Below, one piece after another: positions 1-39,633 of a stretch of DNA of 39,633 nucleotides. The notes beneath the pieces are model-generated. The model was given only the letters and a program-made list of their open reading frames with translations, did not search any database and was not told where the DNA came from. The position numbers and the translations under genes were made by a program. The stretch is from a virus. Positions within the stretch are counted from its first letter, which is position 1. Each line of letters starts with the position of its first letter. Location: the UHGV virus genome UHGV-1978634; one strand, 5' to 3'.

Positions 1-12257: not shown

Positions 12258-14681
12258 ATGACAGACATTACAGCCAATGTTGTAATTGGGATGCCTTCGC
12301 AACTCTTCACTATGGCGCGTTCTTTTAAAGCCGTAGCCAATGGAAAAATTTATATCGGTAAAATTGACACTGACCCGGTAAATACTGAAAACCAGATTCA
12401 GGTTTATGTGGAGAACGAAGACGGTTCTCACGTTCCTGTTGCACAGCCAATCGTTATCAATGCTGCTGGATATCCGGTGCATAACGGACAGATTGCCAAA
12501 TTCGTTACTGTGCAAGGTCATTCTATGTCTGTTTATGATGCGTACGGTGTGCAGCAGTTCTATTTTCCGAATGTGCTGAAGTATGACCCCGATCAATTGC
12601 GTCAGCAAATTGAAAGTAATGGGGGCGCATCAATAATAGGGACGGCAACTGGCACTACTGTTCAGGAAGAGTTAAATAAGTTAAAGAGTCTTCCTTTTCT
12701 GTATCCAGAGCTCTATTTTGATGGGAATGAGGTGGATCATACATTAGCGTTTAAAAAAATGTATGCAGACGCAAAGATATTGAAAAAATCGGTTGTTGCT
12801 ACAGGGAATTATGTTCTCACGGCAAGTTCCACAGACCCGATTGAAATAACAGTTAGCTCAGATATGAGTGATGCAACAGTGACGTGCTCTACATATCAGG
12901 GTGGAGATGTCTGGTCTTTGGACAAGACACTATTTGAAATCGCTCAGGATGAAAATGATGTCACTGAAATGTTTTCCGCAGTAAGTTACCTGAAAGGGCA
13001 GACGAGCTTCCCTGTTACCGGATTACAGGGAACTATTATTCTTGATTCTACAGATGTTGTGATGGTGAGAAATAATGGTGGTAGTCTGTCAGACCAACTA
13101 AAAACAGAAGTTCACGAGATTGACGCTGACGGTAACTTGCGTTATCTGAACTATTATATTTATAACGATCGACCTGTTGTTAAATATAAACCTTTTACAA
13201 ATAGCCTGTATTTTAAAATGCCAAAGGTTGTTCTGGATGGGGCAAGAATCAATAATGCTGTTCTTTGCTCAAGGAATAACACCATAATACATGGAAATAC
13301 AGTTGATGTAATAAATAATGGTAGCACAAGGCAGGTAGTAAACTTCCAACGATGCTCAAGAGTTTATGTTAACAACCTATACATGAGTCCTGTTGGATAT
13401 CTTGATGGTACTGCACCCTCCATCCCCGCGGGAAGAAATGAGGCAGCTTATTTTATCCTCACTGAAAAATGTTCTGATGTAACAATGGATAATTGCTGCA
13501 GCATCAATGGATGGGGCGGCTTTGATGGTAATAAATCACGGAATATACATATTAATCGATGTGACCTCCCTGGTGTTGGCGGTCACTACAGCATGTCTGA
13601 TATTTACCTCAATGAGTCGACAGTTCGTTATCATTGCGCGGCGCAAGGTTGGGGAGAATGGGTGGCCACTAACTGTAAACATCTTGGCATGTACGGGAAA
13701 AATACTCTTGAATTCTTCTCTGTGAAGCGAGATTACATGTCATCATGGGATGGTGAGATTCGAGTTGAAGGTTTACGAGTCATGTTACCGTCTACGTGTG
13801 AAGAGTATTTCTTGGTAAGCAGTCTTGAACCAAAATATAATGGTAATTTTATCGCCACAAGCCCGGATGTAGTGATAAAGGACGTGTCTCTTGATCTGAC
13901 TAATGCCTCTGGACTTGTGGAATTTAGAATATTGGATCTCGGCGTGTCAGGCGGAAATAATTATGAGCAATATATGATTCTGCCAAACAACCACTATATT
14001 GAAAATGTAAAGGTTGTAGGGACACGTTCTTATGATTCCAATTTATCCGTCAGCGTTGTCTACAATCAAAGGAACTACTCAAGATTAACGGCCGCTCAGT
14101 TTTCAACTATCGTAGGTAGAGGGAAATACAAGCTTACAGTGAAGGATGTGGATCTCGCTCGGCTTGGGAATACTACGCAGTTATCAAACCCAAGGTATAA
14201 CGTGCAAGCGTTTAAGTTTACCACTTACCGCGTTCCACAGGATGTGAACGTCGATAACAGCTACAATTGCGTCCCTTACATTTCAGCATGGGATGACATG
14301 CTGGTGCGTATAACCAATCAAGACATGGCCATGGGGTATATCGACGGCGCGGTTGCTCGCACTTCCGCTTCATACAACAGGATCTTTTTTAACAACTGTC
14401 GAATCTATGGATTAGGTTGGGGCAGTAGCGGTGGGCAACGAACAGGTATATTTGACTTTACAAGTTGTGTATTTGGATGGTTATCTGCAATCACTGGAGT
14501 TGCGGAGACATCTAATGCAACTATAGGCCTGCTTTTTGGCGCGAATGAGTCCGGTAATAGTGCTACTGGTAAATATTCCGGATGCGCAATTCTGGTCCAG
14601 TCAAACGCTTTCCAGTTGGCTGATTCAACATTCCGTACAAGAGTCCAGACCAACTATACAAACAACGGGGTATACCAATAA
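12258..14681 (+). CDS. Tailspike protein: conserved P22-family head-binding N-terminus plus a long divergent receptor-binding part
   Basis: N-terminus [50 protein letters not shown] is the conserved tailspike head-binding domain; 807 aa total, longer than Sf6/P22/HK620 tailspikes as I recall them. Confidence 0.9.
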
Positions 14682-14710
14682 ACTCAAGGGGGCTGAACCC
14701 CCTTGAGTTT
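14681..14710. terminator. Bidirectional hairpin between convergent tailspike and gtr operon
   Basis: Perfect 12-bp stem aactcaaggggg / cccccttgagtt with 5-nt loop. Confidence 0.65.
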
Positions 14711-14714
14711 ATGA

Positions 14715-16136
14715 CTACTTGAATGTAACGATATAAATCCCAGAATCTTTTTGCAGTTTGTAATTCCTGCCATCTTCAATCAATTCTACATTCTTACCAT
14801 CTGATTTAGCAATTTCTGCATTCATTCCTGAGTACCAGAAATAAGCATTCATAAACCATTTAGAAGTCAGGTTAAATTTCACAATATTTTTTAGGATTGG
14901 ATAATCAAGATAGATCTGCTTAAGATAATGAGGAAGGTTAGGCTCATTTCTTATATCAATCTTAACTAACCCAGAACGTTTATCCATGCTGTCAATAGAT
15001 GCAATAACTGATTCTAACTTCCTGATTTTATATTCAGACTCGTATTTGAAAGCATTCACATAAATAGATGCCATTGCTACCGAAATGAATAAATAAAATG
15101 CAGTTATCAAATATACAGCATATCTTACCTTAGAATCTTTTATCTTTAGCAAAGGTGTAAGTGCGACCATTAGAAATGCAGGGAAAGACATCAGCACTCT
15201 GGATGATATTATAGCATTGCTAAACATTGCGTAGGGAATAAACAACAATAAGAATGAAATTGGCAATGAGACGGCAAATAACAATGAATCAAGGTATCTT
15301 CCACTTGTGAAAGATTTAACTGCTTGCCACAGACACACTGCGTAAGAAATAACAACGAGCACTGAAACAACTGCTAGTTGAGTCGTCGATAACGAAGTTA
15401 ACAATGAAAATATATAGTTAATATTAGATAAGAACTCGCTAATTCCATCACGATTTAAGTGAACTATTGTCGTGTGGTTGTCAACGTATACATCTGTAGA
15501 AAGCAATGTAGTTGTAGTCTGAACAATGGCAAAGGTGACAACGAATATCACAACGCTGCTTAACACGTATCTCATATTTTCCTTTTGCGTTTTACTATTA
15601 AGCAAGTTGTTTAAAGACTGAAGAATGACAAGGCAGACAAATACAGCAAACGAAGTTTGATAGAAAAAGCTTGCTGCAGTGAGAAGCAGCAGTCTGAAAA
15701 TAAAATTGAATTTATGTTCATACCTAACGGCCGCCAGCATAGCCAAAGAAAACGATGCCGACATTCCAATAACATCAATGTGGTATGACATGTTTTCAAT
15801 ATAAAATGGAGAACAAATTAAAACACATATCGTGATTGTTTTTGCAATCCATTGCTTGCCAAACACAGATTCAGCAAAGTAATTGCAGGCTACTATCATG
15901 ATAACAAATGAAACAACAAGGTTCAGTTGATAAACATCTGGCGAGATCAACTTTCCTGATGAATTCAAAAGGATGTAATACAACTCGGTAAGAAATCGAC
16001 CTTGAGAAGCTAGCCCGATATATCCGTATGAATATCTTGCTACATCATCCACAAAAGGAGGCATATAAAAGAATGGAAGGAAGAAGCAAGCGACTATAAG
16101 TATCGCTGGCATTTCATATCGCGTTAATTTAAACAT
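14715..16136 (-). CDS. Serotype-specific O-antigen glycosyltransferase (GtrC-type polytopic membrane protein)
   Basis: 473-aa highly hydrophobic multi-TM protein, AT-rich, immediately downstream of gtrB in the same operon. Confidence 0.75.
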
Positions 16137-17052
16137 CTTTAGACCCCTTAATTATATATCTTGGTCTTGATTTTACTTCGACATATATTCTGCCAATGTA
16201 TTCCCCAAGCACACCAATACCTATCAACTGAATTCCCCCCAGGAAAAGAATTGAAACCAATAGCGATGGATAACCACGGACAGCATTACCGAACACCAAT
16301 GTGTCGAAAATCATCCACACCCCGTAAAGGAACGAGAGTCCCGCAACAAGTAGACCGATGTAAGTCCACACGCGCAAGGGGAAGGTCGAGAAACTTGTAA
16401 TCCCCTCAAGCGCCAGGTTCCAGAGCTTCCAGCCATTGAACTTTGTGCTTCCGGCAACGCGTTCAGCACGGATGTATTCAACAACATCCGTCTTACCGCC
16501 AACCCAAGATAAAACGCCTTTCATAAACAGGTTACGCTCTGGCAGTAGTTTGATATTTTCTACCATCTCTCGTGACATAAGACGGAAGTCACCAACGTTC
16601 TCTTCAATCTGCGGATTACTAATTTTGTTGTGAAGTTTATAAAACCACTCAGCAGTTTTACGCTTTAACCTACCATCAGTTGATCTGTCAGAGCGCTTTG
16701 CCAGCACCATATCAGCACCTGCCTGCCACTTTTCAATAAGATGAGGAATGACCTCAATCGGGTCTTGCAGGTCAACATCAATTGGAATCACGGCATCGCC
16801 AGTTGCATGGTCTAACCCTGCAAACAATGCTGGTTCTTTACCAAAGTTGCGTGTAAATGACAGCGGAACAACTAGCGGATCAGAAACAGCCAGAGCATTA
16901 ATAATTGACTCCGTAGCGTCTTTGCTTCCGTCATTTATGAAAACAATTTCCACTTCATATGGCTTCAACTCTTCGAATTCACGTACCGTTTTATAAAAAA
17001 TTGGTATCGCTTCTTCTTCATTGAAGACAGGAACTACAAGAGATATCTTCAT
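16129..17052 (-). CDS. gtrB: Bactoprenol glucosyltransferase GtrB (GT2 family)
   Basis: 307 aa; N-terminus [17 protein letters not shown].., DVDLQDP motif, two C-terminal TM helices. Confidence 0.9.
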
Positions 17053-17411
17053 TTCGCATCCCTAAAGACAATGAACTTTGAATAGACGAAACCGCACACC
17101 AGGCTGATGGCGGAAAAGGTGACGAGAGTGATAATTGGAGGAAGTGAACATCTATCAGCAGCCCATCCAACAGTTGCACTCAGTGTTCCCATGAACCCGA
17201 CAAATAACATGTAGCGCATCGTTGTAGTCGATGCTTTGAATGTGAATTTTGCATTCGCGAAGAAGCTAAAACTCACAGCCACAACGAAACCTGCGAAGTT
17301 TGCCAGAGCCTGATTGGTATGCGCGGCATAGATACATACACCAAAAACCACCCAGTGTATAAGTGTGTTCAGCACACCAATCGAGGTGTACTTTGCAAAT
17401 AGCTTTAACAT
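17049..17411 (-). CDS. gtrA: GtrA flippase-like small membrane protein
   Basis: 120-aa four-TM protein directly upstream of and overlapping gtrB. Confidence 0.85.
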
Positions 17412-17560
17412 TTATTTAATCAATGAGTTCTGAAAGGCATGAAGTCTATCATCCAAGTCTCAATCGATCGATACTTGCGGTAGTTGATGAAGAAAAACTC
17501 TGGTACACAAAGCTTTGCACTGGATTGCAAGGATTTGTGTCATTCGATAGTTAAGGTGGT

Positions 17561-18718
17561 TCACTCCACCTTTTCATCAAGCCAGTCTGCCCACCACTGC
17601 ATCATTTCTCTGCGCTTATCGAGATACTGAGCATGGTTGTAAATTCCGCGTACAGATCCGCCGTTGGCATGTGCCAGTTGTACTTCAATAGCATCAGCAG
17701 GCCATTCGTGCTCGTTCATAATCGTGCTGAATTCATGCCTGAATCCGTGACCGCTTTCCAGACCTTCATAGCCGATTTGTTTGATCACAAGCAGTACCGC
17801 GTTCTCGCAGATTGGCTTCTTCTTATCGTTGCGCCCGGCAAAAACAAACTCTGATACTGGTTTGGTGATTGAGCTTAGCGTAGTGAGAAGTTCAACCACC
17901 TGGTCCGACATCGGGACAACATGAATCTTGCGTCCCTTCATCACACTGGCGTCGATAGTGATAATCCTGTTTTCAAAATCGACGTTCTTCCATTGCATGG
18001 AACGAAGCTCTTTCGTTCTTAGGGCTGTGTAGCGTAAAACTTTGGTCGCAATGAGCGATACGATACTTCCTGAAAATGTTGCCAGTGCTTTGTTGAATGC
18101 AGGGATCTGGTCTGCAGGAAGAAACGGGAAGTTCTTCTTGCGGTATCCCTTCATGGCGTCAGCAAGGTCAGGTGCCGGGTTATATTTAGCCCTTCCGGTG
18201 ACAATAGCGTAACGGAAAACCTCGCCGCATCTTCTGCGTGCTTTGTTGGCTCGCTCCATTGCACCGCGATCTTCAAATCTGCGGATTACTTCCAGAAGTT
18301 GCATCGGCTCAATATCCTGAATTTCAAGGCTGCCGATGATAGGTAAAATGTCGTCATCAAACATTTTGGCAAGTTCAGTTGCATAGCCTACTGACCAGAC
18401 TTGCTTCTTGTGCTCGTACCATTCCTTGTAAATCGCACTAAAGGAATTGTTGTTAGACGAAGCCTTTTTCGCCTTTACCGGATCGATGCCAACCGAGATG
18501 TCTTTCCTCGCAGTCCATGCTTTATCCCTTGCCTCCTGCAAAGTCATAAGCGGATATTTTCCGACGGTCAGGATTTTCTCCTTACCGTCAATCTTGTAGC
18601 GAAGCTGCCATACCTTTTTCCCTGACACAGGGACATAAAGGTACAGGCCATTACCATCGAGAAGGCGGTATGGTTTTTCTTTCGGCTTTGCTGCTTCAAT
18701 CTGCTTAACGGTGAGCAT
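17561..18718 (-). CDS. int: Tyrosine integrase (P4-type)
   Basis: ORF 17561..18754; first ATG with typical N-terminus MLTVKQIEAAKPKEKPYRLLDGNGLYLYV.. at 18718; C-terminal catalytic region ..HGFRH.. Confidence 0.9.
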   Translation of the reverse strand: MLTVKQIEAAKPKEKPYRLLDGNGLYLYVPVSGKKVWQLRYKIDGKEKILTVGKYPLMTLQEARDKAWTARKDISVGIDPVKAKKASSNNNSFSAIYKEWYEHKKQVWSVGYATELAKMFDDDILPIIGSLEIQDIEPMQLLEVIRRFEDRGAMERANKARRRCGEVFRYAIVTGRAKYNPAPDLADAMKGYRKKNFPFLPADQIPAFNKALATFSGSIVSLIATKVLRYTALRTKELRSMQWKNVDFENRIITIDASVMKGRKIHVVPMSDQVVELLTTLSSITKPVSEFVFAGRNDKKKPICENAVLLVIKQIGYEGLESGHGFRHEFSTIMNEHEWPADAIEVQLAHANGGSVRGIYNHAQYLDKRREMMQWWADWLDEKVE

Positions 18719-18967
18719 GGGTAAAAATCCGGTGGGTAAAATTATTTTATCCACTTTTTACCCGTCATGGAGTGCGGCTGTCAACGATCTGACGCGAACC
18801 ATGACGAACTGTAAATCTACGGAAGGCTTGATATTCAGGGGATTTTGCGGACTGGTACGGATGGGAGCGAACTGATAAATGGTGTCCCCTGCAGACATCT
18901 ACTTGAAGCGGCAGGGGATTGATTGGAATGGTGTTTTTTAGATGTGAAAAATATTTTACCCGCTATT
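18719..18967. other. Candidate attP between xis and int, with tRNA-Arg(argW)-like 3-prime-end core at 18880-18894
   Basis: tggtgtcccctgcag is the reverse complement of ctgcaggggacacca, which I recall as the 3-prime end of E. coli argW; flanked by inverted tcccctgc / gcagggga and by five TTTTACCC/GGGTAAAA motifs. Confidence 0.5.
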
Positions 18968-19168
18968 TTACCCATTGGCGCGGCTTAAGAGCTTATTTTT
19001 GAATTCACAATGGTCACGATATAACCATCTTGCTCGCCCGTGGATAACTTTGGCTTTAGGCAGGTCCCCGGACTTAATCCGGTCATAGATGAAGGTTTTA
19101 CCAAAGCCAGTATCAGCCATGATGAATTTCAAATCAACCAGTGAATCAGGCTGTAGTTCGTGTTGCAT
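18968..19168 (-). CDS. xis: Excisionase / recombination directionality factor (TorI/AlpA-like)
   Basis: ORF 18968..19183; 66-aa product from ATG at 19168 (MQHELQPDSLVDLKFIMADTGFGKTFIYDRIKSG..) resembles the winged-helix Xis/TorI family. Confidence 0.7.
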   Translation of the reverse strand: MQHELQPDSLVDLKFIMADTGFGKTFIYDRIKSGDLPKAKVIHGRARWLYRDHCEFKNKLLSRANG

Positions 19169-19212
19169 GAGTGCTATCTCCAAATAGGGAATCGAACCTG
19201 CAAATCAGGCAA

Positions 19213-19233
19213 TAAAAAACCGCCATTAGGCGG
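19213..19233 (-). terminator. Rho-independent terminator (minus strand)
   Basis: ccgcc-taat-ggcgg hairpin followed by T6 on the minus strand; overlaps the stop of the 55-aa ORF. Confidence 0.55.
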
Positions 19234-19393
19234 CTTGGTGTTCTTTCAGTTCTTCAATTCGAATATTGGTTACGTCTGCATGCGCTATCTGCGCCCACAG
19301 CATCCAGTGGTCATAGCAGTCGTTGATGTTCTCCGCTTCGATAACTCTGTTGAATGGTTCTCCATTCCATTCACCTGTGACTCGGAAGTGCAT
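19226..19393 (-). CDS. Hypothetical small protein (55 aa)
   Basis: My own translation MHFRVTGEWNGEPFNRVIEAENINDCYDHWMLWAQIAHADVTNIRIEELKEHQAA; GGAG RBS about 8 nt upstream; terminator at stop. Confidence 0.4.
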   Translation of the reverse strand: MHFRVTGEWNGEPFNRVIEAENINDCYDHWMLWAQIAHADVTNIRIEELKEHQAA

Positions 19394-19537
19394 TTATCAT
19401 CTCCATAAAACAAAACTCGCCGTAGCGAGTTCAGATAAAAGAAATCCCCGCGAGTGCGAGGATTGTTATTCATTGCCGATATTCACCTTTATCGCGAATA
19501 CCTTTACCGGTTTATCGCCGAAGTGCGGATGCTTCGT

Positions 19538-19726
19538 TTATATCAATCCCACGCATTCTGACCGACGAATAAATAACTCTTCTCCGTTATGTATTGCGAC
19601 ATAGCCGTAAACAGTTTTATGCATCACATCGAACTCATCCCATACGGAAACTCCACACTCTGCTAATGAGCAATTCAAATAATTCCCCGGTTGCTTGCCG
19701 GTGTTATTAATGAGGCGAATCCTCAT
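19538..19726 (-). CDS. Hypothetical protein (62 aa)
   Basis: ORF track; protein-like composition; weak RBS. Confidence 0.35.
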   Translation of the reverse strand: MRIRLINNTGKQPGNYLNCSLAECGVSVWDEFDVMHKTVYGYVAIHNGEELFIRRSECVGLI

Positions 19727-19963
19727 ATCTTATTCACTTTTGGCTGCAAGGTGTAGCCACCACGGTAAGCTCCATCAGCATGGGCGAATTCATATACCTG
19801 TACACTATTACGATGCAGAAATAAAACATGCATATTTTTGATAGGCTATGTTAATGATTTTTAAATATTTATTGTCTTATCAAGAATGTCTGTAATACCC
19901 CTATTAACCCGTCACATATAAACAATTTATAAAAATTTTCTTAACGCTATCACATTATTTAAT

Positions 19964-20263
19964 TTACCTTTCCCGATAGGTATATAGTTCATCATGTGCA
20001 ACCTTGCGATTGCGATGTATTCCCATTTCTTTCTCTACGCGTATTGCTGCATTGCGTAATGTTCTTGAGGTCGCGACTTCTCTTGAACTTACATTTTTTA
20101 ATGTAGCCGATTTAATGCAACGTTGAATTTGCCTCTGGATATACATCCGCTGGTCTGTCTGAGTCTCCTGACGATAATCCATCAGCACATCTTGCCAGCG
20201 AGCCGCAGCTCTGCGCCAAAGCCCTTTATTTTCAAGTTCTTCAGCTTTTTTATCTTTAACCAT
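19964..20263 (-). CDS. PerC-like transcriptional activator (moron-like, AT-rich)
   Basis: ORF 19964..20278; ATG at 20263 with AGGAG RBS; motif KAEELENKGLWRRAAARWQDVL resembles the PerC family. Confidence 0.5.
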   Translation of the reverse strand: MVKDKKAEELENKGLWRRAAARWQDVLMDYRQETQTDQRMYIQRQIQRCIKSATLKNVSSREVATSRTLRNAAIRVEKEMGIHRNRKVAHDELYTYRER

Positions 20264-20289
20264 ACAGTCTCCTATCACACTAAATATTA

Positions 20290-20325
20290 AATAATAACTA
20301 TCAGGTTTATCAGATAGTTATTATT
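20290..20325. repeat. Perfect 13-bp inverted repeat (aataataactatc / gatagttattatt, 10-bp spacer) upstream of the PerC-like gene
   Basis: Read directly from sequence. Confidence 0.6.
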
Positions 20326-20689
20326 ACAGTTAAGTATAGGGGCGGTAATAATAACCTAAGATGGTGGTGAAATTCAAGCCAGATGCCGTTATGCAACTCA
20401 ACAGAAATAAGCTGTTGCTTTTTATCTCACTATTCATTTGTCTCATTTCCAGCTATACTCATTGTTCACACAACACAAAAGGCATAGAAATGACAGTGTA
20501 TGGCATATCAGAAAACAGTATTGTTCACTTACGTGAAAAAAATGGATAATGGCTTGTGTTGCACATTATTAAAAATGGCGACATTATATATCACCTCAAA
20601 AATACAGACAAAGAAATGAACGTCACACTTCAGGATATTATCCCCAATAAATAATCAAATGAGCGTGGCGCACGATGCCCCGCGCTATT

Positions 20690-20779
20690 CTACTTATCAC
20701 CCCAGCGGCAAATCGAAAACACAACCAGTGCCACCGCTATTGCAACTCCTACCGTTGCGAATGCTTCAGGCCAGCTCAT
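20690..20779 (-). CDS. Small hydrophobic peptide (29 aa), translationally coupled to the upstream gene
   Basis: MSWPEAFATVGVAIAVALVVFSICRWGDK; AGGAGG RBS; ATGA overlap with the stop of the 217-aa gene. Confidence 0.35.
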   Translation of the reverse strand: MSWPEAFATVGVAIAVALVVFSICRWGDK

Positions 20780-21429
20780 TGATTCACCTCCTGCGGCGGT
20801 TCTGGTAGATGCATCCAGTGGGTTACACCGTCAATTGGTTCATCGTCGTCGTACTCCAATGCGGCTATATAGAACCCGTCACGACGAGAATAAGAAATCC
20901 CGGACATTACAATGCCATCCGAAACAACTATAATGTCACCCGTTTCTTCCGGCATTCGCTCACTACAGCTTATCCAACTATCCGGAGTTACCGGAGAGTT
21001 GCCGGGTTCTTTAATGTGCAAGCGAGGCTCACCATCTTTTGGTTCAGGCCACTGGCGCTCCATGTTGATCTTCAATTTATCTTCCATAGCAGCGGTAATT
21101 TCAGCATCGCTGATGCCAGCACGGCGCTGTGCATCCCACAACAGGAAATGCATATCAGCCCACTCGCTGAGATCGTCTGGTTCGGCTGCGGCTTCCAGAG
21201 CCTCTTTTGAGAGGTGTTTCAGTGGACCAATGGGGCCAACGCAGCCAAATGTGGAGTCAGACCATTTGGCATGCTCGTGGCGAATCAGTTCGCGTTCCAG
21301 TGATGCCAGTGCAATTCGTGCCAGTTCCTTAAGATTTTCGCTATATGGTGAAGTATTATCACGGTTGATTACGTGATTAGCTGTATCTATGAGAACTTGC
21401 TTTTGTTCTTCTCTGGTCATAGTGGTCAT
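20776..21429 (-). CDS. Phage early-region protein with DUF551-like C-terminus
   Basis: 217 aa; C-terminal ..THWMHLPEPP.. typical of DUF551 proteins. Confidence 0.55.
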   Translation of the reverse strand: MTTMTREEQKQVLIDTANHVINRDNTSPYSENLKELARIALASLERELIRHEHAKWSDSTFGCVGPIGPLKHLSKEALEAAAEPDDLSEWADMHFLLWDAQRRAGISDAEITAAMEDKLKINMERQWPEPKDGEPRLHIKEPGNSPVTPDSWISCSERMPEETGDIIVVSDGIVMSGISYSRRDGFYIAALEYDDDEPIDGVTHWMHLPEPPQEVNQ

Positions 21430-21430
21430 A

Positions 21431-21730
21431 TCACATCACCCTGAAGCCGTTGCATTTACGTAAGAAATCGCAGATATAGCCCTTCATTTTTTCATGCCAA
21501 TCTCGATCATTCCCATTGCACCAACCATCAGGTGGAGTCCAGTTTTCTATCAGAGCAGCCATTTTCTTTGCTTTCGCCGGAGTAGCTGTTGCGGTATCGC
21601 AGTAATGACGAGTGTCAACAAACTTATCCATGCCATCGATATCAAGTACGCAAAACCATGTGTGATTCGGCATTTCAACAGATGGTATTTGTTGCCCACG
21701 TCGACGTTTATCAATAAGACATACAGTCAT
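21431..21730 (-). CDS. Hypothetical protein (99 aa)
   Basis: ORF tightly packed in the minus-strand operon. Confidence 0.5.
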   Translation of the reverse strand: MTVCLIDKRRRGQQIPSVEMPNHTWFCVLDIDGMDKFVDTRHYCDTATATPAKAKKMAALIENWTPPDGWCNGNDRDWHEKMKGYICDFLRKCNGFRVM

Positions 21731-22272
21731 GGTTCCACCTTCTCTATTTGCTTAAGACCGTCTCTCACTGCATTAAGTACGCGTTCCAGATACTGGTATT
21801 TCGGGTTTGGTACCGTTGGCCAGTCGGCATACCACGGATCATCACCAAAGAGATTCAGCAGTTTGTTACCGACGCCGAAACAACAGCAGCTTTCTTTTAC
21901 GTCATCGGCGTTTTCCGCCTCGTCCCACATTTCGCGAGCCTGTACCGCGTCGATTTCTTTCTCTCTTCGTAACTTTATGATTTCTGACTTCACGAAAAGC
22001 AGATTTGCATCGTTGTCATCGTCGACCGTGCTTAGCAGTTGAGGGTCGAAATTGTCGATTAGATAGTCGTTGCTAACTCGCTTAATGAACGTCTGCACAT
22101 CATCACCGCCCATAGCAAACCAAGCCGCAGTCCACGCCTTTCCGTAGCAGGTGATGGTGATTCTTCCCTTACCAGGTTCGTAGTTTTCAATCATCACTCG
22201 AACCGGATCTAGTCGCTCTGCACCGGTTATAACGAATGACAACACATCAATCTTTTCAACCGTTACACTCAC
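21727..22272 (-). CDS. Hypothetical acidic protein (181 aa)
   Basis: ORF with 4-nt overlap to the downstream gene. Confidence 0.55.
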   Translation of the reverse strand: MSVTVEKIDVLSFVITGAERLDPVRVMIENYEPGKGRITITCYGKAWTAAWFAMGGDDVQTFIKRVSNDYLIDNFDPQLLSTVDDDNDANLLFVKSEIIKLRREKEIDAVQAREMWDEAENADDVKESCCCFGVGNKLLNLFGDDPWYADWPTVPNPKYQYLERVLNAVRDGLKQIEKVEP

Positions 22273-22703
22273 TGGTTGCCTCCTTTGCGAAGCTGGTCGG
22301 CGAACTCGTTAAGTGATATGTAGCAATCTCCAAATGTTAACGAACCGCTCGACTGCATATGCTCCATAGCCATCTCCACGCCCTGCGCCCGTACTTCAGC
22401 CAAGAAAGCGTCGGTGGCTGTGGTTTCGATATCGTTAATTTCAGGAAGAATCTCTTCCCATGTAGCGATATCGCCATTCAAATGCCATCCGGCAATTCCA
22501 CTGGAGTTATCCGCAACACTCCGAACGGCTTCAATAGTTTCATGCATTGCCGCATTCTCCGCCGCCAGCGCCGCGCACTTGGCCTCCGCTTCAGCAAATT
22601 TACGGACAAGATATTCAGCGTTTGTTTCGTTAACCTTTAAATCTCGTGGGATGCATTTACCTTTCAGAAATCCATCCATCTCAATTAGTGTCATTTGTTT
22701 CAT
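22269..22703 (-). CDS. Hypothetical protein (144 aa from ATG 22703)
   Basis: ORF 22269..22787; GGAG RBS precedes the ATG at 22703, which also removes the overlap with the HNH gene. Confidence 0.5.
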   Translation of the reverse strand: MKQMTLIEMDGFLKGKCIPRDLKVNETNAEYLVRKFAEAEAKCAALAAENAAMHETIEAVRSVADNSSGIAGWHLNGDIATWEEILPEINDIETTATDAFLAEVRAQGVEMAMEHMQSSGSLTFGDCYISLNEFADQLRKGGNQ

Positions 22704-22746
22704 TTTTTTCCACTCCGCCACATCGCATTCAGATATTTGTTTTGAT

Positions 22747-23325
22747 TTACTGATGGAGCTTGCGACGGTTTGATTTAGGATTTCCATTACGATTCCCCCT
22801 GTTTCCGTAATTTAATTTTCTGCAATCGATTGGTGTGGGGCGCAGGTAACCATATATTTCTACTTGATATTTTGCTAGAGCATACGCATATTTTGCACCA
22901 TCACATGTTGCATATGAGCCAAGGTGATGTAGTTTTCCATTAACACCTATGTATGCTCTCCATCCATAAGCACACCTTTCTGTGCCTATTTCAGTTCCTT
23001 TATTTCTACTTGTGTTGCTATTGTTTTCCCTACTGGAGACATCTCGTAGGTTAATAAACCTGTTGTCAGCTTTATTTCTGTTGATGTGATCAATTACATT
23101 TACTGGCCATTTCCCGGTAACATATAACCAAGCTAGTCTGTGCGCTAAATACCATTTTTTATTAATATATATCCTTATGTATCCCATCGAGTGCGTACAG
23201 CCAGTTGGTTTGAAACCAATTATATCCCCATTATTGGATTTAATTATCTTCTTGAAAACCCCAGTTTCTTTATCGTAGTGAATGTTGCTAATGAGGTATT
23301 CATATGAAATGTCATTTTTTGACAT
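22747..23325 (-). CDS. HNH homing endonuclease (HNH_3 / AP2-like)
   Basis: 192 aa; ..[54 protein letters not shown].. ; strongly AT-rich ORF. Confidence 0.8.
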
Positions 23326-23488
23326 AATCCTTCTTACTCCTCAAAATCATTTCAAGATATCTGTTGTCGTTAACAGAACCGAAACTATTTCTCTTAAGCA
23401 ATTCCTCTCTCGATGGCATTGGCTTTACGCGTTGGCGAATAATCATTTCTGCCGGAAGAATGCCGGGATTGTATGCAAGTCCTCTCAT
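23312..23488 (-). CDS. Hypothetical small protein (58 aa)
   Basis: GGAGAG RBS; ATGA overlap with the upstream stop; 3-prime end overlaps the HNH start. Confidence 0.3.
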
Positions 23489-23775
23489 GATTTACTCTCC
23501 ACGAACTGGTCAACAGCCATGCTAAGTGATACACCTAAAGTCTCGATATGCTGCTGAATATCCTGTAGCGTCTGCGCCTGAGATAACAGGATTTCACGGT
23601 TGCATAACTCTTTGACCAGATGCTCAAACTTGCTGTAATAACCGATACGACTTAGTGTTTCTTTCCCTGCATTCTCGCCTTCTTTTATAATTCCTCTTTC
23701 GCTAAGAATCAGATCGTGTTTGGTTCCGGTAATAACGTATTTTCCGAGGTCGATGTTTAGCTTCATTGTTTTCAT
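23485..23775 (-). CDS. Hypothetical protein (96 aa)
   Basis: ORF 23485..23925; internal ATG at 23775 with GAGGA RBS preferred because the longer form overlaps the upstream gene. Confidence 0.5.
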
Positions 23776-23785
23776 TGTTAATTCC

Positions 23786-24079
23786 TCAGTCATTACTGAT
23801 AGCGCCATAGCGTGAGCGGTAATTACGCAGGCGCGGGTCAATTTCAGGGAAGTGGGTATATGTGGCTTTGCGGAATGGTCGGATTGATGTCTGGTAAATT
23901 CGCTCGCGTTCTTCTTTCTCTGCAAGCCATATACAGTGGCGAAATTCCTTTTCCTCTTTCGTTTCCTGCGGTAGCGACATTATCAGGTCGTAGTTTTTTC
24001 TGAATTTATCCAGCACCTCCGATACGGAATTGCCGGAGCAGCGGCGCGGGTCATCCGCACCATACAGAGGCGCTGGCAT
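23786..24079 (-). CDS. Hypothetical protein (97 aa)
   Basis: ORF track; operon context. Confidence 0.5.
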   Translation of the reverse strand: MPAPLYGADDPRRCSGNSVSEVLDKFRKNYDLIMSLPQETKEEKEFRHCIWLAEKEERERIYQTSIRPFRKATYTHFPEIDPRLRNYRSRYGAISND

Positions 24080-24102
24080 AATGGAATCCTTATGTTGCTA
24101 AT

Positions 24103-24486
24103 TTAGAAGGGAATTGAATCGTCGTATTCAGGATGATTTTGATGATTGCTACTTTGTTGCTGTTGGCTGTTTCCTGAAGTTGCAAATCCAATCTTTGCAT
24201 TCAGTAATTCAAGAGTGATTGATTGACCATTTTGCCCCTGATAAACATCAACCCTGATGTTTTCTCCGGTAATTTCCACAATGCCACCTTCAACAAGAAC
24301 GCTACGGTAGTAATCCGCTTGCGCTCCCGGCTTGGCAAATACAACGGCGCTGTAGTTTGTCCATTCTTTCTTTTTTGTCTGGCGATCGTAATACTGAACG
24401 CCAGCACGGATGTTGAATCCGATATTTTCCCCGGCCTGAAACTCTCTTGCGGGCTTGTTTAGTCTTACAGTAATCGAATGTGCCAT
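24103..24486 (-). CDS. Phage single-strand DNA-binding protein-like (OB fold, acidic DDSIPF tail)
   Basis: ORF 24103..24576, ATG at 24486; C-terminal ..EYDDSIPF resembles the SSB tail DDDIPF; adjacent to erf. Confidence 0.6.
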   Translation of the reverse strand: MAHSITVRLNKPAREFQAGENIGFNIRAGVQYYDRQTKKKEWTNYSAVVFAKPGAQADYYRSVLVEGGIVEITGENIRVDVYQGQNGQSITLELLNAKIGFATSGNSQQQQSSNHQNHPEYDDSIPF

Positions 24487-25091
24487 TAAGCAGCCGCTCC
24501 TTCTAATTCGTCTCGTCTGATGTTGTAAACGTCCTGCGCTTTGTGCTGCTCCGGTGTGCCTTCGAGCATCTTCCACGCTTTGGCGAACGCCTGTTTAAGC
24601 TCTTCCACGTTGTTTTTCTGCATTGCTGCGTCAGTGAATGCTTTTAGAACCTGTTCAGGTGTAGGTGATGGTTTTGATTGCTTTGCTGCTGCGTTCTGCT
24701 GATGTTTATGCTCGTCTGTATCTGCATCTTTCGCATCATCAATGCCGAATAAACCATTGAGGCAATACTTGCGTGCATAAGAGCTTGTAGCTCCCGTAAC
24801 TTGTGCAGAATCCATTCCTTTCTTGCTTTCTTCCTCTCGTGCAAGAGCGGTTGCCGTATGACTGTTTTCGCCATCGGTAATAGTTGCCGTGGCTTTCACG
24901 TAATACCGATCACCAATCAACACAACTTCATCGCTGATTGATAAAAACAGGCCATTCAGTAACGGCTTAACGCCTTCAAGAATGTCTTCGCAGCTTCTGT
25001 ATTTATATTTGCCGAATGAGTTGTACTGATTCTTTGGCGCGTTCAGATTCTCCTGAATAGCTGCCAGTCTTGCGTAAAATTCTTTGCTCAT
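24486..25091 (-). CDS. erf: Erf single-strand annealing recombinase
   Basis: MSKEFYARLAAIQENLNAPKNQYNSFGKYKYRSCEDILEGVKPLLNGLFLSISDEVVLIGDRYYVKATATITDGENSH.. matches the P22 Erf family as I recall it. Confidence 0.85.
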   Translation of the reverse strand: MSKEFYARLAAIQENLNAPKNQYNSFGKYKYRSCEDILEGVKPLLNGLFLSISDEVVLIGDRYYVKATATITDGENSHTATALAREEESKKGMDSAQVTGATSSYARKYCLNGLFGIDDAKDADTDEHKHQQNAAAKQSKPSPTPEQVLKAFTDAAMQKNNVEELKQAFAKAWKMLEGTPEQHKAQDVYNIRRDELEGAAA

Positions 25092-25180
25092 ATGATTGTT
25101 CTCAGAATGGACATGGCCCAAGGAAATAACGCTGATTTAATACTTCAGTCTTTGCCGCATTTAAAAATACGCGAACACCT

Positions 25181-25351
25181 TCACGATCTCCCTTCTGGCG
25201 ATACATTAACGCCTGCTGCGTGTACATGCGCCTCTGTAACTTGCTCTCCTTCACTGTGGTTGCAAGTGACATGAATATCTCCTTCGTTACCGATTAATTC
25301 TTTCATCTGACGAATGAATTCTTCGTCTGACCAGTTATCTGTAAAACTCAT
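25181..25351 (-). CDS. Hypothetical small protein (56 aa)
   Basis: ATG at 25351 overlaps the stop of the upstream reading frame (ATGA). Confidence 0.35.
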   Translation of the reverse strand: MSFTDNWSDEEFIRQMKELIGNEGDIHVTCNHSEGEQVTEAHVHAAGVNVSPEGRS

Positions 25352-25517
25352 GGACGGCCTTGTTGTTTCAAAATATCCCAAAGTTTTTCGAGCAAACTTT
25401 TCATTCTTGGTTGTTTAAAGTCTGCTCCGGTTAAATATTTTTTCGTGAATGCTGTACCGATAAAATCGGGTTGAAAGGGCGAACCGATGCCGCCCCTGCA
25501 ATAGCGAACTGTTGCAT
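25348..25517 (-). CDS. Small pL-operon gene, possibly frameshifted (weakly cIII-like N-terminus MQQFAIAG)
   Basis: Strong AGGAG RBS plus ATG at 25517 opens a frame that stops after 28 codons; the frame offset by one carries on to a coupled stop at 25348. Confidence 0.3.
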
Positions 25518-25796
25518 AGGATGCTCCTTCTGTTTGATTGCATAACGAAAACGCCTCAAGTGAAGCGTTATTGGTATGCATATAAAAAGGCCCTCACACT
25601 GGAGGGCAAAGAAGATTTCCAACAATCAGAACAAGTCGGCTCCTGTTTAGTTACGAGCGACATTGCTCCGGTATTCACTCGTTGGAATGAATACACAGTG
25701 CAGTGTTTATTCTGTTGTTTATGCCAAAAATAAAGGCCGACTATGCGGCCTGAAATTACTTAACCAATGATGCTGCATTATTCAATTAGGAATAAC

Positions 25797-26180
25797 TTAG
25801 GTGCAAGCCAAATCTTCAACCATTTCGAAATTGAAGGCAATAATTAAAACGCCAATAATTGAGCCAAATATAGGAGCAAATACAGTGCATATATCGTAAT
25901 AAAACGAAGATATAAAATATCTATCGTTTGGACATCCATCTAAAGACGTCCATCTCTCGCCATTATTTCTTGCCGTTCTTGCAAAACTAGGAAGTTTCAT
26001 TGCTGCAATTAAAAGCAACAACCCAGCCACTTGGAAAAGTGCGCTATGGACAAAACTCCATGTTAGCAACTGACGAACAACATCAGGAATCTGTGCCTGG
26101 CTAAATGAAACAGCCGCGTCTATTCCATTACTGGCTTTTTGCAGAAGTTCTACGAGAATCTTGTTTGCTTGTTCTTCCAT
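25797..26180 (-). CDS. Membrane protein in pL operon (candidate superinfection-exclusion-type protein)
   Basis: 127 aa with hydrophobic segments; AT-rich. Confidence 0.55.
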   Translation of the reverse strand: MEEQANKILVELLQKASNGIDAAVSFSQAQIPDVVRQLLTWSFVHSALFQVAGLLLLIAAMKLPSFARTARNNGERWTSLDGCPNDRYFISSFYYDICTVFAPIFGSIIGVLIIAFNFEMVEDLACT

Positions 26181-26238
26181 ATATCACCTTGATTGTAATA
26201 AGCATGAAATTATTTACGGACAAAAATAAAGGCCACCA

Positions 26239-26439
26239 TCAGGCAGCCTTGTTATTCTGTTTACTAAGTTCTCTGGCAATCATTGCCGTCGTTCGTATTG
26301 CCCATTTATCGACATATTTCCCATCCTCCATTACAGGAAACATTTCTTCAGGCTTAACCATGCATTCCGATTGCAGCTTGCATCCATTGCATCGCTTGAA
26401 TTGTCCACACCATTGATTCTTATCAATAGTCGTAGTCAT
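26239..26439 (-). CDS. Small Cys-rich protein (66 aa)
   Basis: WCGQFKRCNGCKLQSEC motif. Confidence 0.5.
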   Translation of the reverse strand: MTTTIDKNQWCGQFKRCNGCKLQSECMVKPEEMFPVMEDGKYVDKWAIRTTAMIARELSKQNNKAA

Positions 26440-26517
26440 AAGGATAGTCCTGGTATTGTTCCATCACATCCTGCGGATGCTCTTCGAACTCTTCAAATTC
26501 TTCTTCCATATATCACC

Positions 26518-26817
26518 TCAAATAAGTGGTTTGCTTCCTAATTTCATTTTCTGGCGACCAACACAAGTCACCCCCATTTCACTGCGTGGCTTGCGGTAGT
26601 AAATACGGTTCTGTTTACGCTCGACTTCTTCTGCCTTTTTGCAGCGAAGGCTTCCGAGTGATGTTGCTTTGTCTGCTCTGACGCAACCAGAGAGCTTTAG
26701 CGCAATTTTTCGCGCCAGTCGCTGCTCTTGCATTGCCTGTTCACGTTGAGCCTGTCTGCGTGCTCTGCGGCGATTTCTGGCGTTATCGTCAGCCAGATAT
26801 GTAATGACTACTGTCAT
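26518..26817 (-). CDS. N: Antiterminator N-like protein
   Basis: ORF 26518..26910; ATG at 26817 with GGAGG RBS; arginine-rich motif NARNRRRARRQAQREQ near the N-terminus. Confidence 0.7.
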   Translation of the reverse strand: MTVVITYLADDNARNRRRARRQAQREQAMQEQRLARKIALKLSGCVRADKATSLGSLRCKKAEEVERKQNRIYYRKPRSEMGVTCVGRQKMKLGSKPLI

Positions 26818-27125
26818 GTTGACCTCCGATGAAACAACTTTGGAATTGATAGTGATTGCAAAGTGGTTTCTGGCCCCTCGAACTGAGGGGCAGAAAGAGC
26901 ATCTCGCCACCTAATAGGTCGATGCTCGGATCGAGAGATTTAATTAACCTCGGTTTTGAAGTTATGCATTCACATAAATCCTCCTGTTGCATGTGCAGCA
27001 TTGGCTGTGTTTGGCGGCTGCATTTCGCCTATGGAATTGACTTTGGCGGTGACGCGCCGGGTGCTTATCTTCCGGTTGCCGTCGTGCAGCTGCTCACGTC
27101 ACCCCAAAGCCAACTACTCTTTGGT

Positions 27126-27167
27126 TCCCGCATTTCGGCGGGACAATCCCATCAATGTTAAAGAGCC
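27126..27167 (-). promoter_or_regulatory. nutL (boxA-like ggctctttaa plus boxB hairpin)
   Basis: boxB tcccgc-cgaaat-gcggga is identical to the nutR boxB at 28822-28839; sits just downstream of OL. Confidence 0.65.
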
Positions 27168-27214
27168 TGCCAATCTGTTCCGTTTGGCTTCCAGCGTCCT
27201 GCTGATGGCTAAAG

Positions 27215-27299
27215 AATACTGTAGGTATTTTATTGTGTAAATACCCAAGGTATTTATTTTTGGTGAAATAATGATAAGCAAATGAATACAAAGGATATT
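27215..27299. promoter_or_regulatory. OL operator cluster / pL region
   Basis: Three 15-bp palindromes AATAC-N5-GTATT (27215-27229, 27240-27254, 27285-27299, last one imperfect). Confidence 0.65.
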
Positions 27300-27385
27300 T
27301 ATTTTTTCGGTGTCTGCTTGTTCAGTGTTTTTTATGCGGGATATGTGAAGTTGATCCCGATAGCTATTGCTGCCGGGATTATGGG

Positions 27386-27775
27386 TTAGTCAGCGAAGGT
27401 TAAGACGAGAATTACCTTAATGATGTCTGCTACAACAGACACGGCCATAGATAAACCAAAGACGATCCAAGCCATAGAGATGTCTTCACTACCATCGTAT
27501 AGCGTTCCGTAATCACTGGTGTAAGGCGTAAATGTCGCGCCTTGATACAACAGGTATAAGCTTGAACCATAGAGGATAAATGCAGATATCCCTTGTATTG
27601 CTATGACCACTAGAATCATGAAACGAGCAGATCTATGCGCCCAAGCCTGGCTTATTTTTTCTGATAGAGATTTCGCAATAAAAGCATGCGCTAAGCCGTA
27701 AATTGTTGAGATTGCCAACATCCCCAAAAAGCTTGCTATAGCGGTTCCAACCATAATCGCCCCTTGCGTGATCAA
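27386..27775 (-). CDS. Polytopic membrane protein co-transcribed with cI (candidate exclusion / abortive-infection factor)
   Basis: 129 aa, 3-4 predicted TM helices; start overlaps the cI stop by 4 nt. Confidence 0.7.
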   Translation of the reverse strand: MITQGAIMVGTAIASFLGMLAISTIYGLAHAFIAKSLSEKISQAWAHRSARFMILVVIAIQGISAFILYGSSLYLLYQGATFTPYTSDYGTLYDGSEDISMAWIVFGLSMAVSVVADIIKVILVLTFAD

Positions 27776-28488
27776 ACCAGCCTTAGTTTTGTCTCAATTG
27801 CAACGCCTATAATCTTGCAGTTTCCATTGATTGGCACGAGAGGCCATGCAGGATTAAGTCCCTTGAGGTATTTATTTCCGCCGTCGATTATCAGCTTCTT
27901 GAATGTTGCTTCGTTAGAGTCAGAATGTTTTGCTATGACCAAGCTGCCGTTGATCGCCTCCCTTCCGGTATCGAAAAGAACGAATGTTCCCTCTGGAATG
28001 CTTAACCCAACCGGTGCCGTCATTGAATCACCTTCCACTTTAAGCCAGAACGCATTACCTTGAATATGCGCGTCAGACTCAAGCCAAACATCTATGTCTT
28101 TAATGGTGTATGGTTCGCATGCTTCACACCACGAGCCAGCCTGGATACTGCTTAACACCGGATACCTCTTTCCTGCTCTGTATTCCCCTGCATACCTTAC
28201 GTTGGCATCGCTCTTAAGGCTTTCTGCCTGTTCTGCAACCTTGGCAGCAATTGACTGGCTAAAATCAGCAATTGAGACTTGCAACAATCGTGCAAAACCA
28301 GATGCAACCTCAACGTTTAGCGCGTTTCTGCCATTAAGATAATGCCCTACCGCTCCTTGGGTGATACCCAGTTCATCAGCGATTGAGTATTGGGTTATTC
28401 CCAATTCTTTCTTTTTTGACTCATACAAAGCCTTAAGCCGCTTAGCGTCTTCGAGCTGTTCTGTCGTCAGTGATTTTTTATTTTCCAT
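27772..28488 (-). CDS. cI: CI-type repressor (HTH plus LexA-like S24 peptidase domain)
   Basis: 238 aa; ..LGITQYSIADELGITQGAVGHYLNG.. HTH; C-terminal ..VEGDSM.. autocleavage domain. Confidence 0.9.
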   Translation of the reverse strand: MENKKSLTTEQLEDAKRLKALYESKKKELGITQYSIADELGITQGAVGHYLNGRNALNVEVASGFARLLQVSIADFSQSIAAKVAEQAESLKSDANVRYAGEYRAGKRYPVLSSIQAGSWCEACEPYTIKDIDVWLESDAHIQGNAFWLKVEGDSMTAPVGLSIPEGTFVLFDTGREAINGSLVIAKHSDSNEATFKKLIIDGGNKYLKGLNPAWPLVPINGNCKIIGVAIETKLRLV

Positions 28489-28523
28489 AGCTTAATTCTA
28501 ATAGCTAAGGTACTTAAACTAAA

Positions 28524-28563
28524 AATACCCTGAGTATTGATTGCTTTGAATACCTGTAGTATT
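28524..28563. promoter_or_regulatory. OR operators with divergent PRM/PR
   Basis: aataccctgagtatt (28524-28538) and aatacctgtagtatt (28549-28563), same consensus as OL; candidate PR -35 ttgatt and -10 tattct. Confidence 0.7.
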
Positions 28564-28594
28564 CTTTGTTCATGGTTAATAACGGAGAGTGCAT

Positions 28595-28789
28595 ATGATT
28601 CGAATGACACTTGCCGATTACGCCAAAATCCATGGACAGGCTAAAGCAGCCAGTGACTTTGGTGTAATCCAGTGCGCTATCAGCAAGGCCATTCTGGCAG
28701 GCCGTAACATCATGGTTACGGTAAAGCCTGATGGCAGTGTGATTGGAGAGGAAGTTCGTCCTTTCCCAAGCAACAAGAAAAACAAATAG
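28595..28789 (+). CDS. cro: Cro repressor
   Basis: [64 protein letters not shown] resembles lambda Cro; GGAG RBS 7 nt upstream. Confidence 0.85.
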
Positions 28790-28795
28790 TAACAC

Positions 28796-28839
28796 CGCTC
28801 TTTAACAGTCATGGTCCTCATTCCCGCCGAAATGCGGGA
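28796..28839 (+). promoter_or_regulatory. nutR (boxA cgctcttta plus boxB hairpin)
   Basis: Canonical boxA immediately after the cro stop; boxB tcccgc-cgaaat-gcggga. Confidence 0.65.
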
Positions 28840-28897
28840 ATACAACGCGCATAAGTTGATGCGCATAACTTCTTATTTGTTAAGGAAATACTTACAT

Positions 28898-29191
28898 ATG
28901 GTTCGTGCAAACAAACGCAACGAGGCTCTACGAATCGAGAGTGCGTTGCTTAACAAAATCGCAATGCTTGGAACTGAGAAGACAGCGGAAGCTGTGGGAG
29001 TTGATAAGTCGCAGATCAGCAGGTGGAAGAGGGACTGGATTCCAAAGTTCTCAATGCTGCTTGCTGTTCTTGAATGGGGCGTCGTTGACGACGATATGGC
29101 TCGATTGGCACGACAAGTTGCTTCGATTCTCACCAATAAAAAACGCCCGGCGGCAACCGAGCGTTCTGAACAAATCCAGATGGAATTCTGA
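28898..29191 (+). CDS. cII: CII transcriptional activator
   Basis: ORF 28811..29191; from ATG 28898 the product [51 protein letters not shown].. is near-identical to lambda CII as I recall it. Confidence 0.9.
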
Positions 29192-29223
29192 GGTCATTAC
29201 TGGATCTATCAACAGGAGTCATT

Positions 29224-29370
29224 ATGACAAAACAACTCAGTCCTTACCAGGACAAAATTCACAAACACATACTACGTGATCGCTTCCTGTCCAGCTTCAA
29301 GCAGCCTGGTCGATTCCGGGCTGAGTTGGAAAAAGTGAAGCTGATGCAGAAGGAGAAAGGTCATGAGTAA
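29224..29370 (+). CDS. Hypothetical small protein (48 aa)
   Basis: CAGGAG RBS; stop overlaps the O-like start. Confidence 0.4.
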
Positions 29371-30223
29371 TCTTGCAACCGTAACACATTTAAGGCCTTC
29401 ACAACGGCCTGTGGAGCGTCGTGTGGCAGAAGTTGAAGATGGTTATACCCGTCTTGCAAATGCCCTGTATGAAGAGCTTATCGGCGCAGATTTAACGAAA
29501 AATCAGAGCAAGGTTGCCCACGCCATATGCCGTAAAACATACGGCTACGGTAAAAAGATGGATCGCATCTCTGATAGTCAGTTAGCTCAAATTACCAGGC
29601 TGCCAAGACAGAAGGTAAACAAGGCCAAGAATGAGCTTATCGCGATGAAGGTTATCCTTCGCGAAGGCCAGCAAATCGGGCCTAACAAGAACATCGAGGA
29701 ATGGCAAATCGAAGGGTGTCACTACTCTGGTGATAATGTCACTGCATTGGTGACAAAAAGTGTCACCAAAACGGTGACAGCGCTGTCACCAAAACAGGGA
29801 CACACAAAAGAAACTATTACAAAAGAAAAAAGAAATAATAAAAACACTATGTCCGAAAGTGTTCGGACGGAGTGTGAAAAATCACCTGACCGTCACGAAG
29901 AAACCGACAAGGCATTCGAGGAAATATTCTGGTGTGCAGGCATGCGGAAGGCCGGGAAGAAAAACGCAGCTTCGGCATTCAGAACACAGTTCAGGGAATG
30001 GCGTAAAACTACCAGGGGTACGGCAAGCGAGTTTGCCACGATGCTGGCAGAAGACATCGCATGCAGGAATGGTAAGCAGTTCGGATTCGACAGGTTGTTA
30101 CCATCGAGCTACCTGAACGGTCAACGCTGGAACGACGAGAAGCCAGAAACCATTCAACCACAATCCAAACCATCATCCGCAATCACCGTATCGAAAACTG
30201 GCTACGTGTTTTTCGACAGGTGA
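29363..30223 (+). CDS. Replication initiator (lambda O-like)
   Basis: 286 aa; N-terminal ..[39 protein letters not shown].. ; iterons inside the gene. Confidence 0.8.
29715..29850. repeat. Origin of replication: TGTCACC iterons including an 18-bp perfect palindrome, followed by an A-rich stretch
   Basis: Repeated gtcaccaaaac / ggtgacagcgctgtcacc units at 29717-29795, then aaaagaaaaaagaaataataaaaa. Confidence 0.7.
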
Positions 30224-30226
30224 ACC

Positions 30227-30334
30227 ATGAAATCAAAAATCAAATCGCTACTGGTCGCTGGTTATAACCACGGCTGGTTAAGTATTTCGTTTGTCGATTT
30301 CTGGTTTAAAAATCTCAATCTGAGGGAATCATGA
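30227..30334 (+). CDS. Hypothetical small protein (35 aa)
   Basis: AGGTGA RBS; stop overlaps the primase-helicase ATG. Confidence 0.3.
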   Translation: MKSKIKSLLVAGYNHGWLSISFVDFWFKNLNLRES

Positions 30335-32211
30335 GGCCAAGTGAACTTAGCGATCTGCTTTGGGCGCAGGTTGACAGGGTGGCTCCGCACCTGTTGCCAA
30401 ACGGCAAGAAAGAGGGGCATGAGTGGGTTGCCGGTAACGTCAACGGTGACAAGGGAAACAGCCTTAAGGTCAACCTTAGCGGCAAGAAAAAATGGGCTGA
30501 TTTCGCTGAGGGAGACGGCGGTGACATGCTTGATTTGTGGATGGCATGTCGTGGAATTAACCTGCATCAGGCTATGCAGGAAGCGAAAGCATTTCTCGGT
30601 ATCAAGGATGACGATCACCATTTCGATGCCAAACGTGAGAAAAAATTCTCCAGACCTGATCGCAAGAAAATCGCCCGCTACGTTACCAGAACAGAATCCC
30701 ATCTTGAGTACCTGCAATCGCGTGGCATATCGCCAGAAATCGTAAAGCGCTACGAGGTTGTCAGCGGCAAGGTGTGGAATGGAGAGCGGGAACTGGATGC
30801 TCTGGTGATTCCGTACAAACGCGATGGTGAGTTGTTGCAGGTCAAGCGAATCAGCACTGAGCGCCCGGACGGGAAGAAAGTCATTATGGCAGAAGGTGAT
30901 TGCGAACCTTGTCTGTTCGGATGGCACGCTCTGGACGCTGGCGTGAGGGCGGTTGTACTTTGCGAAGGCGAAATTGATTGTATGAGCTATGCGCAATACG
31001 GCATCTCGGCGTTATCCGTGCCGTTTGGTGGCGGGAAAGGCGCTAAGCAGCAGTGGATTGAGTTTGAGTATCACAATCTCGACAGGTTTGAGGAAATATT
31101 CATCTCGATGGACGTTGATGATGTTGGTCGTGAAGCCGCAAGGGAAATCGCAAGCCGACTCGGTGAACATCGTTGCCGTCTTGTTACTCTGCCGTACAAA
31201 GACATCAACGAATGCCTGATGAACGGTGTTACCGAGGATGAAATCTGGCAGTACATCGGCACGGCATCCAACTTCGATCCTGAAGAACTCTACAGTGCGC
31301 GAGAGTTTTACCAGGACATTATCAACGCTTTCTACGGCAAGCAGCAGTATCTGTTTAATCCACCGTGGGAATCTCTGGCAGATAAATTCCAGTTCCGTGA
31401 GGCAGAGTTGACGCTGGTCAATGGTGTGAACGGTCACGGAAAAACGGAGGTTGTCGGGCATATGGCACTTGAGGCAATGCGTCAGGGTGTGAAGACGTGC
31501 ATCGCGTCACTTGAGCTGAAGCCTGGTATTCTCCTTAAGCGCCTTACCCGTCAGGCGACGTGCTGCAAGATTCCGCCAGTTCTGGAAATTGACTCTGCAT
31601 TTAAATTTTATGACGAAAGACTTTGGGTGTTTGGCCTGACCGGAACGGCGAAAGCCGACAGGCTGATCGAAATATTCGACTACGCTCGCCGCCGATACGG
31701 GATCCAGTTATTCATCATCGACAGCCTGATGAAATGTGGCATAGGCGACGATGACTATAACGGGCAGAAGGCGTTTGTTGACTCGATTTGCGACTTCAAA
31801 AACAAAACAAACTCCCACGTCATTCTCGTTACTCACTCGCGAAAAGGAGACAGCGAAGAAAAACCAACCGGGAAAATGGACGTTAAAGGCTCTGGAGCGA
31901 TAACAGACCTGACAGACAACCTTTTCATCATCTGGCGTAACAAGGCTCGCGAGAGAGCGTTACAGAGAGTTCAGAGTGGTGAAAAGATGTCAGAGAAGGA
32001 CGAACAGCTACTGGCGTCTCCTGCATCTGTTTTGATGCTTGAAAAACAACGTAACGGCGAAGGTTGGGAAGGTGGTGTCCCGTTGTTCCTTGACGAGCAA
32101 TCGCACCAGTTCCTGCAACTTGAATCAGGATCGCCATATAGCTACATCGCCAATATGCCGAAATCGGAATATGACGAGGCGTGGCGACAGGAAAACGTGA
32201 CGGAGTATTAA
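30331..32211 (+). CDS. Bifunctional primase / DnaB-family replicative helicase
   Basis: 626 aa; N-terminal Cys/His cluster and primase-like region, C-terminal Walker A ..LVNGVNGHGKTEV.. and ..IIDSL.. helicase motifs. Confidence 0.8.
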   Translation: MRPSELSDLLWAQVDRVAPHLLPNGKKEGHEWVAGNVNGDKGNSLKVNLSGKKKWADFAEGDGGDMLDLWMACRGINLHQAMQEAKAFLGIKDDDHHFDAKREKKFSRPDRKKIARYVTRTESHLEYLQSRGISPEIVKRYEVVSGKVWNGERELDALVIPYKRDGELLQVKRISTERPDGKKVIMAEGDCEPCLFGWHALDAGVRAVVLCEGEIDCMSYAQYGISALSVPFGGGKGAKQQWIEFEYHNLDRFEEIFISMDVDDVGREAAREIASRLGEHRCRLVTLPYKDINECLMNGVTEDEIWQYIGTASNFDPEELYSAREFYQDIINAFYGKQQYLFNPPWESLADKFQFREAELTLVNGVNGHGKTEVVGHMALEAMRQGVKTCIASLELKPGILLKRLTRQATCCKIPPVLEIDSAFKFYDERLWVFGLTGTAKADRLIEIFDYARRRYGIQLFIIDSLMKCGIGDDDYNGQKAFVDSICDFKNKTNSHVILVTHSRKGDSEEKPTGKMDVKGSGAITDLTDNLFIIWRNKARERALQRVQSGEKMSEKDEQLLASPASVLMLEKQRNGEGWEGGVPLFLDEQSHQFLQLESGSPYSYIANMPKSEYDEAWRQENVTEY

Positions 32212-32241
32212 ATGACCATCTACATCACTTAGCTAATAACA

Positions 32242-32269
32242 GGGGCTATTTACACAGTAGCCCTTTTTT
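32242..32269 (+). terminator. Rho-independent terminator after the replication operon
   Basis: gggcta / tagccc stem followed by T6. Confidence 0.6.
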
Positions 32270-32298
32270 ATTGGATTAAGAGCAAGGGGTAAGTACCG

Positions 32299-32481
32299 AT
32301 GGTAAATGCATTTATTTGTGGTTTATTTCTTGTCGCTATTTTTCATGGATTCCTTCTGATGATGAGTTTTGTTCTCTGGAATAATGCATATCGCATATTG
32401 GGGGTAGGTTTTGTTTTACGGTTTTCAGTCGTCTGCGCGTTGCTACCGATAATTATGGCGACTATCAAATATTATTGGTAA
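32299..32481 (+). CDS. Small hydrophobic protein (60 aa)
   Basis: Two predicted TM segments; follows a terminator. Confidence 0.4.
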   Translation: MVNAFICGLFLVAIFHGFLLMMSFVLWNNAYRILGVGFVLRFSVVCALLPIIMATIKYYW

Positions 32482-32508
32482 CCCAAAAAATCATCGATGG
32501 AGAGTGAT

Positions 32509-32751
32509 ATGGACGAATCAAGAAAACAGTTTTTGGAGTGGTTTGGTGAAGAGTTCGAGCCTATTAACAACAGCGAAGAACTTCACGTTCAGGCCATCAA
32601 GATGATTGCCTGGCAGTCATGGGTTAAGTCTCGCGCATCTATCGAAATTAAATGGCCATCTCATGGAATAGACGCTTCTGGCGGGACTTACCACCGCAGA
32701 GATGACATGAAAAAAGAGCTAAGCGACGCTGGAGTCAAAGTGAAGGAGTAA
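32509..32751 (+). CDS. Hypothetical nin-region protein (80 aa)
   Basis: ORF 32497..32751; second ATG preceded by a GGAGAG RBS. Confidence 0.5.
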   Translation: MDESRKQFLEWFGEEFEPINNSEELHVQAIKMIAWQSWVKSRASIEIKWPSHGIDASGGTYHRRDDMKKELSDAGVKVKE

Positions 32752-32753
32752 CG

Positions 32754-33164
32754 ATGAAGCAAACAATCTTCCTCCGAAGTAAGCAACAACAGCAAGCCGC
32801 AATCAACGCCATCCTCGCAACACCACTCGATAAAGACAAGCCAGTCACCATCCGCATTACTGACTACAAGCGCAACCTTGACCAGAACGCAAAATTTCAC
32901 GCGATGCTGGCGGATATCGCTCGTCAGGTTCAATGGTGCGATAAATGGTTAAAACCAGAACAATGGAAGGTTTTGTTGATTAGCGGTCATGCAGTGGCAA
33001 CAAAGCAGGAAGCTGATGTTTTGCCCGGCCTTGAAGGCGAATACGTCAACATTCGCGAAAGCAGCGCACAGATGAGCGTGAAGCGCATGGCAAGCCTGAT
33101 TGAGTACACGACAGCATGGGCTATTGGTCAGGGTGTCAGATTTACCGACAGGAGGTACGAATGA
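32754..33164 (+). CDS. ninB: NinB recombination protein
   Basis: 136 aa; ..[32 protein letters not shown].. resembles lambda NinB. Confidence 0.75.
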
Positions 33165-33337
33165 GACGACAGCGACGAAGTATCACCGACATCATCTGCG
33201 AAAACTGCAAATACCTTCCAACGAAACGCTCCAGAAATAAATCCAAGCCAATCCCAAAAGAATCTGACGTAAAAACCTTCAACTACACGGCTCACCTGTG
33301 GGATATCCGGTGGCTTAGACATCGTGCGAGGAAATGA
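33161..33337 (+). CDS. NinD-like small Cys-containing protein
   Basis: ORF 33116..33337; AGGAGG RBS before the ATG at 33161. Confidence 0.5.
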
Positions 33338-33699
33338 CAATGGATTATTCACAGTTAAGTGATTTTGAAATTAACGTGGCGGTATTCGAAGCTATTCATA
33401 ACGGATCACCGGATTACAAAGAAGGTGAGAATGGCGATATGGTGTTTGTCTCATTTGAGGGAGACATTGTAAACGGAGACGCAGTTGAAGTAGAAGTTGA
33501 GCGCGGTTCCTTTAACCCATGCGCAAACCCAGCAGACGCATGGCCGATTATTGAAAAATACAGGATTAGCATTATCAATCTCGATGAAGACGAGTGGGGT
33601 GCACGCGGTGTGGCCTACTGTAAATCTAAGCGAGCTATACATGAAAATCCCCTCCGCGCCGCCATGATTGTCTTTCTCATGATGCAGAGAATCCAATAA
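33334..33699 (+). CDS. Hypothetical nin-region protein (121 aa)
   Basis: ORF track; operon context. Confidence 0.5.
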
Positions 33700-33872
33700 T
33701 GCTTAGCCCATCCCAATCCATTCAATACCAGAAAGAAAGCGTCGAGAGAGCTTTAACGTGCGCTAACTGCGGTCAGAAGCTGCATGTGCTGGAAGTTCAC
33801 GTGTGCTCCGATTGCTGCGCAGAACTGATGAGCGATCCGAATAGCTCAATGTACGAGGAAGAAGATGATGGC
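33699..33872 (+). CDS. ninF: NinF-like protein
   Basis: My own translation [58 protein letters not shown] (57 aa). Confidence 0.65.
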
Positions 33873-34479
33873 TAAACCAGCGCGAAGACGATGTAAAAAC
33901 GATGAATGTCGGGAATGGTTTCACCCTGCATTCGCTAATCAGTGGTGGTGCTCTCCAGAGTGTGGAACAAAGATAGCACTCGAGCGACGAAGCAAAGAAC
34001 GCGAAAAAGCGGAAAAAGCAGCAGAGAAGAAACGACGACGAGAGGAGCAGAAACAGAAAGATAAACTTAAGATTCGAAAACTCGCCTTAAAGCCCCGCAG
34101 TTACTGGATTAAACAAGCCCAACAAGCCGTAAACGCCTTCATCAGAGAAAGAGACCGCGACTTACCATGTATCTCGTGCGGAACGCTCACGTCTGCTCAG
34201 TGGGATGCCGGACATTACCGGACAACTGCTGCGGCACCTCAACTCCGATTTGATGAACGCAATATTCACAAGCAATGCGTGGTGTGCAACCAGCACAAAA
34301 GCGGAAATCTCGTTCCGTATCGCGTCGAACTGATTAATCGCATCGGGCAGGAAGCAGTAGACGAAATCGAATTAAACCATAACCGCCATCGCTGGACTGT
34401 CGAAGAGTGCAGGGCCATCAAGGCGGAGTATCAGCAGAAACTCAAAGACCTGCGAAACAGCAGAAGTGAGGCCGCATGA
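33865..34479 (+). CDS. ninG: NinG / Rap recombination protein
   Basis: 204 aa; Cys-rich N-terminus and basic central region typical of NinG. Confidence 0.8.
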
Positions 34480-34522
34480 CGTTCTCAGTAAAAACCATTC
34501 CAGATCACAAGGGAGAAGGCGC

Positions 34523-35011
34523 ATGGGCATAAGAGAACTAAACCTCACCAAAGAACAGCACGAGTGGCTGAATGGCTGGCTTGAACTGTGGGGCGCATGG
34601 GTTTATTCAGGTCGTCTGGAAAAGCGCATGAGCAGCGTAATAGCGAAGTTTATGGAGAGCGTAGAGCCGGGAAGAGTTATGACAAGGCCAATGTGTAATG
34701 ATGATGATGGAATGTTGATTTCTCAGGTCGTCGATTCCGTCATGTACATTGACAAGAAAGCCTTTGGCATCCTCCTCAGCTACTACGCCCATGGATCTTC
34801 CAAGCACGCCATTGCATCTTACTATCATCGCGTCGCAAGACCTCGCAAGATGTTATGCCGGGGCGGCGGGCGCATTCAAAAACCATCGCTCGCAACCTGT
34901 CGTCGGGAAGTTGACGAAATCCTCAATGCCTCGTTGTTTATGATTTACCCGGTTCTGGATAGTGCGTTTAAAAACCGGAAACGTGTAGAGAAAATTAAAC
35001 ATGTAGCATAG
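34523..35011 (+). CDS. Q: Late-gene antiterminator Q (P22 gene 23 family)
   Basis: ORF 34466..35011; ATG at 34523 with GGGAGAAGG RBS; ..WLELWGAWV..RPMCNDDDGMLIS.. pattern; immediately upstream of the late leader. Confidence 0.65.
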   Translation: MGIRELNLTKEQHEWLNGWLELWGAWVYSGRLEKRMSSVIAKFMESVEPGRVMTRPMCNDDDGMLISQVVDSVMYIDKKAFGILLSYYAHGSSKHAIASYYHRVARPRKMLCRGGGRIQKPSLATCRREVDEILNASLFMIYPVLDSAFKNRKRVEKIKHVA

Positions 35012-35093
35012 AACGTGTTGACATCATTGAGCAAATGAGCAACACTATTCGCATAAGCTGCCGTTAGTGACTCTTAAGTTTCAACGGTGGCTT

Positions 35094-35168
35094 TTTTTAT
35101 TTGGGTCAGTCGTATAAAGGTCATTACGGAAGGCTGTTAACCTTCTTATCGTGGTTCGAGTCCACGCT
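35094..35168 (+). tRNA. tRNA-Asn (anticodon GTT)
   Basis: Manual cloverleaf: acceptor gggtcag/ctgtccc (one mismatch), anticodon stem gaagg/ccttc, loop ctGTTaa, T-arm cgtgg-ttcgagt-ccacg, 3-prime gcca. Confidence 0.7.
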
Positions 35169-35173
35169 GTCCC

Positions 35174-35249
35174 GCCAAATATGCTGGTTTAGCTCCAATG
35201 GTAGAGCAGTCGCCTTGTAAGCGAATGGGTAGCGGTTCAAGTCCGTTAA
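35174..35249 (+). tRNA. tRNA-Thr (anticodon TGT)
   Basis: Manual cloverleaf: acceptor gctggtt/aaccagc, D-arm gctc-caatggta-gagc, anticodon loop ctTGTaa, T-arm agcgg-ttcaagt-ccgtt, 3-prime acca. Confidence 0.8.
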
Positions 35250-35500
35250 CCAGCACCATAACTGAGCCGTAGCCACTGGCTATCCTGAATTCATCAGTGA
35301 TAGTTACGCTGCGGCCTTCTACACATGACCTTCGTGAAAGCGGGTGGCAAGAGGTTGCGCTAACAACCTCCTGCCGTTTTGCCCGTGCATATCGGTCACG
35401 AACAAATCTGATTGCTAAACACAGTAGCCTGGATTTGTTCTATCAGTAATCGACCTTATTCCTAATTAAATAGAGCAAATCCCCTTATTGGGGGTAAGAC

Positions 35501-35824
35501 ATGAAGATGCCAGAAAAACATGACCTGTTAGCCGCCATTCTCGCGGCAAAGGAACAAGGCATCGGGGCAATCCTTGCGTTTGCAATGGCGTACCTTCGCG
35601 GCAGATATAATGGCGGTGCGTTTACAAAAACAGTAATCGACGCAACGATGTGCGCCATTATCGCCTGGTTCATTCGTGACCTTCTCGACTTCGCCGGACT
35701 AAGTAGCAATCTCGCTTATATAACGAGCGTGTTCATCGGCTACATCGGTACTGACTCGATTGGTTCGCTTATCAAACGCTTCGCTGCTAAAAAAGCCGGA
35801 GTAGAAGATGGTGGAAATCAATAA
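35501..35824 (+). CDS. S: Holin S (lambda class I, dual-start MKM)
   Basis: 107-aa product matches lambda S as I recall it almost residue for residue. Confidence 0.9.
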
Positions 35825-36284
35825 TCAACGTAAGGCGTTCCTCGATATGCTGGCGTGGTCAGAGGGAACTGATAACGGACGTCAGAAAACCAGAAATCAT
35901 GGTTATGACGTCATTGTTGGCGGAGAGCTATTCACTGATTACTCCGATCACCCTCGCAAACTTGTCACGCTAAACCCAAAACTCAAATCAACAGCAGCCG
36001 GACGTTACCAGCTTCTTTCCCGTTGGTGGGATGCCTACCGCAAGCAGCTTGGACTGAAAGACTTCTCTCCGAAAAGCCAGGACGCTGTGGCACTGCAACA
36101 GATTAAAGAGCGTGGCGCTTTACCGATGATTGATCGCGGTGATATTCGTCAGGCTATCGACCGTTGCAGCAATATCTGGGCTTCACTGCCGGGCGCTGGT
36201 TATGGTCAGTTCGAGCATAAGGCTGACAGCCTGATTGCAAAATTCAAAGAGGCTGGCGGAACGGTCAGAGAGATTGAGGTATGA
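35808..36284 (+). CDS. R: Endolysin R (lytic transglycosylase)
   Basis: 158 aa, lambda R-like. Confidence 0.9.
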
Positions 36285-36748
36285 GCAGAGTAACCGCGAT
36301 TATCTCCGCTCTGGTTATCTGCATCATCGTCTGTCTGTCATGGGCTGTTAATCATTACCGTGATAACGCCATCGCCTACAAAGAACAGCGAGATAAAAAA
36401 GTCAGTGAGCTGAAGCAGGCGACCGCCACCATTACTGACATGCAGCAGCGCCAGCGTTCTGCTGATGCACTCGATGCTAAATACACGAAGGAGTTAGCTG
36501 ATGCGAAAGCTGAAAATGATGCTCTTCGGCGCAAGCTTGATAATGGTGGTCGGGTGTTCGTCAAAGGAAAATGCCCTATGCCATCCTCAGCCGAAACCTC
36601 CAGCGCCTCCGGCATGGGCAATGATGCCACCGTCGAACTCTCTCCAGTTGCTGGACGAAACGTTCTCGGTATCCGGGACGGAATCATCAGCGACCAAACA
36701 GCACTGAGAACGCTTCAGGAATACATCAGGACGCAATGCCTTCGATGA
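36281..36748 (+). CDS. Rz: Rz inner-membrane spanin
   Basis: 155 aa; N-terminal TM segment then coiled-coil. Confidence 0.85.
36501..36707 (+). CDS. Rz1: Rz1 outer-membrane lipoprotein spanin, embedded in Rz in the +1 frame
   Basis: Lipobox ..VVGCSS.. and proline-rich [11 protein letters not shown] segment. Confidence 0.7.
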
Positions 36749-36923
36749 TAGCGATAATTTTACTCATCATCCTTCACATCTGGCTCTGTAGACAGGGTGG
36801 TGATCACTTCTGGAGTAAATCCAGATTAAACATCTCATTGCTGATGCTTGATATTGAGCATCTGGCGCGCAGTAAGGGGCTGCGTTGAGATAAGAGCCAG
36901 TTCATTACAAATACCAGGATTTA

Positions 36924-36946
36924 GCCTCGCATTCGCGGGGCTTTTT
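36924..36946 (+). terminator. Candidate rho-independent terminator
   Basis: gcctcgc-attc-gcggggc hairpin followed by T5. Confidence 0.45.
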
Positions 36947-37087
36947 ATATCTGAATTTCACAGCGCATCTCACGCGCATATTAACGAGAGCCTTTCAGTA
37001 AGCGAGCCTGAGAAATGCCGTTATAGGTGGCGACCTCTCTCGGGCGGCTTTTCTGTGAGACAGGCTCACTTTCTAAAAGGTAAAAAC

Positions 37088-37609
37088 GCTATGAATCATC
37101 AATTGGCTAATCTCGATTTCCGGGACATGGTGGTTGTTTCTGGTGATCGCGTGATCACAACCTCCCGCAAGGTAGCAGCTTACTTCGACAAGCAGCATCA
37201 CCACATCATTCAGAAAATCGAAAAGCTAGACTGTTCGGATGAATTTCTAACCAGCAACTTTTCGCGGGTTACCTATGAACACAAGGGTAATCAGTATGTT
37301 GAATATGAAATTTCCAAAGACGGCGCGATGTACATCATCATGTCGTTTACCGGCAAAAAAGCTGCCGCCATCAAAGAGGCGTTTATCAAAGCATTTAATT
37401 GGATGCGTGACAGGCTGATGGAGATGGCTCACTCATACCAAAGAGAGCACAACGAGTTAATGCTGGAGTTCATGAAGGAAAAGGATGTTGCCAGTATGTC
37501 AGGACGCTTGCTGAACCGCTGGGGCAGGATCAAAAAACCGCAACTCATAGCAAGAATCGAAAGGCTTGAGCAGCAGGCGCAAATATCGATCCCCGGACTG
37601 CCAAAGTGA
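37088..37609 (+). CDS. rha: Rha-family phage regulatory protein
   Basis: ORF 36848..37609; ATG at 37088; ..DFRDMVVVSGDRVITTSRKVAAYFDKQHHHIIQKIEKL.. typical Rha N-terminus. Confidence 0.7.
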   Translation, partial: AMNHQLANLDFRDMVVVSGDRVITTSRKVAAYFDKQHHHIIQKIEKLDCSDEFLTSNFSRVTYEHKGNQYVEYEISKDGAMYIIMSFTGKKAAAIKEAFIKAFNWMRDRLMEMAHSYQREHNELMLEFMKEKDVASMSGRLLNRWGRIKKPQLIARIERLEQQAQISIPGLPK

Positions 37610-37962
37610 CCATTCCAAAGCCCATCTACGGGTGGGCTTGATAATGAAACCGTGATTTACATCCCCACAATCCGGGTATGTAAAAGATAGTTCAGGCGAG
37701 AACAGATTTAACTAAATCTGTGCACCACCAGTTGCGGCAGTACAGCGAAACAACCCAAGCCAGTAAGTGGGGAAATAACACTGGCAGCCACTGAAAGATG
37801 AACCTCCTGCCTTATGGCAAAAAAAGATTCTTTTTGGTGGCGGACTGATGGAAAGACATCGGTTATTGCAGAGGCCATTCAATGAGTGGTCTCGACAATG
37901 GCTTATACCCTACACGGGATAACTTAACTGATATCCCTTTTAACGGATAAACGGAGCCAACA

Positions 37963-38205
37963 ATGGCAGAGATTATTCCCATGACTGAAGAACAGAAATT
38001 CCAGCTAGAGATTTACAAACTGGTCATGAACCAGAACGCAGCCGCAGAGGAAGCATTTCAGTTCATTGGTACTGACGAACTGAAGCTTGAACTGTTCAAA
38101 ATTCACTTCCAGTCAGGCGGCGCTAATTCAGATATCACGATCCGCACATTCGAAGCGGTGCGTAAATCGAAGGAAGCGTTAGACCTGTTCACCACCGGAG
38201 CATGA
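37963..38205 (+). CDS. Hypothetical protein (80 aa)
   Basis: GGAG RBS 6 nt upstream of ATG. Confidence 0.5.
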   Translation: MAEIIPMTEEQKFQLEIYKLVMNQNAAAEEAFQFIGTDELKLELFKIHFQSGGANSDITIRTFEAVRKSKEALDLFTTGA

Positions 38206-38206
38206 T

Positions 38207-38386
38207 GTGAGCCGCGTAATCAATTTGGGTAAGGAGAAGAAATTCCCAATTACTCAAGAGCTATACGAGCGGCTGGAAAGCGTCATCCATGATTACGATG
38301 GTGAAATCAGTTTATGCGAGGCGATTGGTACACTCGAATTGCTGAAGCAGTCACTGATTGAAGGCGCGAAAGAGTCCTCAGCCTGA
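38207..38386 (+). CDS. Hypothetical small protein (59 aa, GTG start)
   Basis: Open frame directly after the upstream stop; weak. Confidence 0.25.
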   Translation: MSRVINLGKEKKFPITQELYERLESVIHDYDGEISLCEAIGTLELLKQSLIEGAKESSA

Positions 38387-38409
38387 AATGACAATTAAGT
38401 GAGATGAAT

Positions 38410-38832
38410 ATGGCGACTGAACCAAAAGCTGGTCGCCCCTCTGATTATATGCCGGAGGTGGCTGACGATATCTGCTCGTTGCTTTCTTCTGGCGAAAGTT
38501 TGCTGAAAGTATGTAAGCGTCCTGGTATGCCGGATAAGTCCACTGTTTTCCGCTGGTTGGCAAAGCATGAGGATTTTCGCGACAAGTACGCGAAGGCAAC
38601 TGAGGCACGAGCTGATTCTATTTTCGAAGAGATATTCGAAATTGCTGACAATGCGATTCCAGATGCTGCTGAGGTGGCAAAGGCAAGACTTCGCGTTGAT
38701 ACCCGCAAATGGGCGCTGGCCCGAATGAATCCCCGTAAGTATGGCGACAAGGTAACAAACGAGCTTGTCGGCAAAGACGGCGGCGCAATCCAGATTGAAA
38801 CATCACCGATGAGTACTCTATTCGGAAAATGA
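38410..38832 (+). CDS. Terminase small subunit (Sf6 gp1-like)
   Basis: ORF 38404..38832; MATEPKAGRPSDYMPEVADDICSLLSSGESLLKVCKRPGMPDKSTVFRWLAKHEDFRDKYAKATEARADS.. matches the Sf6 small terminase as I recall it. Confidence 0.9.
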   Translation: MATEPKAGRPSDYMPEVADDICSLLSSGESLLKVCKRPGMPDKSTVFRWLAKHEDFRDKYAKATEARADSIFEEIFEIADNAIPDAAEVAKARLRVDTRKWALARMNPRKYGDKVTNELVGKDGGAIQIETSPMSTLFGK

Positions 38833-39633
38833 CCTCGATTAATCCTATCTTTGAACCGTTCATTGAGGCGCATCGCTACAAAGTCGCCAAAGGCGGTCGA
38901 GGTAGCGGTAAGTCATGGGCAATTGCGAGGCTGCTTGTTGAAGCGGCGCGTCGGCAGCCTGTGCGTATTCTCTGCGCTCGTGAACTGCAAAACAGTATCA
39001 GCGATTCGGTAATCCGGTTGCTTGAAGACACCATCGAGCGGGAAGGGTATTCGGCTGAGTTTGAAATTCAGCGTTCAATGATTCGTCATCTCGGAACGAA
39101 CGCTGAATTCATGTTCTACGGCATCAAAAACAACCCGACGAAGATTAAATCGCTCGAAGGCATTGATATCTGCTGGGTGGAAGAAGCGGAAGCGGTAACG
39201 AAGGAATCATGGGATATCCTGATTCCAACCATCCGCAAGCCATTTTCCGAAATATGGGTGAGCTTCAACCCGAAAAACATCCTCGACGATACCTATCAGC
39301 GATTCGTCGTAAATCCTCCCGATGACATTTGCCTGCTGACGGTGAACTACACCGACAACCCGCACTTTCCTGAAGTCCTCCGTCTGGAGATGGAAGAGTG
39401 TAAACGCAGAAATCCGACACTGTATCGTCACATCTGGCTTGGTGAGCCAGTAAGCGCAAGTGATATGGCAATCATCAAACGTGAATGGCTTGAAGCTGCA
39501 ACTGATGCGCACAAGAAACTCGGATGGAAAGCGAAAGGCGCTGTTGTTTCTGCGCATGACCCGTCAGATACAGGGCCAGATGCTAAAGGTTACGCATCGC
39601 GCCACGGTTCGGTAGTTAAGCGCATTGCCGAAG
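38829..39633 (+). CDS. Terminase large subunit, N-terminal portion (runs off the window end)
   Basis: ATG overlaps the small-terminase stop (ATGA); Walker A KGGRGSGKS; open to the last base. Confidence 0.9.
   Translation, partial: MTSINPIFEPFIEAHRYKVAKGGRGSGKSWAIARLLVEAARRQPVRILCARELQNSISDSVIRLLEDTIEREGYSAEFEIQRSMIRHLGTNAEFMFYGIKNNPTKIKSLEGIDICWVEEAEAVTKESWDILIPTIRKPFSEIWVSFNPKNILDDTYQRFVVNPPDDICLLTVNYTDNPHFPEVLRLEMEECKRRNPTLYRHIWLGEPVSASDMAIIKREWLEAATDAHKKLGWKAKGAVVSAHDPSDTGPDAKGYASRHGSVVKRIAE

What the first reader, a model, noticed from the sequence alone, without database searches (positions are those of the whole stretch)
27386..27775. Polytopic membrane protein co-transcribed with the cI repressor
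Its start overlaps the cI stop by 4 nt, so it should be expressed in lysogens from PRM, in the position occupied by rexAB in lambda. A single 129-aa protein with 3-4 TM helices and no family I recognise is a strong candidate for a superinfection-exclusion or abortive-infection determinant.
Basis: inference. Interest (0 to 1): 0.6.

Follow-up and report, generated by a model that had tools for sequence, protein, structure and literature searches.

The report
HkaS: orphan membrane protein behind cI
The ORF is real but already catalogued: it is hkaS of coliphage HK620, a 122-residue, three-helix inner-membrane protein that always sits just downstream of one type of phage repressor gene, and its function, plausibly protecting the lysogen from other phages, has never been tested.

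Summary
The ORF at 27386-27775 (minus strand) is a genuine, conserved gene. It is hkaS of phage HK620 ("unknown", 2001) and PHROG 6534 ("unknown function").

- **Start codon.** The 4-nt overlap with cI comes from reading the longest ORF. The conserved start is ATG 27754, 17 nt after the cI stop, with its own AAGGGG ribosome-binding site. This gives 122 aa.
- **Protein.** Three transmembrane helices, predicted N-out/C-in. AlphaFold pLDDT is 91.5.
- **Homology.** Pfam, NCBIfam, PADLOC, the PDB, fold searches and an exhaustive HMMER scan of 1.84 billion proteins found no relative outside its own small enterobacterial family. It shows no detectable sequence similarity to RexB or P22 SieA.
- **Linkage.** It is strictly linked to this cI type: each is found at 147 places in 146 of 5426 complete E. 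coli genomes, and it is intact in 76 of 76 complete IMG/VR loci. The module occurs in four phage genera.
- **Selection.** It is under purifying selection, though weaker than on cI (piN/piS 0.26 against 0.02).
- **Transcription.** No promoter or terminator consensus separates it from cI, so co-transcription from PRM is likely, as for rexAB, but inferred.

A prophage-expressed exclusion or defence role is the best guess (about 0.4 for a DNA-entry block), resting on position and analogy only. Interest is modest: a known orphan gene and a cheap, testable candidate.

The parts
27386..27754 (-). hkaS coding sequence (122 aa plus stop), a three-TM inner-membrane protein
   Evidence: PHROG 6534 E=2.6e-78, residues 8-129 of the long ORF match profile positions 1-122. 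97% DNA identity to HK620 hkaS. Hydropathy and AlphaFold helices at 2-29, 41-74 and 89-121.
27755..27775 (-). 17-nt cI-hkaS spacer (27755-27771) with Shine-Dalgarno AAGGGG (27765-27760); also the non-conserved TTG (27775-27773) that overlaps the cI stop
   Evidence: Sequence read. In Salmonella and Hafnia the TTG-type start is blocked or out of frame, but an SD-like AAGGA/AAAGGA is kept.
27772..28488 (-). cI repressor (238 aa)
   Evidence: Peptidase_S24 E=3.8e-24 and HTH_3 E=8.2e-10. 99% identical to HK620 cI.
28495..28523 (-). Candidate PRM: -35 TTTAGT (28523-28518), 17-nt spacer, -10 TAGAAT (28500-28495). The cI ATG follows 6 nt after the -10, implying a leaderless or near-leaderless cI mRNA
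   Evidence: Relaxed hexamer scan. Position relative to OR2/OR3 transferred from the HK620 annotation. Not shown experimentally.
28499..28565 (.). OR3-OR2-OR1 operator region
   Evidence: Repeats AATACCCTGAGTATTGA and AATACCTGTAGTATTCT. HK620 OR1-3 annotation mapped by offset.
27354..27379 (-). Hairpin 6 nt after the hkaS stop (ATCCCGGCAGC-AATA-GCTATCGGGAT), with no U tract
   Evidence: Inverted repeat I3. RNA fold. Kept in Hafnia, where a G-to-A change turns a G-U pair into A-U. Function not shown.
27215..27301 (.). OL operator repeats (27215-27230, 27239-27255, 27285-27301), with the pL-like promoter on the minus strand at 27241..27213
   Evidence: Direct repeat family D1. Promoter scan TTTACA-17-TATTCT. 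Invariant blocks in E. coli, Salmonella and Hafnia.
26518..26910 (-). ORF containing the N-like antiterminator, first gene of the pL operon and the left boundary of the slot
   Evidence: PHROG 271 anti-termination protein N-like, E=7.8e-38. Weak Pfam N_peptide hit.

Best explanation
**What it is (well supported).** hkaS is an accessory (moron-type) gene of the HK620-type immunity module. It encodes a 122-aa protein with three transmembrane helices. The predicted topology is N-terminus and the acidic Tyr/Gly-rich loop 71-91 in the periplasm, and the basic loop 28-44 (with a short amphipathic helix) and the C-terminus in the cytoplasm.

**How it is expressed (inferred).** It is transcribed with cI as a bicistronic message. 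That message comes from PRM in lysogens and from PRE during establishment. It is translated from its own strong ribosome-binding site and is shut off once Cro represses PRM.

**What it does (inferred from position and analogy only).** In the lysogen's inner membrane it most likely protects the cell, and so the prophage, against other phages. It would act as a single-component superinfection-exclusion factor that disturbs genome delivery across the inner membrane. Functionally this resembles P22 SieA or HK97 gp15, though it shows no detectable sequence similarity to SieA and was not compared with gp15.
For: **Gene is real and maintained**
- PHROG 6534, E=2.6e-78.
- 76/76 complete loci are intact, with no stop or frameshift.
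- piN/piS is 0.26 within E. coli. dN/dS is 0.15-0.25 between genera.

**Membrane protein with a consistent topology signal**
- Three hydrophobic segments.
- AlphaFold pLDDT 91.5 with three roughly 30-residue helices.
- Loop 1 carries a net charge of +3 to +5, and loop 2 of -1 to -4, in all seven divergent homologues.

**Co-transcription with cI**
- 17-20 nt gap in every homologue context.
- No promoter-like or terminator-like site between the genes.
- PRM-like hexamers upstream of cI.

**Strict linkage**
- cI and hkaS are each found at 147 places in 146 of 5426 complete E. coli genomes.
- The module sits in Lederbergvirus, Lambdavirus, Shamshuipovirus and Traversvirus phages.

**The slot holds exclusion or defence cargo elsewhere**
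- rexAB in lambda.
- bstA in BTP1; the cI-N interval is a described mosaic hotspot (PMC8585504).
- Unrelated cargo in related cI types.

**Precedent and dispensability**
- Small polytopic inner-membrane proteins that block DNA delivery exist: P22 SieA (162-164 aa, three predicted TM helices) and HK97 gp15 (PMC10883804).
- The gene is dispensable for lytic growth: it is frameshifted in phage HF4s.
Against: - There is no experimental or homology evidence for any function.
- PADLOC gave no hit.
- hhalign against P22 SieA and lambda RexB gave probabilities of 0.3% or less.
- Fold searches return only generic helix bundles.
- The best-conserved segment is the cytoplasmic loop (mean column identity 0.81), not the periplasmic loop (0.72). 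This does not specially favour a periplasm-facing block of DNA entry.
- The module travels with four different virion types, so the target cannot be inferred from the carrier phage.
- Expression from PRM is inferred from consensus scans only.
- The slot also carries non-defence cargo in some phages.
Confidence: 0.4

Rival explanations
1. Abortive-infection effector. HkaS sits silently in the membrane of the lysogen. On infection by another phage it oligomerises or opens and collapses membrane potential, so the cell dies without releasing progeny. This would work like RexB or SieB but as a single component.
For: It occupies the same slot as rexAB. Polar and charged residues inside the helices are invariant (Q54, D110, K113), which would suit an oligomeric pore. 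Single-protein, membrane-associated abortive-infection systems are known (SieB; established knowledge).
Against: There is no cytoplasmic domain that could sense infection, and no RexA-like partner: the next feature after hkaS is OL/pL. There is no similarity to RexB and no PADLOC hit.
Confidence: 0.15
2. Lysogenic conversion unrelated to phages. HkaS alters host physiology, for example as an immunity protein against a pore-forming bacteriocin, as a modulator of an inner-membrane transporter, or as a stress or colonisation factor.
For: By recalled knowledge (not tested here), its size and three-TM layout resemble E1-type pore-forming colicin immunity proteins. The most conserved part is a cytoplasmic amphipathic helix, which would suit binding a host partner. 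The module is common in commensal, animal and EHEC strains.
Against: Pfam gave no hit to any colicin-immunity, transporter or other family above noise. No bacteriocin gene is linked. The family is confined to prophage immunity regions and is absent from plasmids.
Confidence: 0.2
3. Switch modulator. HkaS acts on the phage's own lysogeny-lysis decision or induction, as has been proposed for lambda RexA and RexB.
For: The 1:1 linkage with one cI type is kept across Escherichia, Salmonella, Enterobacter and Hafnia while flanking genes are swapped. This is what a co-adapted partner of cI would show. A preprint reports that lambda RexA/RexB assist the transition to lytic growth (bioRxiv 10.1101/2021.04.19.439022, listed; title and abstract only were read).
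Against: The protein is almost wholly membrane-embedded, with only a 17-residue cytoplasmic loop. hkaS evolves about four times faster than cI at non-synonymous sites. It is lost by frameshift in a viable phage. Tight linkage is also explained simply by the 17-nt spacing.
Confidence: 0.1
4. One reading: translation starts at the TTG that overlaps the cI stop, giving a 129-aa protein translationally coupled to cI.
For: TTG 27775 is in frame in this window and in HK620. One JGI gene call uses it (P0002, 129 aa).
Against: No SD precedes the TTG. A strong SD sits 5 nt before ATG 27754. Salmonella has an in-frame stop just before the ATG, and in Hafnia the TTG is out of frame. PHROG 6534 is 122 positions long and aligns from residue 8. 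Four of the five annotated phage records read here (the fifth, HF4s, is frameshifted) and NCBI entries use 122 aa.
Confidence: 0.07
5. The ORF is a decaying or functionless remnant that persists only because it hitch-hikes with cI.
For: Constraint is much weaker than on cI (piN/piS 0.26 against 0.019). Sporadic frameshifted or internally deleted copies exist (HF4s; P0004, P0005, P0007-P0009).
Against: No stop or frameshift occurs in 76 loci despite piS of 0.03. The reading frame, length (122 aa) and 39 invariant residues are kept at 50-59% identity across genera. The SD is conserved. The fold prediction is confident.
Confidence: 0.05

Closest known systems
HkaS of coliphage HK620 (AAK28867, 'unknown') / PHROG 6534 ('unknown function')
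   Same: It is the same gene: 96-97% identity, the same 122-aa length, the same 17-nt spacing after cI, and the same OL/pL downstream.
   Different: A few conservative substitutions only. This window's allele has S93-M94 where HK620 has T-V.
Lambda RexB (with RexA), the cI-operon exclusion system
   Same: Same genomic slot between cI and OL, on the same strand, with presumed transcription from PRM. Both are small polytopic inner-membrane proteins.
   Different: No sequence similarity (hhalign probability 0.3%; no Pfam RexB hit). Three TM helices, against four reported for RexB (recalled knowledge, not tested here). There is no RexA-like partner gene.
P22 SieA, an inner-membrane superinfection-exclusion protein
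   Same: A small prophage-expressed inner-membrane protein with three predicted TM helices. It blocks DNA delivery by P22-like phages (PMC10883804). The present phage is P22-like and has no sieA-sized gene between gene 16 and the tailspike.
   Different: No sequence similarity (hhalign probability 0.25%). SieA is 162-164 aa, has its own promoter and lies in the immI/tailspike region, not behind the repressor.
BstA of Salmonella prophage BTP1
   Same: [quoted passage not shown] It establishes the cI-N slot as a place for defence genes (PMC8585504).
   Different: BstA acts at sites of phage DNA replication and causes abortive infection, not at the membrane. It was not compared with HkaS directly.
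HK97 gp15, a moron-encoded exclusion protein
   Same: A prophage-expressed protein, predicted to be in the inner membrane, that blocks DNA entry (cited in PMC10883804).
   Different: It lies in the tail-gene region as an independent moron. It was not compared by sequence here. Its target (tape measure or tail tube) applies to siphoviruses only.

Membership tests
HkaS / PHROG 6534 | Full-length match to the family profile (122 positions) | tested here: met
   E=2.6e-78, 261 bits, protein residues 8-129 against profile positions 1-122. 96-97% identity to HK620 HkaS.
HkaS / PHROG 6534 | Location immediately downstream of an HK620-type cI, upstream of OL/pL | tested here: met
   17-nt gap here. 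The same layout is seen in HK620, HK630, mEpX2 and phi296 and in the Salmonella and Hafnia loci.
RexB (lambda exclusion protein) | Sequence membership in the RexB family | tested here: not met
   No RexB hit in Pfam at E<=1. hhalign against lambda RexB gave probability 0.3%.
RexB (lambda exclusion protein) | Adjacent rexA-like sensor gene in the same operon | tested here: not met
   Only hkaS lies between cI and OL. No further ORF with family support was found.
RexB (lambda exclusion protein) | Four transmembrane helices | tested here: not met
   Three helices by hydropathy and AlphaFold. The count of four for RexB is recalled knowledge.
P22 SieA superinfection exclusion | Sequence similarity to one of the SieA types | tested here: not met
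   hhalign against P22 SieA gave probability 0.25%. Only the P22 type was tested; the other two SieA sequence types were not.
P22 SieA superinfection exclusion | Blocks DNA delivery by superinfecting phage; escape maps to ejection proteins | not testable with these tools
   Needs plating, potassium-efflux and escape-mutant experiments.
Known anti-phage defence systems (PADLOC-DB 2.0) | Match to any defence-protein model | tested here: not met
   0 families at E<=10.
Class I holins (three TM, N-out/C-in) | Holin family match, charged C-terminal tail, location in the lysis cassette | tested here: not met
   No holin family in the Pfam or PHROG hits. The C-terminus ends ...LTFAD with no basic tail. 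The gene lies in the immunity operon.
cI-operon moron (lysogen-expressed accessory gene in the cI-pL slot) | Same strand as cI, no intervening promoter or terminator, variable cargo among related repressors | tested here: met
   Consensus scans. Unrelated cargo behind cI types of 76-78% identity. Literature describes the slot as a mosaic hotspot.
cI-operon moron (lysogen-expressed accessory gene in the cI-pL slot) | Transcript and protein present in lysogens | not testable with these tools
   Needs RNA-seq, Northern or proteomics of a lysogen.

The most novel reading that the evidence does not exclude
HkaS founds a new, sequence-orphan family of single-component inner-membrane anti-phage proteins (exclusion or abortive infection). 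The family would show no detectable similarity to RexB or P22 SieA or to any PADLOC model. It is hard-wired to one widespread repressor type and is carried with it into P22-like, lambda-like, HK97-like and Stx-type prophages of E. coli, Salmonella, Enterobacter and Hafnia.
Probability: 0.45. Interest if true: 0.55.

Novelty: new member of a known kind. Interest (0 to 1): 0.35.

Why it matters
About 2.7% of complete E. coli genomes, including EHEC and Stx2c-phage lysogens, carry this repressor-hkaS pair. Yet the gene has stayed 'hypothetical' since HK620 was sequenced in 2001.

If it proves to be an exclusion or defence protein, three things follow:
- A small, easily handled membrane protein joins the few known blocks on phage genome delivery.
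- Some resistance of lysogens to heteroimmune or therapeutic phages would be explained.
- The rule that the gene behind a prophage repressor is worth screening for defence would be strengthened.

If it has no anti-phage role, it is still a compact model for what repressor-linked membrane morons do. Either way the experiment is cheap.

Tried and rejected
- **TTG start overlapping the cI stop.** Rejected on comparative grounds and on the SD position.
- **Homology to known families.** Pfam gave only sub-threshold noise: Cation_ATPase_C at 16.5 bits against a cutoff of 27.3, and TssN. NCBIfam gave noise. PADLOC gave nothing. PDB sequences gave nothing at E<=10.
- **Remote homologues.** The word-indexed search found 11 clusters, all the same family. 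The exhaustive HMMER profile search of 1.84 billion representatives found only the family itself, a 44-aa fragment and a likely spurious stretch in a 5949-aa protein with nine matched stretches.
- **Direct comparison with RexB and P22 SieA.** Negative.
- **Scan of GTDB species-representative genomes.** No confirmed locus. The prophage is simply absent from the representatives.
- **Plasmids.** No match.
- **Rfam over 25-30 kb.** Only two sub-threshold hits, elsewhere in the stretch.
- **The 35-aa plus-strand ORF 27282-27389** as a possible partner gene. Rejected because it carries stops in Salmonella and Hafnia.
- **Literature.** The term 'hkaS' alone returns fungal herbarium papers. 'HK620' with 'hkaS' returns none. 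Searches on HK620, mEpX2, cI-downstream genes and lambdoid defence hotspots found no functional study of this gene.
- **The svsR sRNA** reported at the 3' end of another prophage's cI (PMC12803456). It was not shown to be related and was not pursued.

Full report
**1. The observation**

The minus strand carries an ORF at 27386-27775, 129 codons from TTG. Its TTG (27775-27773) overlaps the TGA of the upstream gene (27774-27772) as TTGA.

The upstream gene (27772-28488, minus strand) is a cI-type repressor with HTH_3 and Peptidase_S24 domains. Cro (PF09048) and CII (PF05269) lie divergently to its right. To its left are:
- operator repeats AATACnnnnGGTATTT at 27215-27301;
- a pL-like promoter at 27241..27213;
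- an N-like antiterminator and ral.

So the ORF occupies the interval between cI and OL/pL that rexA-rexB fill in lambda.

**2. The start codon**

The overlap is an effect of taking the longest ORF. Seven codons into the ORF is ATG 27754, preceded at 5 nt by AAGGGG (27765-27760). Several lines point to this ATG:
- PHROG 6534 is 122 positions long and aligns to residues 8-129.
- The HK620, HK630, mEpX2 and phi296 records annotate 369 nt starting 17 nt after cI.
- NCBI entries for the identical protein are 122 aa.
- In Salmonella homologues an in-frame TAA directly precedes the ATG.
- In Hafnia the spacer is one base longer, so the TTG is out of frame and the cI stop is in frame with hkaS.
- An AAGGA-type SD is kept in both.

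The gene is therefore 27386-27754, 122 aa. It is separated from cI by 17 nt and has its own ribosome-binding site.

**3. Is it a real gene?**

Yes.
- The DNA is 96-99.5% identical to a segment of 16 phage records, all 95-99%, and of 146 complete E. coli genomes.
- In HK620 the gene is named hkaS, product 'unknown'.
- The best 80 IMG/VR loci with a related cI were kept. In 76 of the 77 where sequence continues past cI and hkaS is present, the gene is full length.
- Among the 76 E. coli-type sequences analysed, none has a stop or frameshift.
- Within that set piS is similar for cI (0.024) and hkaS (0.031). piN/piS is 0.019 for cI and 0.26 for hkaS.
- Between genera, hkaS keeps its length and 39 invariant residues at 50-59% identity.
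- dN/dS for hkaS is 0.15-0.25. Its dN is about four times that of cI: 0.34 against 0.085 for window versus Salmonella.

The gene is under purifying but relaxed selection. Most polymorphisms are conservative changes in the helices. Occasional broken copies exist: phage HF4s has a 1-nt deletion, and there are a few database fragments. The gene is therefore dispensable for lytic growth.

**4. The protein**

Hydropathy shows three hydrophobic segments. AlphaFold2 on a six-sequence alignment gives pLDDT 91.5 and pTM 0.78, with:
- helices at 2-29, 41-74 and 89-121;
- a short helix at 31-38;
- a small beta-hairpin in loop 75-88.

In all seven divergent homologues the first loop (28-44, LSxKIxQAWxH[RK]xAR) is net +3 to +5. 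The second loop (71-91, QGATFxPYxSxYG..., Tyr/Gly-rich) is net -1 to -4. By the positive-inside rule (established knowledge) this predicts N-out, loop 1 cytoplasmic, loop 2 periplasmic and C-in.

Invariant polar residues lie inside the helices: S16, Y19, Q54, Y67, Y70, D110 and K113. The cytoplasmic loop is the best-conserved segment (0.81 mean column identity), followed by TM3 (0.76) and the periplasmic loop (0.72).

**5. Relatives**

None were found outside the family.
- Pfam, NCBIfam and PADLOC give nothing above noise.
- The word-indexed search of 5.8 billion proteins returns 11 clusters, all the same protein.
- A profile HMMER search that read all 1.84 billion 50%-identity representatives finds one true cluster.
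- PDB sequences give none.
- Foldseek against BFVD and the PDB gives none at E<=0.001.
- Profile comparisons with lambda RexB and P22 SieA are negative, with probability 0.3% or less.

Named members come from Escherichia, Salmonella, Enterobacter and Hafnia, and all are labelled hypothetical. There are none on plasmids.

**6. Context and linkage**

In every homologue context read, hkaS follows a cI gene by 17-20 nt and precedes OL and an N gene. Genes beyond that differ: replication modules of the O/P, DnaB or primase-helicase type, and different recombination genes.

In complete E. coli genomes the cI probe and the hkaS probe each hit 147 places in 146 of 5426 genomes.

The module is found in four phage genera with different virions:
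- Lederbergvirus (HK620, HF4s and this window, whose virion genes are Sf6/HF4s-like);
- Lambdavirus (HK630);
- Shamshuipovirus (mEpX2);
- Traversvirus, the Stx-phage type (phi296).

Two more distant cI types (76-78% identity) carry other cargo in the slot. One is a 131-aa acidic soluble ORF. The other is a convergent 128-aa ORF with a signal-peptide-like N-terminus. Neither has a Pfam match. The slot is therefore a variable cargo site, as the literature says of the cI-N interval (Degnan et al. 2007, as cited in PMC8585504).

**7. Expression (inferred)**

The consensus scans find no sigma-70-like promoter and no intrinsic terminator on the minus strand between the cI start and the hkaS stop.

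Upstream of cI a relaxed scan finds TTTAGT-17-TAGAAT, with the -10 ending 6 nt before the cI ATG and overlapping OR3/OR2. This is the lambda PRM arrangement and implies a leaderless cI message.

On such a message hkaS, with its strong SD, would be translated independently and perhaps better than cI. A hairpin follows the hkaS stop (27354-27379) but has no U tract. A second, AT-rich hairpin with a U-rich tail lies at about 27274-27304, where the HK620 record places tIMM.

None of this has been tested with RNA data.

**8. Mechanism**

The shown facts are these: a small three-TM protein, strictly cI-linked, kept by selection, dispensable for lytic growth, and sitting in a slot that carries exclusion or defence genes in other phages. 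Those other genes are rexAB and bstA (PMC8585504).

There is also precedent in small polytopic inner-membrane proteins that block phage genome delivery: P22 SieA (three predicted TM helices, inner membrane, acting on the ejection-protein conduit) and HK97 gp15 (PMC10883804).

From these I infer that HkaS most likely acts in the lysogen's inner membrane against superinfecting phages. With no cytoplasmic sensing domain and no partner gene, a passive block of DNA entry (0.4) is more likely than a triggered abortive-infection pore (0.15).

Rivals that the data do not exclude:
- a conversion function unrelated to phages, such as bacteriocin immunity or transporter modulation (0.2);
- a role in the phage's own switch, as a preprint proposes for RexA/RexB (0.1, title and abstract only);
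- a functionless hitch-hiker (0.05), which the conservation data argue against.

The high conservation of the cytoplasmic loop, and the spread of the module across virion types, are mild arguments against a simple periplasm-facing, virion-specific block.

**9. Comparison with what is known, and novelty**

The ORF is already known as hkaS / PHROG 6534, with unknown function. It is not a member of the RexB family or the P22 SieA type, of any holin family, or of any PADLOC family. The defining features that could be tested were not met.

By position it belongs to a known kind: the lysogen-expressed cargo gene behind a lambdoid repressor. I rate it a new member of a known kind. Its biochemical function would be new if shown.

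**10. Verdict**

- Interest is 0.35. It would not surprise a phage biologist, but it is a common, compact and cheaply testable orphan in a privileged position.

Noticed in passing
window 27285-27301 (and 27261-27277, 27274-27304): A third operator-like site, AATACAAAGGATATTTA, is invariant in E. coli, Salmonella and Hafnia. It coincides with what the HK620 record calls the terminator tIMM. The OL3 annotated in HK620 maps to 27261-27277, which is a poor operator match. The HK620 OL3/tIMM annotation may need revising.
   Followed up: partly
window 27282-27389 (+): A 35-aa hydrophobic ORF runs convergent with hkaS and overlaps its stop. Phage HF4s annotates it as a 'putative phage protein'. It starts inside the operator-like site and is interrupted by stops in the Salmonella and Hafnia loci, so it is probably spurious.
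   Followed up: yes
window 27354-27379 (-): A hairpin lies 6 nt after the hkaS stop and has no U tract. In Hafnia a G-to-A change turns a G-U pair into A-U. Salmonella has a different hairpin at the same place, judged by eye only. It may be a transcript-end or stabilising element.
   Followed up: partly
window 25797-26180 (-): A second orphan protein with a hydrophobic stretch (127 aa, PHROG 3054 'unknown function'; no Pfam, PADLOC or NCBIfam hit) lies just downstream of ral in the pL operon. HF4s has a gene labelled 'TM helix-containing protein' at the comparable position downstream of N (not compared).
   Followed up: no
L002 (phage HF4s) 2501-2889: The hkaS copy in the sequenced phage HF4s has a 1-nt deletion (389 nt aligned to the 390-nt query). 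It is annotated only as a 77-aa fragment. The gene is therefore dispensable for lytic propagation.
   Followed up: partly
L088 4016-4411 (+); L090 3749-4135 (-): cI types 76-78% identical to this one carry unrelated cargo between cI and N. One is a 131-aa acidic soluble ORF. The other is a convergent 128-aa ORF with a signal-peptide or lipoprotein-like N-terminus. Neither has a Pfam match.
   Followed up: partly
hkaS codons 93-94 (window 27473-27478): Two common alleles segregate among E. coli prophages at the periplasmic end of TM3: Ser-Met (42 and 44 of 76 at codons 93 and 94) and Thr-Val (32 of 76). Many conservative singletons occur elsewhere.
   Followed up: no
window 14715-17411 (-) and 10283-14681 (+): By size and order (473, 307 and 120 aa), the ORFs after the tailspike look like a gtrCBA O-antigen modification cluster (no family search was run). 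No sieA-sized gene lies between the gene-16-like ORF and the tailspike, unlike in P22. If so, this phage would lack a P22-type SieA.
   Followed up: no
window 28495-28523 (-): The PRM-like -10 (TAGAAT) ends 6 nt before the cI ATG. As in lambda, the cI message from PRM would be leaderless or nearly so, while hkaS has a strong SD.
   Followed up: partly

What the first reader, a model, noticed from the sequence alone, without database searches (positions are those of the whole stretch)
29363..32211. Replication module pairs an O-like initiator with a fused primase-helicase
The ori iterons, including an 18-bp palindrome, are embedded in the initiator gene, and the downstream 626-aa protein joins a primase-like N-terminus to a DnaB-family helicase, unlike the lambda P helicase-loader arrangement. 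A 35-aa ORF is wedged between the two with stop/start overlaps.
Basis: partly seen in the sequence, partly recalled or inferred. Interest (0 to 1): 0.3.

Follow-up and report, generated by a model that had tools for sequence, protein, structure and literature searches.

The report
Phage origin, initiator and primase-helicase genes
This is the DNA-replication cassette of a P22/lambda-type temperate phage, with an origin-binding O protein whose gene contains the origin, a conserved 35-residue protein, and a T7-gp4/Twinkle-type primase-helicase; it is real, but it is a module type already described in phages ES18, phi24B and Sf101.

Summary
Window 29363-30223 encodes an O-like initiator (Pfam Phage_rep_O, E 1e-37). 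Four 19-bp dyad iterons (TGTCAC-N7-GTGACA, 29717-29802), an A-rich tract and an inverted repeat lie inside the gene, and they align column for column with lambda ori. The 18-bp palindrome is the junction of iterons 3 and 4.

The 626-aa product of 30331-32211 is a T7 gp4/Twinkle-type primase-helicase by sequence (PDB phmmer E 1e-24) and by predicted fold (Foldseek E 1e-23). All catalytic residues checked for the primase and the motor are conserved.

Two corrections apply:
- Only the ORF35/helicase junction overlaps (ATGA). A 3-nt gap separates the O stop from the ORF35 start.
- The helicase is gp4/Twinkle-type, not DnaB proper.

The arrangement is already known. It is 98.4% identical to Sf101 and mEp043, and it was annotated in ES18 and described in phi24B (2012) and in the Anderson typing phages (2023).

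I found three details not in the papers I could reach:
- The primase N-terminus has a DnaG zinc-binding-domain fold but no zinc ligands, across the whole family.
- ORF35 is a real gene under purifying selection.
- Unrelated initiators upstream of this helicase family share short C-terminal tails.

The parts
29224..29370 (+). 48-aa ORF of family DUF2740 (homologue of P22 orf48). It lies immediately upstream of the O gene, overlaps its start by 8 nt, and is present upstream of O in all relatives examined.
   Evidence: Pfam DUF2740 E 9e-29. A 47-58-aa ORF occupies the same position in the Proteus, Pragia, Xenorhabdus and Pantoea prophages and in P22.
29363..30223 (+). Gene for the O-like replication initiator (286 aa). 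The N-terminal origin-binding domain spans aa 20-114, an iteron-encoded linker spans aa 119-147, and a module-specific C-terminal domain spans aa ~158-286.
   Evidence: Pfam Phage_rep_O E 1.2e-37 and TIGR01610 E 1.7e-30. Residues 1-157 are 49% identical to lambda O and 45% identical to P22 gp18, while the C-terminal half shows no similarity to either.
29717..29802 (.). Origin iteron array of four 19-bp dyad-symmetric repeats TGTCAC-N7-GTGACA, starting at 29717, 29737, 29761 and 29784.
   Evidence: 4 found against 0.06 expected. The spacing matches the four lambda iterons in the alignment.
29773..29790 (.). Perfect 18-bp palindrome GGTGACAGCGCTGTCACC, formed by the facing half-sites of iterons 3 and 4.
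   Evidence: (I13) and the sequence.
29803..29843 (.). A-rich tract of the origin, the presumed DNA-unwinding element. It is almost identical to the lambda ori A/T-rich tract and is the mosaic crossover point.
   Evidence: GC 0.20-0.25. Near-identity to lambda. Relatives with other iteron types become homologous to the window from here on.
29844..29875 (.). Imperfect inverted repeat (ACACTATGTCCGAA/TTCGGACGGAGTGT) on the right side of the origin. It is shared with ES18 and phi24B but not with lambda.
   Evidence: (I7) and the alignment.
29840..30220 (+). Segment encoding the O C-terminal domain (aa 160-286; PHROG 33384). It contains a FW..(A)G.RK...WLNG.RW.DE core, a variable P/Q/S/T linker and a conserved tail [13 protein letters not shown] (30182-30220). 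It is the proposed recruitment module for the primase-helicase.
   Evidence: PHROG 33384 E 1.7e-88. It travels with ORF35 and the primase-helicase in all 80 IMG/VR loci and behind three different iteron/N-domain types. It is fused to non-O N-termini in L103 and L104. Tails are listed.
30227..30334 (+). Gene for a conserved 35-aa protein (homologue of ES18 gp60, PHROG 21848) of unknown function. Its stop overlaps the primase-helicase start (ATGA).
   Evidence: PHROG 21848 E 4e-26. It occurs in Proteus, Pragia, Xenorhabdus and Pantoea prophages with the motif MKxRIKxLLxAGYNHG..S..FV..WF..L.LRE (35 aa in Xenorhabdus, Pantoea and two IMG/VR relatives; in Proteus and Pragia the longest ORFs are 37 and 42 aa but contain an in-frame ATG giving 35 aa). 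Pairwise dN/dS is 0.09-0.28 and variable columns by codon position are 22/12/29.
30331..32211 (+). Gene for a 626-aa bifunctional primase-helicase of the T7 gp4/Twinkle type.
   Evidence: PHROG 239 E 2.4e-171. PDB phmmer: T7 gp4 E 1.6e-24 and Twinkle E 2.4e-14. AF2 model with pLDDT 74; Foldseek: T7 gp4 1e-23, Twinkle 7.5e-22, Aquifex DnaG 1.5e-12.
30331..30615 (+). Zinc-binding-domain-like N-terminal domain (aa 1-95) with no zinc ligands.
   Evidence: The domain model has pLDDT 85. The best PDB matches are the DnaG zinc-binding domains 1d0q (TM 0.59-0.61, rmsd 2.7) and 2au3, and TIGR01391 dnaG matches aa 26-143. T7 C20 and C39 align to A34 and K54, the other two cysteines fall in gaps, and no Cys4 pattern occurs in 122 sequences (the query plus 121 cluster representatives from the 50%-identity library).
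30643..31275 (+). Primase RNA-polymerase/TOPRIM domain (aa ~105-315) with catalytic E212 (EGEID), D261/D263 (DxD) and D291.
   Evidence: Toprim_2 E 3e-12 at aa 209-296. These residues map to T7 E157, D207, D209 and D237 and are 93-99% conserved in the family.
31363..32115 (+). Superfamily-4 helicase domain (aa ~345-595) with Walker A K371, E395, Walker B D464, H502 and arginine finger R574.
   Evidence: AAA_25 and DnaB_C matches. The residues map to T7 K318, E343, D424, H465 and R522.
32241..32265 (+). Intrinsic-terminator-like hairpin plus T-run 30 nt after the primase-helicase stop. It marks the end of the module, and homology to Sf101 ends here.
   Evidence: The Sf101 match ends at query 3044, which is window 32243.

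Best explanation
This is the ES18-type replication module of a lambdoid (P22/Sf6-like) temperate phage. Shown by sequence: the O-like protein has a lambda-O-type N-terminal domain, and its own gene carries a lambda-style origin made of four dyad iterons, an A-rich tract and an inverted repeat. Inferred by homology with lambda O: O dimers bind the iterons and open the adjacent A-rich tract. Inferred from co-inheritance: the O C-terminal half, unrelated to the P-binding half of lambda O or to P22 gp18, recruits the phage's own hexameric gp4/Twinkle-type primase-helicase. Inferred from the behaviour of T7 gp4 and Twinkle: that enzyme loads itself on the opened DNA without a P/DnaC-type loader, unwinds the fork with its superfamily-4 motor and lays down RNA primers with its TOPRIM domain. 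Inferred from gene content: the host Pol III holoenzyme does the synthesis, because the phage encodes no DNA polymerase. Replication should therefore not need host DnaB or DnaC, and probably not DnaG. The 35-aa protein translationally coupled to the helicase gene is a real, conserved accessory of the module whose role is not known. My guess is a small adaptor or regulator of helicase recruitment.
For: Initiator and origin: Phage_rep_O E 1e-37. Four iterons are found where 0.06 are expected. The region aligns column for column with lambda ori, with a near-identical A-rich tract, and residues 1-157 are 49% identical to lambda O. Primase-helicase: it matches T7 gp4 and Twinkle by sequence and by predicted fold. 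The residues E212, D261, D263, D291, K371, E395, D464, H502 and R574 are conserved at 93-100% in 122 sequences (the query plus 121 cluster representatives from a 50%-identity library). Modularity: the C-terminal half of O has no similarity to lambda O or P22 gp18. The same right half of ori, O C-terminus, ORF35 and helicase follow three different iteron/N-domain types, in this window, in ES18 (lambda-type) and in phi24B. All 80 IMG/VR loci with this O C-terminus carry ORF35, and wherever the contig extends far enough they also carry the helicase. The O C-terminal domain is fused to non-O N-termini upstream of ORF35 and the helicase in L103 and L104. Polymerase: none of the ORFs of 400 aa or more is a DNA polymerase; they are portal, head closure, ejection proteins, tailspike and GtrC. 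ORF35: dN/dS is 0.09-0.28 across six lineages. Self-loading of Twinkle is stated in PMC9723800 (abstract). Published annotation agrees: ES18 gp59/60/61, phi24B P (PMC3430580) and the 'third type' of P22-like replication module (PMC10307801).
Against: No experiment on this module was found in the searchable literature, so helicase, primase, self-loading and O-helicase contact are all inferred. The zinc-binding-domain-like N-terminus has no Cys/His zinc site. In T7 gp4 that domain is needed for template-directed priming (textbook knowledge), so primase activity is not assured. The helicase also occurs at 72% identity behind an unrelated 372-aa HTH protein with no ORF35, and behind HTH_36-type initiators. 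The O C-terminal domain and ORF35 are therefore not obligatory partners of the enzyme.
Confidence: 0.8

Rival explanations
1. The enzyme is a helicase only. On this reading the primase half is a structural or DNA-binding relic, as in animal Twinkle, and host DnaG primes.
For: The zinc-binding-domain-like domain has lost all zinc ligands family-wide. Animal Twinkle has the same architecture but only helicase activity (PMC3610141 and PMC9860392 abstracts). P22 gp12 helicase works with host DnaG (Wickner 1984, cited in PMC8022706).
Against: The TOPRIM catalytic residues E212, D216, D261, D263 and D291, and the basic residues R131 and K172, are 91-99% conserved across 122 sequences (the query plus 121 cluster representatives from a 50%-identity library). 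That degree of constraint is not expected for a dead active site. The abstracts attribute the animal Twinkle loss of primase activity to sequence changes in the primase domain (PMC3610141) and to evolutionarily acquired mutations (PMC9860392).
Confidence: 0.17
2. The 626-aa protein acts like lambda P, as the gene name 'P' in phi24B and Min27 implies, by capturing and loading host DnaB.
For: Its position downstream of O and the legacy 'P' annotations in phi24B and Min27.
Against: Pfam, PHROG and NCBIfam list only primase, TOPRIM, helicase and other NTPase families for it, and no lambda P-type family. It carries a full set of motor motifs, and its best structural matches are replicative helicases.
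Confidence: 0.02
3. ORF35 is not a gene but a spacer or regulatory RNA between O and the helicase.
For: It is very short, is unannotated in Sf101 and in many prophages, and has no Pfam or NCBIfam hit.
Against: The reading frame and 35-codon core are kept across Escherichia, Salmonella, Proteus, Pragia, Xenorhabdus and Pantoea at 55-77% nucleotide identity. Synonymous sites are near saturation (pS 0.45-0.88) while pN is 0.17-0.33, giving dN/dS 0.09-0.28, and the third codon position varies most. It matches PHROG 21848, and a Shine-Dalgarno-like AGGTGA lies 5 nt upstream of its start.
Confidence: 0.04

Closest known systems
Salmonella phage ES18 genes 59-60-61 (also epsilon34 genes 50-52, g341c, vB_SosS_Oslo)
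   Same: The three-gene order is the same: an O-like protein with the ori inside its gene, a 35-aa ORF, and a 626-aa 'putative primase/helicase similar to T7 gene 4'. From the A-rich tract onward the DNA is about 88% identical.
   Different: ES18 and epsilon34 carry lambda-type iterons and an O N-terminal domain about 94% identical to lambda O (PMC2629481; alignment). The window has TGTCAC-N7-GTGACA iterons and an N-domain only 49% identical to lambda O.
Phages Sf101 and mEp043 (and vB_EcoP-720R6)
   Same: The whole module, iterons included, is 98.3-98.4% identical over 98% of 29200-32300. This is effectively the same module.
   Different: Only point differences within the module. Sf101 leaves ORF35 unannotated and calls the helicase 'hypothetical protein'. 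Homology ends at the terminator after the helicase.
Stx2 phage phi24B / Min27 'O' and 'P'
   Same: The O C-terminus, ORF35 and primase-helicase are the same (97% identity from window 29839). TOPRIM and GP4d helicase domains were already reported for phi24B P (PMC3430580).
   Different: The iterons and N-domain are different. The helicase gene is split by a 330-aa Hint/LAGLIDADG intein after residue 372; the window copy has no intein.
Bacteriophage T7 gp4 and mitochondrial Twinkle
   Same: The domain order is the same: zinc-binding-domain fold, TOPRIM primase domain, linker, superfamily-4 helicase. The catalytic residues checked align.
   Different: Identity is only about 22%. There is no Cys4 zinc site. 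The enzyme works in a phage with no polymerase of its own and is paired with an origin-binding initiator, whereas T7 initiates from a transcription-dependent origin (textbook knowledge). It has a different C-terminal tail (...NVTEY).
Lambda O/P and P22 gene 18/gene 12 modules
   Same: The O N-terminal domain, the origin inside the O gene, four iterons plus an A-rich tract, and the position in the early right operon between cII and nin are shared.
   Different: Lambda uses the P loader to recruit host DnaB. P22 uses a DnaB-like helicase (gp12) with host DnaG primase (Wickner 1984, cited). Here a fused primase-helicase is used, the O C-terminal domains of the three types are mutually unrelated, and an extra 35-aa gene is present.

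Membership tests
Lambda-O-type initiator with origin inside its gene | N-terminal Phage_rep_O origin-binding domain | tested here: met
   PF04492 E 1.2e-37 at 128.8 bits against a cut-off of 28.7. TIGR01610 scores 105 bits against a cut-off of 45.5. Identity to lambda O is 49%.
Lambda-O-type initiator with origin inside its gene | Four dyad-symmetric ~19-bp iterons in the linker-coding part of the gene, followed by an A/T-rich tract | tested here: met
.
Lambda-O-type initiator with origin inside its gene | C-terminal domain homologous to the P-binding half of lambda O | tested here: not met
   BLASTP finds no similarity beyond residue 157. The C-terminus belongs to a separate PHROG, 33384.
Lambda-O-type initiator with origin inside its gene | Sequence-specific binding of the protein to the iterons | not testable with these tools
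   This needs EMSA or footprinting.
T7 gp4 / Twinkle bifunctional primase-helicase | TOPRIM RNA-polymerase domain with catalytic Glu and DxD aspartates | tested here: met
   Toprim_2 E 3e-12. E212, D261, D263 and D291 align to T7 E157, D207, D209 and D237.
T7 gp4 / Twinkle bifunctional primase-helicase | C-terminal superfamily-4 helicase with Walker A/B, motif H3 His and arginine finger, joined by a linker | tested here: met
   A continuous alignment to T7 gp4 covers query residues 191-539. K371, D464, H502 and R574 are conserved. The fold matches 5ikn and 1q57.
T7 gp4 / Twinkle bifunctional primase-helicase | N-terminal Cys4 zinc-binding domain | tested here: not met
   The fold is present: 1d0q at TM 0.6 and 2au3. 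The ligands are absent: the first 105 residues contain a single Cys (C73), T7 C20 and C39 align to A34 and K54, and no Cys4 pattern occurs in 122 family sequences.
T7 gp4 / Twinkle bifunctional primase-helicase | Ring hexamer/heptamer with helicase and primase activity | not testable with these tools
   This needs biochemistry.
Bacterial DnaB family | DnaB N-terminal domain (PF00772) plus DnaB_C above threshold | tested here: not met
   There is no PF00772 hit, and DnaB_C scores 23.7 bits against a cut-off of 27.
Lambda P-type helicase loader | Homology to lambda P | tested here: not met
   No such family appears in the Pfam, PHROG or NCBIfam output for any of the three proteins.
ES18-type lambdoid replication module | Gene order O-like protein, 35-aa ORF, ~626-aa primase-helicase, with a shared right half of the origin | tested here: met

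The most novel reading that the evidence does not exclude
This reading combines three proposals for the large family this enzyme belongs to (8406 clusters at E<=1e-3). First, the family may be a zinc-free branch of DnaG/gp4-type primases that recognises templates without a metal-stabilised finger. Second, it may be recruited to origins without any loader, through a short C-terminal docking tail carried by otherwise unrelated initiators (...SGYVFFDR in enterics, ...MAGVI in Legionellales). Third, a conserved ~35-aa microprotein may assist that recruitment.
Probability: 0.25. Interest if true: 0.45.

Novelty: already known. Interest (0 to 1): 0.2.

Why it matters
As an instance it adds little, because the same module at 98% identity is already in sequenced phages and has been described as one of the standard replication cassettes of P22-like and Stx phages. 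It is still a clean example of how lambdoid replication modules are built. Origin specificity (iterons plus the O N-domain) and helicase choice (the O C-domain plus the helicase) are exchanged independently by crossover in the A-rich tract of the origin. The module is very common in Enterobacterales prophages, including Stx2 phages. Its predicted independence from host DnaB and DnaC, its zinc-less primase domain and its conserved 35-aa partner are therefore cheap, untested biochemical questions with some relevance to Stx phage replication.

Tried and rejected
1. Lambda-P-like loader: rejected. There is no homology, and a full motor motif set is present.

2. True DnaB family member: rejected.

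3. The 18-bp palindrome as an independent element: rejected. It is the junction of two iterons.

4. ORF35 as a chance ORF: rejected on conservation and dN/dS.

5. A solved structure for the O protein: none was found by sequence.

6. Pfam assignment of the O C-terminal domain: none was found even at E<=1.

7. Locus search with a 33-sequence divergent alignment: it failed for lack of conserved stretches. I repeated it with 9 sequences.

8. The ES18 genome paper: it could not be read, as it is not held. The GenBank annotation was used instead.

9. Literature on host dnaB/dnaG dependence of this module: nothing was found.

10. The hypothesis that the O C-domain and ORF35 are obligatory partners of the helicase: weakened. 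L006, L097, L100 and L101 lack one or both.

11. Promoter scan across the module: no more hits than in shuffles.
Full report
**What is in the sequence**

Three co-oriented ORFs fill 29363-32211: a 286-aa ORF (29363-30223), a 35-aa ORF (30227-30334) and a 626-aa ORF (30331-32211). The first stop (TGA, 30221-30223) is followed by three bases before the ORF35 ATG. The ORF35 stop overlaps the next start as ATGA.

The window as a whole is a P22/Sf6-like temperate podovirus genome. It encodes portal, head-closure and ejection proteins, a tailspike, GtrB/GtrC O-antigen conversion proteins, an integrase and Erf. None of the ORFs of 400 aa or more is a DNA polymerase.

**Initiator and origin**

The 286-aa protein has a Phage_rep_O domain at residues 20-114 (E 1.2e-37; TIGR01610). 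Residues 1-157 are 49% identical to lambda O and 45% identical to P22 gp18. Beyond residue 157 there is no similarity to either. The C-terminal half falls in its own PHROG, 33384, and has no Pfam family.

Inside the gene, the motif TGTCAC-N7-GTGACA occurs four times at 29717-29802 with at most one mismatch. The chance expectation is 0.06, and none of 100 shuffles reaches four. The array is translated as the V-T-rich linker at residues 119-147.

The 18-bp perfect palindrome at 29773-29790 is the right half of iteron 3, a GCGC spacer and the left half of iteron 4. To the right lie an A-rich tract (GC 0.20-0.25) and an inverted repeat at 29844-29875.

Aligned with the annotated lambda origin, the four iterons fall in the same columns and the A-rich tract is nearly identical. 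Similarity stops immediately to its right.

**Mosaic structure**

A four-way alignment shows three different iteron types: this window, ES18 (lambda-type) and phi24B (GGGGCAGGAGCTGCCC-type). All three are joined to one shared right half, which differs from lambda.

This agrees with the BLAST breakpoints. Salmonella phages match from window ~29790 and Stx2 phages from ~29839. Origin specificity (iterons plus the O N-domain) and the unit 'right ori half + O C-domain + ORF35 + helicase' are therefore exchanged independently, with crossover in the A-rich tract.

All 80 IMG/VR loci that encode this O C-domain carry ORF35. Wherever the contig extends far enough they also carry the helicase.

**The 626-aa protein**

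- Pfam gives Toprim_2 (E 3e-12), AAA_25 at threshold and DnaB_C below threshold. PHROG 239 'DNA primase/helicase' scores E 2.4e-171.
- Against PDB sequences, the best hits are T7 gp4 (E 1.6e-24, one continuous alignment over residues 191-539) and Twinkle (E 2.4e-14).
- An AlphaFold2 model (pLDDT 74) matches T7 gp4 (E 1e-23), Twinkle (7.5e-22, 622 columns) and Aquifex DnaG (1.5e-12).
- In an alignment of 122 sequences (the query plus 121 cluster representatives from a 50%-identity library) with T7 gp4, the primase residues E212, D261, D263 and D291 align with T7 E157, D207, D209 and D237. The motor residues K371, E395, D464, H502 and R574 align with T7 K318, E343, D424, H465 and R522. All are 93-100% conserved in the family.

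The 'no primase domain' refutation therefore fails.

**A zinc-less zinc-binding domain**

Residues 1-105, modelled alone (pLDDT 85), match the zinc-binding domains of Bacillus and Aquifex DnaG best (TM about 0.6). NCBIfam dnaG also aligns to residues 26-143.

The zinc ligands are missing. The segment contains one cysteine, T7 C20 and C39 align to A34 and K54, and no Cys4 pattern appears in any of the 122 family sequences.

The catalytic centre stays under strong constraint, so I favour an active primase, but this is an inference. The alternative is a Twinkle-like helicase-only enzyme that relies on host DnaG. I give that about 0.17.

**ORF35**

It matches PHROG 21848 and ES18 gp60. Homologues lie in the same position in Proteus, Pragia, Xenorhabdus and Pantoea prophages, with a shared motif. 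In Xenorhabdus, Pantoea and two IMG/VR relatives the ORF is 35 aa. In Proteus and Pragia the longest ORFs are 37 and 42 aa, but each contains an in-frame ATG that gives 35 aa.

Synonymous sites are near saturation while pN is 0.17-0.33. Where it is computable, dN/dS is 0.09-0.28, and the third codon position varies most. It is a real gene of unknown function.

It is not universal. Some relatives of the helicase lack it (L006, L097, L100, L101). In Acidovorax and Rhodanobacter, a similar 35-aa sequence lies upstream of the initiator instead.

**Wider family**

The helicase family is very large: 8406 clusters at E<=1e-3 and 855 at E<=1e-30 in the 50%-identity library. The window's own 90% cluster has 5632 members.

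Across 80 genomes at 37-83% identity, the helicase follows several kinds of initiator:
- O-type initiators with this C-domain;
- O-type initiators with another C-domain (L107);
- HTH_36-type initiators (L099, L100);
- unclassified initiators.

In L103 and L104 the O C-domain is fused to non-O N-termini, and ORF35 and the helicase still follow.

Many of these otherwise unrelated initiators end in short similar tails...SGYVF(F/I)DR in enterics...MAGV(I/L) in Legionellales and Coxiellales, and ...GA(I/L) elsewhere. The tails are preceded by variable linkers. I read them as a possible helicase-docking peptide. This was not tested statistically.

**Mechanism proposed**

O binds the iterons and opens the A-rich tract, by homology with lambda. 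The O C-domain or tail brings in the phage primase-helicase, which loads itself. This is by analogy with gp4 and Twinkle; Twinkle self-loading is stated in the PMC9723800 abstract. The enzyme then unwinds the fork and primes, and host Pol III synthesises DNA.

Each of these steps is inferred. I found no experiment on this module.

**Comparison with what is known**

- The module is 98.3-98.4% identical to Sf101, mEp043 and vB_EcoP-720R6.
- ES18's GenBank record annotates gp59 as lambda-O-like with a 'similar to lambda ori' origin, gp60 as unknown and gp61 as 'putative primase/helicase; similar to phage T7 gene 4'.
- The phi24B paper reports TOPRIM and GP4d-helicase domains and an intein at residues 372-702 of 'P' (PMC3430580).
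- The Anderson typing-phage paper lists this as the third replication-module type of P22-like phages (PMC10307801).

**Verdict**

The arrangement is already known, and interest is low (0.2). The zinc-less primase domain, ORF35 and the initiator tails are modest open questions.

Noticed in passing
L015 4492-4980 (also L018, L034, L043, L076); not in the window: Some otherwise near-identical relatives carry a 491-bp insertion between ORF35 and the primase-helicase. It encodes a free-standing NUMOD4+HNH_3 homing endonuclease.
   Followed up: partly
L003 3496-6399 (phi24B 'P'); also L051, L057, L105, L106: The same primase-helicase is interrupted after residue ~372 (P-loop) by a Hint/LAGLIDADG intein. 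This is already published (PMC3430580). Other family members have an insertion near residue 209-210 (TOPRIM), judged from the split matches.
   Followed up: partly
Last 10-15 residues of the gene upstream of the helicase in L093-L172; window 30182-30220: Initiators of unrelated N-terminal families that precede this helicase family end in short similar tails...SGYVFFDR in enterics...MAGVI or ...MAGVL in Legionella and Coxiellaceae, and ...GAI or ...GAL elsewhere. The tails follow variable linkers and may be a helicase-docking peptide. No statistics were done.
   Followed up: partly
L167 2118-2222 and L156 ~2607-2735: ORF35-like sequences also occur in Acidovorax (MRTAIKRAVMTAYCWGLVPAWLVAFVFRVFRLKHV) and Rhodanobacter. 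There they lie upstream of the initiator rather than between initiator and helicase.
   Followed up: partly
window 29140-29212 (- strand): A strong terminator-like hairpin (29167-29140) with a promoter-like site (29212-29185) lies antisense to the 3' end of the lambda-like cII gene. It is in the position of the lambda/P22 oop antisense RNA (P22 annotation).
   Followed up: no
window 32241-32481: A terminator-like hairpin (32241-32265) lies right after the helicase stop. It is followed by a 60-aa very hydrophobic ORF (32299-32481) that is absent from Sf101, where homology ends at ~32243. This may be a moron or membrane peptide.
   Followed up: no
window 29224-29370: A 48-aa DUF2740 ORF (homologue of P22 orf48, mislabelled 'tail protein' in RefSeq records) overlaps the O start by 8 nt. 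It is conserved upstream of O in all the prophages examined.
   Followed up: partly
window 14715-17052 (- strand): GtrB- and GtrC-like O-antigen conversion genes lie next to the integrase, so this phage probably seroconverts its host.
   Followed up: no
L006 2845-3963: In one E. coli element the helicase (72% identical) follows an unrelated 372-aa protein with only weak HTH matches, no ORF35 and an integrase nearby. This is a different initiator partner for the same enzyme.
   Followed up: partly

What the first reader, a model, noticed from the sequence alone, without database searches (positions are those of the whole stretch)
35094..35249. Two phage-encoded tRNA genes (Asn-GTT and Thr-TGT) in the late leader between Q and the holin
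Both fold into cloverleaves with correct anticodon loops and CCA ends. They are inserted into a late leader whose downstream part looks lambda-like, a known cargo hotspot between Q and lysis genes.
Basis: seen in the sequence. Interest (0 to 1): 0.45.

Follow-up and report, generated by a model that had tools for sequence, protein, structure and literature searches.

The report
Known tRNA pair in late leader
Two genuine tRNA genes (Asn-GUU and Thr-UGU) sit directly behind the late-gene terminator of this Sf6/P22-like phage; the cassette is already annotated in many related phages, and it probably keeps late protein synthesis going, possibly even when host defences cut the cell's own tRNAs.

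Summary
Both encode CCA. Across 17 and 20 sequence variants from public viral contigs, the cloverleaf pairs change in a compensatory way, so these are working genes and not relics.

The cassette starts 4 nt after the T-run of the late terminator tR', behind a phage-21-type Q and PR'. It ends 1-3 nt before a leader that is about 97% lambda and runs to the holin.

The same pair is annotated in Sf6 and SfI, and it is present unannotated in the phage 21 and HK446 records. It also occurs in 369 of 5,426 complete E. coli genomes. It is therefore already known.

Codon supplementation explains Thr (ACA is 2.1x enriched) but Asn only weakly. Recent work gives a second reading. A 2026 preprint reports that the HK446 Thr(UGU) tRNA, identical to this one, rescues phages from the P2 OLD tRNase. 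E. coli Thr(UGU) and Asn(GUU) are two of the three main targets of the PARIS nuclease AriB. Both phage tRNAs lack the U39 that AriB cleavage needs in tRNA-Lys. The window also encodes the OLD trigger gp33. The counter-defence role is an inference and was not tested here.

The parts
34523..35011 (+). Late antiterminator Q, phage-21 type (162 aa)
   Evidence: BLASTP gives 157/162 identical residues to phage 21 Q from AJ237660. The ORF is listed; the longer GTG-start ORF begins at 34466.
35016..35052 (+). Late promoter PR', placed by homology. The -35 TTGACA is at 35018-35023. Tandem TGAGCAA repeats at 35028-35034 and 35036-35042 are a candidate Q-binding element.
   Evidence: Aligned to the annotated 'pQ promoter' of phage 21 (AJ237660) and the 'P R'' of Sf6. 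The generic sigma-70 scan did not report it. The Q-binding assignment is an inference by analogy with the phage L paper.
35053..35101 (+). Short late leader RNA (qut region) ending in the intrinsic terminator tR'. The hairpin is at 35055-35093 and the T-run at 35092-35098.
   Evidence: Corresponds to the 50-nt 'aRNA' of phage 21 and to the 'qut' and 't R'' features of Sf6. The fold has MFE -17.3 kcal/mol and z -4.3, and 0 of 200 shuffles fold as well.
35103..35177 (+). tRNA-Asn, anticodon GUU, discriminator G73, encoded CCA. It has U4.U69 and U13.U22 mismatches, and positions 36-41 read UAACCU.
   Evidence: ARAGORN. Rfam 55.3 bits. Six pairs carry compensatory double changes across 17 variants, matched by 0 of 500 shuffles. 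Anticodon-arm read-out.
35183..35258 (+). tRNA-Thr, anticodon UGU, with G1-C72, C2-G71, A73 and encoded CCA. It has a G27.A43 mismatch, and positions 36-41 read UAAGCG.
   Evidence: ARAGORN. Rfam 61.5 bits. Four pairs carry double changes across 20 variants, matched by 12 of 500 shuffles. Identical to the HK446 copy.
35259..35500 (+). Lambda-type remainder of the late leader up to the holin start. It is highly structured and includes a hairpin followed by GUUUUG at about 35341-35381.
   Evidence: About 8 mismatches in 249 columns against lambda. MFE -91.7 kcal/mol, z -6.6.
35501..35824 (+). Holin/antiholin of lambda S type with the dual start Met1-Lys2-Met3. It is the first late protein gene after the tRNAs.
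   Evidence: ORF. The Sf6 homologue is annotated as S107/S105-like.
25184..25351 (-). Context only: homologue of HK446/HK75 gp33, which a preprint reports as a trigger of the P2 OLD tRNase.
   Evidence: tblastn gives 94.6% identity over 56 of 56 aa. The trigger role comes from bioRxiv 10.64898/2026.07.10.737580.
22272..22703 (-). Context only: distant homologue of HK446 gp27 (Oad2, an anti-OLD protein).
   Evidence: tblastn gives 43.6% identity, E 5e-26. The preprint reports that a 54%-identical HK75 homologue does not inhibit OLD.

Best explanation
What it is (near certain): a 156-bp cassette of two functional elongator tRNA genes, Asn(GUU) and Thr(UGU). It is the same cassette carried by Sf6, SfI, phage 21, HK446, BTP1 and many E. 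coli and Salmonella prophages.

How it is expressed (inferred from anatomy): the cassette begins 4 nt after the T-run of tR' and has no room for a promoter of its own. It is therefore transcribed only by polymerases that read through tR'. These are mainly Q-modified polymerase from PR', and possibly N-modified polymerase coming from PR. The tRNAs then form the 5' part of the late polycistronic RNA. RNase P and 3'-end trimming would release them. CCA is already encoded. The result is that phage Asn and Thr tRNAs appear together with the late mRNAs.

What it is for (about 50%): the tRNAs keep late translation running when the host's own Thr(UGU) and Asn(GUU) are limiting. This would matter in particular when those host tRNAs have been cut in the anticodon stem by OLD-family TOPRIM nucleases, namely P2 OLD and the PARIS effector AriB, which are carried by co-resident P2-like prophages and P4-like satellites. 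The phage versions have different anticodon-stem sequences and would replace the destroyed host tRNAs. Topping up the scarce ACA decoder is a second, compatible benefit.
For: Identity and function:
- two predictors; compensatory changes; the slid-partner controls collapse to 22-53% paired.
- The identity elements can be read directly from the sequence: Asn has G34, U35, U36 and G73; Thr has G1-C72, C2-G71, G35 and U36 (the element lists are from my own knowledge of the E. coli AsnRS and ThrRS literature).

Placement:
- tR' is a strong hairpin plus T7 that ends 4 nt before tRNA-Asn.
- In 107 of 119 IMG/VR loci, tRNA-Asn follows a terminator T-run within 6 nt, of either the 21 type or the lambda type.
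- HK446 shows the same cassette behind the lambda tR'.
- The BTP1 transcriptome paper places the start of the lytic operon at these two tRNA genes and sets them aside when listing prophage genes with TPM>100 (PMC7067206).

Counter-defence:
- bioRxiv 10.64898/2026.07.10.737580 reports that OLD depletes E. coli Thr(UGU), Gly(UCC), fMet, Val(UAC) and Pro(UGG). It also reports that plasmid-expressed HK446 Thr(UGU) restores plating of the OLD-sensitive phages HK97, HK542 and Bas34 to near wild type, whereas E. coli Thr(UGU) has no effect. The HK446 tRNA is identical to the window's.
- PMC12409363 shows that the main targets of AriB are E. coli Lys(UUU), Thr(UGU) and Asn(GUU), all cut between positions 40 and 41. 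In tRNA-Lys, U39->A abolishes cleavage and A41->C reduces it.
- The host tRNAs read UAAUCA (Thr) and UAAUCC (Asn) at positions 36-41. The window reads UAAGCG and UAACCU. The T5 variants, which neutralise PARIS, read UAAGCA and UAAGUU.
- Alternative cassettes in the same slot carry Gly(UCC), another OLD target.
- The window encodes the OLD trigger gp33.
- The Thr anticodon stem is nearly invariant across variants while the acceptor stem covaries.

Codon side:
- ACA is 17.7 per 1000 in late genes against 8.5 per 1000 in a K-12 sample (p 1.6e-7). Asn is 55.8 against 42.4 per 1000 in late genes (p 5e-5).
Against: - No experiment here or in the literature I read shows expression, processing or charging of these tRNAs from their native position.
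- The OLD result is a preprint and used plasmid overexpression. The single tRNA did not rescue lambda or relieve OLD toxicity in recB cells. The authors attribute HK446's own OLD resistance to the protein Oad2.
- Direct cleavage resistance was shown for the Bas32 tRNA, not the HK446 tRNA.
- The cassette lacks Lys(UUU), the prime PARIS target, so on the T5 precedent it should not suffice against PARIS alone.
- Any tRNA not recently copied from E. coli would be likely to differ at positions 39 and 41 by chance. The match between cassette content and nuclease targets is a post-hoc observation. My rough hypergeometric estimate, for 3 of 5 slot tRNA species falling among 8 of about 40 targets, gives p about 0.05.
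- The same tRNAs decode A/U-ending codons that AT-richer phages overuse, so codon supplementation predicts much of the same pattern.
- Phe(GAA) and Arg(UCU) in sister cassettes are not known OLD or PARIS targets.
Confidence: 0.5

Rival explanations
1. Pure codon supplementation. The cassette exists only to raise the supply of decoders for codons that the late genes use more than the host does. Resistance to tRNA-cleaving defences would be an incidental by-product of sequence divergence.
For: - ACA makes up 29-33% of Thr codons in the window against 15.5% in a 50-kb K-12 sample. That is 2.1x per 1000 codons and ranks 5th of 61 codons by ratio.
- AAT is 5th by absolute excess, and late genes are Asn-rich, especially the tailspike.
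- The SfI paper found ACA at 17.3 against 7.1.
- The phage L paper notes that 24 of 25 Asn codons in the capsid gene are AAC.
- E. coli has a single Thr(UGU) gene, thrU (plus my own knowledge).
Against: - Codons that are more enriched than ACA (AGG 4.9x, AGA 3.8x, TCA 2.8x, CGA 2.2x) get no phage tRNA in this cassette.
- Asn(GUU) is a multi-copy, abundant host tRNA (four genes in K-12, from my own knowledge). The SfI authors found no codon bias that explains it.
- In the OLD preprint, overexpressing the E. coli Thr(UGU) did nothing while the phage version rescued, so the phage tRNA has a property beyond dosage.
Confidence: 0.35
2. RNA-processing or 'punctuation' role. The two cloverleaves serve mainly as RNase P and RNase E entry sites that cut the tR' leader off the late mRNA or set its 5' end and stability. 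Decoding would be secondary.
For: - The cassette always abuts tR' on one side and a strongly structured leader on the other.
- The phage L authors state that it is unknown whether the tRNAs are excised from the late mRNA.
Against: - Lambda and P22 express their late genes without any tRNA in this position.
- Anticodons, identity elements and encoded CCA ends are all conserved across variants. A pure processing signal would not require this.
- The identical Thr tRNA works in trans from a plasmid.
Confidence: 0.05
3. Compensation for a host tRNA gene disrupted by prophage integration. The OLD preprint suggests this for the HK446 tRNA.
For: The preprint's discussion offers this idea. Many lambdoid phages do integrate into tRNA genes.
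Against: - The cassette is about 16 kb from int and att and lies behind the late terminator, which is the wrong place and timing for a lysogen-expressed replacement.
- HK446 attP matches thrW (Thr-CGU) and, like other such sites, carries the tRNA 3' part itself.
- The same applies to L/P22.
- Neither Asn(GUU) nor Thr(UGU) is the integration target.
Confidence: 0.03
4. Decaying relics or pseudogenes with no current function.
For: - The Asn gene has two stem mismatches.
- In phage L/ST64T the second gene has a 4-nt deletion in the anticodon arm and ARAGORN rejects it.
- Scattered single variants carry damaging changes.
Against: - Both genes score far above the Rfam threshold.
- Compensatory changes keep 90-95% of cells paired.
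- The mismatches themselves are conserved.
- The sequence is 99-100% conserved across podo-, sipho- and myovirus lambdoids.
- There is functional rescue by the identical Thr tRNA.
Confidence: 0.02

Closest known systems
The tRNA-Asn/tRNA-Thr pair of Shigella phage Sf6 (AF547987), phage 21, SfI, HK446, BTP1 and related prophages
   Same: It is the same cassette. It is 99.4-100% identical over 163 bp and has the same order, the same 5-nt spacer and the same position right after tR' and before the S-type holin. The Sf6 record annotates PR', qut, tR' and both tRNAs. The SfI, epsilon34 and phage L papers discuss the pair.
   Different: Only the surrounding mosaic differs. Here the Q is 97% phage-21 type, whereas HK446 has a lambda-type Q and the 6S region. 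The window also has one extra base in the promoter spacer relative to the old phage 21 record.
[quoted passage not shown]
   Same: The anticodons are the same for two of the three. U39 is replaced in both: window Thr UAAGCG against T5 UAAGCA, and window Asn UAACCU against T5 UAAGUU. The identical HK446 Thr tRNA is one of the rescuing tRNAs in the OLD study.
   Different: This is a temperate lambdoid phage, not a virulent one. It has only two tRNAs and no Lys(UUU). Expression is late, behind tR', and not from early or middle tRNA clusters. Resistance to AriB has not been tested. Overall the sequences are only distantly related to the T5 genes.
tRNA genes ileZ-argN-argO between Q and stx in Stx phages such as 933W (from my own knowledge, not checked here)
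   Same: They occupy the same genomic slot, downstream of Q/PR'/tR' and upstream of the lysis genes, and are co-transcribed with late genes. This is the classic example of cargo in this hotspot.
   Different: The tRNA species are different (rare-codon Ile and Arg decoders), the sequences are unrelated, and they are associated with toxin genes.
Expanded arrays in Klebsiella phage Mulock and Flyfo siphovirus Tbat2_3, and the Asn plus degenerate second tRNA of phage L/ST64T
   Same: The Asn and Thr genes are homologous (about 88-93% identity) and lie in the same slot between the antiterminator and the holin.
   Different: Mulock and Tbat2_3 insert Phe(GAA) between Asn and Thr, and Mulock adds Arg(UCU). 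Some IMG/VR contigs carry Gly(UCC) in place of Thr or in addition to it. In L/ST64T the Thr homologue has a 4-nt deletion, is annotated Leu(TAA) and is rejected by ARAGORN.

Membership tests
Bacterial-type elongator tRNA (Rfam RF00005) | Cloverleaf with 7/4/5/5-bp stems, a 7-nt anticodon loop with U33, a T-loop UUCRANU and G18G19, scoring above the curated threshold | tested here: met
   55.3 and 61.5 bits against a gathering score of 29, with full-length model matches. ARAGORN calls both genes. One or two non-canonical pairs per gene are tolerated.
Bacterial-type elongator tRNA (Rfam RF00005) | Base pairs maintained by compensatory substitution among homologues | tested here: met
   Asn has 6 pairs with double changes and 90.2% of cells paired, matched by 0 of 500 shuffles. 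Thr has 4 pairs with double changes and 94.5% paired, matched by 12 of 500. The slid-partner controls give 22-53% paired.
tRNA-Asn accepted by E. coli AsnRS | Identity elements G34, U35, U36 and discriminator G73 (my own knowledge of the E. coli identity literature) | tested here: met
   The sequence shows anticodon GUU and G before CCA. Actual charging is not testable with these tools.
tRNA-Thr accepted by E. coli ThrRS | G1-C72, C2-G71, G35 and U36 (my own knowledge) | tested here: met
   The acceptor reads GCUGGUU...AACCAGC-A-CCA and the anticodon is UGU. G1-C72 is kept in 19 of 20 variants and C2-G71 in 20 of 20. Charging is not testable here. Functional rescue by the identical HK446 tRNA implies that it decodes.
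Sf6/phage-21-type late-leader tRNA cassette | Asn(GUU) then Thr(UGU), 5-nt spacer, starting within a few nt of the tR' T-run, upstream of the holin, with near-identical sequence | tested here: met
   99.4% identical to Sf6 and phage 21 and 100% identical to HK446 over 163 bp. The Sf6 annotation has the same layout. 107 of 119 IMG/VR loci share the terminator junction.
Late (Q-dependent) expression as part of the PR' transcript | Transcribed only by readthrough of tR', with no promoter of its own | not testable with these tools
   The anatomy supports it: there is a 4-nt gap after a strong terminator. The BTP1 RNA-seq description is consistent with it. The phage L authors state explicitly that it is unknown.
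Viral tRNA variants that evade TOPRIM tRNases (anti-PARIS, anti-OLD) | Same anticodon as a host tRNA targeted by the nuclease | tested here: met
   Thr(UGU) is a target of OLD and a prime target of AriB. Asn(GUU) is a secondary but biologically relevant AriB target.
Viral tRNA variants that evade TOPRIM tRNases (anti-PARIS, anti-OLD) | [quoted passage not shown] | tested here: met
   The window Thr has G39 and G41 and the window Asn has C39 and U41, whereas the host has U39 in both (determinants). This is weak on its own, because it could arise by chance divergence.
Viral tRNA variants that evade TOPRIM tRNases (anti-PARIS, anti-OLD) | Resists cleavage and rescues phage growth in defence-carrying cells | not testable with these tools
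   Literature only. The identical HK446 Thr(UGU), expressed from a plasmid, rescues HK97, HK542 and Bas34 on OLD+ cells in a preprint. There are no data for the Asn tRNA, for PARIS, or for expression from the native locus.

The most novel reading that the evidence does not exclude
The Asn(GUU)-Thr(UGU) late-leader cassette of lambdoid and P22-like phages is a dedicated counter-defence module against OLD-family TOPRIM tRNases (P2 OLD and PARIS AriB) carried by rival P2 prophages and P4 satellites. On this reading the two species were selected because they are the nucleases' targets. Their anticodon stems (G39/G41 in Thr and C39 in Asn, and the invariant Thr stem) are held by selection for cleavage resistance. 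Placement behind tR' delivers them exactly when late proteins must be made. The preprint that tested the HK446 Thr tRNA treated it as a single tRNA, perhaps replacing a disrupted host gene. It did not note the partner Asn tRNA, the late-leader position, or the overlap with PARIS targets.
Probability: 0.4. Interest if true: 0.55.

Novelty: already known. Interest (0 to 1): 0.3.

Why it matters
As a sequence feature it is routine. The cassette has been annotated since the Sf6 genome record (AF547987) and is called by PGAP in hundreds of E. coli genomes.

Its purpose has stayed unclear. The SfI authors could not explain the Asn tRNA, and the phage L authors did not know how the tRNAs are expressed.

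If the cassette is really a replacement set for host tRNAs cut by OLD and PARIS, it would be a compact, widespread example of temperate phages carrying tRNA-based counter-defence in the Q-to-lysis cargo slot. About 7% of complete E. coli genomes carry it. It would also tie conflicts between lambdoid prophages and P2/P4 elements to a specific 156-bp module, and it would be easy to test by deletion and by in vitro cleavage.

Tried and rejected
- My first recollection was that P22 itself carries this pair. That was wrong: the phage L paper states that P22 has no tRNA genes.
- I guessed that the lambda sRNA PreS lies in the pre-S leader. That was also wrong: PreS is in the early left operon. Only LPR2 and 6S RNA are in the late operon, and the text gives no coordinates for LPR2, so I could not place it on 35259..35500.
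- The generic sigma-70 and terminator scan found neither PR' nor tR'. Both were placed by homology with the Sf6 and phage 21 annotations and by folding.
- A first attempt to translate Q used the wrong frame and was corrected.
- I looked for a shared nucleotide signature at positions 27-29, the OLD cut sites, among the rescuing Thr tRNAs (T4 CCUCA, HK446 GUCGC) against the E. coli tRNA (ACUGA, no effect) and the T5 tRNA (GUUGC, only partial rescue). No simple rule emerged.
- HepS, the Gifsy-1 anticodon nuclease, also hits Thr(UGU) as a secondary target, but it cuts in the anticodon loop. The loop is identical in the phage and host tRNAs, so no evasion is expected.
- Pseudogene, att-site remnant and host-tRNA-compensation readings were considered and rejected (see rival explanations).
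- The large protein-database, structure-prediction and metagenome tools were not used, because the question concerns RNA genes and they were not needed.
Full report
OBSERVATION. ARAGORN finds exactly two tRNA genes in the window: tRNA-Asn(gtt) at 35103..35177 and tRNA-Thr(tgt) at 35183..35258, both on the + strand. An independent covariance-model search of the whole window against Rfam returns the same two loci and nothing else. The scores are 55.3 and 61.5 bits against a gathering score of 29, with E-values of 2e-9 and 4e-11. Both genes encode their CCA ends. The Thr gene has a G27.A43 mismatch. Thermodynamic folding alone recovers both cloverleaves, but with unremarkable z-scores of -1.7, as is usual for single tRNAs.

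ARE THEY WORKING GENES? I collected 119 loci from IMG/VR that share a 20-nt word from the Asn D arm and ran ARAGORN on them. This gave 21 distinct Asn and 24 distinct Thr sequences. On gap-free alignments of 17 and 20 full-length variants, the cloverleaf keeps 90.2% (Asn) and 94.5% (Thr) of cells paired. Six pairs in Asn and four in Thr change on both sides: in Asn 5:68, 6:67, 7:66, 28:42 and 29:41, and in Thr 3:70, 5:68, 6:67 and 49:65. In Asn, no column shuffle in 500 reaches the observed value for percentage of cells paired, pairs or cells changed on both sides, or covariation score. In Thr, none does for percentage paired, cells changed on both sides or covariation score, and 12 of 500 reach the observed number of pairs changed on both sides. 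Sliding the partner strand drops pairing to 22-53%. The three odd mismatches are themselves conserved, in 15 of 17, 17 of 17 and 20 of 20 variants. Anticodons, discriminator bases (G73 for Asn, A73 for Thr), G1-C72 and C2-G71 in Thr, and the CCA ends are kept. These are constrained, tRNA-shaped, correctly 'addressed' genes and not relics. They are not recent copies of host genes: identity to K-12 asnT and thrU is low outside the universally conserved positions.

ANATOMY OF THE LOCUS. The ORF at 34523..35011 is 97% identical to the phage 21 late antiterminator Q. By alignment with the annotated phage 21 and Sf6 records, the layout is as follows:
- The late promoter PR' has its -35 TTGACA at 35018-35023.
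- The transcript starts near 35053.
- A strong hairpin (35055-35093, -17.3 kcal/mol, z -4.3) followed by seven T's forms tR'.
- tRNA-Asn starts 4 nt after the T-run, a 5-nt spacer follows, and then comes tRNA-Thr.
- From 1-3 nt after the CCA of Thr, the leader becomes lambda sequence (about 8 mismatches in 249 nt) up to the dual-start S-type holin at 35501.

Phage HK446 carries the identical 163 bp in an otherwise lambda-type setting: lambda Q, PR', the 6S region and tR'. The alignment shows the cassette replacing about 160 nt of lambda exactly between the tR' T-run and the conserved leader. In 107 of 119 IMG/VR loci, tRNA-Asn likewise follows a terminator T-run within 6 nt. About 90 of these have the phage-21-type tR' and about 15 the lambda type. 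The cassette is a discrete mobile unit bounded by tR' and the S leader.

WHAT THE WINDOW IS. The left 25 kb matches the virion genes of Sf6, HF4s, N7 and HK620 at 95-97% identity in mosaic fashion. The gene order is that of a P22-like (Lederbergvirus) genome opened in the terminase region.

ALREADY KNOWN. The Sf6 GenBank record annotates PR', qut, tR', tRNA-Asn and tRNA-Thr 'similar to phage 21'. The SfI paper reports both genes downstream of Q and cites Sf6, ST64T, PS3 and phage 21. The epsilon34 and phage L papers mention the same slot in P22-like prophages, and the L paper states that P22 itself has none. In the INPHARED phage set, 59 records hold at least 80% of the pair at the sensitive BLAST setting. 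In RefSeq, 369 of 5,426 complete E. coli genomes carry it, annotated by PGAP as tRNA-Thr and tRNA-Asn.

HOW IT IS LIKELY EXPRESSED (inference). There is no room for a promoter between tR' and tRNA-Asn. Transcription must therefore come from polymerases that pass tR'. These are Q-modified polymerase from PR' and possibly N-modified polymerase arriving from PR; an arginine-rich N-like ORF lies at 26518..26817. The tRNAs would then be cut out of the 5' end of the late polycistronic RNA by the host tRNA-processing enzymes, with CCA already in place. The BTP1 transcriptome paper describes the lytic operon as beginning at these two tRNA genes, and it sets them aside when listing prophage genes with TPM>100. 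The phage L authors state that excision from the late mRNA versus an unidentified promoter is unresolved. I could not test this.

WHAT IT IS FOR: CODON SUPPLY. Using a simple ORF set, ACA is 17.7 per 1000 codons (29% of Thr) in late genes and 14.8 per 1000 in early genes. In a 50-kb K-12 sample it is 8.5 per 1000 (15.5% of Thr), with p 1.6e-7 for late genes. Asn codons are 55.8 per 1000 in late genes against 42.4 per 1000 in K-12 (p 5e-5), and are not enriched in early genes. This agrees with the SfI paper. However, ACA ranks only 5th by enrichment. AGG, AGA, TCA and CGA are more enriched, and none of them gets a phage tRNA here. Asn(GUU) is an abundant multi-copy host tRNA, and its presence the SfI authors could not explain.

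WHAT IT IS FOR: COUNTER-DEFENCE. Two recent studies bear directly on this pair.

(i) Belukhina et al. [quoted passage not shown] It cuts between positions 40 and 41 next to a shared U36-A-A-U39 motif. In tRNA-Lys, U39->A abolishes cleavage and A41->C reduces it. The T5 versions of exactly these three tRNAs neutralise PARIS. Reading the sequences at positions 36-41 gives UAAUCA for host thrU and UAAUCC for host asnT, UAAGCG for the window Thr and UAACCU for the window Asn, and UAAGCA and UAAGUU for T5. Both window tRNAs thus lack U39, as the T5 variants do.

(ii) A July 2026 preprint (10.64898/2026.07.10.737580) reports that P2 OLD is a tRNase that depletes Thr(UGU), Gly(UCC), fMet, Val(UAC) and Pro(UGG), cutting after nucleotides 27-29. 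Plasmid expression of Thr(UGU) from T4, Bas32, Bas33 and HK446 restores plating of OLD-sensitive phages to near wild type, while the E. coli tRNA does nothing. The HK446 tRNA is base-for-base the window's tRNA-Thr.

Further circumstantial points:
- Sister cassettes in the same slot carry Gly(UCC), another OLD target, in about 10 of 119 loci.
- The Thr anticodon stem, where both nucleases cut, is nearly invariant while the acceptor stem covaries.
- The window's early-left region is the HK446/HK75-type recombination locus. It includes a 94.6%-identical copy of gp33, the reported OLD trigger, and only a 43.6%-identical homologue of the anti-OLD protein Oad2. The preprint found that a 54%-identical homologue was ineffective.
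- The preprint's own suggestion, that the HK446 tRNA compensates for a host gene disrupted by integration, does not fit. HK446 attP is thrW-like (Thr-CGU), and the cassette is in the late leader, far from att.

CAVEATS.
- The OLD data are unreviewed and rely on overexpression.
- One tRNA did not rescue lambda or recB toxicity, and HK446's own resistance is attributed to Oad2.
- The cassette lacks Lys(UUU), the prime PARIS target.
- Divergence at positions 39 and 41 could be chance.
- The overlap between cassette contents and nuclease targets was noticed after the fact. My rough hypergeometric estimate is p about 0.05.
- Phe(GAA) and Arg(UCU) in sister arrays are not known targets.
- Codon supply and nuclease evasion are not exclusive. 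The nucleases may target exactly the tRNAs that A/U-rich phage genes depend on.

I put about 0.5 on 'late-expressed replacement tRNAs whose main advantage is surviving TOPRIM tRNases, with ACA supply as a bonus'. I put about 0.35 on codon supply alone and small weights on the other readings.

VERDICT. The finding is real and correctly interpreted, but it is a well-known, widely annotated cassette, so novelty is 'already known'. The one part that is not settled in the literature is why this particular pair sits behind tR'. The link to OLD and PARIS assembled here is a testable hypothesis and not a result.

Noticed in passing
window 3490..4173 and 4239..4760 (+), break near 4151-4155: The major capsid (coat) gene is split into two ORFs in different frames. 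Relative to Sf6 gene 5 the window lacks one G in a run (GGGGG to GGGG), which shifts the frame. This is either a homopolymer sequencing error or a sign that this is a defective prophage copy.
   Followed up: partly
window 22272..25351 (- strand): The early-left region is the HK446/HK75-type recombination locus. It holds Erf (24489..25091, 99.5%), gp31, Abc2, gp29, gp28, the reported OLD trigger gp33 (25184..25351, 94.6%) and a distant Oad2 homologue (22272..22703, 43.6%).
   Followed up: partly
window 35259..35500: The lambda-type part of the late leader is unusually structured (MFE -91.7 kcal/mol, z -6.6). It contains a GC-rich hairpin followed by GUUUUG at about 35341-35381. A recent preprint describes an Hfq-bound ~63-nt lambda sRNA, LPR2, 'in the late operon' near 6S RNA without giving coordinates in the text. 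Whether it maps here is open.
   Followed up: partly
window 35026..35042: The PR' spacer contains tandem TGAGCAA repeats and has one base more than the 1999 phage 21 record (AAATGAGC against AAGT-AGC). That record's Q protein also differs in a short stretch that looks like compensating frameshifts. The old record may therefore contain errors, and the window may show the true phage-21-type sequence.
   Followed up: no
L004 884..955 (phage L cII-101, MW013503): The second tRNA of phage L/ST64T is a homologue of the Thr gene with a 4-nt deletion and rearranged anticodon arm. It is annotated tRNA-Leu(TAA) at only 72 nt, and ARAGORN rejects it. It is likely a damaged or re-purposed copy.
   Followed up: partly
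IMG/VR loci L013-L131 (survey): The same slot holds variant arrays: 95 Asn|Thr, 7 Asn|Gly(UCC), and several with Phe(GAA), Arg(UCU) and/or Gly(UCC). One Thr variant is a chimera whose first 26 nt are phage type and whose last 50 nt are identical to E. coli thrU. This suggests recombination between the prophage and host genes, or an assembly artefact.
   Followed up: partly
window 14715..17411 (- strand): Three leftward ORFs of 473, 307 and 120 aa lie between the tailspike and integrase genes, in the position of the O-antigen-modifying gtr (serotype conversion) genes of P22-like phages. Their identity was inferred from position and size only and was not searched.
   Followed up: no
L132 2897..2959 (HK446 attP) and L010 1504..1659: The RefSeq record of HK446 does not annotate either late-leader tRNA. 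The OLD preprint speaks of HK446 encoding 'a single' Thr(UGU). ARAGORN finds the Asn(GUU) partner immediately upstream.
   Followed up: yes

What the first reader, a model, noticed from the sequence alone, without database searches (positions are those of the whole stretch)
37610..37962. About 350 bp of apparently non-coding sequence in a compact late region
No ORF with a credible RBS on either strand lies between rha and the next gene; a hairpin sits at its start (agccca-N8-tgggct, about 37619-37640). In a tightly packed phage genome this could hold a small RNA, a packaging or regulatory site, or a decayed gene.
Basis: seen in the sequence. Interest (0 to 1): 0.35.

Follow-up and report, generated by a model that had tools for sequence, protein, structure and literature searches.

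The report
Unannotated structured RNA in phage late operon
The "empty" 353 bp between rha and the packaging genes of this P22/Sf6-like phage holds a roughly 130-nt pseudoknotted RNA module, a short, so far unannotated relative of the uncharacterised Proteo-phage-1 RNA; it is also present in P22, HK97, HK022, Sf6, HK620 and about a fifth of complete E. coli genomes.

Summary
Positions 37610-37962 carry no conserved ORF, and the hairpin is real (37617-39). The hairpin is not the main feature, though.

The centre of the gap (37734-37865, + strand) is a discrete conserved module with mosaic flanks. It matches the conserved core of Rfam Proteo-phage-1 (RF03044): the hairpin loop AAGCCRGnnAGUG and the tail AACACYGGCAGCC. 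The two differences are compensatory in a predicted pseudoknot. It also shares a 3' motif absent from the Rfam model, GGCNGAC plus a GAAAGA-capped hairpin.

The Rfam model scores it only 18.7 bits (threshold 42) and misses the relatives, which probably explains why no listed record labels it as an RNA.

The non-coding stretch is about 5-fold less diverse than synonymous sites of the neighbouring gene. Sf6 gene 66 and the P22 pid moron are inserted just 3' of the module, and the window has the empty site.

Function is unknown. My best guess is an autonomous folded RNA released from the late transcript. The main rival is a cis-acting read-through leader.

It is a new, compact variant of a known orphan RNA class. 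Decayed gene and packaging site are not supported.

The parts
37091..37609 (+). rha (left flank of the gap). It is a moron flanked by CATT(A/C)CAAA repeats at about 36904 and 37611.
37617..37639 (+). It is a 'boundary' hairpin (ATTcCAAAGCCC...GGGCTTGATAATG), present in 79 of 110 related loci, with no U-tract. Paralogous to H2, and to a third copy after Sf6 gene 66.
   Evidence: (I11)
37656..37721 (+). Variable module with two hairpins (37656-37684 and 37702-37721). It is present in only 34 of 110 related loci and is not part of the conserved RNA.
   Evidence: (I16, I18)
37734..37865 (+). Conserved RNA module (the enteric, compact Proteo-phage-1-like RNA). Homology to relatives starts and stops at its ends, while the flanks are swapped.
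37754..37772 (+). P2: CCC/GGG stem closing the invariant loop AAGCCAGUAAGUG (37757-37769).
37759..37785 (+). Predicted pseudoknot helix GCCAGU (37759-64) : ACUGGC (37780-85). It reads GCCGG:CCGGC in the Pseudomonas members, a compensatory A-U to G-C exchange.
37787..37841 (+). P3: long hairpin closed by GCC:GGC (the closing helix seen in most other family members inspected). It has an internal loop holding ACCUCCU (37802-08), an apical GCC-UUAU-GGC, and an A-run at 37819-25.
37839..37862 (+). 3' motif GGCGGAC plus P4 hairpin CUGAUG-GAAAGA-CAUCGG. Shared with Pseudomonas types A and C and not covered by the Rfam model.
37871..37893 (+). H2: second boundary hairpin (GAGGCCA...UGGUCUC). The moron insertion hot spot lies around it: Sf6 gene 66 enters after 37860, and P22 pid enters at about 37910-37921.
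   Evidence: PMC3573128
37916..37941 (+). H3: terminator-like hairpin GGGAUA..UAUCCC followed by UUUU, just upstream of the DUF2560 ribosome-binding site. Its 10-nt loop is too long for the scan tool.
   Evidence: (I3)
37953..38205 (+). Ribosome-binding site (GGAG at 37953-56) and the DUF2560 gene (P22 orf80 / HK620 hkbM homologue), the right flank of the gap.

Best explanation
The gap is not empty. Its centre (37734-37865, + strand) encodes a compact structured RNA, transcribed as part of the Q-dependent late transcript. It is a shortened enterobacterial-phage relative of the Proteo-phage-1 RNA family.

Predicted fold (inferred from comparison across the family):
- a 3-bp stem (P2) presenting the invariant loop AAGCCAGUAAGUG;
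- loop bases GCCAGU pairing with ACUGGC 3' of the stem, giving an H-type pseudoknot with an A-rich linker;
- directly abutting, a long hairpin (P3) closed by GCC:GGC;
- then GGCGGAC and a GAAAGA-capped hairpin (P4).

Mechanism (inferred, not shown): I think it most likely works as an autonomous folded RNA module rather than as a regulator of the adjacent gene. It would be released from the long late transcript, with the flanking boundary hairpins A and H2 as plausible processing or protection points. It would then act through its invariant pseudoknot core on a conserved host or phage factor, as a protein-binding or decoy RNA.

The reason is that homologous modules occur in very different transcriptional settings: as the late-operon leader of Pseudomonas prophages, as a terminator-ended RNA after a chromosomal metallothionein gene, in a phage early region with tRNAs embedded in a variable stem, after a gene that looks by eye like a capsid gene, and in an integrative conjugative element.

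Rough odds: identity as a structured RNA homologous to Proteo-phage-1 about 0.9; trans-acting stable RNA about 0.4; cis read-through or attenuation leader about 0.25; self-processing about 0.1.
For: Sequence match to the family
- The Rfam Proteo-phage-1 model hits 37726-37789 (+), the most conserved spot of the gap. The score is 18.7 bits, with E = 2.2 over 4227 families, i.e. about 5e-4 for that one family in 1.8 kb.
- By my count on the alignment, the window matches about 26 of the roughly 29 strongly conserved consensus positions in the two blocks (my count). The G-to-A and C-to-U differences pair with each other.
- The combined motif occurs once in the window and in 0 of 100 shuffles. A looser version found only 40 places in 596 Gb of genomes, about 31 of them family members by inspection.

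Support for the fold across the family
- P2 covaries: CCC/GGG, CACUG/CAGUG, CGGGG/CCCCG, CACCG/CGGUG, CGUCG/CGGCG, UGGAC/GUCCA, GGCGG/CCGCC, CAGCGAC/GUCGCUG, ACACC/GGUGU.
- An independent 3' motif, GGCNGAC N4-5 GGAAAGAC, occurs once in the window (37839-57; 4e-4 expected). All 128 copies in 1.4 Mb of loci lie 47-93 nt 3' of the 5' motif.
- An HMM built only from Pseudomonas sequences puts its top window hit at 37838-58 on the + strand.
- The extended structure in Pseudomonas members has 91.8% of cells paired and 15 pairs with changes on both sides. Its covariation score is 0.331, against 0.185 in shuffles (0 of 500 reach it) and at most 0.137 when the partners are slid. Many G-U pairs fix the strand.

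The module behaves as a unit under constraint
- At least 4 alternative upstream and 5 alternative downstream sequences start at its ends.
- Nucleotide diversity is 0.018-0.025 in the module and 0.019 in 37866-37962, against 0.105 at third codon positions of the adjacent DUF2560 gene.
- Within the enteric set, the stem changes seen keep pairing (U-G to U-A, G-U to G-C). Most variation lies in loops.

Context of other members
- NinG, then phrog_3412 or phrog_3373, then the RNA with an intrinsic terminator, then holin.
- After a metallothionein gene; tRNA inserts; an ICE; after a capsid-like gene.
Against: - The Rfam score is far below the gathering threshold. The model reports nothing for the HK97, P22, HK620 and Sf6 loci at E <= 10.
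- A small covariance model of the 3' domain built from Pseudomonas sequences gave only E = 0.43. The HMM hit alone is E = 0.11, with a second hit elsewhere in the window at E = 0.13.
- P1 of the family is reduced to a 2-3 bp hairpin, and P2 is only 3 bp.
- Within the enteric set there is no double-sided compensatory change. Twelve loci carry an A.C mismatch in the pseudoknot helix.
- Folding energy of the module alone is unremarkable and similar on both strands (z = -2.3 and -2.05).
- No promoter-like site precedes the module. No transcript ends have been mapped. None of the BTP1 prophage ncRNAs whose coordinates I could read in the paper's supplement (STnc6000-6050) lies at this site.
- High conservation could partly reflect recent horizontal spread.
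- The trans-acting mechanism is inference from context only.
Confidence: 0.55

Rival explanations
1. Cis-acting leader. The RNA acts on the polymerase or transcript that makes it, like a put, EAR or nut antitermination element or an attenuator. It would control read-through of the downstream terminator-like hairpin H3, and of terminators brought in by morons, into the DUF2560-terminase-head genes.
For: In Pseudomonas prophages the homologous RNA lies between the gene in the Q position and the holin, immediately followed by a strong intrinsic terminator that late transcription must pass. Several minimal members are followed by a hairpin plus U-run and then a ribosome-binding site and ATG. In the window, H3 plus UUUU (37916-41) precedes the DUF2560 ribosome-binding site, and 37866-37962 is as conserved as the module. 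P4 with its purine-rich GAAAGA loop resembles a boxB-type hairpin; this is a resemblance from memory, not tested.
Against: Q-modified polymerase already ignores terminators, so no extra element should be needed here (established lambda biology). The chromosomal Pseudomonas copies end in a terminator with no obvious co-oriented gene behind them. The genes downstream of family members have nothing in common: holin, DUF6948, a tiny hydrophobic ORF, DUF2560, a GcrA-like protein. Morons are inserted between the module and H3 in Sf6 and P22.
Confidence: 0.25
2. Recombination linker only. The stretch is a set of 'boundary sequences' kept because they mediate module exchange between lambdoid phages. 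Its conservation would reflect recent spread, with no RNA function.
For: Mosaic joints fall exactly at the ends of the module and at hairpins A and H2. rha is flanked by CATT(A/C)CAAA repeats. The Sf6 record annotates 'boundary sequences' nearby. There is no double compensatory change within the enteric set.
Against: The same core motifs, with covarying stems, occur in Pseudomonas, Stutzerimonas, Acidithiobacillus and metagenomic members that share no flanking DNA with enteric phages. Diversity is 5-fold lower than at adjacent synonymous sites in the same 44 haplotypes.
Confidence: 0.08
3. Coding remnant or small protein. The gap would be a decayed gene, or would encode a short peptide such as P22 'orf25' or ST64T 'orf-118'.
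For: Some records annotate small ORFs over part of it. Relatives carry real genes in the gap, namely Sf6 gene 66 and P22 pid.
Against: The A-run length polymorphism and the alternative 3' continuations break every frame. There is no ribosome-binding site before the candidate ATGs. The genes in relatives are insertions beside an intact module, not intact versions of the window sequence. The conservation pattern follows stems and loops, not codons.
Confidence: 0.03
4. Double-stranded DNA site, such as a pac- or cos-accessory site or a protein operator.
For: It lies just upstream of the packaging genes and is strongly conserved.
Against: It is present with unrelated packaging systems: HK97 cos/HNH versus P22, Sf6 and HK620 headful packaging. 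Family members lie far from any terminase. The helices use G-U pairs that would be A.C on the other strand.
Confidence: 0.04

Closest known systems
Proteo-phage-1 RNA motif (Rfam RF03044; I attribute it from memory to the Weinberg et al. 2017 set of 224 candidate RNAs, PMC5737381, whose held text does not name it)
   Same: Conserved loop AAGCCRGnnAGUG in a hairpin, tail AACACYGGCAGCC with pseudoknot potential, phage context, same strand logic. Bona fide members score 70-86 bits and share with the window a 3' motif that lies outside the Rfam model.
   Different: The window scores 18.7 bits against a threshold of 42. P1 is almost gone and P2 is cut to 3 bp. The linker is 7 nt instead of 14-20 nt. 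The multi-helix middle domain of the Pseudomonas forms is replaced by one long hairpin. The module is embedded in the late operon downstream of the lysis genes rather than ahead of them. The function of the family is unknown, so kinship does not give a mechanism.
Lambda 6S RNA and StxS (short PR'-tR' leader RNAs of lambdoid late operons; PMC7547250)
   Same: The Pseudomonas type A members occupy exactly this position: after the gene in the Q slot, ending at an intrinsic terminator, before the holin. StxS shows that such a leader can also act in trans.
   Different: In the window the element lies about 2.5 kb downstream of the position I infer for the late promoter (upstream of the tRNA pair at 35103-35258), after the lysis genes and rha. 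It has no promoter-like site or strong terminator of its own. 6S and StxS are not pseudoknotted conserved folds. No Rfam sRNA family matched.
HK022 put RNA and Bacillus EAR (RNA elements that make RNA polymerase terminator-resistant)
   Same: Structured RNA inside or at the head of a long operon, upstream of terminators. EAR also sits in an intergenic gap in the middle of its operon. This is from my own knowledge of the literature.
   Different: No sequence or fold similarity was tested or seen. put has two plain stem-loops and no pseudoknot. HK022 itself carries this element in its late region in addition to put. No read-through activity has been shown.
P22 pid moron locus (Cenens et al. 2013, PMC3573128)
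   Same: Same intergenic region, described there as lying between 'orf25' and orf80 and as a site where relatives carry no insert or another insert. The window is an empty-site version.
   Different: That work concerns the inserted, oppositely transcribed pid gene. In the passages of that paper that I read, the conserved module directly 5' of the site (P22 40181-40320) is not described, and 'orf25' overlaps hairpin H2.
GOLLD and ROOL large phage-associated RNAs
   Same: Orphan structured RNAs of phages and prophages, often next to or enclosing tRNA genes. Type B members here carry tRNAs inside a variable stem.
   Different: Those RNAs are several-fold larger and have unrelated sequence and fold. 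No Rfam match.

Membership tests
Proteo-phage-1 RNA (RF03044) | Covariance-model score at or above Rfam's gathering threshold (42 bits) | tested here: not met
   18.7 bits at 37726-37789 +. No hit at gathering threshold. Relatives in HK97, P22, HK620 and Sf6 are not reported at E <= 10.
Proteo-phage-1 RNA (RF03044) | Hairpin (P2) presenting the conserved loop (AU)AAGCCGGnnAGUG | tested here: met
   CCC-AAGCCAGUAAGUG-GGG at 37754-37772. The stem covaries across the family.
Proteo-phage-1 RNA (RF03044) | Conserved 3' tail AAaAACaCCGGCAGCC, able to pair with the loop (pseudoknot) | tested here: met
   AAAUAACACUGGCAGCC at 37773-37789. GCCAG:CUGGC against GCCGG:CCGGC is a compensatory exchange. 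Twelve enteric loci have an A.C mismatch.
Proteo-phage-1 RNA (RF03044) | 5' hairpin P1 (GCCAGGG...CCUGG) | tested here: not met
   Only a 2-3 bp hairpin (GC..GC here, CGG..CCG in most relatives) at 37734-37747.
Proteo-phage-1 RNA, extended architecture defined here | Closing helix GCC:GGC, then GGCNGAC, then a GAAAGA- or GNRA-capped terminal hairpin | tested here: met
   37787-89 pairs with 37839-41, and P4 lies at 37845-62. The regex is unique in the window and always lies 3' of the 5' motif in the loci. The top HMM hit falls here but is only E = 0.11. The CM test was inconclusive at E = 0.43.
   The stem is present (37617-39) but is followed by GAUAAUG. The terminator scan finds none in the gap on the + strand.
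Protein-coding gene or pseudogene | A reading frame conserved among relatives, with a ribosome-binding site | tested here: not met
   ORFs are 56 aa or shorter. The A-run indel and the alternative 3' continuations break the frames. Diversity does not follow codon periodicity.
Known phage or enterobacterial sRNAs (StxS, STnc100, AgvB, AsxR, DicF, IsrK and the rest of Rfam 15) | Match to the family's covariance model | tested here: not met
   No family other than tRNA reaches threshold in the window. Only chance-level hits occur in the gap. The BTP1 ncRNAs whose coordinates I could read (STnc6000-6050) map elsewhere. The Pas sRNA paper places those sRNAs next to the holin/lysozyme operon and near Q.
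Processive antitermination RNAs (put, EAR) | Promotes read-through of downstream terminators in cis | not testable with these tools
   Only positional analogy is available.

The most novel reading that the evidence does not exclude
The module would be the enterobacterial representative of a widespread class of autonomous RNAs of phages and mobile elements. Their invariant pseudoknot core would have a biochemical activity of its own, such as a new self-cleaving or processing ribozyme, an RNA that reprograms RNA polymerase, or a decoy for a conserved host (possibly defence) factor. It has sat unnoticed in the late operons of P22, HK97, HK022, Sf6 and HK620.
Probability: 0.2. Interest if true: 0.85.

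Novelty: new variant of a known kind. Interest (0 to 1): 0.6.

Why it matters
P22, HK97, HK022, Sf6 and HK620 are among the most studied temperate phages, yet no record or paper I could search describes this conserved module as an RNA. It is present in 206 phage records and in 1120 of 5426 complete E. coli genomes.

Linking it to Proteo-phage-1 does two things. First, it gives an orphan RNA class its first genetically tractable hosts: P22/Salmonella and HK97/E. coli, where point and compensatory mutants are easy to make. Second, it shows that the Rfam model covers only the 5' third of a larger RNA and misses a whole enteric subtype, so the family is under-annotated.

It also clarifies the layout of a known moron insertion hot spot (pid, gene 66, rha). 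The morons land on either side of a constrained RNA module.

Tried and rejected
- Promoter and terminator scan of 36700-38500: no promoter-like site, and no + strand terminator in the gap.
- Rfam at gathering threshold on the whole window: only two tRNAs.
- Rfam at E <= 10 on the HK97, P22, HK620 and Sf6 loci: the element is not detected.
- Small covariance model of the 3' domain built from 14 Pseudomonas sequences: the window hit was fragmentary, E = 0.43, so inconclusive.
- 5'-domain covariance model: not built, because MAFFT put the P2 strands of types A and C out of register. I counted pairs with scripts instead.
- In one search I set the pseudoknot columns one position off. Those 5 pairs are uninformative there anyway, being invariant in that set.
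- Literature: no paper holds 'Proteo-phage-1' or 'RF03044'. The 2017 paper's supplement is not held. The BTP1 prophage ncRNAs whose coordinates I could read (STnc6000-6050) and the Pas sRNAs as described are at other places. Transcriptome papers gave nothing for this site.
- ACCUCCU in the P3 internal loop as an anti-Shine-Dalgarno sequence pairing with the DUF2560 ribosome-binding site: dropped, because about 5 of 32 enteric variants change it.
- Folding energy of the module alone does not separate the strands.
- Packaging-site and decayed-gene readings were rejected (see rival explanations).

Full report
WHAT THE WINDOW IS

The window is a P22/Sf6/HK620-like lambdoid phage (Lederbergvirus).
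- Its closest records are Escherichia phages APC_JM3.2 and JEP4, at 98% identity over the query.
- Around the finding the gene order is lysozyme, Rz, a gene-65-like ORF, rha (37091-37609), the gap, a DUF2560 gene (37963-38205; P22 orf80, HK620 hkbM), an hkbN-like gene, and the Sf6-type small terminase from 38404.

THE OBSERVATION

The gap is 353 bp.
- The only ORFs in it are 56 aa or shorter.
- None is conserved. The A-run at 37819-25 has 7 A here and 6 A in nearly all relatives. Everything 3' of 37860 is replaced by at least five unrelated continuations in other phages.
It lacks a U-tract.

The gap is conserved at 90-98% identity in 206 phage records. These include HK97, HK022, HK620 and Sf6, plus P22 for the part 37735-37921. 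Almost none of these records annotates anything there.

ANATOMY FROM COMPARISON

I mapped 110 related loci onto the window and read the alignment. The gap is modular.

| Segment | Coordinates | Present in |
|---|---|---|
| Hairpin A | 37611-37659 | 79 of 110 loci |
| Variable two-hairpin piece | 37660-37727 | 34 of 110 loci |
| Core | about 37734-37860/65 | all (the loci were retrieved by a motif in it) |
| Insertion hot spot | about 37860-37884 | - |
| Conserved 3' stretch | 37884-37951 | about 100 of 110 loci |

- At least four different sequences abut the 5' end of the core and at least five abut its 3' end. The core therefore behaves like a gene-sized unit that is retained while its neighbours are exchanged.
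- Sf6 and IME10 carry gene 66 inserted right after GACAUC, which ends at 37860.
- In P22, rha ends at 40180 and the core follows immediately (40181-40320). The oppositely transcribed pid moron is inserted at about window 37910-21. Cenens et al. describe this site as 'between orf25 and orf80', where relatives have no insert or another insert (PMC3573128).
- The window has the empty site.

WHAT THE CORE IS

An Rfam scan of the region gave one weak hit in the most conserved spot: Proteo-phage-1 (RF03044) at 37726-37789 on the + strand. It scored 18.7 bits against a gathering score of 42. The E-value was 2.2 for 4227 families, which is about 5e-4 for that single family.

I took the positions where the window and the Rfam consensus agree as a pattern. 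Scanning viral, genome and metagenome collections with it returned two kinds of sequence.
- Many enteric copies.
- G+C-rich sequences from Pseudomonas, Stutzerimonas and metagenomes. These are bona fide Proteo-phage-1 members, scoring 70-86 bits.

The window shares the loop AAGCCRGnnAGUG and the tail AACACYGGCAGCC with these members. Its two differences from the consensus (G to A in the loop, C to U in the tail) pair with each other in a helix GCCRG:CYGGC. This gives an H-type pseudoknot that the Rfam structure line does not draw.

The stem that closes the loop (P2) covaries freely across the family. Observed forms are CCC/GGG, CACUG/CAGUG, CGGGG/CCCCG, CACCG/CGGUG, CGUCG/CGGCG, GGUUCG/CGAACC, UGGAC/GUCCA, GGCGG/CCGCC, CAGCGAC/GUCGCUG and ACACC/GGUGU.

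The combined motif is highly specific.
- It occurs once in the window and in 0 of 100 shuffles.
- A looser form found only 40 places in 596 Gb of genomes. About 31 of these are family members by inspection.

THE FAMILY IS LARGER THAN ITS RFAM MODEL

In the Pseudomonas members, conservation continues for 100-180 nt beyond the 82-nt model.
- The GCC at the end of GGCAGCC pairs with a distal GGC, closing a domain of one to four helices.
- Then come GGCNGAC and a hairpin capped by GAAAGA. Minimal forms have GAAA or GUAA instead.
- The RNA often ends in, or is followed by, an intrinsic terminator.

On 16 Pseudomonas sequences this structure has 91.8% of cells paired and 15 pairs with changes on both sides. 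Its covariation score is 0.331, against 0.185 in shuffles (0 of 500 reach it) and at most 0.137 for slid partners. Many G-U pairs fix the strand.

The window has the same 3' motif at 37839-57: GGCGGAC-UGAU-GGAAAGAC.
- It is unique in the window, with 4e-4 expected from composition.
- All 128 occurrences in 1.4 Mb of fetched loci lie 47-93 nt 3' of the 5' motif.

This motif was not part of the retrieval pattern or of the Rfam model, so it is independent evidence of common descent. The formal tests of it alone are weak, and I report them as such.
- An HMM built from Pseudomonas sequences only ranks 37838-58 first in the window, but at E = 0.11. A second hit elsewhere has E = 0.13.
- A 35-position covariance model gave a fragmentary hit at E = 0.43.

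The enteric form is a compact version of the family.
- P1 is nearly lost and P2 has 3 bp.
- The linker is 7 nt.
- One long hairpin (P3, 37787-37841) replaces the multi-helix middle domain.
- P4 lies at 37845-62.

EVIDENCE OF CONSTRAINT IN THE ENTERIC FORM

Among 44 distinct haplotypes that are contiguous from the core through the DUF2560 gene, nucleotide diversity was as follows.

| Region | Diversity |
|---|---|
| Core | 0.018-0.025 |
| 37866-37962 | 0.019 |
| DUF2560 codon position 1 | 0.039 |
| DUF2560 codon position 2 | 0.015 |
| DUF2560 codon position 3 | 0.105 |

The non-coding stretch therefore changes about five times more slowly than neighbouring synonymous sites.

In 32 diverse enteric sequences the P2 loop, the pseudoknot strands, the P4 stem and the P4 loop are invariant, apart from one variable loop position (U or A) and the C variant in the pseudoknot's 3' strand noted below. 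Changes in P3 keep pairing (U-G to U-A, G-U to G-C). Most variation sits in loops, in the A-run and in the 5' mini-hairpin.

Weak points:
- There is no double compensatory change inside the enteric set, because it is too uniform.
- Twelve loci have an A.C mismatch in the pseudoknot helix.
- The folding energy of the core alone is unremarkable on both strands.

The core occurs in 1120 of 5426 complete E. coli genomes (1220 places) and in 17 plasmid or phage-plasmid records. Every listed row shows 'none' annotated.

CONTEXT OF THE FAMILY AND WHAT IT SAYS ABOUT MECHANISM

- **Type A (Pseudomonas prophages).** The order is NinG, a protein of unknown function in the Q position (phrog_3412 or phrog_3373), that gene's terminator, the RNA with its own strong terminator, then a lambda-S-type holin. 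This is the position of lambda's PR'-6S-tR' leader.
- **Type C (the P. brassicacearum and related isolates returned by the scan).** A chromosomal copy lies directly after a metallothionein gene and ends in a terminator.
- **Type B (Stutzerimonas and metagenomic phages).** The copy lies among small ORFs, with an Erf-like recombinase a few kb away in one locus (assigned by eye). It has a long covarying stem holding variable inserts, some of which look like tRNAs by eye.
- **Other members.** One follows a gene that looks by eye like an HK97-type capsid gene. One precedes a GcrA-like gene (also by eye). One lies in an Acidithiobacillus ICE between a relaxase-like gene and a ParB-like gene (both assigned by eye).

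The neighbouring genes have nothing in common. That argues against a gene-specific riboswitch or operator. It argues for a self-contained RNA that works wherever it is transcribed.

I therefore favour an autonomous folded RNA, with odds of about 0.4. Its 3' end would be set by a terminator where one is present. Where it is embedded, as here, it would be released by processing, with hairpins A and H2 flanking the module. It would act through its invariant pseudoknot on a factor common to these hosts.

The main rival, at about 0.25, is a cis-acting read-through or attenuation leader.
- For: the type A arrangement; the hairpin-U-run-SD-ATG layout of minimal members; and, in the window, hairpin H3 plus UUUU (37916-41) before the DUF2560 ribosome-binding site.
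- Against: Q-modified polymerase does not need such help; the chromosomal copies have no obvious downstream gene; and morons sit between the module and H3 in Sf6 and P22.

None of these mechanisms is shown. No transcript ends are known for this site. I found no paper that mentions the element.

COMPARISON WITH WHAT IS KNOWN, AND VERDICT

By the family's conserved sequence and structure features, the element is a relative of Proteo-phage-1. By Rfam's score threshold, and by the P1 feature, it is not a member. I file it as a new, compact enteric subtype of a known but uncharacterised RNA class.

It is not any curated sRNA family. It is not one of the BTP1 ncRNAs whose coordinates I could read, and the Pas sRNAs are described at a different location.

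The packaging-site and decayed-gene options are not.

Noticed in passing
window 36900-36915 and 37611-37620; Sf6 locus L002 about 2215-2265: rha is bracketed by CATT(A/C)CAAA. Three related hairpins of the form ATTACAAAGCC-loop-GGCTTTGATAATG (hairpin A, H2, and a copy after Sf6 gene 66) sit at moron junctions. This looks like a reusable insertion or recombination cassette boundary.
   Followed up: partly
window about 37860-37921; L002 (Sf6) 1783-2163; L165 (P22) about 1690-2330: Different morons occupy the same spot in relatives. Sf6 and IME10 have gene 66 after 37860. P22 has pid (opposite strand, PMC3573128) at about 37910-21. Phage Gally has an extra roughly 240 bp. The window has the empty site.
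   Followed up: partly
L003 (HK97) about 1850-1900: HK97 keeps the whole non-coding stretch plus only the first roughly 25 codons of the DUF2560 gene, joined to the start of its HNH endonuclease gene. This is a visible recombination scar between P22-like and HK97-like packaging modules.
   Followed up: no
L016, L035, L040, L126, L147 (Pseudomonas prophages): Two protein families of unknown function (phrog_3412 and phrog_3373) occupy the Q (late antiterminator) position between NinG and the RNA-terminator-holin unit. They are candidates for a late regulator that works with or on this RNA.
   Followed up: partly
L019, L094, L190 and others (type B); L023: Sequences that look like tRNAs by eye, or other variable inserts, lie inside a long covarying stem (GCAUCGGAG...CUCCCCGAUGC) of the Stutzerimonas and metagenomic type B RNAs. 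In L023, Rfam finds two tRNAs directly after the RNA. If the type B inserts are tRNAs, their processing would split the RNA into two base-paired pieces.
   Followed up: no
L125, L128, L130, L132, L135, L139, L149, L152, L156, L157, L159: A chromosomal copy (type C) lies right after a prokaryotic metallothionein gene in many Pseudomonas of the brassicacearum/fluorescens groups. It ends in a terminator and is followed by REP-like palindromes. It may be a domesticated or 3'UTR-type RNA.
   Followed up: partly
window 37802-37808: ACCUCCU, resembling the anti-Shine-Dalgarno end of 16S rRNA as I recall it, sits in the internal loop of P3. It is not strictly conserved: about 5 of 32 enteric variants change it.
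   Followed up: partly
window 35103-35258: tRNA-Asn(GUU) and tRNA-Thr(UGU) lie 5 nt apart, upstream of the lysis genes. The BTP1 prophage has the same tRNA pair between Q and the holin (PMC6333337 supplement).
   Followed up: no
window 36923-36942 and 36991-37080: An intrinsic terminator (AGCCTCGC..GCGGGGCT + TTTTT) precedes rha. A 20-nt inverted repeat (36991-37010 / 37061-37080) spans the rha 5' leader up to its ribosome-binding site. This suggests rha is an independently controlled moron.
   Followed up: no
window 35161-35179 (- strand): The 3'-domain HMM built from Pseudomonas RNAs also hit TTTGGCGgGACAGCGTGGA on the complement of the tRNA-Asn region, at E = 0.13. This is probably chance, but it shows how weak that test is on its own.
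   Followed up: no

What the first reader, a model, noticed from the sequence alone, without database searches (positions are those of the whole stretch)
38829..39633. Window starts and ends inside the large terminase gene, but the ends do not join in frame
The N-terminal 268 codons sit at the window end and the C-terminal ~150 codons at the window start, with roughly 50 codons of the expected protein absent. The underlying record is therefore probably a circularly permuted or terminally redundant phage contig, or a tandem arrangement, rather than a simple circle closed at the window edges.
Basis: inference. Interest (0 to 1): 0.3.

Follow-up and report, generated by a model that had tools for sequence, protein, structure and literature searches.

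The report
Phage contig opened inside terminase gene
The window is one ordinary Sf6-like E. coli phage genome written as a line that starts and stops inside its large terminase gene, 158 bases short of closing the circle and carrying six small errors, so the split gene comes from how the record was assembled and is not biology.

Summary
Window 38829-39633 encodes codons 1-268 (plus one base) of an Sf6-type large terminase (TerL). Window 1-451 encodes codons 322-470 and the stop. Every relative has exactly 158 nt between the two ends, so joining the ends directly runs into a stop after 9 codons.

The window has no substitutions against an argW-integrated prophage of E. coli GCA_052515165.1 over about 38.2 kb. 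That prophage has an intact 470-aa TerL. The only differences are six 1-nt indels private to the window, and two of them break essential genes (TerL and the coat protein).

The window crosses an intact attP (18878-18894). Its gene order is therefore that of the excised or vegetative phage, not of a single integrated prophage. It has no terminal repeat and no second terminase copy.

Best reading: a near-complete linear contig (39,633 of 39,791 bp) of the circular map of a headful-packaging phage, from an indel-prone assembly that failed to close. "Terminally redundant" and "tandem" have no support. Interest is low.

The parts
38829..39633 (+). Large terminase (TerL, Sf6 gp2-like) codons 1-268 plus the first base of codon 269. 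This is the ATPase domain and the start of the nuclease domain. It runs off the window end.
   Evidence: translation. (PDB 4IDH/4IFE residues 1-268, E 1.9e-183). (PF04466 Terminase_3). (100% identical to CP146507 terL nt 1-805).
1..451 (+). TerL codons 322-470 plus the TAA stop (nuclease domain C-terminus). It starts at a first codon position and is broken by a +1 frameshift at 195.
   Evidence: Sf6 gp2 residues 322-470, E 1.3e-98 after removing the extra base.
195..195 (+). Extra G (GCAGA[G]CCCC) private to this window. It shifts TerL from frame 1 to frame 2.
   Evidence: Absent from 120 IMG/VR contigs. The best E. coli chromosome matches lack it, and no E. coli record matched window 1-460 at 100%. 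The exact pattern was not found in viral, metagenome or genome collections.
38410..38832 (+). Small terminase (TerS, Sf6 gp1-like). Its stop overlaps the TerL start (ATGA).
   Evidence: PF20901 Sf6_terminase, E 7.8e-45. (called gene of 140 aa in the identical prophage).
454..2580 (+). Portal protein gene directly after TerL, showing that the window start continues normally into the head genes.
   Evidence: PF16510 P22_portal, 708 aa.
18878..18894 (.). attP core AATGGTGTCCCCTGCAG, equal to the 3' end of tRNA-Arg(CCT) argW. The window is continuous across it, meaning excised or vegetative gene order.
   Evidence: identity to the attR side ends at 18894, and identity to the attL side begins at 18878; tRNA-Arg at the junction in L123.
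17561..18718 (-). Tyrosine integrase next to attP.
   Evidence: PF00589 and others, 385 aa. In chromosomes it always lies next to argW/yfdC.
3490..4760 (+). Major capsid (P22-type coat) gene, split into two ORFs (3490-4173 and 4239-4760) by loss of one G after 4151 (G5 to G4). This is a second private frameshift in an essential gene.
   Evidence: P22_CoatProtein profile positions 5-224 and 262-423 fall in separate ORFs. (intact 423 aa in identical prophages).
25432..25823 (.). Cluster of four private 1-nt indels: -A after 25432, -T after 25670, +T at 25778, +T at 25823. They lie in and between two small early-left genes.
   Evidence: Two independent assemblies (NCBI GCA_052515165.1 and Logan SRR27905034) agree with each other against the window.

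Best explanation
The window is a whole contig: one copy of the genome of a temperate Sf6/HK620-like (P22-like, headful-packaging) E. coli podophage. It is written as a line that happens to open inside the large terminase gene.

The true map is a 39,791-bp circle. The contig holds 39,633 bp and lacks the 158 bp that would close it (TerL codons 269-321).

The DNA that was sequenced was in the excised, replicating or packaged form, because attP is intact. This is inferred.

The gap, the extra G in TerL and five other single-base indels are errors of an indel-prone sequencing and assembly process that did not circularise cleanly. They are not features of the phage. The real phage has one intact 470-aa TerL.

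The exact cause of the gap cannot be determined from the sequence. Candidates are bases dropped at the junction by a long-read assembler, low coverage, or a graph bubble.
For: Shown:
1. The two ends map 158 nt apart on one gene in all relatives.
2. Against the argW prophage of GCA_052515165.1 there are 0 mismatches and 6 one-base indels over about 38.2 kb.
3. Other independent assemblies side with that reference against the window at every one of the six sites: L127 at the four clustered sites, L124 at 4151, and CP146507 plus 120 IMG/VR contigs at 195.
4. Two of the indels break the essential TerL and coat genes, yet no substitutions have accumulated. Four of the six lie in or extend base runs.
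5. The frameshifted products are not on record in any public assembly.
6. The window is continuous across attP.
7. There is no terminal repeat, no end overlap and no second copy of the missing piece.
8. Neither the missing piece nor its borders are unusual in diversity, and locus ends in 120 related IMG/VR loci do not cluster there.

Literature:
- Gapped circularisation is a known artefact. [quoted passage not shown]
- Sf6 packages by headful, so its assemblies give circular maps (PMC5630979, PMC9915841).
Against: - The source record and its reads were not found. The sequencing technology and the assembler are therefore inferred, not known.
- Two of the six indels (195 and 25670) are not in homopolymers.
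- Four indels cluster within 400 bp, which a uniform error process does not predict.
- Nothing in the sequence says why the break fell exactly here.
Confidence: 0.85

Rival explanations
1. The indels are real. This would be a defective derivative of the prophage that can still excise and replicate as a circle, but cannot make capsids or package DNA because TerL and the coat gene are frameshifted. The contig would have been assembled from that excised DNA.
For: attP is intact while TerL and coat are both broken. Two indels are not homopolymer-associated.
Against: Six indels against zero substitutions over 38 kb is not a natural decay spectrum. No other public assembly carries any of the frameshifted products. 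This rival still needs a separate explanation for the 158-nt gap.
Confidence: 0.05
2. The window was cut from a longer record holding two or more head-to-tail phage copies (a tandem prophage or concatemer). The terminase is then intact in the record and only looks split.
For: A tandem array would also show an attP-type junction between copies. The full record cannot be inspected.
Against: The window would have to be one genome length minus 158 nt by coincidence. The identical prophage in GCA_052515165.1 is single. There is no duplicated sequence in the window. This rival does not explain the six private indels.
Confidence: 0.05
3. The molecule is a true 39,633-bp circle with a genuine 158-bp out-of-frame deletion in TerL, and the record happens to be opened exactly at the deletion junction.
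For: None beyond the missing 158 nt. A mixed population of wild type and deletion variant could make an assembly graph break exactly at the variant.
Against: There is no microhomology at the borders...GCCGAAG|GTCTG and ...CACGATG|TTCAAG. Opening the record at the junction by chance has odds of about 1 in 40,000. None of the related TerL sequences examined shows a deletion here; the only truncated alignments stop at locus ends or at a mosaic boundary.
Confidence: 0.02

Closest known systems
Shigella phage Sf6 (AF547987 / NC_005344): gene 1/gene 2 terminase and headful packaging
   Same: TerS and TerL are 97-99% identical at the DNA level. The TerL pieces align to gp2 crystal structures 4IDH/4IFE/5C10 over residues 1-268 and 322-470. 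The gene order TerS-TerL-portal-scaffold-coat and onward is the same. It is a headful, circularly permuted phage type (PMC5630979, PMC9915841).
   Different: The Sf6 record opens at gene 1 and has an intact 470-aa gp2. This record opens inside gene 2, lacks 158 nt and has a +1 frameshift. The tailspike (807 aa), gtrABC and much of the early region are different mosaic modules; only about 51% of window 1-25000 is covered.
argW-integrated prophage of E. coli GCA_052515165.1 (contig DBKBKR010000001.1, about 991.4-1031.1 kb)
   Same: It is the same phage: 0 mismatches over about 38.2 kb, with the same att core.
   Different: It is in prophage order (attL-early-late-tailspike-gtr-int-attR) with an intact TerL and coat gene. 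The window is in excised order, lacks 158 nt and has six 1-nt indels.
Gapped circularisation of circular replicons by long-read assemblers (Wick and Holt benchmark, PMC6966772)
   Same: A circular map comes out as a line with tens to hundreds of bases missing at the start/end junction, together with residual small indels.
   Different: The assembler and read type of this record are unknown. This link is an inference from the error pattern only.

Membership tests
Sf6-type (Terminase_3 / PBSX family) large terminase | N-terminal packaging ATPase domain | tested here: met
   PF04466, E 8.2e-42, profile positions 2-201 of 201. Sf6 gp2 residues 1-268, E 1.9e-183.
Sf6-type (Terminase_3 / PBSX family) large terminase | C-terminal RNase H-like nuclease domain | tested here: met
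   The C-terminal piece aligns to the Sf6 gp2 nuclease-domain structures 5C10/5C12 at residues 130-278. The middle of the domain (codons 269-321) is absent from the window.
Sf6-type (Terminase_3 / PBSX family) large terminase | One uninterrupted ORF of about 470 codons | tested here: not met
   158 nt are missing at the window edges and there is an extra G at 195. The gene is intact in the otherwise identical prophage.
Headful (pac) phage with circularly permuted, terminally redundant DNA | Terminase of a clade shown experimentally to package by headful | tested here: met
   97-99% DNA identity to Sf6 terminase genes. Sf6 headful packaging is from the literature (PMC5630979, PMC9915841).
Headful (pac) phage with circularly permuted, terminally redundant DNA | Sequence assembles to a circular map (the ends abut on the reference) | tested here: met
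   The ends map 158 nt apart on one gene, in the same orientation.
Headful (pac) phage with circularly permuted, terminally redundant DNA | Terminal redundancy visible in the record | tested here: not met
   No end overlap and no terminal direct repeat.
Headful (pac) phage with circularly permuted, terminally redundant DNA | Physical ends of virion DNA are permuted | not testable with these tools
   This needs reads or restriction mapping of virion DNA.
Single integrated prophage | attL and attR junctions with bacterial DNA | tested here: not met
   The window is continuous across the 17-bp att core with phage DNA on both sides. It contains no argW tRNA.
Tandem or concatemeric array | A second copy of any phage segment in the record | tested here: not met
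   No long direct repeats. The missing 158 nt are absent elsewhere in the window. The record outside the window could not be examined.

The most novel reading that the evidence does not exclude
The contig break and the frameshifts are real. The sample would hold a packaging-dead derivative of this prophage, with TerL and coat frameshifted and possibly a TerL deletion variant, that still excises and replicates as a free circle. That would be a defective prophage persisting as an extrachromosomal replicon.
Probability: 0.04. Interest if true: 0.3.

Novelty: not a real feature. Interest (0 to 1): 0.05.

Why it matters
It matters only for data quality. The record should be treated as an unclosed, indel-containing draft of a known kind of phage. 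Automatic annotation of it would wrongly report a truncated or pseudogenised terminase and a split capsid gene. The phage itself is an ordinary Sf6-like, argW-integrating temperate podophage carrying gtrABC, and it is already present with no substitutions as a prophage in public E. coli genomes.

Tried and rejected
1. Looked for the source record with the frameshift-specific 43-mer in IMG/VR, JGI metagenomes and GTDB genomes. It was not found.

2. Looked for the source through four proteins unique to the frameshifts. No such gene is on record.

3. Searched GenBank phages, PLSDB plasmids and complete E. coli genomes. No near-identical whole record turned up, only mosaic relatives. The closest phage record (HF4s) covers 56% of window 1-25000, and the closest E. 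coli record covers 49% of window 14700-39633.

4. Tested whether the break coincides with a terminal repeat or end overlap. There is none.

5. Tested whether the missing piece was misplaced elsewhere in the window. It is not there.

6. Tested for a recurrent contig-end or diversity hotspot in 120 relatives. The piece has 2.9% divergence, within the 0.3-6.5% seen along the gene, and locus ends are scattered.

7. First assumed attP lay between gtrA and int. This was rejected. In chromosomes int stays next to gtrABC, and the junction is on the 5' side of int at 18878-18894.

8. Considered programmed frameshifting in TerL. Rejected because none of the relatives examined has the extra base.

9. Tried to see whether the Logan contig SRR27905034_851 (39,732 bp) is another permuted near-full circle. 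The tool merges similar places, so its other end could not be fetched.

Full report
**Observation**

The last 805 bases of the window (38829-39633) start with an ATG that overlaps the stop of the upstream small-terminase gene (ATGA). They read as 268 codons plus one base. This piece matches phage Sf6 gene 2 protein (large terminase, TerL) residues 1-268 at E=1.9e-183 and Pfam Terminase_3.

The first 451 bases of the window encode the last 149 residues and the stop codon of the same protein, Sf6 gp2 residues 322-470 (E=1.3e-98). The portal gene follows immediately.

In every relative examined, exactly 158 nt lie between the window's last and first base:
- Sf6, HK620, Kapi1 and Gally.
- The E. 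coli CP146507 prophage.
- A prophage with no substitutions against the window, in GCA_052515165.1.

Because 805 mod 3 = 1 and window base 1 is a first codon position, a direct join is out of frame and stops after 9 codons.

An extra G at window 195 (GCAGA[G]CCCC) shifts it from frame 1 to frame 2.

**What the window is**

It is a P22-like podophage genome of the Sf6/HK620 group. The gene order is TerL', portal, scaffold, coat, head completion, ejection proteins, an 807-aa tailspike, gtrCBA, integrase, early-left genes, cI/cro, replication, nin, Q, two tRNAs, lysis, TerS, 'TerL.

Exact-protein look-ups led to an argW-integrated prophage in E. coli assembly GCA_052515165.1. Across 38.2 kb of overlap the window has 0 mismatches and six single-base indels against that prophage.

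The prophage's TerL is an intact 470-aa gene. Adding its 158 nt to the window gives a genome of 39,791 bp. The six indels net to zero.

**Excised gene order, not a single integrated prophage**

In the chromosome, identity to the window ends at window 18894 on one side, where tRNA-Arg(CCT) argW and yfdC follow. It begins at window 18878 on the other side, where dsdC follows.

The 17-bp overlap AATGGTGTCCCCTGCAG is the att core. The window runs straight through it, so the window carries attP.

The sequenced DNA was therefore excised, replicating or packaged phage DNA, or formally a junction between tandem copies. It was not a single integrated prophage. My first assumption, that attP lies between gtrA and int, was wrong and was corrected by these data.

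**Nature of the gap and the frameshift**

The six indels are:

| Window position | Change | Context and effect |
|---|---|---|
| 195 | +G | breaks TerL |
| after 4151 | -G | G5 to G4; splits the coat gene into 3490-4173 and 4239-4760 (Pfam P22_CoatProtein halves) |
| after 25432 | -A | A4 to A3 |
| after 25670 | -T | not in a base run |
| 25778 | +T | extends a T |
| 25823 | +T | extends a T run |

At each site, independent assemblies agree with the reference against the window:
- NCBI GCA_052515165.1 and Logan SRR27905034 (L127) at the four clustered sites.
- Logan DRR784582 (L124) at 4151.
- CP146507 at 195.
- 120 IMG/VR contigs lack the extra G.

None of the proteins that these frameshifts would create exists in the public gene index. 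The frameshift 43-mer is absent from the viral, metagenome and genome collections.

Six indels with no substitutions, mostly in or extending base runs, and hitting two indispensable genes in DNA that was evidently active: this is the signature of sequencing or consensus error, not of evolution.

The window has no terminal direct repeat and no end overlap, and the missing 158 nt are not found elsewhere in it.

Nothing marks the break as a special site:
- Its borders show no microhomology.
- The 158-nt piece is not unusually variable or conserved, at 2.9% divergence against 0.3-6.5% along the gene.
- Locus ends in 120 relatives do not cluster there.

**Mechanism, with shown and inferred steps marked**

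- Shown: there is one phage genome's worth of sequence, in circularly permuted order, 158 nt short of closure, with six private indels.
- Established knowledge: Sf6-type phages package by headful from a concatemer. Initiation cuts are spread over about 1.8 kb, and virion DNA is permuted and terminally redundant, so assemblies yield a circular map with an arbitrary opening point (PMC5630979; PMC9915841 citing Casjens et al. 2004).
- Established knowledge: long-read assemblers commonly lose tens (Flye) to hundreds (Raven) of bases at the junction of circular contigs and leave small indels (PMC6966772).
- Inferred: this record is such an unclosed draft. Its opening point inside TerL is arbitrary; TerL is 3.6% of the genome.
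- Unknown: the precise cause of the 158-nt loss (assembler junction loss, low coverage or a graph bubble) cannot be told from the sequence.

**Rivals**

1. The indels are real and this is a packaging-dead but excision-competent derivative. The 6:0 indel-to-substitution ratio and the absence of the frameshifted products elsewhere argue against it.
2. The window is a slice of a tandem array. That requires a coincidental window length, and there is no duplication in the window.
3. A true 158-bp deletion in a closed circle, opened exactly at the junction. This has very low prior odds and no microhomology.

None of these is excluded outright without the reads.

**Comparison and membership**

The gene is an Sf6-type (Terminase_3/PBSX) large terminase by both domains, but as written in this record it fails the "one intact ORF" criterion.

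The record fits a headful-phage circular map, but it shows no terminal redundancy. It fails the tests for a single integrated prophage (no attL/attR junctions with bacterial DNA) and shows no evidence of a tandem array within the window.

**Verdict**

There is no evidence for terminal redundancy or tandem copies. The feature is a record or assembly artefact in an already-known kind of phage. Interest is low.

Noticed in passing
window 3490-4760 (indel after 4151): The major capsid (P22-type coat) gene is split into two ORFs by loss of one G in a G5 run. It is intact (423 aa) in prophages that are otherwise identical.
   Followed up: yes
window 25432-25823: Four private 1-nt indels (-A, -T, +T, +T, net zero) cluster within 400 bp of the early-left region. 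They alter a 56-aa and a 140-aa hypothetical gene. The clustering is not explained by a uniform error rate and may mark a low-quality stretch.
   Followed up: partly
window 18878-18894: The attP core AATGGTGTCCCCTGCAG is identical to the 3' end of tRNA-Arg(CCT) argW. Integrase and gtrABC lie on the same side of attP, so in lysogens int-gtrABC sit together next to argW, as in the K-12 CPS-53 remnant (that comparison is from memory).
   Followed up: yes
window 35103-35258: Two phage-borne tRNA genes, tRNA-Asn(GTT) and tRNA-Thr(TGT), lie between the Q antiterminator gene and the holin gene.
   Followed up: no
window 12258-14681: The 807-aa tailspike has only the N-terminal P22 Head_binding domain recognised by Pfam. 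Its receptor-binding part differs from Sf6 and HK620. The exact protein occurs in 44 blocks of the public assembly collection.
   Followed up: no
window about 398 (TerL nt 1360): There is a sharp mosaic boundary 53 nt before the TerL stop. About half of 120 related contigs, and phages Sf101, Kapi1 and CUS-3, lose similarity from here into the portal gene.
   Followed up: partly
L127 (Logan SRR27905034_851, 39,732 bp contig): Another assembly of the same phage gives a contig about 59 bp shorter than the 39,791-bp circle, ending inside the Rz-like lysis gene (window about 36379). It may be a second near-complete permuted contig broken at a different site. Its other end could not be fetched.
   Followed up: partly
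window 22747-23325 (-): A free-standing HNH endonuclease gene (PF13392) sits among the early-left genes. Related phages carry HNH homing endonuclease genes next to the terminase instead (annotations).
   Followed up: no
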